Positions 1-64,000 of a DNA stretch of 64,000 nucleotides are shown piece by piece. The stretch is from an uncultured Methanosarcinaceae archaeon. GTDB taxonomy: Archaea; Halobacteriota; Methanosarcinia; Methanosarcinales; Methanosarcinaceae. Position 1 is the stretch's first letter. Each line of letters begins with the position of its first letter. The notes under the pieces were generated by a model. That model had not been told where the DNA came from. It saw only the letters and a program-made list of their open reading frames with translations, and did no database searches. The translations under genes and the position numbers were made by a program. The DNA lies in assembly GCA_963847185.1 (NCBI GenBank), contig CAWJYV010000010.1, positions 320,001 to 384,000 on the forward strand. Direction: 5' to 3'.

Positions 1-148
1 GGTTCACTCATAGAAAATTTTTATCACCGAAGAGTATTCTCTAAAAATATATAAAAGATTTTCTTACGTTACCCTTGAATCAAACTCCTGATCAAATCAG
101 GATGTAAGATTCCACCCTTCTTTTGTTTCCATGAAAAGGACAAAAGCA

Positions 149-477
149 TCATAATAGGCTTGTTTCACAAGCCAGAAGAAAAGCACTAAGTTCACTTTCA
201 ATTTCATTCATAGAAAGCATAAAATCTGTTTTTATCCTGAAAATTAGCTTTTCAGGCTCTACACAGCAAAAAGTAGTTGGTTCACCCTCAGTAGTTTATC
301 CTGACATATCCTTTTTCCACTTCTGAAGGCTCCCTAGATTTTGGACTTGTGACTCCGGCATTTTCTGCAACCAGCTGGCTTGTACCAGCTTAAGACAGAT
401 AAGCATGCATAGATTTCTGCTCGTTTCCAGTAAAACCTGATTTCTGAAGATTTTCTACAATTTTAAGATCATTTCAT
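149..477 (-). pseudogene. TrmB-family HTH transcriptional regulator, multiply frameshifted
   Basis: Fragments stitched across frames read NDLKIVENLQKSGFTGNE...AENAGV...EKGYVRI...EGEPTTFCCVEPEKLIFRIKTDFMLSMNEIESELSA, a TrmB-type N-terminal wHTH pattern. It lies directly downstream of marR on the same strand. Confidence 0.6.
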
Positions 478-500
478 TTCCGCTTTTTCCTATCCTCTAG

Positions 501-971
501 TTAAGCAGACTTAGCTTGTTGACTAGCAGCTTTCCTTAAAATCCTCACTATTGTCTCGAGACTCTGTATATAATCCTCTATATCCTTCTCATCTGCAAGC
601 TTAAGGATTTCATCAGTGATTTGATTAGAATAGTCATAACATTCTAATCCCTTCTCAGTCAACGAAACAAGCACTTTCCTTCGGTCTTCAGGATCACTTT
701 TCCGAAACACCATCCCTTTCTTTTCAAGATCATCAATCATCCGGGTGAGGCTGCTTTTATCCATGCCTGTGTAATTCCCGATCGTTGAGGGCATAATCTC
801 ACCTTCCATGCCAATGATCTTGATCACCATAGGCTGATTCTTGCTCAGTCCCTTAAATTTACTAATAATTTTTTTCTGAAAAGTTTGTTCAAAAATCAAA
901 TTATCAAGAGCATCTCTTTCCATCATAAGAAGAATTATCTTCTTCAACATTGCTTCATCCATTTTATCCAC
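501..971 (-). CDS. MarR-family transcriptional regulator
   Basis: DKSSLTRMIDDLEKKGMVFRKSDPEDRRKVLVSLTEKG is the MarR wHTH signature (DxRx...LTxxG). Confidence 0.93.
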   Translation of the reverse strand: MDKMDEAMLKKIILLMMERDALDNLIFEQTFQKKIISKFKGLSKNQPMVIKIIGMEGEIMPSTIGNYTGMDKSSLTRMIDDLEKKGMVFRKSDPEDRRKVLVSLTEKGLECYDYSNQITDEILKLADEKDIEDYIQSLETIVRILRKAASQQAKSA

Positions 972-1097
972 TGTTCCTACCTATCTCGATTCTGCAGGTT
1001 ATAAAGCGTGTTTTTCCAGACAATAATTTAGGAGATAAATAAATTAAAATAATATTTATTTTTCAGTTATAATAAAGAGATAATTGAAATGGGAATG

Positions 1098-1111
1098 GTT
1101 GATAAATCAAC
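1098..1111. promoter_or_regulatory. Palindromic operator GTTGAT-AA-ATCAAC, probable MarR autoregulatory site
   Basis: Perfect 6-bp inverted repeat just downstream (minus strand) of a TATA-like TTAAATAT, upstream of marR. Confidence 0.5.
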
Positions 1112-1330
1112 ATCATCTTAAACATATTTAAGCTCCACAGTTTATTTGTACACAAAAAACTCTAAAGTGCCAAAATGACTGCTTAAATTCTGCAAAAAAA
1201 TCCAATAATCTGTCCTTTTGAACTCAAAAACCCTTTAACAAGAAATTAATAGAAAGGAAGGTCAGATACCCTTTAAAAGTGTAAAAAAATATTTAATGAG
1301 TACTTAACAGACACGTAACAAACGCATAAT

Positions 1331-1393
1331 AAATACTGAAAAAGAAATGAAAATGTAACAAATACTGAAAAAGAAATGAAAATGTAACAAATA
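1331..1393. repeat. 29-bp perfect tandem duplication
   Basis: AAATACTGAAAAAGAAATGAAAATGTAAC x2 plus a partial copy. Confidence 0.9.
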
Positions 1394-1596
1394 GATAATA
1401 AAATGGGTTTTATTTCTGAATTATTTCCAGCATTTTATTTTCGGAAATAAAGATGATTAAAAGGTTTAAAATAGAATCAGGCTAAAGACTTAGAACCTGG
1501 CTACAAAATTAATTTTATTTAAATTTATCTCACCATCATCCTCTGCCTGGGGGCCTGTTCCTGAAAGAAACGCTTCTTGAGATCAAATCTTCATTT

Positions 1597-3084
1597 ATGG
1601 ACTACTTTAAAGAGAGGGAAGCTGAAATTAACGGCTCTCTTCTTGCAGTACTGTCTGGGGAAAATATCCTCTTCCTCGGACCGCCTGGAACGGCAAAAAC
1701 CCAACTTGCAAAAAACATCTGTCAATCTATCGAAGGAGGGAACTTCTTTAACTACCTCCTTACCAGTTTTTCAACTCCTGAGGAGATCTTTGGTCCCCTT
1801 TCCTTAAAAGCCCTGGAAGAAGACGAATTCCGCCGAAAAATAGACGGCTGCCTTCCTACTGCTCACATTGCTTTACTTGATGAGATCTTTAAAGCGAGCA
1901 GTGCAATTTTAAACAGTATGCTTACAATTCTGAATGAGCATAAGTACCATAATGGGAGAGAAATTGTAGATGTACCTCTCCTTTCAGTTTTCGGAGCATC
2001 AAATGAACTTCCTGACGAAGACGAGAGCCTCGAAGCCCTTTATGACCGCTTCTTGTTCAGATATAGACTCTCTTACATCCAGGATGATGAAAACTTCCGA
2101 AATCTCCTTTTCCGAAATCCTGAGGATTTTGCTCCCTGTACACAAATTTCGGTCTTCGAAATAGAAGAACTCCGCAAGAGTGCAAAATCCATTCCTGTTG
2201 ACCCTGATGTTGAAGTAATAATAACTGAGCTTCGAAAAGTCCTTCAGATTCAGGAAATCGAAATTTCGGATAGGCGCTGGAAAAAAGTTATACAGGTCCT
2301 GAAAGTTGCAGCCTGCAGCAGCGGGTGCTCGGCTGTTGATCGGACAGCAGCTCTTTTACTCCAGCATATGCTCTGGAACCTTCCTGAGGAAAGGGAAACC
2401 ATAAGAAAAAGGGTCTTCGAGCATGTGGTCTCAGGAGGGGTCAGTACCGAAAAACTCTACCTTGATGCTGAGGATCTGAAAAATGCCCTGTATACTGCCC
2501 TGAATAACGAACTCCCGGCAGAAGTCACCTGTGATAGCTGCGGGGAAAAATTCAGGCTCAGGCAGGAAATAGAAGCTCACCATACTGCCTATCCGAACCA
2601 TAGTTATACTCTTAAAAGAGAAGGGGACTCAAGAATCTATACCTACGAGAACCTTGTGAAAGAAATTGATTCTTTTTATAAAAATTTGGAGAAGCAAAGC
2701 AACTTATCCCCGACCCAGAGAGAGATTTTCAAAAAAGAATTAGATGCCCTGGCTGGTAGGGCAAAAAATATAAAACAAAGGCTTGAGGAAGAAAGGGGAC
2801 TTTTCAGGAACCTGATGGAAGCAAATATCTGGCTTTCGACCCTGGACAGGAACGAAGCCCTGCTTTTGCACGATACAAAAAATGTGGAACTGGCCGAAAT
2901 CGAGGTTCTAATTAAAGAAATAAAAACTACTCTTGGAATTCAGGACAGCGGACCTTATACTACAAAACAGCATTCTTCAGGCTTGCAGCCTGCAAGACTG
3001 GAAGCAAATATAGAGGAACGTGATTCGGACAGCAACACAGGCGGATTTATAAGAGGGCTTGGATCGAGGTTCAAGTTTAGATGA
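1597..3084 (+). CDS. MoxR/RavA-type AAA+ ATPase
   Basis: Walker A GPPGTAKT, Walker B LLDEIFKASSAILN, ASNELP, ALYDRF and ISDRRW are RavA-subfamily motifs. The frame is open back to a CTG at 1561, a possible true start. Confidence 0.92.
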   Translation: MDYFKEREAEINGSLLAVLSGENILFLGPPGTAKTQLAKNICQSIEGGNFFNYLLTSFSTPEEIFGPLSLKALEEDEFRRKIDGCLPTAHIALLDEIFKASSAILNSMLTILNEHKYHNGREIVDVPLLSVFGASNELPDEDESLEALYDRFLFRYRLSYIQDDENFRNLLFRNPEDFAPCTQISVFEIEELRKSAKSIPVDPDVEVIITELRKVLQIQEIEISDRRWKKVIQVLKVAACSSGCSAVDRTAALLLQHMLWNLPEERETIRKRVFEHVVSGGVSTEKLYLDAEDLKNALYTALNNELPAEVTCDSCGEKFRLRQEIEAHHTAYPNHSYTLKREGDSRIYTYENLVKEIDSFYKNLEKQSNLSPTQREIFKKELDALAGRAKNIKQRLEEERGLFRNLMEANIWLSTLDRNEALLLHDTKNVELAEIEVLIKEIKTTLGIQDSGPYTTKQHSSGLQPARLEANIEERDSDSNTGGFIRGLGSRFKFR

Positions 3085-3295
3085 TAGGGAAAGCCTGGGT
3101 TAAAATTTTAAAAAAAATAAGTTTATCTTAAGTAAGGTTTCATGAGACAGAGGTGTTGATACGAAAGATTCGGCCAGTTTTCTAAACAGCCTGAACAGTA
3201 CCTCCTCTGAATCTCACTCTTTTTTTTCCAGAAGCAGGTCGTGGCATGAATCTCTTACGGTTCAGAAGCAAACCGCCTTACTGCTGGAAAGGGAA

Positions 3296-4813
3296 TTGAG
3301 AAGTACTATCGCTTTTCCCAGGATTCTCCCCCGACCCCTGCGTGAGAAAATTGCTGAGATAATCGCATTTGAAATCCTTTTCGGGCAGCCTTACGAAATA
3401 AAGGACCCTGAAAAGTTTATAAGGCATTTTGGGGGCTTCTATCCTATTTATCTGGCTTTGAAAAACTCTAAACCCTGGCCCAAACTTCGAAAGATCTCAA
3501 AAAAGAGCCAGAAAGCTGGAATTGCCTGCCTGAAGCTCCTTCTCCCTCTGATATATTCCCTGATGGAACGTATTGCAGCAGAAGGAGATTCTGAACCAGG
3601 TGCAGGAACATTTGAGGAACTGAATGAAGAGATGAAAGCTATTTTGAGAGAATTTGAAAAAATCCTCAAAGACACTCTTCTCTTATGGGAAAACAGTAAT
3701 TCAAACGAATTATCCGGGAAATTTCAGGATCTTAATCGAAATCCAGAGCAATCTGATATTTACGGAAATGTCATTAGCCTTATGCAGATGGAAGGCTACC
3801 AGGCCTTTCTGGAGGGCAAGATGGAAGAGCTGTACCTGCGGATGCAGGAGTTCATTTCGGAAATGGTAGAGAACCTGGACCTTTTTGATACTCTTGCTCT
3901 TCTATTCCCAGAAAGAAACTGGACTTATTCCATAAAGGAGCTTAAAAAAGAACCTTTCTACCTGCAGCTTAAGACGCTGAAAAATTACTCCTCCTTTTTT
4001 GAAAAAAGTCCTGATCTAAGAAAAATTGTTGATTTTATCGGCAGGAGAGAGTTTGACCCTCCAGCTAACCGCATACGCTTCTCTCCTTTCGGAAAAAACA
4101 GGATACAAACAGTTCGTTTCTCAGATTCCATCAATAACCTCCTTCCTATAGAAGCCGAAAAACTCCTGAATCCGTCACTAAAAAGGAAGTTCTATGCAGA
4201 TATGCATGAGGGAAAACTCCTGAGCTACCAGCTTCTTGGAAAACACTATACGGGCCCTCCGCGAATAAAGCCAAGAGGCCCTATGATTGTGCTTGTTGAT
4301 ACCTCAGGCTCTATGCATGGAGCTCCCCAGACCCTTGCCAAGGCTGCAGTGCTTGCTATGGCAAAAAGAATGCTCTTCCAGCAAAGAGACATGAAAGTTA
4401 TCCTTTTCGCCTCTACAAGCCAGCACCTGGAAATAGAACTCAGCAGCAGAAAAAAGATGCCTGAAAAATTTCTGAACTTCCTTCTCTACACCTTTGGAGG
4501 AGGAACGGACTTCAATACTGCCCTTGCCTCAGGCCTCAAATCCCTTAAAGAAAAGGACTTCCAGGGTGCAGACCTGCTTTTCATTACAGACGGAAAGTCC
4601 CAAGTTTCTGACGAGCTTGTGCTCGCCCGCTGGGAAGAGGCAAAAAAGAAATACAACGCAAAGGTTTACTCGCTAATAGTTGGGAGTAGCGGAGCAGGCG
4701 GGCTTTCGGAAATTTCGGATTATACCTATTTTGTGGAAATGGAACTTGATTCTGAAGGCACTGGCGGGTTTGTGAGACTAATAGAGCTGGATAAGAAAGA
4801 ACAGGGTGTCTAA
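3296..4813 (+). CDS. VWA-domain protein (ViaA-like partner of RavA)
   Basis: MIDAS motif VDTSGSM, GGGTDF and FITDG. Follows the AAA ATPase. The start is uncertain because the frame stays open about 150 nt further upstream without an ATG. Confidence 0.9.
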   Translation: MRSTIAFPRILPRPLREKIAEIIAFEILFGQPYEIKDPEKFIRHFGGFYPIYLALKNSKPWPKLRKISKKSQKAGIACLKLLLPLIYSLMERIAAEGDSEPGAGTFEELNEEMKAILREFEKILKDTLLLWENSNSNELSGKFQDLNRNPEQSDIYGNVISLMQMEGYQAFLEGKMEELYLRMQEFISEMVENLDLFDTLALLFPERNWTYSIKELKKEPFYLQLKTLKNYSSFFEKSPDLRKIVDFIGRREFDPPANRIRFSPFGKNRIQTVRFSDSINNLLPIEAEKLLNPSLKRKFYADMHEGKLLSYQLLGKHYTGPPRIKPRGPMIVLVDTSGSMHGAPQTLAKAAVLAMAKRMLFQQRDMKVILFASTSQHLEIELSSRKKMPEKFLNFLLYTFGGGTDFNTALASGLKSLKEKDFQGADLLFITDGKSQVSDELVLARWEEAKKKYNAKVYSLIVGSSGAGGLSEISDYTYFVEMELDSEGTGGFVRLIELDKKEQGV

Positions 4814-5062
4814 ACAAATATATCATGCAGTTTATATAATATTTTTTGAAAACAAGAATTTTAAACAAATAATCTATTTTAAACAAATAACCTACTTTGC
4901 GTAAATTTTTTAAAGAATCCTATAATGAAAACAATAGCATTAGCAACGCATAACTTCTATTTTAAGATTTAATATCATAAAATTTATAAGGGAGATGTTT
5001 AATATCTAAATTAAGGAGTTAATACAGTAAAAACAGTAAAAACAGTAAGGAGGAGTCAAAAT

Positions 5063-5362
5063 ATGACGTGGGTATTTAAAGAATATTCGGATTTGCCCGG
5101 CAAATTCGAAAAGAAATCTTTTGAGCTGGCATTACTGGAAAGAGAATGCCGGAAAAAGAAGAGGGAGCTTTACAGAAAACGTGAAGCCCATGAAAGAGTA
5201 GATCCAAACCTTCTCGAAACAATTGAAGACCTTAATTCCAGGATAGTTAATTATCAACTCAGCCTTGTGAAAAGACAGGAACATATAAGAGAAATTCTAC
5301 AGGAATTTGATTCGCATCTCGATGACATGGATTTAGAAGAGCTTCATACTGTATTAAAATGA
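5063..5362 (+). CDS. Small coiled-coil hypothetical protein
   Basis: Strong RBS (GGAGGAG) before the ATG, charged helical sequence, downstream hairpin terminator. Confidence 0.75.
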   Translation: MTWVFKEYSDLPGKFEKKSFELALLERECRKKKRELYRKREAHERVDPNLLETIEDLNSRIVNYQLSLVKRQEHIREILQEFDSHLDDMDLEELHTVLK

Positions 5363-5456
5363 ATAGTAATCATAGATTATGAGGCTAATGAGTTTTCCAG
5401 TAAAATTTGTTCTTTTCTCCAATTCTGATTTCTTAAATGATCCAGCCTAAACTTAC

Positions 5457-5490
5457 AGGAGTGCGCTATCTGGTTTGTGTGCTCCTTTTC
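5457..5490 (+). terminator. Hairpin plus T-tract terminator
   Basis: AGGAGTGCG...TGTGCTCCT (with G-U pairs) followed by TTT. Confidence 0.5.
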
Positions 5491-5617
5491 GACTTTTCCG
5501 GATTAATTAAAAAAGGGATGAGATCTTTTGAGACGAATACCCATTATGCAGGCTATAAGAGAGACACATTAATACAGGCATAAGCCTTTTTCAGTAAAGC
5601 TCTTTTCAGGTGAAAAA

Positions 5618-6076
5618 ATGGGAAGCCAGAAAATCCACTATGAACTCCAGCAGATAGAAGAGATTCTCTCAAAAGCCAAATTTCTTCACCTTGCCCTCTC
5701 AGATGCAGAGACTCCCTATATCGTCCCCATGGCCTTCGGGTATAAAGAAAATGCTATTTATCTCCACAGCTCTCAGAAAGGCAAGAAAATTGAGATTCTT
5801 AAAAGAAATTCCAGAGTTTGCTTCGAAGCCGATATTGAAACTGAAGTAATGACCGCTGACGATCCATGCAAATACAATGTCCGCTACAGGAGTGTCATCG
5901 GATACGGGCAGGCTAAGTTTCTGGAGGACTACGGCGAAAAAGTAGAAGGGCTTACTGTCCTGTCCGAGCATTACGGAAAAAAGGGACCTTTTGAGTTTGA
6001 AGAGTGGAAGGTTAACAGGCTGTGTGTGATAAAGATTGAGATAGAAGAAATGACCGGAAAAGAGAATAGGTTCTAA
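5618..6076 (+). CDS. Pyridoxamine 5'-phosphate oxidase-like flavin-binding protein (NimA-like)
   Basis: PYIVPMAFGY...IYLHSSQKGKKIEILKRNSRVCFE...YRSVIGYG. Confidence 0.9.
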   Translation: MGSQKIHYELQQIEEILSKAKFLHLALSDAETPYIVPMAFGYKENAIYLHSSQKGKKIEILKRNSRVCFEADIETEVMTADDPCKYNVRYRSVIGYGQAKFLEDYGEKVEGLTVLSEHYGKKGPFEFEEWKVNRLCVIKIEIEEMTGKENRF

Positions 6077-6242
6077 TCTATGACGTTTCTGAGAATTTTA
6101 CTGTAAATCATTGTAAAACAATAAATTTTACAGTAAACTTGAATTTCAAATTTACCGTAAAATATTTTCCATTATAGCAATAAAGAATCTATTCAGAGAC
6201 AAAAGTTTAGCTTAATTATTTCATTTCCAAATTAGTAAACTT

Positions 6243-7073
6243 TTAGCCCAGATAATAAGCAAAAGCACTCAAAACCAGCCTGATTAAAGAAAAAACAACC
6301 GAAACCATCGAAAAAGCCAGCAAATAAACATTCAGAGCCAGAATACCCATGAAAAAACTGGAGATGTCAGCATTAAGAATCAGGGCTATTATATTTACCA
6401 GCAATATGAAAATGAATATTGTGACCAGGCCCCTTCCTGCTCCCTTAAGGTCTTGTTTACTCAGGGCTATATGAGAAGAAATCCCGATTGCAAGGGCAAA
6501 ATAGATCCAGAAGCTTACTGAAATCATGTTTTCTGGCGAGAAAATGCTTTTAAAAAGTTCAGCTGTCAACGTGAAGATTTTCGTCATTATATACTCGTTT
6601 GGCTGGCTGGCGTCAAGGCTCAGATAGTTTGTAAAGGTTGCAAAGGAATTAGGCAAGAAAAGGTACATTCCAAGGATTAGAGCTGCCGTTCCACTAAAAA
6701 TGGGGCCCATGCCTATGAAAAAGTTTCCTATTTTCTGATATAGGCTTTTTGTATTCCACCTGTGGTTGACGTACCCAAGGACTCCATCCTTTGCTTTCCT
6801 GTCAAAAAGCTTGAATTCACTTACCTCATGCCTGAAAAGGTAGCACATCAGCAGGTGGCCCAGTTCGTGGACCGGGGTTCCTATCCAGGCTGTAAGCATA
6901 ATGCCTTTCCAGCCAAAAGCTCTCTGAACATAGAAATTCGATCTGTTCTCGATAATCCCCAGCACCATGCCTATAAGGATCAGAGAACCTGTGACGCAGA
7001 GGGTTTCGAACAGGCTTAATCGAAAAATAGTTAATAATTCGTTTTCCAATTTTTTCAACTTCCTAATTTTCAA
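6243..7073 (-). CDS. Integral membrane HExxH zinc metalloprotease-like protein (M50-like)
   Basis: GTPVHELGH, LGYVNH, FFIGMGP, HIALSKQD and several TM segments. Start uncertain. Confidence 0.75.
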   Translation of the reverse strand: MKIRKLKKLENELLTIFRLSLFETLCVTGSLILIGMVLGIIENRSNFYVQRAFGWKGIMLTAWIGTPVHELGHLLMCYLFRHEVSEFKLFDRKAKDGVLGYVNHRWNTKSLYQKIGNFFIGMGPIFSGTAALILGMYLFLPNSFATFTNYLSLDASQPNEYIMTKIFTLTAELFKSIFSPENMISVSFWIYFALAIGISSHIALSKQDLKGAGRGLVTIFIFILLVNIIALILNADISSFFMGILALNVYLLAFSMVSVVFSLIRLVLSAFAYYLG

Positions 7074-7357
7074 CTTCCTTTTACTTCTAACTCCCTTTTA
7101 TTATATAAGGAGAACTTCATGCCTCCAGATTAATCAAGAGTGAAATTCCACTATAGTTTTGCTTCTTAAATGAGTTTATTTCTTAATATTACGGGATTGA
7201 AGAAGTATAATCCTCATGCTTGTGCCCGCTAAATTCAAAAAATCTGAAAAGGAAAAGTTGAAAGAGTCAACTACCTATTTCCGAGCCGGCTAATAGACGT
7301 TCATGTTTAAGTCCCAAAAATCACTGTGGTTTGCGAAATCAAACCAGATTGATTCTT

Positions 7358-7759
7358 TCAACAAGCTTCGATGTCATTTTCGCTTGAAAGATCAAACCAG
7401 ACAGGGTTTTTGTCTTCAGGGTCCCAGTTATAGTTTATTGTAATTTCTTCGCCTTCCTGGATATCTCTGATACAAACATATTTTAAAAGTCTGTTGTCAA
7501 AGTCTTTGTAGTATCTTGCGTTAGGGGTGTACGAATGGTTGTAAAGAGAACCGTAGCCCAGTGCAATAGCTGCATCTTTTGATTCCGGACCCCAGGCAAA
7601 GTAATAATTGTAAAGCTGAGTAAGCTCAAGTGAATCTATTTCTTCGGAGGATAAGACTATTACAGGGGAGATTTCTATCACTTCATCTTTTTTAAAATTC
7701 CTCTGTGCAAATACTCCCCTACCTTTTCCTGGTGAATCTTTCACGCATATAGACAACAT
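7358..7759 (-). CDS. SET-domain protein-lysine methyltransferase
   Basis: GKGRGVFA, YNHSYTPNA and IQEGEEITINY SET motifs. The ATG at 7759 is preferred over the longer ORF-track start. Confidence 0.93.
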   Translation of the reverse strand: MLSICVKDSPGKGRGVFAQRNFKKDEVIEISPVIVLSSEEIDSLELTQLYNYYFAWGPESKDAAIALGYGSLYNHSYTPNARYYKDFDNRLLKYVCIRDIQEGEEITINYNWDPEDKNPVWFDLSSENDIEAC

Positions 7760-8013
7760 ATGACCACGTTCCTGCAGGATATTAAAAATTGTCTGAGAAC
7801 TTTTTTGAATTATTTTAGTATTTTGAAAATTCAAATAATTTATAGGTTTCCCTCTGAAAAGATATGGGGTGATCCAGAAATTATTCCAAAAATTAAAAAT
7901 GTCTGGACAATTAAAATAATCCTGTAAACACAAAAAGAAAGAACTTCAAACTAGTTCCAGTTACTAAATTTGTTCTGGATAATCAGGCAATTCTATAATC
8001 GGTTTTACTACAT

Positions 8014-9336
8014 TCAATCCTTAGCCAGTGAGACTTCCTGGGAATCATCATGACTTACAGGTTCCTTTTTGAATTCAGGGCCTTTATCCGTGCTCTTGAG
8101 AAACCTGAAGTAACCAAGCCCGATTAAAAAGATCGGATATATAATTTTCCAGGAAAATCCGGAAGCCAGAAAGCTAAGAGACAGAAGAGAAAGAATCGAG
8201 AAAACCCACCTTTGCCAGCCAGATTCTGTTTTCCAGTAAGCAATTATGATAAACCCGCATAGGAAAATAAAATTCTGGTTTACAAGTAGCATCATAGAAG
8301 TAAGAGGAAACTTGAAGACGTAGCTCCCCGCTATCAGGAAAACAGACAGTCCATAGAGGCCCACAAGGCTGTATACGGGAATATCTTTTTTTGAGAGTTT
8401 TCCGAAGATTGCAGGGAAAACACCTGTCCTGCCCCCGGCATAGATCAGTCGGCTTGCCGTAAAATTCCAGGAACATGCATTTGCTGCAAGCACCACAACT
8501 ATAAACCATACAAGAAAGTTTCCTCCAGGCGTGAGCAGGACAAGACCTGAAAGACCCGCAGCACCCTTAAGAGAAACACCTGCAGTACTGGCTCCGACGC
8601 TTATCAGGGCAAGAACAATATAAATTGCAGCTACAAGAGCAAAACTCAGCCAGTAGAGGCGAGGCACGTTTTTTTCCGGATTCTCCATTTCTCCCAGGGA
8701 AAAAGAAAGGTTCTCCCAGCCCAGAAAGGCCCAGAAAAGAAGGGCTGTTACTTCCCAGACCGCACTCGGGCTTACACTTCCTGTCCCATTCAGGGCTTCT
8801 CTGGCAATTTCCAGGCCTGAACCGAGGAAATCAAGGTTAAAAATAATAAGCAGGCTAATTAGCAGGAAAAGTATCGTAAGGGCCATGTAATTGATCAGGG
8901 TAATAGCTCTTGTTCCAAACAGGTTTGAGAGAAACATGAGGGTTACAAGAAAGATTGCAAAAAGAGCAACTCCCGATTCTGAGACCGGAAAAAGCTGCCG
9001 AACATATTCGCTGCCAATGAGAGCAACAGCAGGAAGCCCGAAAAGGAAAGATCCACCTACAAGGTAAGAGACCGAATATTTTCCCCAGGGCCCGACAGCT
9101 TCCTCGGCATAGCCTGCAAGGCCGGCAGTCGAAGGGAATTTCAGGCCGAGGCGTGAGCAGATCTGAACTCTTGGAATGGTTACAAGAGCTATAAGGAGCC
9201 ATCCAATTATTGCTTCATATGCATTTCCAGCGCCAAGAGCCAGGCCAGGCAGTGCAAGGATTCCTGTGCCTATAAGCATGCAGATTGCAAGCCCTATGCC
9301 TCGCCTGAGAGTGATTGTTTTTCTTAGTTCGGTCAT
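8014..9336 (-). CDS. APC-family amino acid permease
   Basis: IGTGILALPG, FWAFLGWE...EMENPEKNVPR, about 12 TM segments. Confidence 0.9.
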   Translation of the reverse strand: MTELRKTITLRRGIGLAICMLIGTGILALPGLALGAGNAYEAIIGWLLIALVTIPRVQICSRLGLKFPSTAGLAGYAEEAVGPWGKYSVSYLVGGSFLFGLPAVALIGSEYVRQLFPVSESGVALFAIFLVTLMFLSNLFGTRAITLINYMALTILFLLISLLIIFNLDFLGSGLEIAREALNGTGSVSPSAVWEVTALLFWAFLGWENLSFSLGEMENPEKNVPRLYWLSFALVAAIYIVLALISVGASTAGVSLKGAAGLSGLVLLTPGGNFLVWFIVVVLAANACSWNFTASRLIYAGGRTGVFPAIFGKLSKKDIPVYSLVGLYGLSVFLIAGSYVFKFPLTSMMLLVNQNFIFLCGFIIIAYWKTESGWQRWVFSILSLLSLSFLASGFSWKIIYPIFLIGLGYFRFLKSTDKGPEFKKEPVSHDDSQEVSLAKD

Positions 9337-9468
9337 CTTAGTTCCTTAAGTTACCAGTAAAACAATTTGTAATATTTATTTGTTCGCAAACAGGTTCCAG
9401 AATCATTAAATGCACCCATTAACCCATTTCTTACTTATTAACTCATTTCTTCCTTTATTCAACGATCT

Positions 9469-9933
9469 TTACCAGGATAACACACCCAGGTACTGCAAAA
9501 TAGCAATAGAAAGTGCAATAAAACTGAGAATGAGGAACACGCCTGAAATCCGAATGTACCTGTATTTAGTATCCACCATTTTCTCGAATTTTTCCTGTGA
9601 GCTGATGGAAGAATTTATATTGACCTCATAACTTTTTCTGAAGAAAATCATCACAGCAAAAATAAGGCTTAACAGTCACAGGACAAGCGGAGCCAGATAT
9701 ATCAGGACAGAATGCCCTTCTGCCAGTTTTATATCGGAAAATGTAATCGCATGAAAGTAAATCCCCTGAAGCAGACTTGTAATGGTAACAAATTGTTTCG
9801 CCGTATCCTCCACAACTGAAATAGATTCCCCGACAATCTTTTCAGCGTTCTTCTTCCAGAAAGGATTGGGCTCGGAAGGAACGAAAGGAATATCTCCCTC
9901 GCCAGCCCCACTCTCAACTTTCCTCTCAGTCAT
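9469..9933 (-). pseudogene. 3-TM membrane protein (PycTM/DUF5706-like layout) broken by one in-frame TGA
   Basis: ORFs 9676-9969 and 9469-9654 share a frame. Reading through the TGA at 9676-9678 gives LAPLVL*LLSLIFAVMIFF, probably TGG(W) to TGA. The ATG at 9933 is 2 nt after the upstream stop. Confidence 0.75.
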
Positions 9934-9935
9934 GT

Positions 9936-10142
9936 TTATTTTATTTCCCATTCGAATCCTTTCCTGCAATTGGGACAGGCAAGGTCTACATATACGTATT
10001 TAGGAGTCTTTCGGCTGGATACTCTCACAACATTGGAAAAACCTAACCTTACTGCAACAGTTTCCCCATCTTCAACAATTTTTTCTATATCAGTACGGTA
10101 TTTGTACTCGCAGTGAGGGCACTTTATAATTTTCGAATTCAT
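9936..10142 (-). CDS. Small zinc-ribbon protein (CPHC...CPNC)
   Basis: Two CPxC knuckles at the termini. ATGA overlap with the upstream gene. Confidence 0.8.
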   Translation of the reverse strand: MNSKIIKCPHCEYKYRTDIEKIVEDGETVAVRLGFSNVVRVSSRKTPKYVYVDLACPNCRKGFEWEIK

Positions 10143-10525
10143 TCTTTAACCAGCCTTTCAAGAATCCTGAGTCCACTGCTATTTTTCTGAGCTTCCTTCA
10201 TTGACTTATTGAAATACTCTCCTAGCTCACCAGAAGATACCCTGTTGAAAATAATTTTTCCAAATTCGATGTGCGGCTCTTCTCTTCCCACTACTTCCCC
10301 TGTTTTCGCTTTCTCTTTTTGCTTCTTTGAATCTTCAGGTACTTGAGTAACCTTTTTCTCTATATCTTGAAGCATCTGAGAGAGCTTCAGGTCTTGCCTG
10401 AGTTCGAAATCGTGACTTGCAACAACATTTCCACCCTCAAGAATGGAAGCACGGTATAGATTTGAAGATGCTTCAGGAGGTCGGGTAAATTGAAAATCGA
10501 GAGAAGAGTACTCCAAAAAAATCAC
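10139..10525 (-). pseudogene. N-terminal remnant of a CHAT (caspase-like) domain protein, internally deleted
   Basis: EFGKIIFNRVSSGELGEYFNKSMKEAQ...GLRI resembles the helical segment that precedes the CHAT LPWE motif. The ORF then ends abruptly (LERLVKE*) with no catalytic His/Cys. Confidence 0.6.
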
Positions 10526-10712
10526 CAGTTACTATTTAGGCATACTCCTTAATAAATTTAAAGAATATGTTATGATAAAAATAATAATAAAGACTTAAAA
10601 AAGGCAAATTTAGGCAGAAATCCTTATTTGAAAATATTAAAACTCAGAAAGAATACATATAAGGTTAGCCAGAAAGGGCAAAGTTATCTACATTTTTTAA
10701 TTAGATTTTAGG

Positions 10713-10740
10713 AAAAACCGGTCGTGTCTGCACGACCGGT
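10713..10740 (-). terminator. Perfect 10-bp hairpin plus U-tract downstream of the ThyX-like gene
   Basis: ACCGGTCGTG-TCTG-CACGACCGGT, followed on the minus strand by TTTT. Confidence 0.65.
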
Positions 10741-10804
10741 GAGAGCCTGGGGTTCCAGGATCAATTGATTTCCAATTAGGGGCTATGAAAAGAATTTTCC
10801 CAAT

Positions 10805-11449
10805 TTAATCTTTCTTCTCCGCACAGATGAGTTCTTCAGCATATGGCAGAGTCTCTTTCATCCAGGTGCAGAAATCTCTCCACTCATCGAGCTTGTGGGA
10901 ACGGCGCTGAAAGTAAATATTCCGGAGTTCGGCATAGTTTGTTATGACTGTCCGTTTCTGCAGGTAAGCGCTGGGGAGGTCCTGGACAAGTTCCCTAAAG
11001 ATTGCTTTCCGGCATGCATTGTCTTCCTCGCTGTCTCCTTCGCAGGATTTGTAGGCTTTAATGAGATCATTGAGATGCTTTATCTGGTCACTTCTGTAAG
11101 GTGTCAGTGTGTCATAAGAGAAGTCGTGAGGAGCCAGATCCCGGCTGGTCAGCTTATGCATTGTAGAGGTTGAATTCTTCTCAGTGAATTTGTAAGTATC
11201 AAACTCCTTCCACCAGTAGAGAGGAGCATTAAGATCAAAACACACCGTAATGAACCTTAAAAACTTGCCGTGTTCATTTCCTGCAAGGGTCAGGCGCTGG
11301 GCCAGATTCAGGTCCTTTTCTCCAAGTTTGCAGTTCCCTGCTTGATCCGGTTCACTGCTGTCCATCAAATGCCAGGAGTTCATAGGGTTCCGCATACCAA
11401 GGATAGCGTAGTAAATATTGTACGTGCCGTGTAATTTCATTTCAATCAT
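10805..11449 (-). CDS. ThyX-like (flavin-dependent thymidylate synthase fold) protein, atypical subfamily
   Basis: GxEHGKFLRF...APLYWWKEFDTYK...NSTSTMHKL...LPSAYLQKRTVITNYAELRNIYFQRRSHKLDEW follows the ThyX motif order but lacks the canonical RHR. Confidence 0.65.
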   Translation of the reverse strand: MIEMKLHGTYNIYYAILGMRNPMNSWHLMDSSEPDQAGNCKLGEKDLNLAQRLTLAGNEHGKFLRFITVCFDLNAPLYWWKEFDTYKFTEKNSTSTMHKLTSRDLAPHDFSYDTLTPYRSDQIKHLNDLIKAYKSCEGDSEEDNACRKAIFRELVQDLPSAYLQKRTVITNYAELRNIYFQRRSHKLDEWRDFCTWMKETLPYAEELICAEKKD

Positions 11450-11936
11450 AAAAGCGCCTCTTAAGCCCGTGTGTATAAATAATTTATAAATCTGTTTGTA
11501 TCGCGAGTTGTAAACCTGTTCATGTAGATAACTTAACTCATTTTAAATATTTGTTGCCCGGAATATTTTCCTTTTTATTTTGAGTTTAACCTTTACATAG
11601 AATATCATCTGGAATACTCTGAAAACCCATCAGGGTACAAAAGTCTAAACTTAGTCGAGTTAAGTCTGAATTAAGTTTGAATAGGCACATTAACTTCTAT
11701 TTCTGAGGGTAAATTATTTATGAAAATGGCCACCCTCTTAACCCATGATTTATCCTTTTAAGTATGATATGTCGGCAAGTTCCGGTTTTTTCCGTCTTAC
11801 CATCAGTGGCAGCACCATATATTTTCAATACGATACTGTTAACTTGAATAAGCTTCCAATTTCATATGGAAAACAACCAGACATTTACCTTTAACCTATA
11901 TTTAAACTGGGAAATCAAACAAAACGCTGACATAGA

Positions 11937-12747
11937 ATGAGTCCTGCAGAGCCCCTTTATATTGGAATTCTTATTCTCACAGGCACTTTTACAGGCATTA
12001 TTTCAGGATTTCTGGGCATAGGAGGAGGATTTATTATGACTCCTGTCCAGTACTGGCTTTTGCAGGAAACAGGACTGGAGCCTGACCTGGCTATAAGGGT
12101 TGCTCTCGGGACAAGCCTTTTTGTAGTGTTGCTAAATGCCACAAGTGCCACTTTAAAGTATCAGCAAAAAAGAGCAGTCCTCTGGAGGCAGGCAACAATT
12201 ATGGGAGTTTTCGGGCTGATTTCCAGCTTAATAGGAGCGGAAGTCTCATCCCGCCTTTCGGCCTCGACACTAAGCACTATTTTTGGATTTGTTGTCATCC
12301 TTGGAGCGCTCAAGACTTATATGATATCTTCTGAGGTCGAAAAAAATAAAATCAGCTCCAGCCCGGTACCTTATATTCTTGTCGGCATTTCTATAGGCTT
12401 TTTTTCAGGTCTTCTCGGGATAGGGGGAGGAGTACTTGGGATTCCACTCATGCTGATTTTTCTGCATTTTGATCTGCGAAAAGCCATAGGAACCTCGGTT
12501 GCCGTAATAATTTTCACTTCTTGGAGGATCTATAGGTTATATTATTAATGGCTGGGGACAGCCAGGTCTCCCTCCTTATTCTCTAGGATATATCAATCTC
12601 GTTGACTGGATTTTGCTTGCAGTTCCAGGGTTCCTTGCGGCGAGAAAAGGAGCGGAAATTGCCTATCTGGTAAACCCAGAACATTTGAAACATCTTTTTG
12701 TACTGATGATGATCTATGTAGGGATAGAAATGATAGGAATTACTTGA
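11937..12747 (+). pseudogene. TauE/SafE (TSUP) family permease, frameshifted near 12520
   Basis: Repeated GFLGIGGG / GLLGIGGG motifs. Homology continues in another frame (GGSIGYIING...YSLGYINL) to a TGA at 12747. Possibly an assembly error. Confidence 0.85.
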
Positions 12748-12862
12748 AGACCGTAGATAGGAATTATTTGAAGATAGGAAAAGAAAAAATTTTGAATAGA
12801 TACTGAATTTTTCATTGGGAGAGGGAGATTTCAGAAAGTATGAAGTGGGAATTCAGTCCGCA

Positions 12863-14032
12863 TCAGGCGCTTTCAATAGCTTTTACAGGGTCGAGTTTTG
12901 AGGCTTTTTTTGCAGGGTAGATACCTGAGATTATGTTGATTATGAAAGCAAAGATAGCAGCATACACAAAATTAAGAGCTTCGACTTTAAGAGGGAGGGT
13001 CTGAAGCCCGAAATACATCTCCTGGGGAACCTCGATTCTATAGCTCTGCAGGGCGACAGTTGTAATGTATCCGAGAACAGTCCCAAGCACCAGCCCAATG
13101 GCTCCAAGGAGTACGGACTGAAAGAGAAAAATCATCATTATACTTTTTTTAGAAGCTCCCATGGCTTTTAAGATCCCTATCTCTCTGGTCCGCTGGGCAA
13201 CAATGGTGATAAGAGTATTTGCAATCCCGAAGCCTGCAATTCCGTAAATCATAATGTAAAAAAGGTTTATAAAGATCTTCTGTGTGTTTAAAAGGTCAAG
13301 GATATCGGCATTTTTTTCGGCCCAGCTGACTGCATCAAGCCCTGTCTCATTCTCAATCGAGTGTGCAATAAGATCTGCCTGGTAAGGGTCTATAACCCTG
13401 ACCCCTATTGTACTCACAACACCGGGCTCATTGAAAAATTCCTGCACTGAATCAAGTCTTGCATAGGCTGTAACCTCATCTGCTGCAGTTCCTGTGTGAA
13501 TCAGACCTATAACCTTAAAAGAAGTTGTTTTTGAGCCCGGAAACACTGCATCTACCCGGTCTCCAGGCTGAACCTCAAGATTCTCTGCAAGCTTGTCTCC
13601 CAGCAAAATTCCGTGCCTTGTATGAAGAAGAGATAAGAAGTTTCCTTCTACCACGTCCTCACTTACTCTCATGACCGTATTCTCAGCTTCAGGCTCTATA
13701 CCCTGAAGAGAAACCCCTTCAGCATTATCTCTATACTCAAGCGCGGCCTGACCCATATATTTGGGAGATACGGCAAGAACACCCTCATTTTCCGCAATCC
13801 TGGCTGAGTTAATCCTGTAAAGATGTATGAACTCTTCTTTTTCATTCTGGGGACTGACAACAATATGAGGATTGTTTTCAATACTTGAGGTTATAAGCTC
13901 CTCCTGAAAACCTGAGAGCATAGCCATCATCACCGTAATTACAGCTACAGCAAGGGCAACTGCAAGTATAGCAAAAAAGGTCTGTCTTCTTCTGGAAAAA
14001 ACTTGCCTCAAAGCAATTTTCAGTTCATACAT
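12863..14032 (-). CDS. ABC transporter permease, LolC/E-MacB (FtsX) family
   Basis: QRTREIGILKAMGAS and YPAKKASKLDPVKAI motifs. Large extracellular loop after TM1. Confidence 0.93.
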   Translation of the reverse strand: MYELKIALRQVFSRRRQTFFAILAVALAVAVITVMMAMLSGFQEELITSSIENNPHIVVSPQNEKEEFIHLYRINSARIAENEGVLAVSPKYMGQAALEYRDNAEGVSLQGIEPEAENTVMRVSEDVVEGNFLSLLHTRHGILLGDKLAENLEVQPGDRVDAVFPGSKTTSFKVIGLIHTGTAADEVTAYARLDSVQEFFNEPGVVSTIGVRVIDPYQADLIAHSIENETGLDAVSWAEKNADILDLLNTQKIFINLFYIMIYGIAGFGIANTLITIVAQRTREIGILKAMGASKKSIMMIFLFQSVLLGAIGLVLGTVLGYITTVALQSYRIEVPQEMYFGLQTLPLKVEALNFVYAAIFAFIINIISGIYPAKKASKLDPVKAIESA

Positions 14033-14084
14033 TAAGACAAACTCCGTGCCTGACAGATTAACAGGATTTTCAGTAAGGTTGAGC

Positions 14085-14185
14085 CAGATTAAGCCCTATT
14101 GGATTGGATTAAGCCCTATTGAATCGGATTAAGTCAATTAAAGTCAAATTAACCAAAATAAATCAGATTAAGTCAGATAAGTTAG
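14085..14185. repeat. Degenerate short tandem repeats (GATTAAGCCCTATTG / GATTAAGTC)
   Basis: Several imperfect copies upstream of the permease. Confidence 0.65.
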
Positions 14186-14374
14186 GGAAATTATCGCAAA
14201 AGGCTCTATAGCCGTAAAGATCCCGAAATGCAGAAAATATACCATATTGATCTTGTTCTATATTTTTCGTGCTTTCTGTCGTCCCTCTCACATACAAAAC
14301 TGATGAAAGCTCATATTATTTATTTTTATTTCATTCTTGTTGGGCTGATTATAAATCATTTTCTAATGCTGGAA

Positions 14375-14669
14375 AACGAATTCAAAACAAAATGGAAAAA
14401 ATGGGATAAATAGCGAATAAATGAGAAGGAAAAACATGGTAAAAAAGCCGAATAAAAAGAAAGATAAAAAAGAAAAAGAGAGAAAAAAAGGACAAAGAGG
14501 AAAAGAGAAGAAAGGATGAAAGGAGGAATGAAGAGAAAAAGAGGATAAAAAGAAGAAAAAAGAGAATAAATAGAATAAAATGTGGAAAAAAGAGATGAAG
14601 GAAAAGGAAAAAGAGAAAAAATAGGATAAAAGAGAGAAAAAGAAAAAAAGAGTAACAGTGAAAAAGAGG
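14375..14669. repeat. Polypurine (A/G) low-complexity tract, T-rich on the eno mRNA strand
   Basis: About 300 nt almost entirely A/G on the + strand, immediately 3' of eno. Confidence 0.85.
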
Positions 14670-15956
14670 TTATAGCTGCACGTAATGCGCAACTTCACCA
14701 AGATCTTCTTCTATTCTGAGGAGCTGATTGTATTTTGCAGTCCTTTCGCCACGGGCCGGAGCTCCGGTCTTGATCATTTCTGCTCCGATGGCTACTGAGA
14801 GATCCGAGATTGTAGTGTCTTCGGTTTCAGCGGAACGGTGGCTTACAATTACAGTATAGCCGTTTCTGGAGGCCATGCTTGCAGCATCAAAGGCTTCAGA
14901 AAGTGATCCTATCTGGTTAACCTTCAAAAGGAGAGCGTTTGCAGCTCCCATATCAACACCTTTTGAGAGCCTCTCGATGTTAGTAACAAAAAGATCATCA
15001 CCAACAATGATTGTATCCCAGAGTTCATTGGTAAGAGCTTCAAAGTCCTCAAAAGCTTCCTCATAGAAAGGATCTTCAATAGAAAGAATAGGGTAGGAGT
15101 TCACAAGTTCGACGTAGTAGTCCAGCAGTTCTGGAGCAGAAAGTTTCTTTCCGTCAATTGAGTAGAATTCATCCTCATAGAACTCGGAAGCTGCAGCATC
15201 AAGCCCGATTGTAACTTCGGATTCGGTGTAGCCAGCCTCTTCAATTGCCTGCACAAGAGCATCAAGGGCTTCTGTGGACTCACTCATTTTTGGAGCATAT
15301 CCTCCTTCATAACCTACATTTATGGAAGATCTGCCATATTTTTTTTCGAGGAATTTACCAAGGGTGTGGTAGATTTCTGCTCCCATCTGGATAGCTTCAT
15401 AAAAAGTTTCTGCACCTTTGGGTTGAATCATAAATTCCTGAATCGCAAGCTCGTTGCCTGCATGCTTACCCCCGTTAAGAACATTCATTGTGGGTACTGG
15501 CAGGGTAAAAGCATTTGAGCCCCCAAAATAGCGGTATAGAGGAATGTTGAGAGAATCTGCGGCTGCTTTTGCGACAGCCATGGATACACCAAGAATTGAA
15601 TTTGCTCCAAGGTTTGATTTATTTTCGGTCTCGTCGAGTTCTATCATCAATTCATCGATTTCCCGCTGATTTCGCACATCAAGCCCAAGCAATTCTTTCT
15701 GGATGATGGTGTTAACATTTTTTACTGCAGTGAGAACTCCTTTTCCTCCATATCTGTTAGGGTCTGCATCTCGCAGTTCGAGAGCTTCATTAGTGCCAGT
15801 GGAAGCCCCTGAAGGAACGCTGGCTCTGCCAAATCCCTTCGGTGTAAACACATCAACTTCAATTGTTGGATTTCCCCTGGAATCCAGGATCTCCCGAGCA
15901 TGTATTTTTTGTATCTTATATTCTCCAGAATCCTGCTGTAGACCGATATACGACAT
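14670..15956 (-). CDS. eno: Enolase (phosphopyruvate hydratase)
   Basis: AREILDSRGNPT, VPSGASTG, LLKVNQIG, VSHRSAET, ERTAKYNQLLRIEE. Confidence 0.99.
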   Translation of the reverse strand: MSYIGLQQDSGEYKIQKIHAREILDSRGNPTIEVDVFTPKGFGRASVPSGASTGTNEALELRDADPNRYGGKGVLTAVKNVNTIIQKELLGLDVRNQREIDELMIELDETENKSNLGANSILGVSMAVAKAAADSLNIPLYRYFGGSNAFTLPVPTMNVLNGGKHAGNELAIQEFMIQPKGAETFYEAIQMGAEIYHTLGKFLEKKYGRSSINVGYEGGYAPKMSESTEALDALVQAIEEAGYTESEVTIGLDAAASEFYEDEFYSIDGKKLSAPELLDYYVELVNSYPILSIEDPFYEEAFEDFEALTNELWDTIIVGDDLFVTNIERLSKGVDMGAANALLLKVNQIGSLSEAFDAASMASRNGYTVIVSHRSAETEDTTISDLSVAIGAEMIKTGAPARGERTAKYNQLLRIEEDLGEVAHYVQL

Positions 15957-16495
15957 CGTTTCACCCTTTATAGTTCTGATCTATTTATACATATATTCTG
16001 TTATTTGAAGCTTAACTTTAACTTACCCGTTAGATGTCCGAATTCTATTTAATTCTTTATCCGGTTAGTATAAATAATTTTAATTAAGTTCTAAACTTGC
16101 TTTTCGATAGGAACTCAGTTTAACATTTGGAGATTTCTAAATTCAAGTTCATATAAAAACAGAAACATTTTTGCCTCACAAATCCAGCACCCAGCACTGT
16201 GTAAATTCAGGAACTATCGTGATTCAGAGAGTTTAATATCCGTTTCCGTTTATTATAATCCGTATTTCAGGAATGTCTATTTCCTGTAAACACTAGCTTT
16301 AAAGGTTTTGGTCAGGATACAAGATAATTTTTTTTTCAGAAGTTTCTTACTACTAACTTTTATACAAAAAATCAATCTAATAAAAACTTTGAAGAGGTAG
16401 ATAGCTTTTTTGCACCTTTCTAATACTCAATTTATTTAACAAAATAATTATTATCTACATAAAATATATAAACATGAAAGTATTATTCATTCTCG

Positions 16496-16885
16496 ATGAC
16501 TGACGATTCTCCAGTTACTTTGACCGAAAAAGAGTATTCAGTAATTGATATGCTCCAGAGCCTTGGACTCCCGAGGACGGAAGCCACTGCGATCGTATGT
16601 CTGAAAGATTGCAGAGAACTAAGATCCCTTCACATAGAACTTGTTTCAGGACTCAGACAACCGGAAGTAAGTGTAGCAATGCGCCCCCTGAGGGATAGGG
16701 GCTGGGTGGATGAAAGATCCGAAAAAAAGAATAAAGGAAAAGGCAGACCAGTAAAATATTACCAGTTGACAGTACCCTTCCCGCAAATCGTGGTAACTCT
16801 TGAAGATGAATTTATGAAAAGCAATACAGAGAAAATGAGTGCTCTCAAAAGGCTCCGAGAACTGGAGATTTTATTGCAGAACTGA
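16496..16885 (+). CDS. Archaeal wHTH transcriptional regulator
   Basis: IELVSGLRQPEVSVAMRPLRDRGWV...GKGRPVKYYQL. Confidence 0.85.
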   Translation: MTDDSPVTLTEKEYSVIDMLQSLGLPRTEATAIVCLKDCRELRSLHIELVSGLRQPEVSVAMRPLRDRGWVDERSEKKNKGKGRPVKYYQLTVPFPQIVVTLEDEFMKSNTEKMSALKRLRELEILLQN

Positions 16886-17072
16886 TCTTAATGCAGAACT
16901 GAACTTAAGGAGAATTTTCAGACATCTTTTCTGCCTGCATTCTCGGTAATTTCAGTGTTCTCAATATTTCATTCAGCGTTCTCAGTATTTCAATTCTCAG
17001 TATTTCAATTATTTATAGTTGTACCTGATTTTTGAGCACTAATGAATTGCAGTTGTTTATTTCGGCTAGATT

Positions 17073-17529
17073 TCATTCAAGGTCTGGAATCTTTTCGAAA
17101 TTAACAGGAGCAAATCCTTGCTCCAAATTCATAACCCTTCTGGCAGTGATCCCTTCCAGCTCGAAAATAAATGCCTCAACTACCATAAAGACTTCACTTT
17201 CACCCCTCAAACAGCCCACTTTTATGTTGTCTTCACGACATGCTCCTGCATGCAGGTGGATCTTTGGCTTCCCATCCTCCTGGAAAATATTTCCCTACTC
17301 CGAGAATCTCATGGGCCTCATTAAAGCCAAACCAGACAGGCTCCGGAGGTCTTATGCTTTCTTTAGGGCCTGTAACAAGTTTCCCTTCTTTTAACGCGCC
17401 TAGCAGCATAAAGACAGCCGATTCAATCTTTTCCAGCTCTGCAAGTTTGATAAATTCCAGAATAAGGTCATCTCCATGGTCAATTCTGACAGTAAAGACC
17501 CTACCTATTCTTCCTTTTGCATACTCCAT
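17073..17529 (-). pseudogene. PPC/DUF296 domain protein, +1 frameshift near 17295
   Basis: GRIGRVFTVRIDHGDDL N-terminus. Continues in a shifted frame as NIFQEDGKPKIHLHA...VGCLRGESEVFMVVEAFIFE to a TGA at 17073. Confidence 0.85.
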
Positions 17530-17538
17530 GTTTTTTCC

Positions 17539-18222
17539 TCACTGCTCTATGATTTTTCCGTCCACAAGCCTGATAATTCGATCAGCTTTTGAGGCTAGCT
17601 CTTCGTTATGTGTAACCACTATAAAAGTTTGATTATACTCTTTATTCAGCCGCCTGAGAAGCTCATAGATCAGATCACCTGTTTTAGTATCAAGATTGCC
17701 TGTAGGCTCGTCTCCAAGCACGATTGCAGGGGAGCAGCTGAGTGCCCTTGCTACTGCAACTCTCTGGTTCTGCCCTCCTGAAAGTTCACCAGGTCTATGA
17801 TCCATCCGATCTTTAAGTCCTACCTCCTTCAGGAGACTTCTGGCAATTTCATCTGCTTCTTTCCTGTTTTTTCCAGCTATCAGGAGTGGCATTATCACGT
17901 TTTCGAGGGCTGTGAAATCAGGAAGCAGATGGTGATACTGGAAGACAAATCCAAGCATTCTGTTCCTCATCTCGGAACGTTCTTTATCCGACATTTTCGT
18001 AACATCATTCCCATCAATAAGGAGAGTGCCTGAACTTGGAGTGTCCAGCAAGCCTATGAGGTGCATAAGTGTGCTTTTGCCTGAACCGGACGGCCCTACA
18101 ATTGCCACGAAATCCCCCTTTTTAATTTTCAAATTCGCATTGTCGAGTGCACGAAATTCTATTCCGTTTTTGTAGATTTTTGTCAGGTTCTTAAGCTCGA
18201 TAATTGGGCTTTTTTCTGTCAT
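17539..18222 (-). CDS. ABC transporter ATP-binding protein (LolD-like)
   Basis: GPSGSGKST, LSGGQNQRVA, DEPTGNLD, VVTH. Confidence 0.96.
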   Translation of the reverse strand: MTEKSPIIELKNLTKIYKNGIEFRALDNANLKIKKGDFVAIVGPSGSGKSTLMHLIGLLDTPSSGTLLIDGNDVTKMSDKERSEMRNRMLGFVFQYHHLLPDFTALENVIMPLLIAGKNRKEADEIARSLLKEVGLKDRMDHRPGELSGGQNQRVAVARALSCSPAIVLGDEPTGNLDTKTGDLIYELLRRLNKEYNQTFIVVTHNEELASKADRIIRLVDGKIIEQ

Positions 18223-18359
18223 GCTTTTCCTGCGCCTTCAAAAAATGTATTTAAAAATAGAGGGGCTCTTAAGTAAAGAGCTTTTGGGAAGATAAAAGCC
18301 CTGCCGAATTCAGGTTTCAGGGCATAATCTTTTCTTTTCTGTATAGAAATCCCAGATTC

Positions 18360-19241
18360 TCATTCCAGTTCTTTTCTGCTTATAAAATAAGCTGCCGTAA
18401 GAATTAAAACACAGCCCAGAAGGGTAGAGACATAGAGAGGGTTTTTCAGGAGTGTGCAGTCAAAGAAAATTCCTGACACAGGTTCTACAAGGGCAAGAAT
18501 ACTGCCGGTCTGAGCTCTGACTCCTGAGATCCCCTTCAGATAAATAACAGCAGCGAACGTAATAGTGAAACCGAAAACAAGCAGGACATTGAAATTTTCA
18601 AGGAAAGCACTTACTGGAGTTGAAAGTGCAGATGGAAGCAGGAAGAAAAGGCTTATCCCGGTAAGCCAGAAAGTCTGAGTTATTCCTGTATAATCGTGTC
18701 TTAGGTAACGGATCGTTATTATGGTTGCACCGAAAGAAAAACCTGACAGCAGGCCAAAAATAAGGCCTTTCCCAAAATCCAGGCCTGTATCCGCAGTTGT
18801 CAGAATTTCTCCAGGTCTGGCAATTAGTAAGACTCCTGCAATTGCCAGGAAAAGGGGTAGCAGGCTTTTGCTGCTGTTGTGTTCCCCCAGGATCGAGGGA
18901 GCAAGCAGATTGACGTATACAGGGGCTGTATAAAGCAAAAGGACGGCAACGGAAATCCCGCTATATCTGATAGATGAGAAGTAGCATATGCCTGTAATTG
19001 CATTCAGAAGGCCCAACAGTAACAGGTATCTTTTATTCCTCCCTGGCCTTAGCTGTCCAAGCTCTCGACTGAACAGGAGATAGGCAAGGATCATAAAGAA
19101 ACCAAAAAAAAGCCTGGAAAAAAGCACGGATCCAACAGACATATCCTGCACTCTATCCAGAAAAACCCCTATGGTTCCATAGAGTATACTGCCAGTTAAT
19201 ATTTCTGAATAAGGCTTGAAAGAACCTTCCTGTACGGGCAT
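18360..19241 (-). CDS. EamA/DMT family transporter
   Basis: About 10 TM segments, AVLLLYTAP, SILALVEPV. Confidence 0.9.
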   Translation of the reverse strand: MPVQEGSFKPYSEILTGSILYGTIGVFLDRVQDMSVGSVLFSRLFFGFFMILAYLLFSRELGQLRPGRNKRYLLLLGLLNAITGICYFSSIRYSGISVAVLLLYTAPVYVNLLAPSILGEHNSSKSLLPLFLAIAGVLLIARPGEILTTADTGLDFGKGLIFGLLSGFSFGATIITIRYLRHDYTGITQTFWLTGISLFFLLPSALSTPVSAFLENFNVLLVFGFTITFAAVIYLKGISGVRAQTGSILALVEPVSGIFFDCTLLKNPLYVSTLLGCVLILTAAYFISRKELE

Positions 19242-19508
19242 GGTCGAGAATTAAAAGACTGAGGATATATATTTTTTTGGACATGGGATAGAACCGTAAA
19301 GAAAAAACACGTTTATTCATAAAATGAAAAAAGACAGAAATTAAGTAAATTACGGGACTAATAAAAAGGTTGAATAGAGGATAAAACAGAGATCAAATCT
19401 AAAGTTGATGTGGATAGAAGACTAAATAAGATAAATTAAAAAATAGGGGGTTGAATTGATAATGAAATGGGGTTGAATAAATAATGGAATTTAGAAAAGA
19501 ACAGGAGT

Positions 19509-20474
19509 TTATTTCTCCTGAACTCTTGAAATTTCTTTTCTTTTAAGGGAAAGCCCGTACCCAAAGCTGACCTTTTCTGGAAAAATAAGCTTTTTTAAGA
19601 ACGCAATATTGTCCAGACTTATTACAAAAGCTGCAGCCAGGATAAAAATAGAGCCAGTAAGCATTCCGCTGTGAATCGGGTTTCCAAGTACTGTATGGTC
19701 AAAAAAGATGCAGGAAACAGGTTCAAGCAAAGTCAGAATACTGCCTGTAATAGCATTTACGCCTGCAACCCCTCTTATGTAAAATACCGCTCCAACACCA
19801 GTAATCAAAACTCCAAAGAGTATGAGAGTATAAAGATTCTCAACAAGAATATGTCCTGGAAGAGAAATCGCAAAAGGTGAGAGGAAGACCAGACTGATTA
19901 CACTCTGCCAGAAGAGCTGGGTAAGACCATTATATTCGTTTCTGAGATAGCGAACTGAAATAATTACTCCACTGCTGAAAAGGCCGCCAGTAAGCCCGAA
20001 AAGTACTCCTTTAAGGTAATTACTGCCAAAATCAAGGTGCTCAAAACCTCCTTCCGGCCTTGTTACGTAGAAGACGCCCATCAGGCCAAGGAAAAGAGCA
20101 AAGATGGTTTTGCTGGTATTTTTTTCCCCGAGCAGGAGAGGTGCGAGAATAGTAAGATAGATAGGATCCGTATAAAGGAGCAGGACAGCTGAAGAGGCTC
20201 CTAAATATCGAATCGCGGAATAATAGGAAAACATTTGCGATACATACAGGATTCCAAGGAGAAGCAAATAATTTTTCTTTCCTTTCAGCGAAAGCTGGCT
20301 TAAGTTTCCTGTAATTGCAAGATAACATAGAATGGCTAAAAGGCCAAAAAGAACCCGATAGAAAACAATTGACCCTACGGACATGTTTCCCAGCCGTTCC
20401 ATGAAGATTCCAACGCTACCATAAATTATGCAGGCGATTAACAACTCTACGTGATGTTTAAAAGTGGCAATCAT
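19509..20474 (-). CDS. EamA/DMT family transporter (tandem paralogue)
   Basis: AVLLLYTDP and SILTLLEPV. Collinear with the neighbouring paralogue. Confidence 0.9.
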   Translation of the reverse strand: MIATFKHHVELLIACIIYGSVGIFMERLGNMSVGSIVFYRVLFGLLAILCYLAITGNLSQLSLKGKKNYLLLLGILYVSQMFSYYSAIRYLGASSAVLLLYTDPIYLTILAPLLLGEKNTSKTIFALFLGLMGVFYVTRPEGGFEHLDFGSNYLKGVLFGLTGGLFSSGVIISVRYLRNEYNGLTQLFWQSVISLVFLSPFAISLPGHILVENLYTLILFGVLITGVGAVFYIRGVAGVNAITGSILTLLEPVSCIFFDHTVLGNPIHSGMLTGSIFILAAAFVISLDNIAFLKKLIFPEKVSFGYGLSLKRKEISRVQEK

Positions 20475-20893
20475 ATTTTATTTGGAAGGTGAAGTATATA
20501 TATATATTTTTAGTAGAATAACACATAATAATGTTGGATAAAAAGTCGATTAATAGGCAACGATCTTAGCTTTAAATTCCAGGTTAAATACCTGAATTCA
20601 ACCCTAAATTCAATATCAATAGACATCAATAAGCCTGGGGATTTAATGGACAAGCAATATATCAATAGTAGATCAGTAACATATCAGTAATAGATAAATG
20701 AGAGGTAACAAAAGATAATAACAGCTAAATGATAATAAATAATAGATAAATATCAGATAAATAACATACATTAAAATAATCACGAGCAAATAATAAAAAA
20801 CAGATAAACAACGTTAAAATAACAAATAAATCACAAATAATAATGTCAAATAACAGATGAATTTTCGATTCTTCATCAATCTTTACCCAAAGT

Positions 20894-22588
20894 TCAGCTT
20901 CCAGACTTTTTCAAATTGAGAACTGCATACTGCCTGCTTCCGGTCCTGTAGATGGTAATTCCTTTAAGCTCCTGCCTCCAGGCATAAATTAAAGCCTGTT
21001 TGATATCATCTTTTTTTACAGATTCCGGCATATTGATTGTTTTAGAGATTCCGGCATGACAATAGCGTTGGAATGCAGCCTGAATATCAATACTAACTTT
21101 CCAATCGACATCAAGCGCAGACTTGAAGATCTTCTTTTCTTCTTCAGTTACGATTTTCGAATTCTCGACGTTCTGCAGGGTGCCGTGAGTATATACATGG
21201 TTGAGGAGCCAGAAATAGTCTGTTTCGGAAAGCTTTGGCAGGAAATGTGCCTCAAAAAGCGGATGGACAAGCATAAATTCCTTTTCCACTGCCTGCGTTC
21301 TTTTGTACACCCAGCTGAAAACAGGTTCAATCCCCGCAGAACAGCCGGCAAGAATGCTGATCGTGCCGGTTGGGGCAACTGCAGTCAACGTGGCATTTCT
21401 CATTGGAAGTTCCCATGTAGAATCATCAGATTCCGGAAAAGATCCCTTTTCTGCCGCAAGTCTTCTTGACTCCCTGACCGCAGCCCAGCTAATTTGCTCC
21501 ATAATTTTTCCCGCGAGTTCCAGAGCTTCAGGAGAATCATAGGGAAGCCTGAGCTTCAGAAGCAGATCGTGAAAACCCATTACTCCAAGCCCGATCTTCC
21601 GGGTCTTCTTTGTCGATGCTTCAATTTTAGGAATCGGAAATACGTTATTATCAATCTCATTGTCCAGGAATCGGACAGCTTTTCCTGCCACTTCCCTGAG
21701 AAAATCCCAGTTTACTTTTCCCTCTGTAACAAAAAAGGAAAGATTTATGCTGCCCAGGTTACAGGACTCAAAAGACAGGAGCGGTTCTTCTCCACAGGGA
21801 TTTGTGGTAGAAATCTCCCCAAGTGCAGGCGTGAAGTTGTCTCTGTTTATACGGTCATAAAAAAGGATGCCTGGTTCACCGTTTCTCCAGATGCTTTCGA
21901 CAATTTCGGAAAAGATGCCGCCAACTGTCATGCCTGTTTGTTTATTCCAGATTTCATCGGTCTGATCCAAGTCCATAAGTTCCATAAAGGCATCTGGAAC
22001 CATAACCGAGAGATTAAAATTATTGAATTTTCCTTCCACTTTTTTTGCCCTGATGAAAGAAACAATGTCATTGTGTGAAATATCGAGGATGCCCATATTG
22101 GCACCTCTACGCTTCCCAAATTGTTTCACGACCTCAGTTGCCTCATTATAAAGTTTTATGACAGCTAGAGGGCCGCTGGAAATACCATCTGAATCCGGAG
22201 AATGAGAAACGTCAGGGTGTACTTTTGAAAAATTGAAACCTGTACCACCCCCGGTTTTCTGGATCAGGGCTGCAGTCTTGAGGGTATCAAAAATCTCTTC
22301 TATACTATTCTCTACTGGAAGCACAAAGCAGGCTGAGAGCTGCCCGTTCTCTGTGCCTGCGTTCATTAGCGTGGGCGAGTTCGGAAGAAAAATTTTCCTG
22401 ACCATCAGGTCCTTGAATTCCAGATATTCTTCTTTAGTTATTGCAATTGCCTGTGCAACTCTTTCACAGATATCTTCCCAATCCTTTTCCCCTTCTTGCA
22501 GATATCTGGCTTTAAGGGTTTCACTAATCAGAGCGCCCCATCCTTCTTCTGTTTCCCACACAAAAATCTCTTCTCCAGGAATATTCAA
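20894..22588 (-). CDS. nrdJ: Class II (adenosylcobalamin-dependent) ribonucleotide reductase
   Basis: FLPNSPTLMNAG, LSACFV, GGGTGFNFS, TNPCGEEPL, SCNLGSINL, APTGTIS, ISKTIN, KGITIYR. Confidence 0.92.
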   Translation of the reverse strand: MNIPGEEIFVWETEEGWGALISETLKARYLQEGEKDWEDICERVAQAIAITKEEYLEFKDLMVRKIFLPNSPTLMNAGTENGQLSACFVLPVENSIEEIFDTLKTAALIQKTGGGTGFNFSKVHPDVSHSPDSDGISSGPLAVIKLYNEATEVVKQFGKRRGANMGILDISHNDIVSFIRAKKVEGKFNNFNLSVMVPDAFMELMDLDQTDEIWNKQTGMTVGGIFSEIVESIWRNGEPGILFYDRINRDNFTPALGEISTTNPCGEEPLLSFESCNLGSINLSFFVTEGKVNWDFLREVAGKAVRFLDNEIDNNVFPIPKIEASTKKTRKIGLGVMGFHDLLLKLRLPYDSPEALELAGKIMEQISWAAVRESRRLAAEKGSFPESDDSTWELPMRNATLTAVAPTGTISILAGCSAGIEPVFSWVYKRTQAVEKEFMLVHPLFEAHFLPKLSETDYFWLLNHVYTHGTLQNVENSKIVTEEEKKIFKSALDVDWKVSIDIQAAFQRYCHAGISKTINMPESVKKDDIKQALIYAWRQELKGITIYRTGSRQYAVLNLKKSGS

Positions 22589-22827
22589 CAGGTTTCAGCT
22601 TTTGTTAAAAGAAGCTATATTTCATGTTAATTTACGCTAAACGGTAATATAATAACATAACATAATAAGGCATATCAGAAGGTTTTAAAATATGGAAATA
22701 TGCGTGCGGAAAAGCTAATATATAGTTGAGTGGTTCGACGTAATAAATCCAGTGAAAATACAATTCGCACATACTTAAATTCAATATAAGCTTAACCGAA
22801 TTTATAGGAAAGACTCCTGAGTAACTA

Positions 22828-23082
22828 ATGGACGAAGCGGAATTACACACGGGAAGAAGTCAACGGGAAGCGCCAAATGTTCTTTCCGGATGGACCTGTC
22901 CCTCAAAAACCTGTGGTTATATCATCAAGGACTTTGTGGAGAGGAAGATGAAGAAGAAAATAAACCCTTTTAAAATTACAATAAAACCGTTCACTCTAAT
23001 TTTTTGGTCTGCGGTGGTTGTGATCCTGGCCGTTCTCGGGCTGCTATTAAAACGGAATAAGACAAGTCCGAGAAAAAAATAA
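22828..23082 (+). CDS. Possible small membrane protein
   Basis: ATG-started 84-aa ORF with a C-terminal hydrophobic helix and basic tail. No family recognised. Confidence 0.35.
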   Translation: MDEAELHTGRSQREAPNVLSGWTCPSKTCGYIIKDFVERKMKKKINPFKITIKPFTLIFWSAVVVILAVLGLLLKRNKTSPRKK

Positions 23083-23359
23083 ATTCTTTTATTTTCTAAA
23101 AGTAGAGAATATGACAGGCCGACAAATGGGAGTTTTTCTAGTAGGGGTCTTTGTGATAAACAATTTGATTTAAGGAGGTAAATTTCTTGTGTCTGGAATG
23201 GAACAATCGACCTGTCAGATTATCATAGGAATATATCTATAAAAATGTTCTGATAATTATGATTCAGTAACTATTTTACTGATAGTCTAATTAGAGAATT
23301 CTTTTTTAAAAAAGAGTATTTCGTTTTTGTAGCTAAAAAACTTCGGTTAAAAGAATCCT

Positions 23360-23596
23360 TTAAACCTTAACAGTGGAGATGGCTACTTCCAGGAGTGTGA
23401 ACCCTACAATCTCTTCTTCCGGAATACCTGCAATTAGCCTGGCAAAGTTTTTATTTACTCCAGGATAGATTCCATTTTTATCTTTATGACAAACAGGATT
23501 GAACATTGTATTGAGCATACTTTTTACAAAACAACAATTATCACAAGATAGGGACTCATTTTTTGAGCTGTTCGGGCTTTTTTGGAACTCTTTCAT
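23360..23596 (-). pseudogene. PAS-domain fragment (truncated sensor protein)
   Basis: MLNTMFNPVCHKDKNGIYPGVNKNFARLIAGIPEEEIVG resembles a PAS N-terminal half (P.F.KD..G.Y...N..F....G...EEI.G), then ends. Confidence 0.6.
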
Positions 23597-23948
23597 ACCC
23601 CTTTAACCTCTAATTTTTTAAGTTAAGTTTTCCGGAATTACAATTGCTCAGGTGACGAAAACAATAGCTATAGAAGTAATTAAGATATCTACGGAGTAAT
23701 AAACATATTTATTATTGACTGTTTCAATATCCTATTATAAACTTGAAATAATATTACATAACAAGCATTATAATGATAAGGAGACATAAATTGTCTACCT
23801 TCCTTTTACTTGTTATTAGTGTCTCCTTATCACCTAGAAGATAAACTGTTAGTCTTTCCTCGGAAATTAAAAAAGAATAAGAAAAGCCGGGAAAAGAAGT
23901 CAGAGAAGCTGGGAACCTCTGAAAGAAGTAAAGTAAAAACAAAGAGTT

Positions 23949-24137
23949 TTAATTTGCAAGAATAAGGGCTTCACTACGTGAAAAATTGATCTCTTTAATT
24001 GATCCTTCAACAGTCATTTTATCCCCTAAAATTCCGGTCAGATGGACAGAGTTGCCTTCAACAAGGATCTTTGCCACGGAATCCATAATCCTTTCACGTT
24101 TGTCTCCACGAAGCAAAATAGCATTTATTTCACACAT
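23949..24137 (-). CDS. CooT-family nickel-binding protein
   Basis: N-terminal MCE, IMDSV, ILGD...GSIKEINF. 62 aa. Confidence 0.85.
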   Translation of the reverse strand: MCEINAILLRGDKRERIMDSVAKILVEGNSVHLTGILGDKMTVEGSIKEINFSRSEALILAN

Positions 24138-24351
24138 CTTCCATTCTCCTTAAAATTCTTCAAACATTTAGACTTATTTAAATCTGTTCGAATCGGTTTA
24201 ATTAACCAAAATCCATTATAATGGAGACCCATTATAATTGGCTTAATTAATTAAGCTAATTTTATACCTTCTATTTCTTTAAACTATTAGTAACCCGGAT
24301 CAATAAAAAGTTGCCGAAAAAGACCTATCCAAAAACTATCTGACAAAAGCT

Positions 24352-25233
24352 TCAGGGATAATTCATCAGTTTTGCAACGGACAGGCCCTGCTCGAGCCCG
24401 AGGTCCTCAGCTACGCACTCACATTTTGTAAGAAGCATGTAAGCAATAGGACCGAAGTTATGTTCTGAGAGAGTTTCATAATTAGCCATACCCTTGCTGA
24501 TGATAAGAGTTGCATCTTTCATGGATTTGAGCAGTTCAGCTGGGGCCTCCTCTATCAGGATTCCAACTGCATTTGAACCGGTAGTCAGGATACGGTCAAC
24601 CTTTTTGTCAATTTCAAACTCTTTTACCTCTTCCAGAGTTACATCTGTAAGAATTGGCCCTCCTCGAACTACAAGCGTTATTTTTCCTCCAAGTTTTTTG
24701 ATGATATCAAAAACAAGCATGTCAAAGAGAATTTCTCCACAGTTATCGGCAATATAAACAACATCCTGCAAGAGTCCAAGCATCTTAGGAGTATCATCCA
24801 CATCAAGCCCGTGCTCGAAGTATTTCAAAAAAGTAGCCTCAAATTTATCTTCACTGGCATCAAAGCCCATGATCCCGAAATCGAAGTAATTCGCAATTAC
24901 TGATGCCAGCACCGCCTTTCTGAAAAGTTCCGTGTCATTCGTATAATTTTCATAGATTTTTTCTTTTGCTGCAGGCAGGACTTTCATTGCAGCCTGGTTG
25001 ATGAGCTTCTTTGTTACCGCATAAGGATCGTTGTTTTCCAGGACTTCGTAGCATTTCCTGTGAATTTTAGTGGCTATTGAGGCAGATACTGCTTCAGGGC
25101 TGTAATGTTTATTCATGACTCCAAGGCATTCATGGATGGTCTTGCTAATAAGATCTTCATCGTCAGTAGAAAGCTTGGCCTGAAAGTGCACTCTTGAAAG
25201 CAGGCAATAAGTACAGCGTGGGTTCATTTTCAT
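24352..25233 (-). CDS. DUF89/ARMT1-like damage-control phosphatase
   Basis: CxxC N-terminus, ANYFDFG, ADNCGEILFD, ISKGMANYETL, KCECVA. Confidence 0.92.
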   Translation of the reverse strand: MKMNPRCTYCLLSRVHFQAKLSTDDEDLISKTIHECLGVMNKHYSPEAVSASIATKIHRKCYEVLENNDPYAVTKKLINQAAMKVLPAAKEKIYENYTNDTELFRKAVLASVIANYFDFGIMGFDASEDKFEATFLKYFEHGLDVDDTPKMLGLLQDVVYIADNCGEILFDMLVFDIIKKLGGKITLVVRGGPILTDVTLEEVKEFEIDKKVDRILTTGSNAVGILIEEAPAELLKSMKDATLIISKGMANYETLSEHNFGPIAYMLLTKCECVAEDLGLEQGLSVAKLMNYP

Positions 25234-25545
25234 ATGAATATTTCCTATTTTCTGATCCGGGAATAATTTTTGCCAGAATTCTAGGTATTGCGGCAAATCT
25301 TATAGAATTAACTCTTTCGAACTCTTCCTGATAGAATAAGGCTTAAGATAGAATAATGATTTAAAAATTTAACCTAAAAGCAAAAAAACGTAGAAAAGAT
25401 CCAGAATGGGAAACTTAAATAAATCTCCTCATTTTGGAATAATTTGATCAAGTCAAGTAAAACAATATGCTTTAATAAGTATGCTTTCAACGAGAATTAG
25501 CTTAAAAAGGTAAATTCTTTATAGCTTAAAGTAAAATTATTTATA

Positions 25546-27092
25546 ATGATGTCTACAGCCACAGGTTTAAGCCTTGTTTCAAACAGAAATTTAAAGCTCT
25601 TCTCATCCTTGTTTTTTCTTTCGATATTATTTTTCGTTTCAACATTTTCATTACCTGCTTTTGCACTTACTGAAATGGAGATAAATCCTGTTAATACGCC
25701 TGAAGGTGCAGTCGTACTAATTGTGGACGGACTCAGCGCTCCTTTTATCTATCCAGAACTTACCCCATATGCCCTTGACGGTACAGCTCTCGAAAAGGCC
25801 AGGCTTGAGAATATTCCGAAAATATGGAAAGAAAGTTCCCGAGTTCTTGAATTCCGCGCCCCTCAGACCTTTACAGAAGGTGGACACTCAGTCCTTGTTA
25901 CAGGAAATCCGGGTGCGGACAGTGAGCTTGTAAGTTTCAAGGATGCAACTGTTTTTGATGTTTTACATAAAGAGGGCTATCTTTGCATTGCAATTATGGA
26001 GAGATGGGGATTCCGGGTCGATCTGCGCTGAACAGGATATGATCCTCAGAGATGAAAACAACTCGATAAACAAAATGAAGATCGTGCTTGAAAAGCACGT
26101 ACATTCCTCCTAATACCGGAATACCTGAAGGACTCTTAAAGGTTCTGAAAGAGGCAGCTGATAAAGCTCCAGGATATGTAAAATCAAAAGAGACGCGGGA
26201 AAGATATAGTGGATATGATAGGTGGGGTATAGAGACTGCATGTGCGGTTGTGAAATACATGGCCGCAAATATGCCGGAACAAAAATACCTGCTCACTGTA
26301 AATGTAGGAGCTATAGATGCCAGTGGGCAACACAGAGATAACTATGGGTATATAGACTGCATAGAATGCCTTGATGCCGATCTTTCTCCCCTCTATCAGC
26401 TATGCAAGAAAAATGACCTTGCCTTTGTCCTCACAGCAGACCACGGAATGGGTTTTTCCAAAAATGATTCCAAAGGCGGGCACCAGTCCGAAAAATTCAC
26501 GGGCACCGATGAAGCGCAGCTAATTCCGCTTATAGTACATACACTGGATACGAAAAGCGGAGTTATTAGTGGGAAATACGGGCAGGAAGACTTTGCTGCA
26601 ACGCTTTTAGGGATCCTTGATATTCCGGACAGGCCGAGATTTATAGAAGGAAAGCAAATCCCCCTGACAGGACACGTAAACCTGAAAGTTCAACTCCCAG
26701 AAAAAGGATCCGTAGAACTGATTAAGAGTGAAAAACTGCTCACTTCCTCTCAAAATGATGATCAGTTCCTTTTCCTGGGGCTTGAGCCGGAAAATGAGTA
26801 TACGGTCAGGGCTACTCTTGATTCCGGAAAAAGCCTTGAAGAGCAGGAAAAAGTGGTTCTTCTTGAAACCGATTCAGTGATGGAATTCATGGAAAAAGGG
26901 CAGAAAGACCTGGAGAATACAAAATTTAACATTGACCCTAAAAACTCCTCCGAAGAAAAGTCCACTTCTACAGCAGGTTTCTTTAAAGGGACTTCAAGCT
27001 CAAGTTCCGGACATCTGGTAGCCTATGTCCTGATAGGATTGGTCAATGTTATAGGAATTTTGCTTATTGCAAAGATAATGAGAAAGAAATGA
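25546..27092 (+). pseudogene. Membrane-anchored alkaline-phosphatase-superfamily metalloenzyme with two frameshifts (about 26005 and 26095)
   Basis: Signal peptide, VLIVDGL, IDASGQH, LTADHG, C-terminal TM plus RKK. The two ORFs are bridged by a third-frame segment GDSGSICAEQDMILRDENNS. Confidence 0.8.
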
Positions 27093-27201
27093 ATGAGATA
27101 GATTAAGAAGAAGTGAATGGATAAATCAAGAAGAAATGAATGGATAACTAAAATATGCTAAAAGACGATGAAAGTCAATAAATCAGGATCTGAATGACAG
27201 G

Positions 27202-27468
27202 TTATACGTTTCCTGTGGCTTCTTTAAAAGTGACATCAACATCTTCCACGTAAGCAAAAGCAGGTCCTTTCCAGAGCTCGTTTATTAGGAGTTCTATGGC
27301 TTCTCTCCCGCCTTCAACGACAACGAAAACCCTTCCGTCCCTGAGGTTTACAGGGTTGCAGTCTACACCAAAACGCTCTGCAGCGTTTCTTACAAACCTT
27401 CGAAATCCTACCCCCTGTACCCTTCCTGATACGTGGATTTCTGCCCGCACAGTTTCTCCAGAGTTCAC
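27202..27468 (-). CDS. acyP: Acylphosphatase
   Basis: VSGRVQGVGFR, NLRDGRV, GPAFAYV. Confidence 0.95.
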   Translation of the reverse strand: MNSGETVRAEIHVSGRVQGVGFRRFVRNAAERFGVDCNPVNLRDGRVFVVVEGGREAIELLINELWKGPAFAYVEDVDVTFKEATGNV

Positions 27469-28089
27469 ATCTGGCTATTTTGAATAACCCCAATATATAT
27501 TTATGGTTATTTCCGCTGGCAAACTTAAAATGAAAGTAGCTTTCAGAATAAGAGAAAGATGTTATGGATCAAGGTAAATAGAGAAAGTTTTCCGTAACAT
27601 TATATTTATTATTTAATTATGAATGTTTGGATGCATCCTGTTTTTAATGTCAAAATAAAATCTGATAAGTAATTTTTAAAAGGACATCTACCTGTCTAGA
27701 ATCTAAGTGGTAAGTAAAATATTTTTACCTTAGTGTTGAGGCTCTGTATGAGGTGTAAGAAATCTATCCAGCCTGTCCTTTATCCGTAACAAGAAATTCA
27801 GCTGTTTCTGTGTCTTGCTCCTCACAACTGTGGATTTTTTAAGGATTTCTCAAATCCGCTCAAGTTCGATTGGACTTTTAATTTTTCATATAAGTCTGGA
27901 ATGTTTTACTACGTATTAATTAAGTAACCGTTATATTGGTAAAAGACCATTTACTGAAAAACCTAAACATAATTATTCTTTAATATATTTATAAAGAATG
28001 TTATGTGTTTATATTCTCATATCAGATTAAAAATTCATCGTCAAGATTTTTTAATACTGGAGTACATAAATTGAAGTAGGGGCATAAAA

Positions 28090-29535
28090 ATGAACGGAAA
28101 ATATCTTAGTTATGTAGGGCAAAAAGGGAAAAAAACAGTATTTTTCATTCTTCTGGTTGCACTGGATATATTTATTGTTTACATCCTTATACAATCTATC
28201 TCTCCACTTACACCGTCAAATGAGACTGTGTATGTAGCGGGCGATGGAAGTGAAAACTTTACCTGCGATGGAAGTAATGACCAAGTAGAGATAAATCAAG
28301 CTCTCGCATATGTTGCAGAAAATCCGCAGCTCACGACAGTTTATTTGAAAGGTCCAAATACATACTTTATTTCAGATAGTATTTTCATTGGAAATAACAC
28401 GACCCTGGAAGGCGATCCTACAGCCGTAATTAAACTAATAGACAATGCAGATTGGCCAGTGTTTAAGCCCCTTATAACGCAGATTAACAGCACCGGAATC
28501 CATGGAGTAACTATAAAAGGATTCGAAATCGACGGAAATCATGACAATAATCTGGATAAAAAGAGGGGATACGGATATTACAATATGATCCATTTCCGTA
28601 ATTCTGGGGACATTCAAGTTCATGATATGTACATGCACGATGGGCATGGAGAAGGGATGAAAGTAGACCGCAGTGACAATATTAAGTTTTACAATAACAG
28701 TATATATAAAACGGGGCATAACGGTCTTTTTGCTGAAGATAGCCAGAATGTAGAAGCCTGGAATAATAAAATAACCGTCAGAACTGACTCTGGTCTTAGA
28801 TCAAGGAATTGCAACCATGTAAAAATACATGATAATGAAATTGACTCCTTTTACCACTGGAGTGCAGGCGGCTCTGGAATTCTGATAGAGAAAACGACAG
28901 GTATCGTCAATGACGTGAAGGTATTCAATAATACTATCCAGAATACTTATGGATCTGGAATCTGGTTGATAGGTTGTTTTCAGTTATATCCAAAGGAAGA
29001 CGCACAGAATGTCCACATTTATAATAATATCTTTCATAATACTGGTACAAACCCAAGTATTGATTGGGCAGGAGGGATTGTAACAAGTGGATTTTACGAC
29101 ACTCTCATCGAAAACAATACCTTTGACGGGGTGCGTCATGGAGCAATTATTCAGATGTATCCTACAGGCGGCACTCACATTTATCCGACATATAATAATT
29201 CAGGTCACATTGACCTTTCACCTAAAGGTACAGGATACACAACAATTGTCCGCAATAATATTATTGCAAATACCAAACAACGTACGAAAGATCCTGATGG
29301 AACAGGATACGGAGCAATTAATTATCTGCCAGAAACACATACTATCCTAATGGAGAATAACTGTCTGTACAATAACTATGCAGGTAACTATGTAAATTGT
29401 TCGTCAACAACTGACGTCTATATGGATCCTCATTATTTAAACCAGAGCATTGGCGCCGGATATTTTTCAGAAGAAATCCCAAAAAATATTAACCAAACAA
29501 GTGTAAACTCCATCTTTAGACGAAGTTGCTCATAA
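28090..29535 (+). CDS. Membrane-anchored right-handed beta-helix protein (disaggregatase-related)
   Basis: N-terminal TM, VYVAGDGS...CDGSNDQVEINQAL, Asn-ladder PbH1 repeats. Confidence 0.85.
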   Translation: MNGKYLSYVGQKGKKTVFFILLVALDIFIVYILIQSISPLTPSNETVYVAGDGSENFTCDGSNDQVEINQALAYVAENPQLTTVYLKGPNTYFISDSIFIGNNTTLEGDPTAVIKLIDNADWPVFKPLITQINSTGIHGVTIKGFEIDGNHDNNLDKKRGYGYYNMIHFRNSGDIQVHDMYMHDGHGEGMKVDRSDNIKFYNNSIYKTGHNGLFAEDSQNVEAWNNKITVRTDSGLRSRNCNHVKIHDNEIDSFYHWSAGGSGILIEKTTGIVNDVKVFNNTIQNTYGSGIWLIGCFQLYPKEDAQNVHIYNNIFHNTGTNPSIDWAGGIVTSGFYDTLIENNTFDGVRHGAIIQMYPTGGTHIYPTYNNSGHIDLSPKGTGYTTIVRNNIIANTKQRTKDPDGTGYGAINYLPETHTILMENNCLYNNYAGNYVNCSSTTDVYMDPHYLNQSIGAGYFSEEIPKNINQTSVNSIFRRSCS

Positions 29536-30052
29536 AACACCTGCGGTTGTATTAATCTGTAGAGGCCTGAAACATGGCCAATTTTCTTTTTTAGATTATT
29601 TTCTTTTTTAGATTAGTTCTTTGAACAATGGGTACAATCTCCGTTCCAAGAATTTGTCCTGAGTCACATGATTGTGTTTTTCAACAAGACCATATCAATA
29701 CTGTCACAGTATTAATTACATTTGACCAGAATGTAATATGTTAGAAGAATATGATGGAAAATAAGTGAAATTCAGGGGAAGAATACTTTCTAAAAAAACA
29801 GGAAATGCTTTGATAAGGAAATGTAAAAACCAAAAATCTCTTTCCTGCCTGGTAGATACTGCAATAGGATTATAGCAGGTGTAGAGAAGTATTGTGATCT
29901 GATTCAGGCAGTTTTCTACAAAATAAGAAATATTTTTTGTAAGCTAATTTTTTAAAACTGAACAATTGTACATAAATCTATACAGATGTACAATAAAAAT
30001 TCACTACTTACAAACGTTTACTAAAAGATGGAAAAATATAAAAGAGAATATC

Positions 30053-30286
30053 TTATGATGCAATCTCAAAAGGATAAACTTCCTCCCATCTATCACCTAT
30101 AATCGAACAAATACTTCCTTCCTCTACCCTCATCTGCATTGTATCCCCTTCTAATCGGATTGTTATGAGGTCTCCATTTTCACAATAATCGCATTTAACT
30201 GGAGAAGAATCACCATAGCGTAGGAAGGCAGTACCACAGTCATACAAAACGAGATAGTTGTTTCCTGATTTGAATTTTCGTTTCAT
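30053..30286 (-). CDS. Small Cys-containing hypothetical protein (possible Zn-binding)
   Basis: AGGAG RBS upstream, DCG...CDYC, 77 aa. Confidence 0.55.
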   Translation of the reverse strand: MKRKFKSGNNYLVLYDCGTAFLRYGDSSPVKCDYCENGDLITIRLEGDTMQMRVEEGSICSIIGDRWEEVYPFEIAS

Positions 30287-30507
30287 GTGAAGGATCTCCT
30301 AATAATTTCCTTCTAGAATCTCTAGACGTTATTTACAACTGTTAATGTCTTATATCTTTATTAATTTTTTTGTTTTTGTATTTTTCCTCTCTTTTTATGC
30401 CTGGAATAGATTTTCACGGATAACTTTTAATTTAATCTTAGGACAGGAATGTATAACTCACTTTTTTGAGATCCACTTTCTGCAAACGAAGAGCTTGAAA
30501 TCAAAAT

Positions 30508-30658
30508 ACGATCGAAACACACGAACTTATAAATTATTTTTGCAGTTATTATACTTCTTTTTGGAGCAAACAAACTTCCGGAACTGGCCCTCTCCGTGAG
30601 AGGTTCAGTGGTAGGATTCAAAAAAGCCCATATTCGGTCAAAATTCTGGACTGCATAA
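30508..30658 (+). pseudogene. tatA: Degraded twin-arginine translocase TatA/E gene
   Basis: IIFAVIILLFGANKLPELALSVRGSVVGFKKA matches TatA (LLFGxxKLPELARSxG...FKK). The start appears mutated (ACG), with a frameshift and premature stop. Confidence 0.75.
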
Positions 30659-31049
30659 AAATTTGAAGGGTAATGTTTATGAACAAATACGATACAGAAA
30701 AGAAGAATTGATTAAATCATTTTTCAGGTATTTAGCATGTCTAATAATATTCAGAAACCGAAATCTCGTAGAGAGCATGATCAAATGAAGCGTGACAGAA
30801 TGAATAATCAAACATCAGTACCCGATAGAGAGGGTATAATTGAAAAATGCAAGAAACTTGTAAGAAGAAAAAACTCGGAAAATTAAGCATGTAAAACAAT
30901 TAGGTATTTTAATAACATTCAATAGATTTAACGGAATAAGGTCCTCCCGTAGCTTCTTATAACACTATTTATCCTTTTAAAATGCAGATGCAAATGGCTT
31001 ATTTGCTTCAGATTTGGGAGGATCTTTCCTGGATATGTTTATCATGGTT

Positions 31050-31530
31050 GATAGATTTGGAGCTGTCACACGCATTTTATACCTGCTAATTTTGAATGCT
31101 TTCACGTGGGCGTGACGAGATCGGCAGTCATGATACCAAAATATATCCGTTTCCTAGCTTTCCGGGTGCCCTTATCAAGTTTTGTATCAATCATTGTTGG
31201 AATGAACTCAAATACTTTTACAGTTGCGCTTTCCAGCTGCTGCCTGAGCCCAATACTAAACATATGTACCGCCCGTCTGGCCGCACAATCAAAGTTTCAC
31301 TGGCGCACCCGCAACAAGCCAGCGGGATATTCGACTGAAATAAACAGGAAGTATGTCATATGATAGGATTCAAGCTCTGAACAAACATTCATGATCGTAG
31401 CTTCTTTCTGCTTCATCAAGTCCGGGGTAAAGAGTGCTGTCATATACACGAGAGAGCTGAAGTTGATATCTCTTTCATCTCTATATCTGGCTCACCATAC
31501 CCGATAAGGCCATCAGTCCCTTTTTAACAA
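31050..31530 (-). pseudogene. Degraded short-chain dehydrogenase/reductase (DltE-like) fragment
   Basis: Minus strand reads INFSSLVYMTALFTPDLMKQKEATIMNVCS...CAARRAVHMFSIGLRQQLESATVKVFEFIPTMIDTKLD, with stops and frameshifts. Boundaries approximate. Confidence 0.7.
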
Positions 31531-31644
31531 TATACCTCGTTGTCTGCATCTCTTTGCAGGTAAGGGAAGCAGATTATAATCAAATAATTTAAATAGACAA
31601 TTAGTGTGAGTGTAATACATATGTTTATATTTAAAATTAAACAG

Positions 31645-32151
31645 ATGACTGACATGAAGACATCATTTCTATTATTGATCCTTCTTTTATTTGTGTTATC
31701 GGCTGGCTGTGCCGGGAAAGCTCAGGAACACACCATAAATTCTACAGAAACGCGGAACGAAAGCACTGTTGTGGAAGTAACCCAGCTGGATCAGATTAAT
31801 ACATCTCTTCAAAAGGGTCCTGTTCTTTTGAAAATCGGAGCTGAGTGGTGTGAAGAATGCCAAAAAATAATGCCTACCCTGGCTCAGATTGCATCAAATT
31901 ACGAAGGTAGAGCCACGGTCGTGACTGTAGACATTGACAAAAGCCCTGATCTTGCTAACTATTTCGGAATATACGTGATCCCTGACTCCTGTGTGATTGT
32001 AGGTATTGAGAATGGACAATATATCTATATGCAAGAGGATGGAAAAATCACTACCGATAGATCAAAGGCAAAGATTCTAAAACTCGAAGGTAAAGAGGTA
32101 TATGAAAACGTTCTGGATCTTACTCTCCAAAAAAAGGACTCTAAGTCTTAA
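31645..32151 (+). CDS. Thioredoxin-fold lipoprotein
   Basis: Signal peptide with lipobox LSAGC, WCEEC active site, cis-Pro motif VIP. Confidence 0.88.
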   Translation: MTDMKTSFLLLILLLFVLSAGCAGKAQEHTINSTETRNESTVVEVTQLDQINTSLQKGPVLLKIGAEWCEECQKIMPTLAQIASNYEGRATVVTVDIDKSPDLANYFGIYVIPDSCVIVGIENGQYIYMQEDGKITTDRSKAKILKLEGKEVYENVLDLTLQKKDSKS

Positions 32152-32767
32152 TAACAATAAATCGGACACCAAAAATCCATGCTTCACTTTTTGTAATTTG
32201 CTTCTGATTGCTTTACCATTTTGAAACCTTGGTATTTCTTTGATCTGGGATTTCTGCTGAATCCGGTAAATACGATCATTCTATAGATTAACTAACGCAC
32301 AGTGAGCAATAATTACATTTTTATGCCTATCTTTTCAAGGTTACTTTTTGTTGGTCTTCGACCCAACTTTAAATATATTCTTTTTTTATTACATGATCTT
32401 CTAGGGTATCTAAAACAGACTTTGTTATTTTTCCATCGGAGTTTTGAGATTCAATTTATAAAAAACCCGAAAACATACTCAGAAGATTCTGTAAAGCCAG
32501 ATAGTTGAGAAGAATCAATAAGAAATCTGGCGTAATCAAAAGCAGTACATTTAAGTGGATTTATTCCCATACAAACGTGGAGTATTTACTGGATGATATT
32601 AAAGTAAATATTATATTAATTGAAAGTAATTTGTTGAAACGTTTAAACATAATAATTCCTAACTGAATTTATTAATACAAGAGAGCATTTAGATTATTGT
32701 TTATTATTAAAAATTGGCCCTCAAGACATTCTCAAGACTGAGATATATCATTAAAAGCTGGGGTAAA

Positions 32768-34234
32768 ATGAACGAAAGATATCTTAGGTATGTACAGCAA
32801 AACAAGAAAAAAATAGGATTTTTCATTGTAGTTCTTATTTTCTTAATTGCAGTAGGAATATTCATCTATCATACCATACAGTCTAACCCTCCCGTTACAG
32901 TGTCAAATGAGATTGTATATGTAGCTAGTGATGGAAGTGGAAATTTCACGTGTGATGGGAGTGATGACCAGGTAGAGATAAATCAAGCTCTAAAATATGT
33001 CGCAGAGAATCCACAGTTTTCAACCGTTCATTTGAAAGGCCCTAATACATACGTTATATCGGACAGTATTTTGATTGGGAACAATACAATCCTTGAGGGA
33101 GATCGTACAGCTGTTCTTAAACTTGAAGACAACGCAGACTGGCCAGTTGGCAAGCCCATGATAACACAGACGGACAGCGCAGGAATCAATAGAGTCACTG
33201 TAAAAGGATTTGAAATTGACGGAAATCATGACAAGAATGAAGATAGAAAGAGAGGGCAAGGATACTACAATCTGATCCATTTCCTTGATTCTAAGAATAT
33301 AGATGTTCACGGCATGTACATGCACGATAGTCATGGAGACGGGCTAAAAGTAGAGAGAAGCTCCAATATCATATTCTACAATAACAAAGTGTATAAATTA
33401 GGGCATGATGGTCTTTTTGCCATTGATAGTCAGAATATAGAGGCCTGGAGAAACACGATAACTTGTAGAACTAATGGTGGGCTTAGAGTAATGAACTCAA
33501 ATCATGTAAAATTCCATGATAACGCCATAGATTCTTTTTTCCACTGGAGTGCAGGCGGCTCCGCAGTTCTGATTGAGAAAACGACAGGTGTCGTTAACGA
33601 CGTAGAGGTATATAATAACACTATCAACAATACGTATGGACCTGGGATATGGCTGATAGGCTACGGGGATTCTTATTCTAAGGAAGAAGCACAAAATGTC
33701 CGCATACGTCACAATATCTTCTATAACACTGGTACGAATCCGAGTATTGACTGGGTAGGAGGTATAGTAACAAGTGGGTTTCACAACACCCTCATTGAGA
33801 ATAATGTATTTGACGGGGTGTACCATGGAGCCATTATCCATATGTATCCTTCTTATACAGATGTAGATCACTCTGTTGATCTTTCATCTACAGGTACTGG
33901 ATACACGGCAATTGTCCGCAACAACATTATTGTAAACACCCAGAAACGTACGAAAGACCCTGATGGAACAGGATATGCAGTAATCAATTATCTTCCTGAA
34001 ACGCATAATTTTGTGCTGGAAAACAACTGTCTCTATAATAACTCTGCAGGTAACTATCTAAACTGTACATCAGCAACTGACATCTATGCAGACCCACTGT
34101 TTGTAAACCCGAGCAAACATGATTATCACCTTAAACAAAATTCTCCTTGCATTGGTGCAGGGTATACTTCACAAACTTCTTTGAATGAATCCGGAGGAAA
34201 TGATACCCGGCCAAATATAGGAAGATATAGTTAA
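32768..34234 (+). CDS. Membrane-anchored right-handed beta-helix protein (disaggregatase-related), paralogue of 28090-29535
   Basis: Collinear with the first copy. Retains the C-terminal ADPLFV...DYHL...SPCIGAG...NIGRY cap. ATG at 32768 aligns with the paralogue start. Confidence 0.87.
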   Translation: MNERYLRYVQQNKKKIGFFIVVLIFLIAVGIFIYHTIQSNPPVTVSNEIVYVASDGSGNFTCDGSDDQVEINQALKYVAENPQFSTVHLKGPNTYVISDSILIGNNTILEGDRTAVLKLEDNADWPVGKPMITQTDSAGINRVTVKGFEIDGNHDKNEDRKRGQGYYNLIHFLDSKNIDVHGMYMHDSHGDGLKVERSSNIIFYNNKVYKLGHDGLFAIDSQNIEAWRNTITCRTNGGLRVMNSNHVKFHDNAIDSFFHWSAGGSAVLIEKTTGVVNDVEVYNNTINNTYGPGIWLIGYGDSYSKEEAQNVRIRHNIFYNTGTNPSIDWVGGIVTSGFHNTLIENNVFDGVYHGAIIHMYPSYTDVDHSVDLSSTGTGYTAIVRNNIIVNTQKRTKDPDGTGYAVINYLPETHNFVLENNCLYNNSAGNYLNCTSATDIYADPLFVNPSKHDYHLKQNSPCIGAGYTSQTSLNESGGNDTRPNIGRYS

Positions 34235-34344
34235 CAGTGTAGAATACGCTTTATTTTGAATCTCAGATATAAGTCCTACAGATTTTGCTACAATTCCATT
34301 ATATTACAGCACCAAAGCAAGGTCCAAAAATAGATTAAAAAAGC

Positions 34345-34370
34345 CACACGGAAATATAATTATCCGTGTG
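34345..34370. terminator. Hairpin between convergent genes
   Basis: CACACGGA-N10-TCCGTGTG. Confidence 0.55.
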
Positions 34371-34381
34371 TAATATTTGTG

Positions 34382-34441
34382 CTTACTGTTTCCTGTACTT
34401 ACTATTTCCTGTACTTACTGTTTCCTGTACTTACCATTTCC
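34382..34441. repeat. 16-bp tandem repeat, about 4 copies
   Basis: CTTACTGTTTCCTGTA units with minor variants. Confidence 0.85.
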
Positions 34442-34465
34442 AATAATCTCCGCCTTTTACAAAGT

Positions 34466-35086
34466 TTACACATGCAATATTCTAACAGTCTTTCTATTCG
34501 GTAAATCATTCACAGTTTCATACTTAAACCCTAAAACACCCAAATCTGTGTAAAACCACTTAGGAATATGACTGCAAATTACATCCAGCCTGTTGAATTC
34601 TCCATTTTTTAGATAAGGGATTAGAATTTTCTTAGAAGTCAAATCAGGATTCTTTAAAAGGATTTCCTCCATATTAAGGCTAAAATCGCCTTTATTCACG
34701 CCAGGTTTTAAAAATTGCGTGATATCGAATTTGGGAGTTTCTTTCTGCCGCTTGTTAATTACCTCAAGAATTTCTTTTTTAACTGAATCAAGAACATCAG
34801 GTACGCTATTTTCTACGAGGAATATGTCAAATCCCGCTGCTTGAAAAGTGCCAAACGCTACGCCTGGAATTTCACTTGCAACCACTATTTTTACATCACC
34901 AAGCTGCTTTACAGTATCCGCCACAGCCGTACGTACCGCAGCAATGCCCTTTGCGTTGTAAACTTTATTTTCGAAATGGTTCAGGACTGTCCATTTCCCG
35001 TCGTCTTCGTCATATATTGTAATAAAACCAAGTTCAAATATTGAACTTGTTTTTTTGTCGCTGTTTTCCACAACTGCAATTTTCAA
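34466..35086 (-). CDS. AnfO-family (Fe-only nitrogenase accessory) protein
   Basis: KIAV...TSSIFELGFITIY...W, IVVASEIPG, TSKKILIPYL...LDVICSHIPKWF, recognised as the AnfO family pattern. Confidence 0.8.
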   Translation of the reverse strand: MKIAVVENSDKKTSSIFELGFITIYDEDDGKWTVLNHFENKVYNAKGIAAVRTAVADTVKQLGDVKIVVASEIPGVAFGTFQAAGFDIFLVENSVPDVLDSVKKEILEVINKRQKETPKFDITQFLKPGVNKGDFSLNMEEILLKNPDLTSKKILIPYLKNGEFNRLDVICSHIPKWFYTDLGVLGFKYETVNDLPNRKTVRILHV

Positions 35087-35271
35087 GACAAATCCTCCTT
35101 TCGTGTTTCGATTCTGATGACTTCAGGCTGTGATTAAAACAATTATCTGCTGTCGGAAATATTTCATTTATTTGCATAAGCTCTATGATATTAATTCTGC
35201 AATCACAGGAATATAGCTTATGCTTCATTAGCATACCACATAACACTTTTTAAATAATAACAATTATTCTG

Positions 35272-35297
35272 TGTTATTTTTAATCAAAAATATAACA
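35272..35297. promoter_or_regulatory. ModE-like palindromic operator upstream of the anfO-like gene
   Basis: TGTTATTTTT-N6-AAATATAACA (9/10 inverted match), just upstream of a minus-strand TATA-like TATTTAAAAA. Confidence 0.45.
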
Positions 35298-35584
35298 AGT
35301 CACTGTTTGTATTGAAAATATGTCACAATGCTACTTCGTTGATTTTGTACCTGTACTTCCATTACTGGATTTCTTCTTCAGTCCATTAATATAAAAATAA
35401 TTACCTGCAATATAAATGGCTTAACGCATCTGTCACCTTCTTTAACTCTATTTTCTATGCCATCTGAATTCTTTGCAGCAGAGCATCAGGATTAATAACA
35501 AATTTTGTATATGGATCACATTAAATTTTCTGGAAGCAAATGTCGGACTCATTTGATTTGTAACCCTTCAGCATAATTCTCATT

Positions 35585-36520
35585 TTAGGTACATGTGTCC
35601 TCAGTTTCTTGCGGCAAAACAGTTTGTAATCTGACTGCTTCTCTCCAGCGCAACCAGAGGATTGCCAATCCGACAATACCGATCACACCATCGGTGATGA
35701 ATATAGCCAATCCCTGGCTTAAGACAGAAGTAAGGACCAGGGGAAGCCCGTTCCACATTGCGTGCAGGATGGAAACTAGCAGGTAAGCGCCAATCACGTT
35801 CAGATTAACGCGGAAGTTACAACTCCTGCTCTCACGGAACAGCACGCTGGCTAAAATCGCTGTCCAGGTCCCGTGCCCCAGCGGAGAAAGCAGCCCACGA
35901 AGCAAGGTCACTGCCACGGTTACCGAAACACTCCCATTGCTCGCCAGAAAGGCGGTAAAAGCGTAACCGTTACTTTCCAGAGCCGCAAACCCCATCCCGG
36001 ACGCTGCACCTAGGATCAAGCCATCCATTTCCGAATCATGCCGTCTGTGGTGTGCAATTACCATCACTCCCATAATTTTAGCAAATTCTTCGATGAGTCC
36101 TATTCTTAAATTCGCACCGGGATTCGATTGAGGAATAAAAAATGGTTCAAGAAGGGAAGCGGCAAGGATACCCACCAGCCCGCCATACAGGAAAGCCAGA
36201 GAGACTGTTGACATTGTCAGACGGCTGAGATGCCTGCGCTCGTAAAAGAACGCCACGTAAGCAACAGGAACCATAAAGTTACCGACCAGTACCACAGTGG
36301 GGAAAATGTTTGAATTATTCGTCAGTAGCAAGGCTGCCAGCAAGAGAATATAGAAAACTGCTCCTGTAGCTAGAACTTTTAGCCAGGCATTCCTCTTGAC
36401 CATTGGTACAGAAGGCCGAATTTCCGTCACATTGTCTGCAATTTCTTTCCCATTCAATCCGTTCATCTCATTCGTTAAATCAGATTCCTCCATGAATTTG
36501 CGAAAAGCTTGATCCTGCAA
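35585..36520 (-). CDS. PrsW-family intramembrane glutamic metalloprotease
   Basis: GLIEEFAK, GMGFAALESNGY, GHGTWT, ILHAMWN. Start uncertain. Confidence 0.92.
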   Translation of the reverse strand: MQDQAFRKFMEESDLTNEMNGLNGKEIADNVTEIRPSVPMVKRNAWLKVLATGAVFYILLLAALLLTNNSNIFPTVVLVGNFMVPVAYVAFFYERRHLSRLTMSTVSLAFLYGGLVGILAASLLEPFFIPQSNPGANLRIGLIEEFAKIMGVMVIAHHRRHDSEMDGLILGAASGMGFAALESNGYAFTAFLASNGSVSVTVAVTLLRGLLSPLGHGTWTAILASVLFRESRSCNFRVNLNVIGAYLLVSILHAMWNGLPLVLTSVLSQGLAIFITDGVIGIVGLAILWLRWREAVRLQTVLPQETEDTCT

Positions 36521-36692
36521 AGAAGCTTGACCCAGCGACGTGAAGCGTAACCGGATGGTAATAGCAAGAAGCTCATTAAAGAGCTTAGTGCATGGGAAAA
36601 TAAAAGGATTTTTAAAGATGTTTCTGGGGAAAAGCCAGGCATTAAAGCTTCATAAACATTATATAATAAATAAAAAAAATGTTGTGAAGTTA

Positions 36693-37166
36693 TTATTTGC
36701 CTGGTAAATGTGATTTTAATTTCATCAAAGCTTCTGTTCCCTCTCTATATAACTCTTTGATATTTTCCTGATATACAAAAGTTGCCGGCACTAAAAGTAA
36801 CGGAATAGTTGCTGCAGCTTTAGCCCCTTCTGAAACGGGCAATGCGGCTAAAAAGCTTGCTCCAGTAGCACCATAGATTGGAATTATGGGAATTAGCATA
36901 GCTAAACCGAATGTTCTTCTGAAATGGATACCTAACTTCGCAGCCAGGAAACCATTAGACCCTATGACCAAACCAATACCGACACTGGGCCCTATAGTCT
37001 GAAAAGGATTATACGACGGTCCTATATAGAGTCCAAAATCGAGGCCAAAAAAGGAAAAAAGGCCATTGAATTGATTCCTTTCTTGATTGGAGTTTCCTCC
37101 AAGGCCTGATACAACTATACCTATGTCCAGTTGCAGAGGTCCTCTTCCTATTCCCCTTCGATCCAT
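36693..37166 (-). CDS. Gly-rich hypothetical membrane protein
   Basis: ATG-started 157-aa ORF with hydrophobic segments. No family recognised. Confidence 0.6.
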   Translation of the reverse strand: MDRRGIGRGPLQLDIGIVVSGLGGNSNQERNQFNGLFSFFGLDFGLYIGPSYNPFQTIGPSVGIGLVIGSNGFLAAKLGIHFRRTFGLAMLIPIIPIYGATGASFLAALPVSEGAKAAATIPLLLVPATFVYQENIKELYREGTEALMKLKSHLPGK

Positions 37167-37433
37167 TATGTAATTACTTTTCCTGATCGATAATAAAATT
37201 TATCTCTCAGAATTTATGTCTCTTCCTTATTTACCAAAACAATATTCCTTAATTTCAATATTTAGGCCTTGTAAAAAATTAATTAGAATCAGATTCGATA
37301 GCTCAAAATAATTATTTTAGGCTACCTAATTCAAATGAATGAAAAATTTGCAATAAATTGGATCCAGAAATCGATCCAAAAACGTCGCTCGGAAATATAA
37401 TATGCGAATCTTTGATTGAAGACATATTTGAGC

Positions 37434-39962
37434 TCAAAATTTTACTCTTTTGTAAAAAATCTTCTTTATTGTCTCAGCTGTAAGAATATATAGGCCTATT
37501 ATGGCTCCAATAATAAAAATAACCGAGACTGGGAGAGGCTTGAAGCCAAAGGGGGCTGCGAAAGGAGTCCATGGGAAGAGAAGAGTGACTACTCCTATAA
37601 GCAGGGTAGCTGCCAGCAGATATTTTCCAGGCCTGCTCCTGAAGAAAGGCTTCCTGCTCCTAACCACCAGAACTATCATGGAAGCTGAAATAACGGATTC
37701 CGTAAACCAGCCGGTTCTGAATTGCTCTACCATGCCTGGTAATATAAGAAGCAGAACACCGAAAGTCATGTAATCGAATACCGAGCTGGTTATGCCAAAT
37801 GCTATCATAAATTTGCGGATAAAAGCTATACTCCAGCGATGCGGCTTTTCAATCATTTCCTTATCAACGGTATCTGTGGCTATAGTCATTTCCGGAAAAT
37901 CTGTCAATAAATTGGTTAACAGAATCTGTGTGGGCAGCAGGGGCAGGAATGGCAAAAAAAGGGATGCTCCTGCCATGCTGAACATATTCCCGAAATTGGC
38001 ACTGGTAGCCATGAAGACGTACTTCAGAGTATTGGCAAAAGTTTTTCTTCCTCCTTTTATACCTTCGATAAGAGCATCCAGGCTTTTCTCCAGAAGCACA
38101 ATATCTGCAGCTTCTTTGGCAACATCTGCGGCACTGTCAACTGAGATTCCGACATCTGCTGCGTGAAGGGCAGAAGCGTCATTAATACCATCTCCAAGAT
38201 ATCCAACAATGTTTCCACCTTTCTTGAACGCGAGGATAATATGCTCTTTCTGACTTGGCTCTACCTCGGCAAAAATGTCAGTATCGTTTACCTTTCTTAT
38301 CAGGGCCTCGTTACTCACCCGAGCAATTTCGCTTCCGGTCAGAATCTTAGAATCCTTAAGCCCTACCTCTCGACCGATACTGGCAGCAACAAACTTGTTA
38401 TCTCCAGTAATAATTTTAAGAGAGATCCCAAGTTTTTCCATGTTTTCTATAGTTTTTACAATGCCTGTCTTTGGCGGATCAAAAAAGAGTAAGAATCCGA
38501 GAAAAATCATCCCTATTTCGTTCTCTTTTCTTATAGTGTTCTGCTGGTTTATCTCCTTATACGCAACTCCCAGCGTTCGAAACCCTTTTTTGCTGAACTC
38601 CTCAAATTGCTGATCGATTTGTTCCTTTATCCTGGAAATCTCAACGGTTTTTCCAGGTTCAGCCTCAGCTAAGGAGCAAACTTCGAGAATATTCGGAACC
38701 GCACCTTTGGTAATCATCAGGTTAACATTGTTTTTCGAAACAAGGATGCTTAACCGTCTGCGTATGAAATCGTAAGGTACTTCATCCAATCTCCTGTAAT
38801 CTGACAAGTCGGATTTATTTCGTGCCAGAATTGCCCGATCAATAGGGTTTTCAAAGCCTTTCTGATAATGAGAATTGAGACTGGCATAAAGAAGGATTTT
38901 TGCATTCTGATTTCCTTTAAGATCCCGGAAAGAATCAAGTTCCAGTTCTCCTTCGGTCAGTGTTCCAGTCTTATCTGAGCAAAGCAGGTTCATACTGCCC
39001 ATGTTTTCAATGGAAGAGAGTCTCTTGACAATGACCTTATTTTGAGCCATCTCTCTTGCACCATGAGAAAGATTAACGCTTATAATTGCAGGCAGAAGCT
39101 GTGGGGTCAGCCCAACTGCAAGAGCAAGGGAAAAAAGAAAAGAGTCAAGGATTGGACGCTGCAGGTAAACGTTAATCGCAAAGATTGCCATCACCATCAG
39201 CATCGTGACTTCCATTAGAAAGTGGCCAAAATTCTCAATGCCCTGTTCAAATTCAGTCTTAGGAGGCCGGAGTTTTAGAGATTCTGAGATCTTTCCGAAT
39301 TCCGTTTCCTTTCCAGTAGAAACTATCAGTGCTTTTCCATTCCCGCTAACTACACTGGTGCCCATCCAGAGAGAATTTGTACGTTGTGCAAGAGGAGTTT
39401 CTGAATTCAATACCCCTGTTGATTTTTCGACTGGATATGTTTCTCCGGTAAGAGTAGATTCGCTAACAAAAAGTTCATTTGACTCCAGGATCAAACCGTC
39501 TGCGGGAATTATATCTCCTGCGTTAAGAACTACTATATCTCCAGGAACAACCCGTTCTACAGGGATTTCCTTTTCTTTGCCATCCCTGAGGACTGCTGCT
39601 TTTACCTCCACAGCGCTAAGTAACTTTTCAAAAGCATCAGCAGCTCCCTTTTCCTGCCAGAAACCAAGAAGGCTGCTGACCAGGACAATAATTGCGATGA
39701 TTATTGTATCCGTAACATCGCCAAGAAAGAAAGATAGTAAGGATGCAAAAAGCAGAATGAGAGTGATTGGACTCTTGAACTGGGAAAGCAAAATTTTGAG
39801 AGTATCCGAACTTCTTTTTGGTTTAAGAACGTTAGCTCCATATCTTTTAAGGCGTTCACTAACTTCGGAACTTTTCAGGCCTTCAGTTGTTGTTTGTAGT
39901 TCCTGCAGCAACTCAGAAGAAGAAAAACTCCAGAAATCAAGTTTTTTCTTGCTATCAGCCAA
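37434..39962 (-). CDS. mgtA: Magnesium-translocating P-type ATPase
   Basis: LTGET, AVGLTPQLLP, CSDKTGTLT, PYDFIRRR, FFDPPK, GDGIND, SANFGNMFS, FRTGWFTES. Confidence 0.93.
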   Translation of the reverse strand: MADSKKKLDFWSFSSSELLQELQTTTEGLKSSEVSERLKRYGANVLKPKRSSDTLKILLSQFKSPITLILLFASLLSFFLGDVTDTIIIAIIVLVSSLLGFWQEKGAADAFEKLLSAVEVKAAVLRDGKEKEIPVERVVPGDIVVLNAGDIIPADGLILESNELFVSESTLTGETYPVEKSTGVLNSETPLAQRTNSLWMGTSVVSGNGKALIVSTGKETEFGKISESLKLRPPKTEFEQGIENFGHFLMEVTMLMVMAIFAINVYLQRPILDSFLFSLALAVGLTPQLLPAIISVNLSHGAREMAQNKVIVKRLSSIENMGSMNLLCSDKTGTLTEGELELDSFRDLKGNQNAKILLYASLNSHYQKGFENPIDRAILARNKSDLSDYRRLDEVPYDFIRRRLSILVSKNNVNLMITKGAVPNILEVCSLAEAEPGKTVEISRIKEQIDQQFEEFSKKGFRTLGVAYKEINQQNTIRKENEIGMIFLGFLLFFDPPKTGIVKTIENMEKLGISLKIITGDNKFVAASIGREVGLKDSKILTGSEIARVSNEALIRKVNDTDIFAEVEPSQKEHIILAFKKGGNIVGYLGDGINDASALHAADVGISVDSAADVAKEAADIVLLEKSLDALIEGIKGGRKTFANTLKYVFMATSANFGNMFSMAGASLFLPFLPLLPTQILLTNLLTDFPEMTIATDTVDKEMIEKPHRWSIAFIRKFMIAFGITSSVFDYMTFGVLLLILPGMVEQFRTGWFTESVISASMIVLVVRSRKPFFRSRPGKYLLAATLLIGVVTLLFPWTPFAAPFGFKPLPVSVIFIIGAIIGLYILTAETIKKIFYKRVKF

Positions 39963-40036
39963 TAAGATATCTCCTAATTACCTTCTATATCTTTTCTCGA
40001 ACTTAAGCGGTTGCCTATTTTGCAATTGACATTTAA

Positions 40037-41675
40037 CTTGACTTTGTCACATTTCCTTTTCACGTCTACCGTGAAGTATAATTTTTCCCCTATAAATTTG
40101 ATTTAGTGAAACAAATAACAGATGACTTCATCAAGTCAAATAATATCTCTGTAGAAAAATACATTTCAGAGAAGCATCTTGAATTCTATTTTCAAACTAA
40201 AACTCGTTGTATGGTTTTAACCTGTATTGATTACCTTAATGGTTTGCTTCTCCTCCCCTATAGGAAAAATATGAGAAAAATGGCAATTTACTGTTGTAAA
40301 TGCTCTAACAACCAATCACTAAGCCATTTCCTCTCAAGTTCTCCTTGGCGTTCTGCAGATCTCCTCAAATCTGTTCGAACAAAAGCCATTCAAATTATAG
40401 GTAAAAATGGTGTTCTTATACTTGACGAATCAAGCATAAAAAAATCTGGAAATAGTTCTGTAGGAGTTTCTCATCAGTATTGTGGCAACCTTGGAAAAAA
40501 GGATAATTGTCAGGTTGGCGTATTCCTTGCTTATTTTAAGAAAAATAAGAGAATGTTGATTGATGAGAGATTATATCTCCCACAAAAATGGATTGATGAC
40601 AAGGCACGTTGTTTAAAGGCTAAAATTCCTCGTGAGGAGATAAAGTTCCGAACCAAGTATGAACTTGGTCTTGAAATGATTGATAATGCAATAGAAGAAG
40701 GTATTCCTTTCTCCTATGTCACAATGGATGGATTCTATGGTGAAAATCCTGAGTTATTGACAGAACTTGAAAGTAGAGGCTTAACTTTTGTTGCAGACAT
40801 AGCTGTTGATACTCTCGTCTATATTGAGAAACCATTAGTTGGGATTCCTGAGAAAAAGGGAACAAGAGGAAGGAAACCTGTTATTCCCAGAGTTTTGAAT
40901 ACATTATCAATAAGAGTAGATTCTCTTTCCAATTCAGTTGATGGATGGGAACTTATCAATGTTAGAAAAACGGAAAGAGGGTATAAAAAAGTCTATTTTA
41001 AGGCTATAAAAGTTTGGAGACGTCAGAATAAATTACCTTGTGAGAAGCCAGTATGGCTTCTCATAAGTAAAGATTCAGAATCAAATGAAATTAAATATTC
41101 ACTATGTAACGCTTCTGAAGATACGTCATTCGATAAACTTGCAAAAATGCAGAGTTCAAGGTATTGGATTGAGAGAGCATTTCAGGATGCAAAGGGAAAC
41201 TGTGGAATGGCAGAATATATGGTGAGAAATTGGAATGCATGGCACCATCATATGGCATTGGTAATGCTTGCAATGCTTATTTTACTCTCTTATCTGAAAA
41301 AATTCAACAAAATGTATAAGATTTCAATTCCTGGGATCATATGGATACTGAAATACCATAATCCATTGAAAAGAATCGATGCTTGGGAAATTGCAAGAAT
41401 ATTAAATCAAGATAATGAGCTGAGAAGGAAGGCAAGAGTTAGCAGGTTAAGAAGTTCATAATTTTCGGATTAGAGAAATTGGATTCTTGTTCTGGTTACT
41501 GGTAAGTATGCAATTTTAGCAGGAAAAATTAATGACAGTGAAATTAAGGCAACTATTGATTGAGAAGAAAATAGAAGAAACAAAAATGGGAAGGTAAAAG
41601 GATTCAAGATGGAGTAGATTTGAGTGGAAATAGGTTTCGATATCTGCAATAATGATTTAATTTGACAATGTCAAG
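40037..41675 (+). mobile_element. IS701-family insertion sequence with TIRs and TTAA flanks
   Basis: Left end CTTGACTTTGTCACATT versus reverse complement of right end CTTGACATTGTCAAATT (15/17). TTAA on both sides (40033-40036, 41676-41679). Confidence 0.92.
40106..41461 (+). CDS. IS701-family DDE transposase
   Basis: ILDESSIKKSG.SSVGVSHQYCGNLGKKDNCQVGV, MDGFYG, RYWIERAFQDAK, WHHHMAL. Confidence 0.95.
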   Translation: MKQITDDFIKSNNISVEKYISEKHLEFYFQTKTRCMVLTCIDYLNGLLLLPYRKNMRKMAIYCCKCSNNQSLSHFLSSSPWRSADLLKSVRTKAIQIIGKNGVLILDESSIKKSGNSSVGVSHQYCGNLGKKDNCQVGVFLAYFKKNKRMLIDERLYLPQKWIDDKARCLKAKIPREEIKFRTKYELGLEMIDNAIEEGIPFSYVTMDGFYGENPELLTELESRGLTFVADIAVDTLVYIEKPLVGIPEKKGTRGRKPVIPRVLNTLSIRVDSLSNSVDGWELINVRKTERGYKKVYFKAIKVWRRQNKLPCEKPVWLLISKDSESNEIKYSLCNASEDTSFDKLAKMQSSRYWIERAFQDAKGNCGMAEYMVRNWNAWHHHMALVMLAMLILLSYLKKFNKMYKISIPGIIWILKYHNPLKRIDAWEIARILNQDNELRRKARVSRLRSS

Positions 41676-41829
41676 TTAAGTTCCCTCAATAAGTATTATT
41701 CAGCTAACCTGATAAGCTAATTAAAAGGAGCTTCAAACCATCTAAAAACAATTATGGAAACTTATATTTAAATCGAGCTCATCACAAAAACTCAATATTA
41801 CACATTCTAGTTTACTTTCTAGTACCTAA

Positions 41830-41916
41830 TTTGGAATAATCGGCTGAGTCTCTGATTAGGAAAATAATTCTATAATTTGTTAAGGTAGAAATGAAAATTA
41901 GCTTTGGGACAGGCTC
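41830..41916 (-). mobile_element. MITE / IS5-type end fragment
   Basis: Reverse complement begins GAGCCTGTCCCAAAG and aligns over about 80 nt with 61095-61185. Confidence 0.55.
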
Positions 41917-42111
41917 AATAAATACATCCTGATTTTTCTTGATATCGATTTCCACAATAACTATCTGGGTACCAGCTCCTTTAGACAGTGATAGCTACTG
42001 CTGTATACTTTATAATTATTTTAACAATATAACTTAAGTTTAAAAATTTCAAAGAGATGAATTAAAAAACACATTCTATAATTTAATTACTGTAATTTAG
42101 AGAAGACTTAT

Positions 42112-42272
42112 GGTGAGGATGTTCCCTCAGACCTGGAATCCCATTTATATGCAGGACTTAAGGCGTTTCAGAAGGTTACCTCCTTAAAACGAGGGCTGAA
42201 GAACTGAGTCAAGGGCCAGAAGAAGTGGGAAATGACCCGAAACACCGATATGTAAAAATTCTACACATATCG
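42112..42272 (+). ncRNA. Candidate structured RNA / cis-regulatory leader (no known family recognised)
   Basis: GC-richer island in AT-rich DNA with nested stems and a trailing 8-bp hairpin (see findings). Confidence 0.45.
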
Positions 42273-42392
42273 CATGATGATTAAATAGCGTACATTTTCG
42301 AATTCAAACATACTAAGTTTATTCATCGAACATCCTAAACTTATTTGATCTACTTCTAAAATAATATAAATGAGATTGCTAAATAATCTAAT

Positions 42393-43052
42393 ATGATGAA
42401 ACGAATAGCAATTTTCTTTGTATTGGCGATGTTGCTTTTGATGCCATTTAATGCGATGGCAAGTGCTCCACAGGTATCCTGCAAAGCAGGTACATGCAGT
42501 AATTTAAAAATTACCAAAGTCACAATAAATCCTACAGGAAAAACTGCACCTGTGAAAGTTGGGTTTACAAGTTATATATCAGGACCTGTTAAACTTGTTC
42601 AATACACAGTGGTGAATCCTAAAACTGGAAAAACGGTTGGTTCAGCACGTGCCTACTGTTCAAAATGCACGAAAAAAGGGATATGTACCAGCAGTTGCGT
42701 TATAAAAGAAGCCGGAACTTTTGATGTGAAAGTGACTGCGTACGGTTCTGGAAACTGTTGTGTGAGCACGGTTAAAAAGGCAGCTTTTACATTAGCACCT
42801 GCAAAGACCTCTACGTCTACAGGGCTCGTTCCAAGTTTTAAATCTACTATCTCCGGAAAGAAAGTAACCTTCAAAGATACGACTTCAGGCGCTAAAGCTA
42901 CAAAATGGAGCTGGAATTTAGGTGATGGTTCCAGATCAACTGCACAGAATCCCAGTCACACCTACAAAAAGGCAGGAGCCTATACAGTTTGTTTGACTGT
43001 GTTTAGCGGTAATAATTATAAACTTGTCAGTAATCGCATAATTATTAAATAA
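42393..43052 (+). CDS. Secreted Cys-rich, basic PKD-domain protein
   Basis: Signal peptide ending in AMA. C-terminal PKD ([32 protein letters not shown]). Confidence 0.88.
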
Positions 43053-43309
43053 TAAAGGGAAAATAAAGGGAAAAAGATCCCTTCCTATTTTTAACGGATA
43101 TTGTTACTTCTACCTTTTTTGATTAATAACTCAAAAATAAATAAAAACTCAAAAACAAATTTTAGGTTTGGGATTGAATTTTAATATAAAAAATAAAAGA
43201 TATTCTGAACTCACAATGTGTAAGTTAGATATCTTTTTAAAACCTGGGAAATATCAGTAAGCCTGTCTAATCTGAAACGTCAACTTTCTATGCTTCTTAC
43301 TATTCAGGC

Positions 43310-43600
43310 TTAATCTACTAGCTGGTTAATTTTGTTGTAAAAATCTATTATAACATTTGTTGCCTCACTTTCCATGTTCAGCTGGAAAGTTCGGATTTGC
43401 TTCCCCAGTGGTTTTTCCAGGACGACTCCTGACACGACCAGAGGCGTGATAACCCTTGCAACACTGGAGTGCGATAGTCCAGTTGCTTCAGCTATTCCTG
43501 AAAGGTAGGTTGGTTCGTTCTTGTTTTCGATCAAATTCTTAAGTACCGTCATCTGTGCAGTTTTTCCAAAGATTTTTTCTATTGAGTCCATTAATATCAT
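43310..43600 (-). CDS. Small wHTH DNA-binding protein
   Basis: YLSGIAEATGLSHSSVARVITPLVVSGVV helix-turn-helix with wing. Confidence 0.85.
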   Translation of the reverse strand: MILMDSIEKIFGKTAQMTVLKNLIENKNEPTYLSGIAEATGLSHSSVARVITPLVVSGVVLEKPLGKQIRTFQLNMESEATNVIIDFYNKINQLVD

Positions 43601-43731
43601 CTCAGAGGTGGCTATTCTCTATAAGTGATTCAGTTCCAATAACTATCTACCGTTAATAAACTTATCTCTCTGTTGAATAAATTGGTATACTACAAAATTT
43701 TTTCTCAACGTTTAACATCAGAAAGCTTTAT

Positions 43732-43800
43732 ATTCTAACTTCTGCCTTTTTAAGCGCATAGATTCTAACTTCCGCCTTTTTAAGCGCATAGATTCAACTT
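43732..43800. repeat. 30-bp tandem duplication
   Basis: ATTCTAACTTCYGCCTTTTTAAGCGCATAG x2 plus a partial copy. Confidence 0.9.
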
Positions 43801-44209
43801 TTCATAATATCTTTTCGTTTTCCTGTGATCTCAGTAACTATTACTTCTCCATTTTGCAGTTCTACTTTCCTTATCTTTTCAAGCTTTAAAAATAAACTTT
43901 CTGTTGTATTGAATCGATCTTTGGACTCTGGTTCATGGCGATGTGGCGAAAATTTAAGGCAATCTCAAGTTCAAACATCGTTTTTGAGGTTAATCAATAG
44001 CTCATCAACTACCTGTCTTGGCAGCTAATTATTTCTAATTGTGTGAAAAAGCTTAACTATTAAAACCAGTTTAGGAATATAAAGAAGACTTCTAGGGATA
44101 GTTATTAGTTATAAGATCTTCAATCTGAATAAAATCTTTCAGTTTAATCGTTCATATATTCTTAAATCATCGGCCTGCATGAAAAGGCTCAAGCAACAGG
44201 AGATACATA

Positions 44210-44488
44210 ATGACATCAAGTCGATTCATCATTACAGTTATAGGTAGTGACCGTGTGGGAATTGTTGCCAGAATCACTACGGTGATGGCAAGTTTCAATG
44301 TAAATATTGTCGATATCAGCCAGACCATCATGCAGGGTATTTTTACCATGATTATGCTTGCAGAAGCCCCGCAGGAAAATTTTGACCTTGCGGCTTTTCA
44401 GGAAGCAATGGTTTCTGAAGGAAGGAGCCTTGGAGTCGAGGTAAAGGTACAGCATGAAGATGCTTTTCTTTTCATGCACAGGATCTGA
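44210..44488 (+). CDS. ACT-domain protein (UPF0237)
   Basis: [13 protein letters not shown]...NIVDISQTI...FMHRI. Confidence 0.92.
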
Positions 44489-44511
44489 ACTGGAAAATCA
44501 GGGGGACTTTC

Positions 44512-45873
44512 ATGCTTATAAACCCGAATGAAATTCTGGAAACAATCCGGATGGTCAAAATGGAACATCTGGATATCAGGACCGTAACTATGGGAATCAG
44601 CCTCAGGGACTGCAGCCATCCTGATATCGATATTTTCAATCAAAATATCTACGAAAAAATAACTTCACGTGCAAAAGAACTTGTCCGCACAACTAATGAA
44701 ATCCAGAACCTTTATGGGATTCCCATAATCAACAAAAGGATCTCAGTAACCCCAATAGCTATTGTAGCCGAAAGCTGCAAAACTCCGGACTTTGTTTCTA
44801 TTGCAAAAACCCTGGATGAGGCTGCAAAGGAGGCAGGAGTGGATTTTATCGGAGGTTTCAGTGCCCTTGTCCATAAAGGGACAACTCCAGGGGATTTGAA
44901 ACTCATAAATTCGATTCCCGAAGCTCTCGCATGCACTGAAAAGGTCTGTTCATCGGTGAATGTTGCTACCACGAAAGCCGGAATCAATATGGATGCAGTT
45001 GGCCTGATGGGCAATATCATCAAAAGAGCTGCTGAACTGACTGCTGATAGGGACGGAATTGGCTGTGCCAAACTTGTAATTTTTGCCAATGCCCCGGAAG
45101 ACAATCCTTTTATGGCAGGAGCTTTCCATGGAATAGGAGAACCTGAATGCGTGATCAATGTAGGCGTAAGCGGACCTGGAGTTGTGAACGCTGCTGTTCG
45201 AGAACTTGAAAATCCTAATCTTACGGAGATCTCGGAGACCATCAAAAAGACAGCTTTCAAAATAACCCGCATGGGAGAAATGGTAGGCAGAGAGGTTTCT
45301 CGAAGGCTTGGTGTTGAATTCGGGATCCTTGACCTTTCCCTGGCTCCGACTCCGGAGATTGGAGACAGTGTTGCTGCCATTCTGGAAGCAATGGGACTTG
45401 AACGATGTGGGGCCCATGGAACAACTGCAGCCCTCGCCCTTCTGAATGATGCGGTAAAGAAAGGAGGAGCAATGGCATCTTCCTGTGTAGGCGGCCTTAG
45501 CGGGGCTTTTATCCCTGTCAGTGAGGACGCAGGCATGATAGAAGCCGTTAAAGCAGGGGCTCTTACCCTGGAAAAACTCGAAGCTATGACAAGTATCTGC
45601 TCAGTCGGGCTTGATATGATTGCAGTGCCGGGAAACACTCCAGCTTCCACACTTTCTGCAATTATAGCCGACGAAATGGCAATAGGGGTAATTAACAAAA
45701 AAACTACCGCAGTGAGGATTATCCCTGCACCCGGAAAAGGAATTGGAGATTCCGTAGAATTCGGCGGGCTGCTTGGAAGTGCTCCTATTATGCCAGTAAG
45801 TAACTTCAGTTCAGAGGTTTTTGTAAAGCGGGGAGGAAGAATCCCAGCTCCGATTCAGTCGCTGACAAACTGA
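44512..45873 (+). CDS. UPF0210/DUF711 (PFL-like) protein
   Basis: [43 protein letters not shown]. Usual partner of the ACT gene. Confidence 0.92.
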
Positions 45874-45959
45874 ATAGTAGCTTTTCACATTTCTCCAAAG
45901 ATTAAACTTATTATAAAATCTTAATCCTATTTTTCAATCTTTGGCTTATTTTTTTAGAC

Positions 45960-46910
45960 TTATTTTTTGGGCTTTTTTTTAAATTCATTTTTTTCTTCGC
46001 TTTCAGTCCAGAGAGATCTCATCATTTCCCTTATCCCTTCTATTTTTTTAATATTGGCTTCGTCATTTATTATGTCGAGATCATTGAAAGATTCAAGGGC
46101 AAGCTTGGCTGCAATAGAGGCATTATTCAGGTATCCGTTCTCTGCGGTGCCCATAATTGTCTGAAGGGCAGAAGCTGCCTGAAAAACCGCGTTTTCCATG
46201 TTTTCTTTCTCAGCTTTTTTTCCGATATCTTCAATAGAGCTGGCAATACTTCTCACTGAATCTTGAAGATTTTCCTGCATGGCTGCTGCAGCCATCTCCA
46301 GGAGCATAAGTTCCACTCCGACTGCAGCCTCTTCCAGACTTTTTTGAGCTGTAAGTTTTCCCAGGTCTCCAAGGCAGGAAATGCATACTGCAGCATTTTC
46401 AGAAATGTCCGGAAATTTCATTTTATAAACTGCTTTTCCGATTTCTCCAAGTCCGATAACAACTGCTATGGTTTCTCTCTCCTTATTCAGGAGAGCTGCC
46501 GTATTTCCGCTTTTTCCAAGCACTGAGGCTGCAAGTTTAGCTACAGTCTCAAGCTGCTGCTCTGCAGCTGCTTTTCCAATGATTCCAAAAGATAGTAGAA
46601 CTTTGACAGTCGTACTTTCAGTATTCTGGTCCATAGAACACTGAAGCATTTTTTCAAGAGCCTTTATAGCATTGACTGCCGCATTCTCCATCCCTTGCAG
46701 GGCAGCAGCCTTTCCGATTTCCTTTATGGAAACCACCATTCTTTCAGCTTCCTGCTCCTTTCTTTTATTAAGATACCCTGTACCTGTTTCTGTCAGGAAA
46801 CTGAGGGCCTGGCTTACTCCTTCGTTGAACTTATCGTTAATCGAAGCTAACCCCAAATTTATCATATTGTCTTCTTCTTTTGAAAGCAAGACCATAAGAC
46901 TCATTCCCAT
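45960..46910 (-). CDS. Alpha-helical repeat (HEAT-like) hypothetical protein
   Basis: Recurring (E/I/D)IGKxA...E helical units. The true start may be MINLGL at about 46866. Confidence 0.75.
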   Translation of the reverse strand: MGMSLMVLLSKEEDNMINLGLASINDKFNEGVSQALSFLTETGTGYLNKRKEQEAERMVVSIKEIGKAAALQGMENAAVNAIKALEKMLQCSMDQNTESTTVKVLLSFGIIGKAAAEQQLETVAKLAASVLGKSGNTAALLNKERETIAVVIGLGEIGKAVYKMKFPDISENAAVCISCLGDLGKLTAQKSLEEAAVGVELMLLEMAAAAMQENLQDSVRSIASSIEDIGKKAEKENMENAVFQAASALQTIMGTAENGYLNNASIAAKLALESFNDLDIINDEANIKKIEGIREMMRSLWTESEEKNEFKKKPKK

Positions 46911-47138
46911 AAGTTGTATTTCTTGTCAGAAATTCCTCTTTAATATAGAGACTTATATTTCTTCATTTATAAATGGAATTCAACTGGATAAAGTGAGGTT
47001 TTTCTAGAAATATCTAAAAAAGTTGTAGCAGATTACGGCATTTATCAGGAGTTTGATTCTAAACCAAACAAAGCAGAAATGCCTGATTCCCGGATAAAAA
47101 TAAATAACATGCGTTTATTACTTCATTAATAGATATCC

Positions 47139-47369
47139 ATGGTAATAGGAGTTACAATGATAAATGTGCTGCCAGGGTATGAGAAGGCAGCATTCAGGGA
47201 ACTGAAGAACATAGAAGGGATTAAGGACGTTTATCACGTTTTTGGGGAATATGATTTTGTAGTAATTATAGAGGTCAAAGATCTAAGCTTCCTGAATTCT
47301 GTTGTAGATAGAATCAGAGAAAGCGAAACTGTAACTGCTACACAGACAATTGTAGGGGCAGAACTCTAA
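47139..47369 (+). CDS. Lrp/AsnC ligand-binding (RAM) domain-only protein
   Basis: VYHVFGEYDFVVIIE...IR...V..TQT, with no HTH. Confidence 0.88.
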   Translation: MVIGVTMINVLPGYEKAAFRELKNIEGIKDVYHVFGEYDFVVIIEVKDLSFLNSVVDRIRESETVTATQTIVGAEL

Positions 47370-47656
47370 GCTGCTGACTGTCATTGAAAGTAAGCATCTT
47401 ATGATCATCCTGCAGGAACAAAAAAGCCCGATATACTTTTTAGCAGGATCTTACATTTGTACCTTAACCTTTTATTGAAACAGAAGCTTTGGCTTTGAAA
47501 TTTTGTAGAATCCTTTCTGAAATAGTTACTCCGCTAGAAAATAGGATTCTCAAGCATCCCTGCCTTAAATATTTATAAGGGTAAATAATAAGGTGACATT
47601 AGATTTATTTTGGTAAGGAAACGTTAGATTGATTTTTCATCCTGAGGTAAAATTCC

Positions 47657-49522
47657 ATGGAAGTCCCCATTGCAGAAGAACTTGCTAAAAAACAAAAGTC
47701 AATAAGCGTTGCAGAATTTTTTGAGAAAAACAGGCAAATCCTGGGCTTTGACTCTGCACCCCGAAGCCTTATTACGACCGTAAAAGAAGCTGTTGATAAT
47801 TCTCTCGACGCCTGTGAAGAAGCAGGTATCCTGCCTGATATCCTTGTCCAGGTCGAAAGGACAGGGCAGGACTACGTAACTGTTATTATAGAAGACAACG
47901 GGCCCGGAATCATAAAAGAGCAAATTCCAAAAGTCTTTGGAAAACTCCTTTACGGTTCGAGGTTCCATGCCCTCAAGCAGAGCAGGGGGCAGCAGGGAAT
48001 AGGGATTTCTGCGGCTGTGCTCTATTCCCAGATGACTGCAGGCAGGCATACAAAAATTCTCTCAAAGACCAGTTCCGATGCTCCAGCTCATTATTACGAA
48101 CTCATGATCAATACAAGCACAAATGAGCCTGAAATCCTGATAGATGAGATTAAGGACTGGTTCCGTCCCCACGGGACCCAGGTAGAACTGGAGATGAGAG
48201 CTGCTTATGTAAAAGGAAGAAGGCAGTCCATTTATGAATACCTGAAAGCGACTGCAATCGTAAATCCTCATGCAAGGGTCACGCTTATTGATCCTGATGG
48301 CAATGAGGAAGTTTTTGAAAGGGCTACGGATAAAATGCCTGATCCCGCAGAAGAAATCCTGCCCCATCCTGAAGGAATTGAGCTTGGAACTCTTATGAAA
48401 ATGCTCCATTACACTGAGCGCCAGAGGCTTGCTCCTTTTCTCAGGTATTCTTTTTGTAAAATAGGCCTTCTCACTGCAGAAGAGATCTGTAAGGCTTCAG
48501 GGCTTGATCCTGAAATCGATCCTCATGCCCTTGGCCGCCACGAGGCAAGAAAGTTAATTGAAGCATTTGAGAAGGTAAAGATTATGGCTCCTCCAACGGA
48601 CTGTCTTTCTCCGATCGGGGAAGAACTGATCTACAGAGGGCTTGAAAAAGAGACAAATGTGGACTTTATTGCTACAAGCACACGGAAACCTGCAGTATAC
48701 TCAGGAAACCCCTTTGTAGTGGAAGTAGGGCTTGCATACGGGGGAAATCTTTCAAAAGAAGATAAGATAAGCATTATGCGCTTTGCTAACCGTGTGCCTT
48801 TGCTTTATCAGCAGGGAGGCTGCGTTACTACCCATGCTGTAGAAGATATAAAGTGGAAGCAATATGGCTTAAATCAGCCAGGTGGAGGAATACCTGTCGG
48901 GCCTGTTATTCTTCTGATCCATGTGGCTTCTATCAACGTGCCTTTCACCTCAGAATCAAAGGATGCGATTGCGGATATTCCTGTGATAAAAGAAGAAGTA
49001 GATCTTGCAGTGAAAGATGTCGCAAGAAAACTTAAGCAGTACCTGAGCAAGCAAGATACTCTCAAAAAACGCCGGGAAAAAGAGATAATTATTACGAAAG
49101 TGCTTCCGAAAATGGCTTTAAAGGTCGCCAATATTCTGGACAGGGAAGTCCCTGATATCAGCCCTGTTGTTGCAAAGATTATGGGAAATTTACTCGTACA
49201 CAGGAAAGTGAAAAAGAATGAAGACGGGACTGCGGATATTGTAATAAAAGTAAAGAACTTCGGAAGCTCGACACAGTCCTTCAGGGTTCATGAGATGCTC
49301 CCCTGGACAATTAGCAGGGCAAAACCCGAACCAAAGATCGTGACTATGGGTAACGATTACGATTATATCTGGGACATCTCGTCATCAACAGGGTCTTCAA
49401 AGGTGCTCAGCTACAGGCTAGAGTCTGTAACGGATAAAGAACTCGAAAAACTTCCTCAACTTATTGTTGAAGGGCTTGCAGAAGAACTTGTCACCGGGGC
49501 AAAAGCCTTTAAGGGGTTATGA
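47657..49522 (+). CDS. top6B: DNA topoisomerase VI subunit B
   Basis: [57 protein letters not shown]. Confidence 0.98.
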
Positions 49523-49523
49523 A

Positions 49524-50633
49524 ATGGCCGGAGAAGCAAATAGTAAAACAGCTCAGGGAGATGCTCTGGCAAGAGACCGACTTCTTGAGCTTGCAGAAAA
49601 GATCTACAGGCAGTTTGAAGAAGAGCTTATTCCAAGCGTCAGCCTGCCTAGCCGAACAAAAGCAAACATAGAATATTCCGAAGAGAGTGATGTCTGGGTC
49701 TATGGAGACAGAGAAAGCGAAAGAAGTGCGAAAACCGTAAAAGGCGCTTTTCAGCTTCTGAAGACTACTTATGCGACAGACTTCCTTATAAAAGAACACC
49801 TGGCACATAACCGCGGCTCAACGCTTCGAGAACTTTACTATATCTCGGAAGGCTGGGACGCTGCCAAGTTTAAGGAACAGGCTGAAAGCGACCGCCTGAT
49901 CGAAGACCTGGAACTCCTCACCAGCCTCCAGAGGGAGTATTTCCACATGCGTCCCGAAGAAGACGGGGCTACCATGTTCGGGCCTATCGAAATTTCGGAG
50001 CAGACAAAGCGGGGAGAGCGGAATATCCACTGCCAGAAAGATGTTGGTGAGGGAGGGTACCAGATCCCTTTCAACGTTGAGAACATCGAGTTTAAGTCTC
50101 ACGACGCCAGCATGATAATAGCTATAGAAACCGGTGGTATGTATGCCAGATTAATGGAAAACGGTTTTGATGAAGCCCACAATGCAATTCTTGTCCATCT
50201 CAAAGGCCAGCCTGCAAGATCAACCAGGCGGATGATCAAGCGCATGAGCGAGGAATTAAGCCTTCCTGTAGCTGTCTTTACTGACGGTGACCCCTGGTCT
50301 TACAGAATCTTTGCCTCTGTTGCCTACGGCGCTATAAAAAGCGCCCATCTTTCGGAATTCATGGCCACACCTGCAGCCAAATTCCTGGGAGTTCAGCCTT
50401 CGGATATAGTTGAATATGAACTTTCGACTGATAAGCTCACAGAGCAGGACATAAATGCCCTGCGGAGTGAACTTTCGGACCCCCGTTTTGAATCCGAGTA
50501 CTGGAAAGAACAGATTCAGCTCCAGCTTGATATAGGGAAAAAGGCTGAACAGCAGGCTTTTGCAGGAAAAGGTCTGGACTTTGTAACCGAGGTGTACCTG
50601 CCTAACAGACTCAAAGAAATGGGTATGCTCTGA
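49524..50633 (+). CDS. top6A: DNA topoisomerase VI subunit A
   Basis: STLRELYY catalytic Tyr, AIET, FTDGDPW Toprim, KAEQQA. ATG at 49524. Confidence 0.98.
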
Positions 50634-50722
50634 GCGAACTTACTGGAGCTATCTATAGTAAAGCTCTTAACTTCATTCACTAATCAAAAAAAGAAATAAA
50701 CCGCTGAAAGCGCGGAAACCAC

Positions 50723-51000
50723 CCCGAGTTCCGCTTCCCGAGTTCTGCTTCCCGAGTTCCGCTTCGGGAGCACGGGGTCTGTTTCACTCGCTTTGCTCGC
50801 TCAAGCAGACTAATTTAGGATTTAGAATCCAATTTCGCCTCGGGAGCACGGGGTCTGTTTCACTCGCTTTGCTCGCTCAAGCAGGCTAGTTTAGGATTTA
50901 GAATCCAGAATTCCTCATCGGAGGCACGGGAAACAGAAGATTTTATGGGAGTTGCACTGCAAGTGCAACTGCAAGGATCTGATTCGCTACGCTCGAGAGA
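50723..51000. repeat. Composite GC-rich intergenic repeat element
   Basis: CCCGAGTTCYGCTT x3 (50723-50764), a 68-bp direct repeat x2 (50764-50831, 50840-50907) containing TCGCTTTGCTCG, then a GTTGCACT/AGTGCAAC palindrome and TCGCTACGCTCG. Confidence 0.85.
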
Positions 51001-51171
51001 GTTATTTGCGAACAGTAAAAATGCTTTCCTCTCCTAAAGGGAACTAATTTGAGAAACTACAATTTTTCACTAAATTGGGGCTAGGTTGGGATTTTTCGAA
51101 ATCTTTTAGGATCAAAAGTCTTACCTACATGCAAATGGCATATGAGCTTAATAAATGAGGGAATTGGTACT

Positions 51172-51574
51172 ATGAAAATAAATTATATCAATCCTGAGAA
51201 TATGGCTAAGCCGAGAGGATACTCGCATGCCATAACTGTGGAAGGGAATCATAAAACAGTTTATATCGGCGGACAAAATGCCATCGATGAAAATGGGAAT
51301 CTTGTCGGCAAGAATGACCTTATAAAACAAACAGAACAGGTTTTAGCAAACATTGAAAAAATAATGGATAAAGTGGGGGCAAAAATTGAAAATATTGTAA
51401 AACTTAATATTCATCTTCTTCAGGGTAATAAATCCTCAAGAGGGCTTTCAAGTTTTTCAGCAAAGATGGGGAACAAATCAAAATTTTCCAACAATAACTG
51501 TTCTGTTTGTTGCAGGATTGTCAAATCCCGACTGGTTGATTGAAATAGACGCGATAGCAGTAATTCCGGAATAA
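51172..51574 (+). pseudogene. RidA/YjgF-family protein, +1 frameshift near 51430
   Basis: PRGYSHAI...VYIGGQ...QTEQVLANI. Continues in a shifted frame as FPTITVLFVAGLSNPDWLIEIDAIAVIPE*. Confidence 0.87.
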
Positions 51575-52229
51575 TGCGTTATGTCCATGAGTCTTTGACC
51601 ATATTTAAAAAAATCATACTCCTATTTTTGGGAAAAATACATAGACTATATGCGTTATTTTCGATAGCTTGCGGAAACTAATCAAAAACTGAAGTAAGCT
51701 TTTTCCTGCTGTCTTCATTTTCTATGTTTATAGAACCTTCAAATTGCTTTATCGGGCAATACTTTTTCATATATCTGAAAATATTTTAAATTCGAATTTG
51801 TAAAGGTATCTTCAAAGACTTCTAAAATGCCGCGAGTCATGCCCTGACTCTCAAGATACGACAAATTTTTCTGATCGGAACAGGAAATATTTATTTAACC
51901 TAAAGACGTACTAAAAAATTAGTATGAAAAGTGCATATTTGAATGCAAAATTATGTCAAAATTCCTTTTTTCAAGAGAATTTACACCGAAAAATCTGGTG
52001 GAATTTTCCGTGAATCTAAAGACTTAAAATGTATGAGCGCATATTGAATTTGGTTCGTGGTAGAAACAATAATAATTAAATATAAAAATTTTATAATAAA
52101 ATTTGAAGGTTTACAAAATTGATACGATTTCTAAAACCTATTTTGATGAAAGTTTTCCCGCGAATTTTTAAAAAAAGCTAGAATGTCGCTAGCTTCAGAA
52201 AATAATTATTAGATTTTTATGGAGAATAA

Positions 52230-54140
<1,911 letters not shown>

Positions 54141-54151
54141 GGTGGCTAAAA

Positions 54152-56842
54152 ATGGCAAAATACGAAGAAGAAATATCAGATGCTGAATTAAGAAAATCTT
54201 ATCAGGCTACCCTTATTCCGGAAGAGAAAGACGAAGAACCGGAAAAAAGGGAAAATTCAGTCGCCCTTACCCACGAAGAACCGGGCAAAAAACTCGAACT
54301 AACCACATCAGATCCTGCTTCAGACGAGCCTGAGGATGAGGGGCCGGAATCTGAAAGGACAGGAGTTTCTGCTATTCTCATCGACGATGAGATGAAACGC
54401 TCTTACATCAACTATGCAATGAGTGTAATTGTCGGAAGGGCACTTCCCGATGCCAGGGATGGCTTGAAGCCTGTCCACCGCAGAATCCTCTTTTCAATGA
54501 AAGAATCCGGGATTACTCACGACAAGCCCTACAAGAAGTCAGCCCGTGTGGTAGGTGATGTGCTCGGTAAATACCACCCTCATGGAGATTCTGCTGTTTA
54601 TGACAGTATCGTGAGGATGGTGCAGGAATTTTCACTGCGCTATCCTTTAATTGACGGGCAGGGTAACTTCGGATCCATTGATGGGGACGAGGCTGCAGCC
54701 ATGCGTTACACTGAAGTCCGCATGGACAGAATTGCAGAAGAGATGCTAATTGACATCGAGAAAGAAACAGTTCCCTTCAGGCCCAATTACGACGGATCTC
54801 TGGAAGAGCCTGAGGTTCTGCCTGCAAAACTTCCTAACCTCCTGATCAACGGATCAACCGGGATTGCTGTAGGTATGGCTACAAATATGGCCCCTCATAA
54901 CATCTCTGAGGTTATCGACGGGACTCTCATGCTCATAGAAAACCCGGAAACCACAGTTCAGGAACTCATGACCGTAATCAAGGGCCCGGACTTTCCTACA
55001 GGGGCACATATCCTTGGAACTGCAGGCATAAGATCTGCATACATGACCGGAAGGGGCCCTGTAAAGATAAGGGCAGTTGCCGAAATTCAGGAGTTAAAGA
55101 AAGACAGAGAGCAGATTATCATAACAGAGCTCCCCTATCAGGTAAACAAGGCTCGCATGATTGAAAACATTGCTCAGCTTGCCAGGGAAAAGGTAATTGT
55201 AGGAATTTCCGATCTCAGGGATGAGTCTGACAGGGATGGGATCAGGGTTGTTATTGAGCTTTCTCGAGGCACGAATCCGAAGGTTATTTTAAACCAGCTC
55301 TACAAGCACACTCAGATGGAGACCACTTTTGGGGTAATCAATCTGGCTCTTGTGGACGGGAAGCCAAAAGAGCTGAACCTTAGAGAGCTTCTCAATATCT
55401 ACCTGGACTACAGGATGGAAATTATCCAGAAGCGGACCATCTATGATCTCAGAAAGAGCGAGGAAAGAGCTCATATTCTGGAAGGGCTGAAGATCGCCCT
55501 TGATAACATAGACGAGATAGTTGCTCTCATCAAAGGCTCAGCAAATGCAGATGAGGCAAAGCAGGGGCTGATGAATAATTTCTCCCTTGATGAAGTCCAG
55601 TCAAAAGCTATTCTGGATATGCGCCTGCAGCGTCTGACAGGACTTGAGACCCAGAAAATTGTTGAGGAACTCGTAGGCCTTCTGAAATTGATCGAGGAAC
55701 TCAAGAAAATCATTGAAAGCGACGAACTTAAGTACGAAATTATTAGAAACGAGCTTCTGGAGCTCAGAGAAAAATACGGGGACGTCCGCAGGACTAAAAT
55801 CTTGCAGGCTGCTGCCGAGGTTACAAATGAAGACCTGATCCCTGAAGAAGACGTTGTTGTCACGATTACAAATGGAGGATACATTAAGCGGATTCCCCTT
55901 GACACCTATTCCATGCAACGCAGAGGAGGAAGGGGAGTAATGGGTATGGAGACAAAGGAAGAAGACTTTGTGGAAAATCTCTTCATTTCCTCGACTCACA
56001 ATTATATCCTTTTCTTCACGAACCTGGGAAGGCTCTACTGGCAGAAAGTCTATGAGATCCCTGAAGGCTCCCGCCAGTCAAGAGGTAAAGCCATAGTAAA
56101 CCTGCTTGAACTTCAGGAAGGCGAAATGGTCAATGCCCTGATTCCTGTGAAGGAATTTGCCGAAGACAGGCATCTGCTTATGGCCACCAGAGCAGGTACG
56201 ATCAAGAAGACTCCTCTCTCTGAGTTCAGAAACCCCAGGAAAGCCGGCATAATTGCAGTTACTCTGGATGAAGGCGACGAGCTCGTAAAAGTTCTCCGGA
56301 CCAACGGGAAAAAAGAAGTGGTAATGGTCTCTAAAAAAGGTAAAGCCATCCGTTTCTCGGAAGAAGACGTCCGCCCTATGGGCAGAACTGCAAGAGGAGT
56401 TCGCGGCATGACCCTTGAAGGTCCTGATGACGAAGTTGTCAGCATGGATATTGCAGACGATACTACAACCCTTCTGACAGTAACTGAGAATGGTTTTGGT
56501 AAAAGAACCGAGTACTCTGAGTACCCGACCCACCGCCGCGGTGGAAAAGGCGTGATTACAATCGTCAGGAACGTCAGGAACGGCTTTGTCTCCAAAGTCA
56601 AGTCCGTAGCTCAAGATGATGAGCTTATGCTCACCAGTGCAGAAGGCATCATTATTCGCATGCCTGCCAGAGACATCACAGTCCAGGGCAGAAACACTCA
56701 GGGCGTAAGGGTTATGAACCTCAAACCAGGGGACAAAGTAGTAGGTGTAGCAAGAATCAAAGCCGAAACCGAAGAAGAAAAGCAGCTTAGGCTGACATCC
56801 TTAGAAGCTGGAATAGTAAAAAAGCTCAGAGGAAGCACCTGA
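54152..56842 (+). CDS. gyrA: DNA gyrase subunit A (true end probably 56962, including an acidic tail)
   Basis: [23 protein letters not shown], GyrA-box QRRGGRG, pinwheel repeats. Confidence 0.98.
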
Positions 56843-56971
56843 GGAAGAAGCAGAATCCCAGAGGATGAAGCTGAAGGCATTGAAGATCTTGAAGATATAG
56901 AAGAACTTGAAGACTTTGAAGAGCCAGAAGATGCTGATGAAGAAGAGCTGGAAGAAGAGTGAAATATTGAA

Positions 56972-57060
56972 AATGGCTGAAAAGCCGAAAAAGGCTAAAA
57001 CGCTGAATAGGCTGAAGCTGAAAAGCTAAAATGCTGAATAGACTAAAAATGCCTGAAAAA
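56972..57060. repeat. Degenerate short tandem repeats (GCTGAAAA / GCTAAAA)
   Basis: Multiple imperfect copies 3' of gyrA. Confidence 0.7.
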
Positions 57061-57090
57061 GGATAATTAAGTGACTTAAATTAAATGTAC

Positions 57091-57300
57091 GGGTGAAGGA
57101 AACTGATCCTTCACTCAACTGCTACCAAAATGAAGATTTGGATCGATCTATTTCTAACAGAGTGATTTTCAGTCTGGAGGGAAGGCAGGAGGCGAACTTC
57201 GTTATGGAGTCACTCTTTTCGGTAGTGGGGTAGTTATTGATTAAATACTGCAAAAAGGGCACGTCTGCCTTCACTTGCGATTTTCAATAAGTTTCCCCAC
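57091..57300 (+). ncRNA. Candidate structured ncRNA with loop-loop pairing (no known family recognised)
   Basis: Four to five helices plus complementary loops GAAGGCAGG / TCTGCCTTC. G-U pairs favour the + strand. T-rich tail follows. Confidence 0.55.
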
Positions 57301-57393
57301 GGCCTGATTTACTGTTTGATTCCCCTATTTTATTTTCCTGTTTGAATACCCATTTTTATTCTGAGATGACTTCTGTCCAGATCTCAAAAGTCA

Positions 57394-57465
57394 ATGAGTA
57401 TGATTGTATATATTACTCATGATTATATAAACTATCTCGAATATATTCTTCGTAATATTACTCAT
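57394..57465. promoter_or_regulatory. TATA box flanked by ATGAGTA/TACTCAT operator-like repeats
   Basis: ATGAGTA-N13-TACTCAT (57394-57420), TTATATAA (57423-57430), second ATATTACTCAT (57455-57465). Confidence 0.45.
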
Positions 57466-58003
57466 TTTAACACTTACGTACTTGAATAACTGATGAGGCG
57501 AGCAGGATTTCAGATAAGCAAGTTTGTCATAATAATCTGATCTAGATAGTTTGAATCATGTGATAATGCTTTCCGAATATAACTGTATAAGTCACTTACC
57601 TTCAACAATTGTGTTGGTATTTTTATACTTTATATACTTTATTTTGTGGTCTCTGAATAAACTGATATATCAATTGTTCATAAATTATAAGGGTTTAAAA
57701 AGTCCAATGAGGATATAAATCGGTATATCATGTTCCATCTAATTTTTAAGGTTAAAAAAAACTTATTTACTCCAGATAATTATGTTTACGCTCGTTTTGC
57801 TTTAAAATAAGCCTTGTGTTTTAGGCAAGATACTCAGTGAACGATGATTAATGAAGGATACTTGGAAGATACTATAGTGAATTTAAGCGTTGATCAAAAT
57901 TGAAAAAGAAATGTATCTTCATGTTCGGAAAAAAAGTAGAGAAACTTTATGCTTCAAATTTCGAAACTTCCTCTTAAAAGTTGAAGTTTAAAGCTCCTTA
58001 TAA

Positions 58004-58422
58004 GAGCCTATCCGGAAAGTCCTGCTGCTCTGAATGTTATCCATGCACATGCTAAATGTAGTATAGCAAGGTAGTTCTCAATTTTCTTTTCCCAGATTAT
58101 CAACAGTCTTCTGAATCTGTTTTTTGTCATAGCTCCATCAATCGCTTGTCACTCCCAATTTATTCTTTTTTCATCATCATAATCCAACAGACCAGCTTGC
58201 CACATTCTTTCAAATAAGCCAGCTTTCTACCGCTCCTGGAATCGATCATGGACGGTACCTGGTGCTCCATAAAAGCGTGGCAAAGCTTTCCATTGGCAGC
58301 CGTAAGAAGAAAATAAAAATACCGCTAAAGAGTTTCCAATCATCTTCGCGAGGTGCCGTTTTGAGTTTTGTCACTACCACAATTACCATTTATCGGAAGC
58401 AAAATACTTTTCGGATAGACTA
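58004..58422 (-). mobile_element. Internally deleted IS5-family element with both TIRs
   Basis: TIRs GAGCCTATCCGGAAAGT / ACTTTTCGGATAGACTA. Minus-strand fragments ALPRFYGAPGTVHDRFQE...GLFERMWQ...AIDGAMTK are joined to NRFRRLLIIWEKKIENYLAILHLACAWI. Confidence 0.85.
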
Positions 58423-58620
58423 CAAATATTCGCACTTCCCTATCAAATGTTAAATATACTTTATAATAAAATATATAATGTTAGGAAGTAATTTATACCA
58501 AGACATACATTCTAACTATTAACTCTCAGATTAGATTTATTTTAGAAGAGATTTACTAAAGAATCAAAGATATAACCTTTTGAGCAATCCTGAGAGAGTT
58601 CATATAAAGGAGGAATATTT

Positions 58621-58935
58621 ATGCAAAAAGTAGAATTATTGCCGCCAATTACTACAAAAGCTGGAGATATATTTGAGGTTTCAATGCCTTCGAATCCCTC
58701 GACTGGTTACAGCAGCTTACTGTCAGAAATGCCACATTGTGTTTATTTCGTCGATTCAACATATGTACCAGATGAACCTGTCAGACAAGGAAGCGGAGGC
58801 ACCAGCACGTTCAGGTTTGTCGCAGTCAAAAAAGGCGAAGGCAAAATCATCTTCCATAATGTGAAGTTCTCTCACCCTCTTGACATAGAAGAACCCACAC
58901 CTATGCAAAACAGATTTGTTATAGTAGAACAATGA
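58621..58935 (+). CDS. Chagasin-family cysteine-protease inhibitor (I42)
   Basis: SNPSTGY and GSGG...FRF.A...G motifs. Strong AGGAGG RBS. Confidence 0.85.
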   Translation: MQKVELLPPITTKAGDIFEVSMPSNPSTGYSSLLSEMPHCVYFVDSTYVPDEPVRQGSGGTSTFRFVAVKKGEGKIIFHNVKFSHPLDIEEPTPMQNRFVIVEQ

Positions 58936-59281
58936 GGTGGCTTTACTCTCCACTCTCTTTCCTTTTTTTAAAACAAAAAACAGTTTAGTATAATTGTTCA
59001 GATTTCTCAATTGCCAATTCTCAAGATCTTTTTTGAATTTATGGAAATTCCATCAGTTTTTTACCGTATTTTCGTTATCTTAAGACGGGTTTGAGTTTCG
59101 ATGAATCTTAAAAACGGGGTATCATACGACTGAGAAACAGGCGGCACAGACCTATATTAAGTGAAAATGTGATTGGCATACCAGGATAAAAAAATTAATC
59201 AGGTCATATGTCAAAATGATTCGCAAATAGTAAGGAAGCAAGTAGATGCCTGAAACTGCTATTGAAGATTGGAGAAAACAA

Positions 59282-60299
59282 TTTCGTGTCCTTGAGTAAT
59301 TGACATGTTTTTTATACATCTGTGAATTCTATTATTGTTTGGGGGAGTTGAAATCACTTCCAAAATAGATTTATCACAGTTTTGTTGCTTGAATAAAGAT
59401 TGTCCTGATTATGGAATGAAAAATCAAGGAAATATTGTCTTCAAAGAAAGATATGGCAAAAATAACCATGCTCTTCTTAAATGTAAAACTTGCAATCATT
59501 GCTTTAGTGAAACAAAAGGTACTGTCTTTTTTGGACTTGAGACGGTCGATGAGATCTGGTCATATATAAAAAAAGCAAAAAAATGTGACTGATGAAGACT
59601 CTGATGATTCTGGAGACGTCTACTCACTTACAGCAATCAAAAGTGACACACGACTATTCCTTTTCATCAGGAAGGAAAATGTAGTACGGAGGATGCTATT
59701 GAACTATTTAAAGAGGTTGAGAAGATACGGAGCGCATCTTCTCTCATTCCTATATTTATTTCCGATGATTGAGATGCATTTGTAGAAGGATTGATAAACG
59801 TTCATGGTAAGATTGAGTTGCCTCAATACAAAGGGATGGAAGGAAACCACTACCTAAATTGACTCCTGTTGAAGGTCTGAAGTACATCAAAGTACTCAAG
59901 AAAAAAGTTAAAGGATATGTAGTTGAAGCAATTCAAAGTATCATCTTTGAAGACCCAGAAGAAATATTCGAGATGCTCGAAGCTAATGTGGATAACTACA
60001 TTGGTACTTCATACGTAGAAAGGATAAATCTTATAATTAGGGCATCTCTTGCAAGATTCATAAGAAAAGGGATGAATTTCAGTAAAACAATTAAAATGCA
60101 TCAGAAGGTTTTTGATTTCTTCCAAGCATGGTATAACTTTATAAAACCTCATGATCTTCTAAAATTAAAAACTGACTCTGGAAACAGAAGATGGCTCAAA
60201 AGAACCCCAGCAATGGCGGAAAATCTAACTGGGCATATATGGAGTTTAAGGGAGTTATTAACGTTCAGAGTTCCAGTTTAATAACTCAGGGACACGACC
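59282..60299 (+). mobile_element. Degraded IS1-family element
   Basis: TIRs TCGTGTCCTTGAGT / ACTCAGGGACACGA. Fragments carry a Zn-ribbon (CLNKDC...CKTC), DEIWSYI, TSYVERIN, WYNFIKPH and RTPAMA...HIWSLRELL, with several frameshifts. Confidence 0.85.
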
Positions 60300-60378
60300 T
60301 AAAAATAATTATTTAGTTAAAAGTTTTCAGGCCAAAAAAAAGGAAATTTTCCATAACTTTAATCACGAAATTGGCCTG

Positions 60379-60642
60379 TCACCATGCTACTTTATATCCA
60401 AAAACCGTATCTTGACATTCTTGACAAAGTCCAGAACTTTTAAATTCCTTAATAAAAACTTCATTTCTGAATTCTTCTTCGTTTACTTTTTCCGCACATA
60501 GCGGACATTTACACTCCCGACATGTGCACACTTTAACTCTCGGAACTTTTCTTCCAAATCCTAATGACTTTAGAAAGCTCTTTTTTTCTATTTTCATATC
60601 CATCAACTCTGCAACTCCATGATTACAATATGTCGCTGTCAT
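60379..60642 (-). CDS. Small Cys-rich zinc-finger protein
   Basis: CTCRECKCPLC...GLCQECQD. GGGTGG RBS before the ATG at 60642. Confidence 0.75.
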   Translation of the reverse strand: MTATYCNHGVAELMDMKIEKKSFLKSLGFGRKVPRVKVCTCRECKCPLCAEKVNEEEFRNEVFIKEFKSSGLCQECQDTVFGYKVAW

Positions 60643-61094
60643 AGAACCACCCCAATAAATAGGGGAAAAATGCACAAACGGCTCCATTCCCTCAGCTCAA
60701 ATACTGAATACTCGGATACGTATCAACAAACAATACGATTTCAACGCTTACAGTTAATGTTTTAATCTTTTTTAGGGGTCCTACTCGCGAATTTTTGATA
60801 TACAAAAGTAGAATTCTTGTTTTAATGGATCTTATTCGCGCATATAATAATCTACAGAATCCCATATAAATCTATTGATTTTTTCTAAATTCTTGCTTTC
60901 ATAGGACTTCAAAAAACTCTTAAAATCTCTTATTTAACCTAACACCTGCTATATGTAGCTATTTTTAATAACCAGGATATATATGTGGTTATTTTTGCTT
61001 GTAAACTCTAAAGAATGTGGTTTTCGAGGTAAAAGAAAAAGAGACTACCTATAAGAAAAATAAAGAAAGTGTAGAGGCTCTTCTTGTAAGAACA

Positions 61095-61190
61095 GAGCCT
61101 ATCCCAAAACCTATTTTTTCCATATCCATAGGAATTTCATAACTACTTTCCTGATCAGTAGCTCAATTAAATATTTTTAAGTTGAGATTC
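61095..61190 (+). mobile_element. MITE / IS5-type end fragment
   Basis: Begins GAGCCTATCCCAAAA. Homologous to the reverse complement of 41830-41916 and shares its terminus with the TIR at 58004. Confidence 0.55.
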
Positions 61191-61273
61191 AAAGAAGTAG
61201 TTTTTGAGTGGGATCTTTCCTTTTACATAAGACACCTAGTTATCTCAGAAAGCCCTTCAAAATCAAATTATAT

Positions 61274-61459
61274 TCATTTTATTCTATCTCTACTTCTCGG
61301 GTTTAAAGGATCTATCCCAAAAAGCAAAACTGTAAATAATACGGTTACAGTTCCTGTTCTCCATAGAAACGAATATGCAGTAGTGTTCAAGAGTGTACCT
61401 ATAATCGTTAATAAGACTCCCAATAGCAGTAAAATTCGAAGCTTTTTGCCCACTGTCAT
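61274..61459 (-). CDS. Possible small 2-TM membrane protein
   Basis: ATG after a GGGGGAG RBS, two hydrophobic helices. Confidence 0.5.
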   Translation of the reverse strand: MTVGKKLRILLLLGVLLTIIGTLLNTTAYSFLWRTGTVTVLFTVLLFGIDPLNPRSRDRIK

Positions 61460-61615
61460 TCTCCCCCTTGTTCCCCATTTTAATAGGTTGTTTTAAATAG
61501 GGCCAATTCAATAGTAAGATGCCTGTTTTTGGCATGCGAATTTAAATATTGAATATTCTTAACCCTTATTTGTTGTTTCTTCCATAAAGTATGTTTACCA
61601 AAAAATTTCAATATT

Positions 61616-62068
61616 TCAATTGTACCCGTTCCCGCGGACAACCATGACCGGGACTTTTGAGCCTCTAACTACTTTTTCTGCAACACTTCCCAGTAGAAAT
61701 TTATCGAATCCGGTTTTTCCAAGAGTGCCCATTACTATCAGATCCATCTGGTTTTTTTCTGCAAAGTTGATAATCTCATTACTCGGATGTCCTTCTAAAA
61801 GAACTCCTTTTATTTCTACCCCTGAATCCTCTCCGATCTTTTTAGTTTTAGATAATATTTTATCCCCTTCATTTCTCATCATTTCGTAGAATAAATTCTT
61901 GTCTATAGTCCAATCTTCTGATATTAGGGAAGGTATATCTACTACGTGAAGGGCATAGAGGGTAGCTCCGCTAAGCTTTGCAACCTCAATACCTTGAGAA
62001 ATAGCCCTCTGGGTATTCTCAGATCCGTCTGTTGCAATTACTATATTTCGGTAAAACTCGCTTTTCAT
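61616..62068 (-). CDS. Universal stress protein (UspA family)
   Basis: IVIATDGS, DLIVMGTLG, LLGSVAEKVVR. Confidence 0.95.
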   Translation of the reverse strand: MKSEFYRNIVIATDGSENTQRAISQGIEVAKLSGATLYALHVVDIPSLISEDWTIDKNLFYEMMRNEGDKILSKTKKIGEDSGVEIKGVLLEGHPSNEIINFAEKNQMDLIVMGTLGKTGFDKFLLGSVAEKVVRGSKVPVMVVRGNGYN

Positions 62069-62265
62069 ATGTTATCCTCCATTTGCTTTACGCATAAAAC
62101 ATCGATGTGAAAAAAGATGAATTCAACTATTTCCAAAAATAAAGTGGTATAGCCTTATTAAAAGGCTACTTGGACATTTCTTTGATATACTTGCTAATCA
62201 AACATTTTGGTTATTTACTGATGGCCTTCATGTTGGCATTGTCTTTTTCTATTGACATTTTAGCT

Positions 62266-63318
62266 TCAATCCTGTTTCTTCTTTCTTAACACGACAAAGC
62301 AAGCTGCAAGAGCCACAAATGAGATGCCTGTTCCAAGCCCAAATCCTGGAAGTTTATTCTCAGCTTGCAGGATTTCTGTTTCTACTTTTACAGTATCTGA
62401 AATCTGGTCATGCCCTTCTGTATCTTCATAAAGAATCTCGCTGCTTAAAGAGTAGGGCTTTGGGGTTGCTTCCGAGTCAACAGACAAGTCAAAAGCTGCA
62501 ACTGCACTGTCTCCAGATTTTAGAGTTCCAAGGTAAGCCTGGTCATCAGTTGTACTGAAGGGGTCACTGGCACTTAATCTGACAGTTGCATCTTTTGCAG
62601 ACTCTTCACCGGTGTTTTTGTAAGTAACATAAAGCATGCCCCCTTCATCAGGGTAAAGGTCGCCTGTTACATTTGTGACCTCAAAGTCAGCCTCTTTCTT
62701 GACATGAACTTCTATTGTCTGGTTTTGACTCATAGTCTCATACCATACACCTACTCCCTGATTAGTAACCAAACCCGTAGTGGTATCATACTCATCTCCA
62801 CTTACCTGTACATTGTTCTGATATAGGTACGAAAGGTTCAGATTTAAGGGGTATGTGCCTGCAGGCGCATTATTACTAATTTCGATGGTGAACTTAGTAG
62901 GATTTGAGCTTTCTTTTCCCTGCTGAAGAGTTCCAGATTTTTGAGTTCCAGATTTTACTTTTATATACGGACTATCGGATGTAAGAGTTGCATTGATTCC
63001 AATAGCCGTAACAGCCTGAGATTCGTATTTCATTTCCGCCTGTTGCAGCACACCATCAACGGTTGTATCCGCTTCATCTTCGGATTCAAAACCAGTGATT
63101 ACTCCCTTATTTATAAGTCCTATATTCAGGGTAACCGTATCCCCCCTGGAGTACTCATTATCTCCAACTAAAGAGGCTTCCAGACTCGGCCCCCCATACA
63201 CTGTGTAAAAATTGTCCTCTAAATCAAAATTCTTCGGGAAAGATGCCTGTACAGGAATTGATGCGAGCAAAAACATAAGAAGGGTTGCGATCGCAGCGAT
63301 AGACCTTTTTTTAATCAT
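62266..63318 (-). CDS. COG1361 S-layer-domain surface protein with PGF-CTERM sorting signal
   Basis: Signal peptide, Ig-like repeats (NTG...A.DA.V.L), C-terminal LPGF-TM-RKKK. Confidence 0.87.
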   Translation of the reverse strand: MIKKRSIAAIATLLMFLLASIPVQASFPKNFDLEDNFYTVYGGPSLEASLVGDNEYSRGDTVTLNIGLINKGVITGFESEDEADTTVDGVLQQAEMKYESQAVTAIGINATLTSDSPYIKVKSGTQKSGTLQQGKESSNPTKFTIEISNNAPAGTYPLNLNLSYLYQNNVQVSGDEYDTTTGLVTNQGVGVWYETMSQNQTIEVHVKKEADFEVTNVTGDLYPDEGGMLYVTYKNTGEESAKDATVRLSASDPFSTTDDQAYLGTLKSGDSAVAAFDLSVDSEATPKPYSLSSEILYEDTEGHDQISDTVKVETEILQAENKLPGFGLGTGISFVALAACFVVLRKKKQD

Positions 63319-64000
63319 TTTCATCACCTGATGCATTCTCATTGTATTTTTTTCTATTGCGAAGCGCCTTTACAGCTTGGTAGACAAAGATAAGAGCTAT
63401 TGAGATTATTACTATGGCAGTTATGCTGATACTGGATTCAGTCATTTCCATAGGTGCATTTACTTTAATGTTGTCGGATAACTCCATTTCCCCGTTATCA
63501 TCTATGTATTTTATTTCACTGTCAATACTGTAGTTTTTCACCACAGCTCCAGAATCAGCCGAGATATCAAATGATGCTGTTCGGCTTTCTCCTGGACCGA
63601 TTGATCCGAGTCTGACAACGGATTTACTTGTGCTGAGTGGTTTCATGGCAACGATTTTGACCTGAGCATCCTCAGCTACGGCATCGCCTACGTTAGTGTA
63701 GGTAACGTTTATTTTGCTTGTAGATTCTTGTTTTAAACTGCCTGAAACTTTGCTTACTTCAAACTTTGGTTCTTTTTTGATCGATACGTGAAGAGGAATT
63801 GTAACATTCCGTGTAGTATATTCTTGTGCAAATCCCGGGGTGGAAGACTGTGTAAATCCCACATTGTTAGAAATCCCCAGGTTCACCGTTTTTGAAGTTT
63901 CCGTCCGGACATTGCTCTGATACTCATAAGTCACAGGAAGCTTCAGCTCATACTCTCCTGCCGGGGCATCACTATCAATACGTATGCTGAACTTGATGGG
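63311..64000 (-). CDS. COG1361 S-layer-domain protein (partial, start outside window)
   Basis: Paralogous to the downstream gene (PAGEY.LKLPVTYEYQSNV...FEV..V.G.L...Y.N.G). C-terminal TM. Confidence 0.85.
   Translation of the reverse strand, partial: PIKFSIRIDSDAPAGEYELKLPVTYEYQSNVRTETSKTVNLGISNNVGFTQSSTPGFAQEYTTRNVTIPLHVSIKKEPKFEVSKVSGSLKQESTSKINVTYTNVGDAVAEDAQVKIVAMKPLSTSKSVVRLGSIGPGESRTASFDISADSGAVVKNYSIDSEIKYIDDNGEMELSDNIKVNAPMEMTESSISITAIVIISIALIFVYQAVKALRNRKKYNENASGDEND

Follow-up and report, generated by a model that had tools for sequence, protein, structure and literature searches.

The window, by which we mean the whole stretch of 64,000 nucleotides of archaeal DNA analyzed here, carries on its minus strand a copy of a three-gene operon that is dead: gene 1 has lost 993 codons, gene 3 contains a nonsense codon, and the Zn-ribbon gene alone is intact. 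The locus is a decayed copy of a conserved trio, the intact form of which would probably be an abortive-infection system that kills through the membrane under the control of a sensor-protease, by a mechanism that we infer below. Genes 2 and 3 are the single Zn-ribbon and membrane gene copies in the source genome, and because no other copy of either is present there, the system is dead in that genome as a whole.

Organization of the locus

Gene 1 (10139–10525, minus strand) encodes a product of 128 aa with the C-terminus ...GLRILERLVKE* and is the remnant of a gene for a sensor-protease consisting of a CHAT domain, an NB-ARC-type P-loop NTPase, and TPRs. Gene 2 (9936–10142, minus strand) encodes an intact Zn-ribbon protein of 68 aa (CPHC...CPNC). 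Gene 3 (9469–9933, minus strand) has 154 codons and encodes a three-helix PycTM-like membrane protein inactivated by one nonsense codon: a TGA at 9676–9678 (minus strand, codon 86), within the second hydrophobic helix, replaces a conserved Trp codon, TGG. The stop codon of gene 1 and the start codon of gene 2 share the four bases ATGA (10139–10142), and a spacing of 2 nt (9934–9935) separates gene 2 from the ATG of gene 3 at 9933. The preliminary description of this DNA had given these features, and its coordinates, ATGA overlap, 2-nt gap, CPHC...CPNC motif, and in-frame TGA are all present in the sequence. The layout is not a product of chance, because the same three genes recur in the same order in many genomes.

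Gene 1 and the intact large protein

A blastn comparison with the intact gene of G023, a genome of the same genus, revealed how gene 1 is composed. Nucleotides 1–363 of gene 1 correspond to nucleotides 1–363 of the G023 gene with 79.6% identity and no gap, and nucleotides 364–387 correspond to nucleotides 3343–3366. Gene 1 consists of ancestral codons 1–121 followed by the ancestral last seven codons and the stop codon, and the junction at 10162–10163 marks an in-frame internal loss of 2979 nt (993 codons). This colinearity with both ends of the G023 gene bears out the earlier proposal that gene 1 is an internally deleted CHAT-NTPase-TPR gene. The deletion begins at the first CHAT core strand and took the CHAT core, the P-loop NTPase region, and the TPR array, with a microhomology of at most 1 nt at the junction. 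A Pfam search of the 128-aa product gave no match to CHAT (PF12770), and the P-loop NTPase module is also gone. The junction is bridged by contigs of two other public runs, X2 record 13 (9666–10517) and X4 record 23 (9939–10508), and an assembly artefact at this point is ruled out since both contigs cross it. A contig of X5 with a loose end at 10163 continues into undeleted CHAT sequence; metagenome contigs therefore include the allele with the deletion as well as the one without it.

It had been predicted that an intact gene with the same N-terminus and a LERL-like tail would be found elsewhere, followed by the same two genes. The G023 gene is such a case: its product of 1121 aa ends in ...AELERLVNE*, and the gene overlaps by ATGA with a Zn-ribbon gene of 69 aa, which is followed by the membrane gene. 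The possibility that homologs of gene 1 are naturally about 128 aa long failed, as the homologs are open frames of 775–1538 aa.

The intact protein is about 1050–1550 aa long and is composed of an N-terminal beta/alpha subdomain, a CHAT domain, a STAND (NB-ARC/NACHT-type) NTPase, and a TPR array. The G023 ortholog matches CHAT with 122.9 bits (E 2.2e-35; Pfam PF12770) and carries GFGGIGKT as its Walker A motif. In all five distant large ORFs examined, CHAT was accompanied by TPR and by a P-loop NTPase family (NB-ARC, NACHT, or AAA_16); NB-ARC exceeded the cut-off in four of these five orthologs and NACHT in two, with AAA_16 only in L082. The catalytic dyad, His243 and Cys287, is near-invariant in alignment A6, in which one copy (L059) has Tyr at the Cys position. 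The AF2 model for the intact orthologs has a pLDDT of 85.6, and a Foldseek search with it returned SAVED-CHAT (8tl0, E 1e-13), separase, and Craspase Csx29, with E values of 1e-13 to 1e-9 (7zoq, 2.6e-9). Judging from the dyad, the predicted fold, and the Walker A motif, the protease is expected to be active in the intact orthologs.

The Zn-ribbon protein

Across the operons, the Zn-ribbon protein is 60–90 aa long. C8, C11, C56, and C59, which form two Cys knuckles, are invariant in a 28-sequence alignment (A4). Gene 2 of the window had been described as intact, and it does retain all four of these residues together with the near-invariant R32, D53, P57, and F63 of A4.

The small proteins of the window and G023 gave nothing above the cut-offs of Pfam, NCBIfam, and PADLOC, their matches to Pfam Zn-ribbon families all being below the cut-off. 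No Pfam family was found at E≤1e-4 for 11 Zn-ribbon proteins of metagenome (bacterial-type) loci, and L077, one of three further Zn-ribbons from bacterial genome loci, showed below-cut-off matches to DUF7575 and DUF7836 only. The PADLOC models gave no match for the bacterial Zn-ribbon or membrane proteins except a weak one to PDC-M14A (E 1e-4). In the hhalign comparison of the archaeal (A4) and bacterial (A7) Zn-ribbons, one knuckle was aligned at 17.8%, that is, with no detectable homology.

The membrane protein

The membrane protein is about 150 aa long and has a disordered acidic N-terminal tail and three long helices, which span residues 24–65, 73–97, and 109–151 in the AF2 model of the G023 ortholog (pLDDT 89.2). 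Gene 3 is colinear with intact orthologs over 152 aa (74% identity), and the TGA is its sole lesion. Codon 86 encodes Trp in 19 of the 20 distinct genus copies covering it, and W86 is invariant in alignment A1. Position 9676 of the plus strand is T in the window and C, which gives TGG, in every covering contig of four runs. Recoding or read-through of the TGA was ruled out, because the relatives carry TGG.

The family of this protein comprises 364 representative clusters, and its similarity to PycTM was examined by several methods. An hhalign comparison of alignment A2 with a small PycTM alignment of six sequences gave a probability of 85.6% (E 5.6e-6) over 132 columns, the one with the conserved Lys among them. 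The PycTM models of PADLOC matched 17 and 11 of 52 family members at E≤0.01, and 11–16% of the members of the neighboring clusters in the ESM Atlas are annotated as PycTM. With the Pfam model (PF18967), 9 of the 52 members matched at E≤1, and the best score of 24.1 bits did not reach the gathering cut-off of 27.2; the proteins of the window and G023 gave no match. With the membrane-protein model, Foldseek against the PDB gave no match at E≤1e-3, the top row being NINJ1 (9bia_A, E 0.27), and VIA-align wide returned only generic helical bundles, the best Z of 9.8 being below a meaningful level for long helices. A Pfam search of the neighbors of gene 3 in the window found no pyrimidine cyclase (PycC). 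The term "PycTM-like" used in the preliminary description is thus supported in the sense of remote homology, as indicated by hhalign, PADLOC, the below-cut-off Pfam matches, and the ESM Atlas, but not in the sense of reaching the Pfam cut-off or of association with a Pycsar cyclase. The hhalign, PADLOC, and ESM Atlas results agree in direction, although no single one is decisive, and the membrane protein is regarded as a putative distant relative of the Pycsar effector PycTM rather than a member of the Pfam family.

Distribution and conservation of the trio

The order of large gene, Zn-ribbon gene, and membrane gene recurs in Methanosarcina, Methanoperedens, Methanotrichaceae, ANME-1/2, and several bacterial phyla; at related loci, the genes upstream of the membrane gene are those of the CHAT-STAND-TPR protein and the Zn-ribbon protein. 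Among 34 genome loci, 17 were intact, 6 were broken, and 11 were interrupted by contig ends. The intact trio was found at 12 of 19 Methanosarcinaceae-type loci and, outside this type, at 7 of 11 loci whose context sufficed, in line with the earlier expectation that the Zn-ribbon and membrane genes co-occur with CHAT genes elsewhere. CHAT was present at every archaeal locus whose upstream region is intact. The Methanosarcina locus is surrounded by ordinary genes (those of an amino-acid permease, a SET-domain protein, TauE, and enolase) with no obvious defence island. A MoxR-vWA pair lies 5 kb from this locus.

Metagenomes were scanned for relatives of the membrane gene using an alignment of eight bacterial sequences (A5). 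A small ORF with two knuckles directly preceded the membrane gene at 58 of 69 bacterial metagenome loci with at least 300 nt upstream. A CHAT protein was encoded at 23 of 28 such loci with at least 2.5 kb upstream (22 detected by tblastn and one by Pfam) and was missing at the other five; when near-identical contigs were collapsed, tblastn alone found CHAT in 17 of 23 clusters. Neighbors of some metagenome relatives include a dCTP-deaminase-like gene and the genes of a trypsin-like peptidase and a TIR-STAND protein. At one locus, L172, a TIR-NB-ARC-TPR protein is encoded beside the membrane gene, with neither a Zn-ribbon nor CHAT. Proteolysis therefore cannot be the sole trigger across the membrane-protein family. 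The pairwise distances of the three proteins covary over 17 loci (r 0.81–0.92), and none of 2000 permutations gave values as high.

These data bear on another explanation, namely that the Zn-ribbon and membrane genes are a complete module by themselves, such as a toxin–antidote pair or a device for membrane stress, that rides beside varied sensors and is not subject to proteolysis by CHAT. We regard this as quite unlikely. In L163, L166, and L169 the pair does occur with no CHAT gene next to it, but the neighbor in L166 is the trypsin-like peptidase, again a protease, and CHAT accompanies the membrane gene at most of the metagenome loci with context and at all the archaeal loci with an intact upstream region. 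The covariation of all three proteins and the overlap between the stop codon of the large gene and the start codon of the Zn-ribbon gene also argue against independence of the pair. On the other hand, only pseudogene scraps of a large gene are near the pair in G006, the membrane gene of L172 is coupled with a TIR-STAND protein, and it is the Zn-ribbon gene that is left intact in the window, all of which would suit a separate module.

The genes of the trio were labelled hypothetical in one named genome examined. In the literature searched, we found neither the term DUF5706 nor a description of a trio of CHAT-STAND-TPR, Zn-ribbon, and membrane proteins, although such an architecture may be contained in the supplementary tables of PMC7159879 and PMC8195603 and in the family lists of PMC13581612. 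Within these limits, the literature and PADLOC searches agree with the earlier statement that no named system has this trio.

Decay of the locus

In the genus, the locus is patchy (19 of 59 genomes), with tandem and multiple copies in some genomes. Many independent lesions are found among the genus copies, with at least six other lesions of differing kinds at related loci, where faulty assembly may account for some of the "broken" copies in metagenome bins. A lineage that is approximately 6% divergent shares the deletion in gene 1 and still has TGG at codon 86, from which it follows that the deletion preceded the nonsense mutation. In a sister lineage that also carries the deletion, gene 3 has a lesion of its own, the loss of 1 nt at 9806. 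Judging from these alleles, the sensor was lost first and the effector was then damaged independently in two sister lineages. The locus can thus be read as a dated decay series, a sensor deletion followed by effector lesions, that is useful for studying the loss of costly immune genes; the window copy has no function to offer beyond this record. The frequent pseudogenization fits a costly, self-toxic, and dispensable system, and the patchiness, copy-number variation, and decay resemble those of known defence genes.

It is highly improbable that the genes in the window are alive, with the 128-aa product and the Zn-ribbon protein in a new role and with gene 3 either read through at the TGA or acting as two separate small proteins. 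The deletion keeps both the reading frame of gene 1 and its ATGA overlap with gene 2, but one-third of deletions are in frame by chance, and the remnant is without the entire protease, NTPase, and TPR regions. The dN/dS of the remnant (0.19–0.31) is no higher than that of intact pairs (0.14–0.33), a measure compatible with a retained function of the 128-aa product; the low value mostly reflects the time before the deletion. A contig from an RNA library (X4 record 23) spans gene 2 and the remnant in a relative, although such libraries can contain DNA. As for gene 3, the stop codon is located within a hydrophobic helix, TGG is present in nearly all the genus copies and in all covering metagenome contigs, and the frame is broken in a different way in the sister lineage.

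Possible function of the intact trio

The intact trio looks like an undescribed suicide-type immune system. We propose that its TPR array would sense a protein derived from an invader or from stress, and that the NTPase would then drive oligomerization, which may bring the CHAT domains together and turn proteolysis on. The presumed target is one of two: the Zn-ribbon protein, in the role of trans-inhibitor or adaptor for the membrane protein, or the membrane protein itself, at its disordered acidic N-terminal tail. The freed membrane protein would harm the cytoplasmic membrane, leading to cell death or arrest before the invader spreads. A precedent is described in PMC12642450, where caspase/CHAT-STAND proteins have small partners without enzymatic activity that form pores once released by cleavage. 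Speaking against the proposal are the sub-threshold Pfam scores of the membrane protein, the five metagenome loci that lack CHAT, the want of detectable homology between archaeal and bacterial Zn-ribbons, and the ordinary gene surroundings in Methanosarcina.

A different purpose with the same anatomy is conceivable. The intact trio may not be antiviral but may serve regulated cell death or kin conflict in aggregate-forming prokaryotes with a multicellular habit, being triggered by internal stress or contact with non-self. NLR-like architectures, including "all-in-one" CHAT-NOD-repeat proteins, are abundant in Methanosarcina and are tied to a multicellular habit according to bioRxiv 10.1101/2020.01.06.895854 and PMC7159879. 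The Methanosarcina locus lies among housekeeping genes, and a scan with alignment A1 detected no relative of the membrane protein on viral contigs. Nevertheless, we think this explanation unlikely, given the likeness to known defence genes in patchiness, copy number, and decay and the dCTP-deaminase-like and TIR-STAND genes that adjoin some relatives. In addition, the tested STAND proteins of this kind sense phage proteins, as described in PMC13581612 and PMC12642450. The two purposes are not mutually exclusive.

Returning to the abortive-infection reading, we tentatively suggest that the Zn-ribbon protein and the PycTM-like protein may together serve prokaryotic NLR-type immunity as an effector module not recognized before. 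The module would add an eleventh protease-associated kind, switched on by a CHAT protease and a Zn-ribbon partner instead of a cyclic pyrimidine, and widespread in methanogenic and methane-oxidizing archaea as well as in several bacterial phyla. If this is true, protease-coupled NLR-like immunity has a new output module, and membrane effectors with the PycTM fold can respond to proteolysis or to a partner protein, not to a nucleotide signal. Few candidate abortive-infection systems are centred on methanogens and ANME archaea, and the trio would be one of them; the defence of these archaea against viruses has, to our knowledge, received little experimental study.

Comparison with known systems

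The putative distant relationship between the trio's membrane protein and PycTM (PF18967; PADLOC models) extends along the whole length: a helix, two hydrophobic helices, a loop, a conserved Lys, and a third hydrophobic helix. The hhalign alignment shows one difference, in that PycTM has approximately 30 residues separating the second helix from the Lys helix, and the trio family is without them. PycTM is said to be activated by cCMP or cUMP in the work of Tal et al. from 2021. Unlike Pycsar, the trio has no adjacent pyrimidine cyclase at the window, and its membrane protein is partnered by a protease-NLR and a Zn-ribbon protein. The Liu-DS6 operon brings together Pycsar (PycTM and PycC) and type IV Thoeris (TIR and a caspase-like protein). 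In Liu-DS6 these remain two distinct systems, neither of which activates the effector of the other, and a cyclase is encoded; the trio, in contrast, has no cyclase beside it at the window and, except for the variant L172, no TIR.

The CHAT fold of the large protein is common to Craspase (type III-E CRISPR, in which the TPR-CHAT protein Csx29 cleaves Csx30) and SAVED-CHAT/PCaspase. The trio is also similar to Craspase in the combination of TPR and CHAT in one protein and in having a small neighboring protein as the presumed substrate. In contrast to these systems, the trio would be triggered through a STAND NTPase instead of an RNA-guided Cas7-11 or a SAVED domain recognizing a cyclic oligonucleotide, and a membrane protein would take the place of a sigma-factor circuit as the output.

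PMC12642450 names ten families of protease-associated effectors, namely MBL, alpha/beta-hydrolase, Pepco, EACC1, PCaspase, bGSDM, CATASP, MPE, CalpT, and Csx30; compared by name only, none of them is the pair of Zn-ribbon and PycTM-like proteins. CATASP, which PMC8195603 also mentions, is the small protein of a caspase-dependent ternary system further defined by CATRA domains (Burroughs and Aravind 2020). The preprint PMC12642450 describes EACC1 with the caspase-like KrAvs12, Pepco with Avs4, and bacterial gasdermin with CHAT/caspase proteases, which resemble the trio in that a sensor composed of a caspase/CHAT protease, STAND, and repeats is found beside small non-enzymatic proteins acting on membranes. 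The logic of these protease-coupled STAND/Avs systems, as given there, is that the sensor activates the protease, which licenses the killer, and our sequence analysis suggests that the trio may share it. What distinguishes the trio from them is its two downstream small genes, one encoding the Zn-ribbon protein and the other an integral three-helix protein similar to the PycTM superfamily.

Organization of the locus and its flanks

Three coupled genes lie on the minus strand of the window, arranged exactly as the preliminary description had them: gene 1 (10139–10525, 128 aa), the Zn-ribbon gene 2 (9936–10142, 68 aa), whose ATG overlaps the TGA of gene 1, and gene 3 (9469–9933, 154 codons), which encodes a membrane protein and contains an in-frame TGA at 9676–9678. 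None of the three products reached a family cut-off in a Pfam scan, and the gene 2 product gave only sub-threshold matches to generic Zn-ribbon families. Synteny with relatives extends to the flanks, an amino-acid permease gene downstream and an ORF of 214–225 aa upstream. The ORF directly upstream in the window (10805–11449, minus strand, 214 aa) has syntenic counterparts in G023, a same-genus genome with an intact trio (locus L013, 1887–2564), and in the related genome G022 (locus L015, 3199–3876); it matched neither Pfam at E ≤ 1e-8 nor PADLOC.

Two other features of the window were observed. Two adjoining plus-strand genes at 1597–4810, 5 kb from the trio locus, form a candidate conflict system; the first matches Pfam bpMoxR ("MoxR domain in the MoxR-vWA-beta-propeller ternary systems", E = 1e-53) and the second has a vWA domain. 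At 11937–12747 (plus strand), a TauE/SafE-type gene appears as two separate ORFs, of 203 aa and then 44 aa, and is possibly broken.

Lesions in genes 1 and 3

Residues 1–124 of gene 1 match the N-termini of long open frames (775 to 1538 aa) in seven of the 41 related genomes searched, all seven from the same genus. The syntenic gene in G023 encodes 1121 aa with a CHAT domain (Pfam E = 2.2e-35) and TPR repeats. Its Walker A motif reads GFGGIGKT, and its C-terminal residues are AELERLVNE, against GLRILERLVKE in window gene 1. In the DNA alignment, nucleotides 1–363 of the two genes pair without gaps (79.6% identity), and nucleotides 364–387 of gene 1 pair with the final 24 nucleotides of the G023 gene. 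These alignments indicate that gene 1 is the product of a single in-frame 2979-nt deletion from a large sensor-protease gene. The earlier proposal of an internally deleted CHAT sensor is borne out by the match to both ends of the G023 gene, which is also an intact CHAT gene of the expected kind, sharing the N-terminus and the LERL-like tail. No microhomology longer than 1 nt was found at the junction.

Residues 1–392 of the G023 protein were modelled with AF2 (pLDDT 85.6), and the model matched SAVED-CHAT, separase, and Craspase Csx29 in a structure search. In this model, the portion surviving in gene 1 is predicted to form a three-strand sheet and helices packed on the protease core, whose first strand marks the start of the deletion. 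The dN/dS values of the remnant against seven orthologues (0.19–0.31) fall within the range of intact pairs (0.14–0.33), suggesting that the deletion is recent relative to species divergence or that the measure is too coarse to detect relaxation.

A relative of the membrane gene is present in 19 of 59 genus genomes. Codon 86 encodes Trp in 19 of the 20 distinct genus copies covering it and is a stop in the window alone; the residue is also invariant in an 11-sequence alignment of the membrane protein. Outside codon 86, gene 3 is colinear with and 74% identical to the G023 copy. Judged from these comparisons, gene 3 bears one lesion, the TGA at codon 86. Gene 2 retains all invariant and near-invariant residues of a 28-sequence Zn-ribbon alignment and, by this measure, is intact, as had been claimed. 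The window genome has three further CHAT genes; a search of it found no second Zn-ribbon gene and no second membrane gene, and it therefore has no working trio. We conclude that the window copy is a pseudogenised instance of the trio.

The lesions were compared over 9300–10700 with contigs at least 88% alike from four public sequencing runs (X1, X2, X4, and X5). Plus-strand position 9676 is C, giving TGG, in every covering contig (four in X1, four in X2, one in X4, and three in X5). The deletion junction is bridged by two contigs, X2 record 13 (848 nt, 53 differences from the window) and X4 record 23 (571 nt, from an RNA library in which DNA was possibly present), and one X5 contig departs from the window at 10163 with a loose end that translates as a continuation of the CHAT core. 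Thus, both the deleted and the undeleted allele occur naturally. The deletion, but not the nonsense codon, is also present in a lineage diverging from the window by about 6%; that lineage keeps TGG and carries its own 1-nt deletion at 9806 within gene 3 (X2 record 13 and one X1 contig). The lesions are genuine, and they arose in sequence, the deletion before the nonsense codon. Single X4 and X5 contigs also have 1-nt insertions at a G run near 9762–9764, possibly errors.

Conservation and repeated decay of the trio

A search with the membrane-protein alignment, run on a single genome from each species, yielded 34 loci. By frame analysis, 17 had the large, Zn-ribbon, and membrane genes uninterrupted and in that order, 6 were broken, and 11 were cut at contig ends. 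Intact trios occur in Methanosarcina, Methanoperedens, Methanotrichaceae, ANME-1, ANME-2, Zixiibacteriota, and Chloroflexia, among others. Each of the five distant large ORFs examined combines CHAT and TPR with a P-loop NTPase family. When the three proteins are compared over 17 loci, their pairwise distances rise and fall together (r = 0.81–0.92), which demonstrates common descent as a block, not binding. Methanosarcinaceae sequences form one supported clade, and those of Zixiibacteriota and Ignavibacteriota another, in a tree built from 29 membrane proteins. The membrane protein of L072, on a contig binned as Omnitrophota, falls among the ANME and Methanoperedens sequences at a fork drawn open; either gene transfer or erroneous binning could explain this placement.

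Among 19 Methanosarcinaceae-type loci with context, including those fetched from genus genomes, 12 are intact and 7 decayed, although assembly errors may account for some of the breaks seen in metagenome bins. Besides the window and G054, the decayed loci are those of G043 (large gene split), G073 (N-terminus broken and membrane gene interrupted by a stop), G074 (second copy, large gene truncated), G006 (rearranged), and G005. In G005 (L018/L073, G005:C5), the large gene is in three pieces or frames, the membrane gene is frameshifted, and the Zn-ribbon gene carries an insertion of about 680 nt (about 6720–7400 of L018) with a 131-aa ORF. An independent, larger deletion of the same operon is found in G051 (L038, G051:C13:155777–155956), whose open frame fuses large-gene N-terminal residues about 4–43 to the last ~35 residues of the membrane protein. 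Separately, a second copy in a Methanosarcinaceae bin (L059) has an uninterrupted 1349-aa large gene in which the catalytic CHAT Cys is replaced by Tyr.

The membrane protein and its wider family

In the AF2 model of the membrane protein (pLDDT 89.2), three long helices are joined to an acidic tail that is disordered. Pfam PF18967 (PycTM) was the commonest family among 52 members (nine matches at E ≤ 1), two PADLOC PycTM models matched 17 and 11 of the 52, hhalign against six PycTM proteins from a family search gave 85.6% over 132 columns with the conserved Lys aligned, and the neighbouring ESM Atlas clusters are labelled PycTM in part of their members. These four partly independent lines suggest kinship with the Pycsar effector family. 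The best PF18967 score, however, was 24.1 bits against a cut-off of 27.2, and we read the sequence relationship as remote homology, not family membership; the proposed PycTM likeness of gene 3 is supported only in the former sense. No cyclase lies beside gene 3 in the window. The Methanosarcina sp. T3 copy, the one named-genome copy checked, is annotated "hypothetical protein".

At E ≤ 1e-3, the membrane-protein profile matched 364 representative clusters out of 1.84 billion, most of them 145–170 aa long. Scanning metagenomes with a bacterial subgroup recovered 80 loci. In 58 of the 69 loci with at least 300 nt upstream, the membrane gene is closely preceded by the end of a small ORF bearing two Cys knuckles; the bacterial and archaeal Zn-ribbons have no detectable homology. 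Where at least 2.5 kb of upstream sequence was available (28 loci), an upstream CHAT protein was found in 23, of which 22 were detected by tblastn and one (L142, TPR-CHAT) by Pfam; with tblastn alone and near-identical contigs collapsed, the figure is 17 of 23. In the CHAT-less L172, a TIR-NB-ARC-TPR protein with a ThsB-like TIR (PADLOC E = 1.7e-58) and an nSTAND1-like ATPase precede the membrane gene and a Zn-ribbon is absent; the same variant occurs on metagenome contig L165. Other CHAT-less loci have a trypsin-like peptidase (L166), a dCTP-deaminase-like neighbour (L163), or a primase-like neighbour (L169), or are broken (L160). Given the TIR variant and the loci lacking CHAT, triggers of more than one kind may act on the membrane protein. 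Two tandem paralogous membrane genes follow one Zn-ribbon gene in L143 (4886–5965) and L155.

Possible mechanism and comparison with known systems

The present data establish how the trio is built, that its catalytic dyad and P-loop are conserved, that the three genes are tightly coupled, that gene 3 encodes a membrane protein, and that the unit has been lost repeatedly. For the mechanism, we draw an analogy with the tested caspase-STAND systems described in PMC12642450, where small partners turn into pore formers once cleaved. By this analogy, the TPR array would sense a ligand, the NTPase would then oligomerise, and the CHAT protease would become active and cut a small partner; the membrane protein would damage the membrane, and the cell would abort infection.

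The trio is not described in passages of PMC7159879, PMC8195603, PMC13581612, PMC13069673, and bioRxiv 10.1101/2020.01.06.895854, and a prior description is possible; distant PycTM matches aside, no model in PADLOC-DB 2.0.0 covers it. PMC12642450 names ten protease-associated effector families, and by name the pair of Zn-ribbon and PycTM-like proteins differs from all ten. We rate the trio as a variant of the protease-coupled NLR-like systems.
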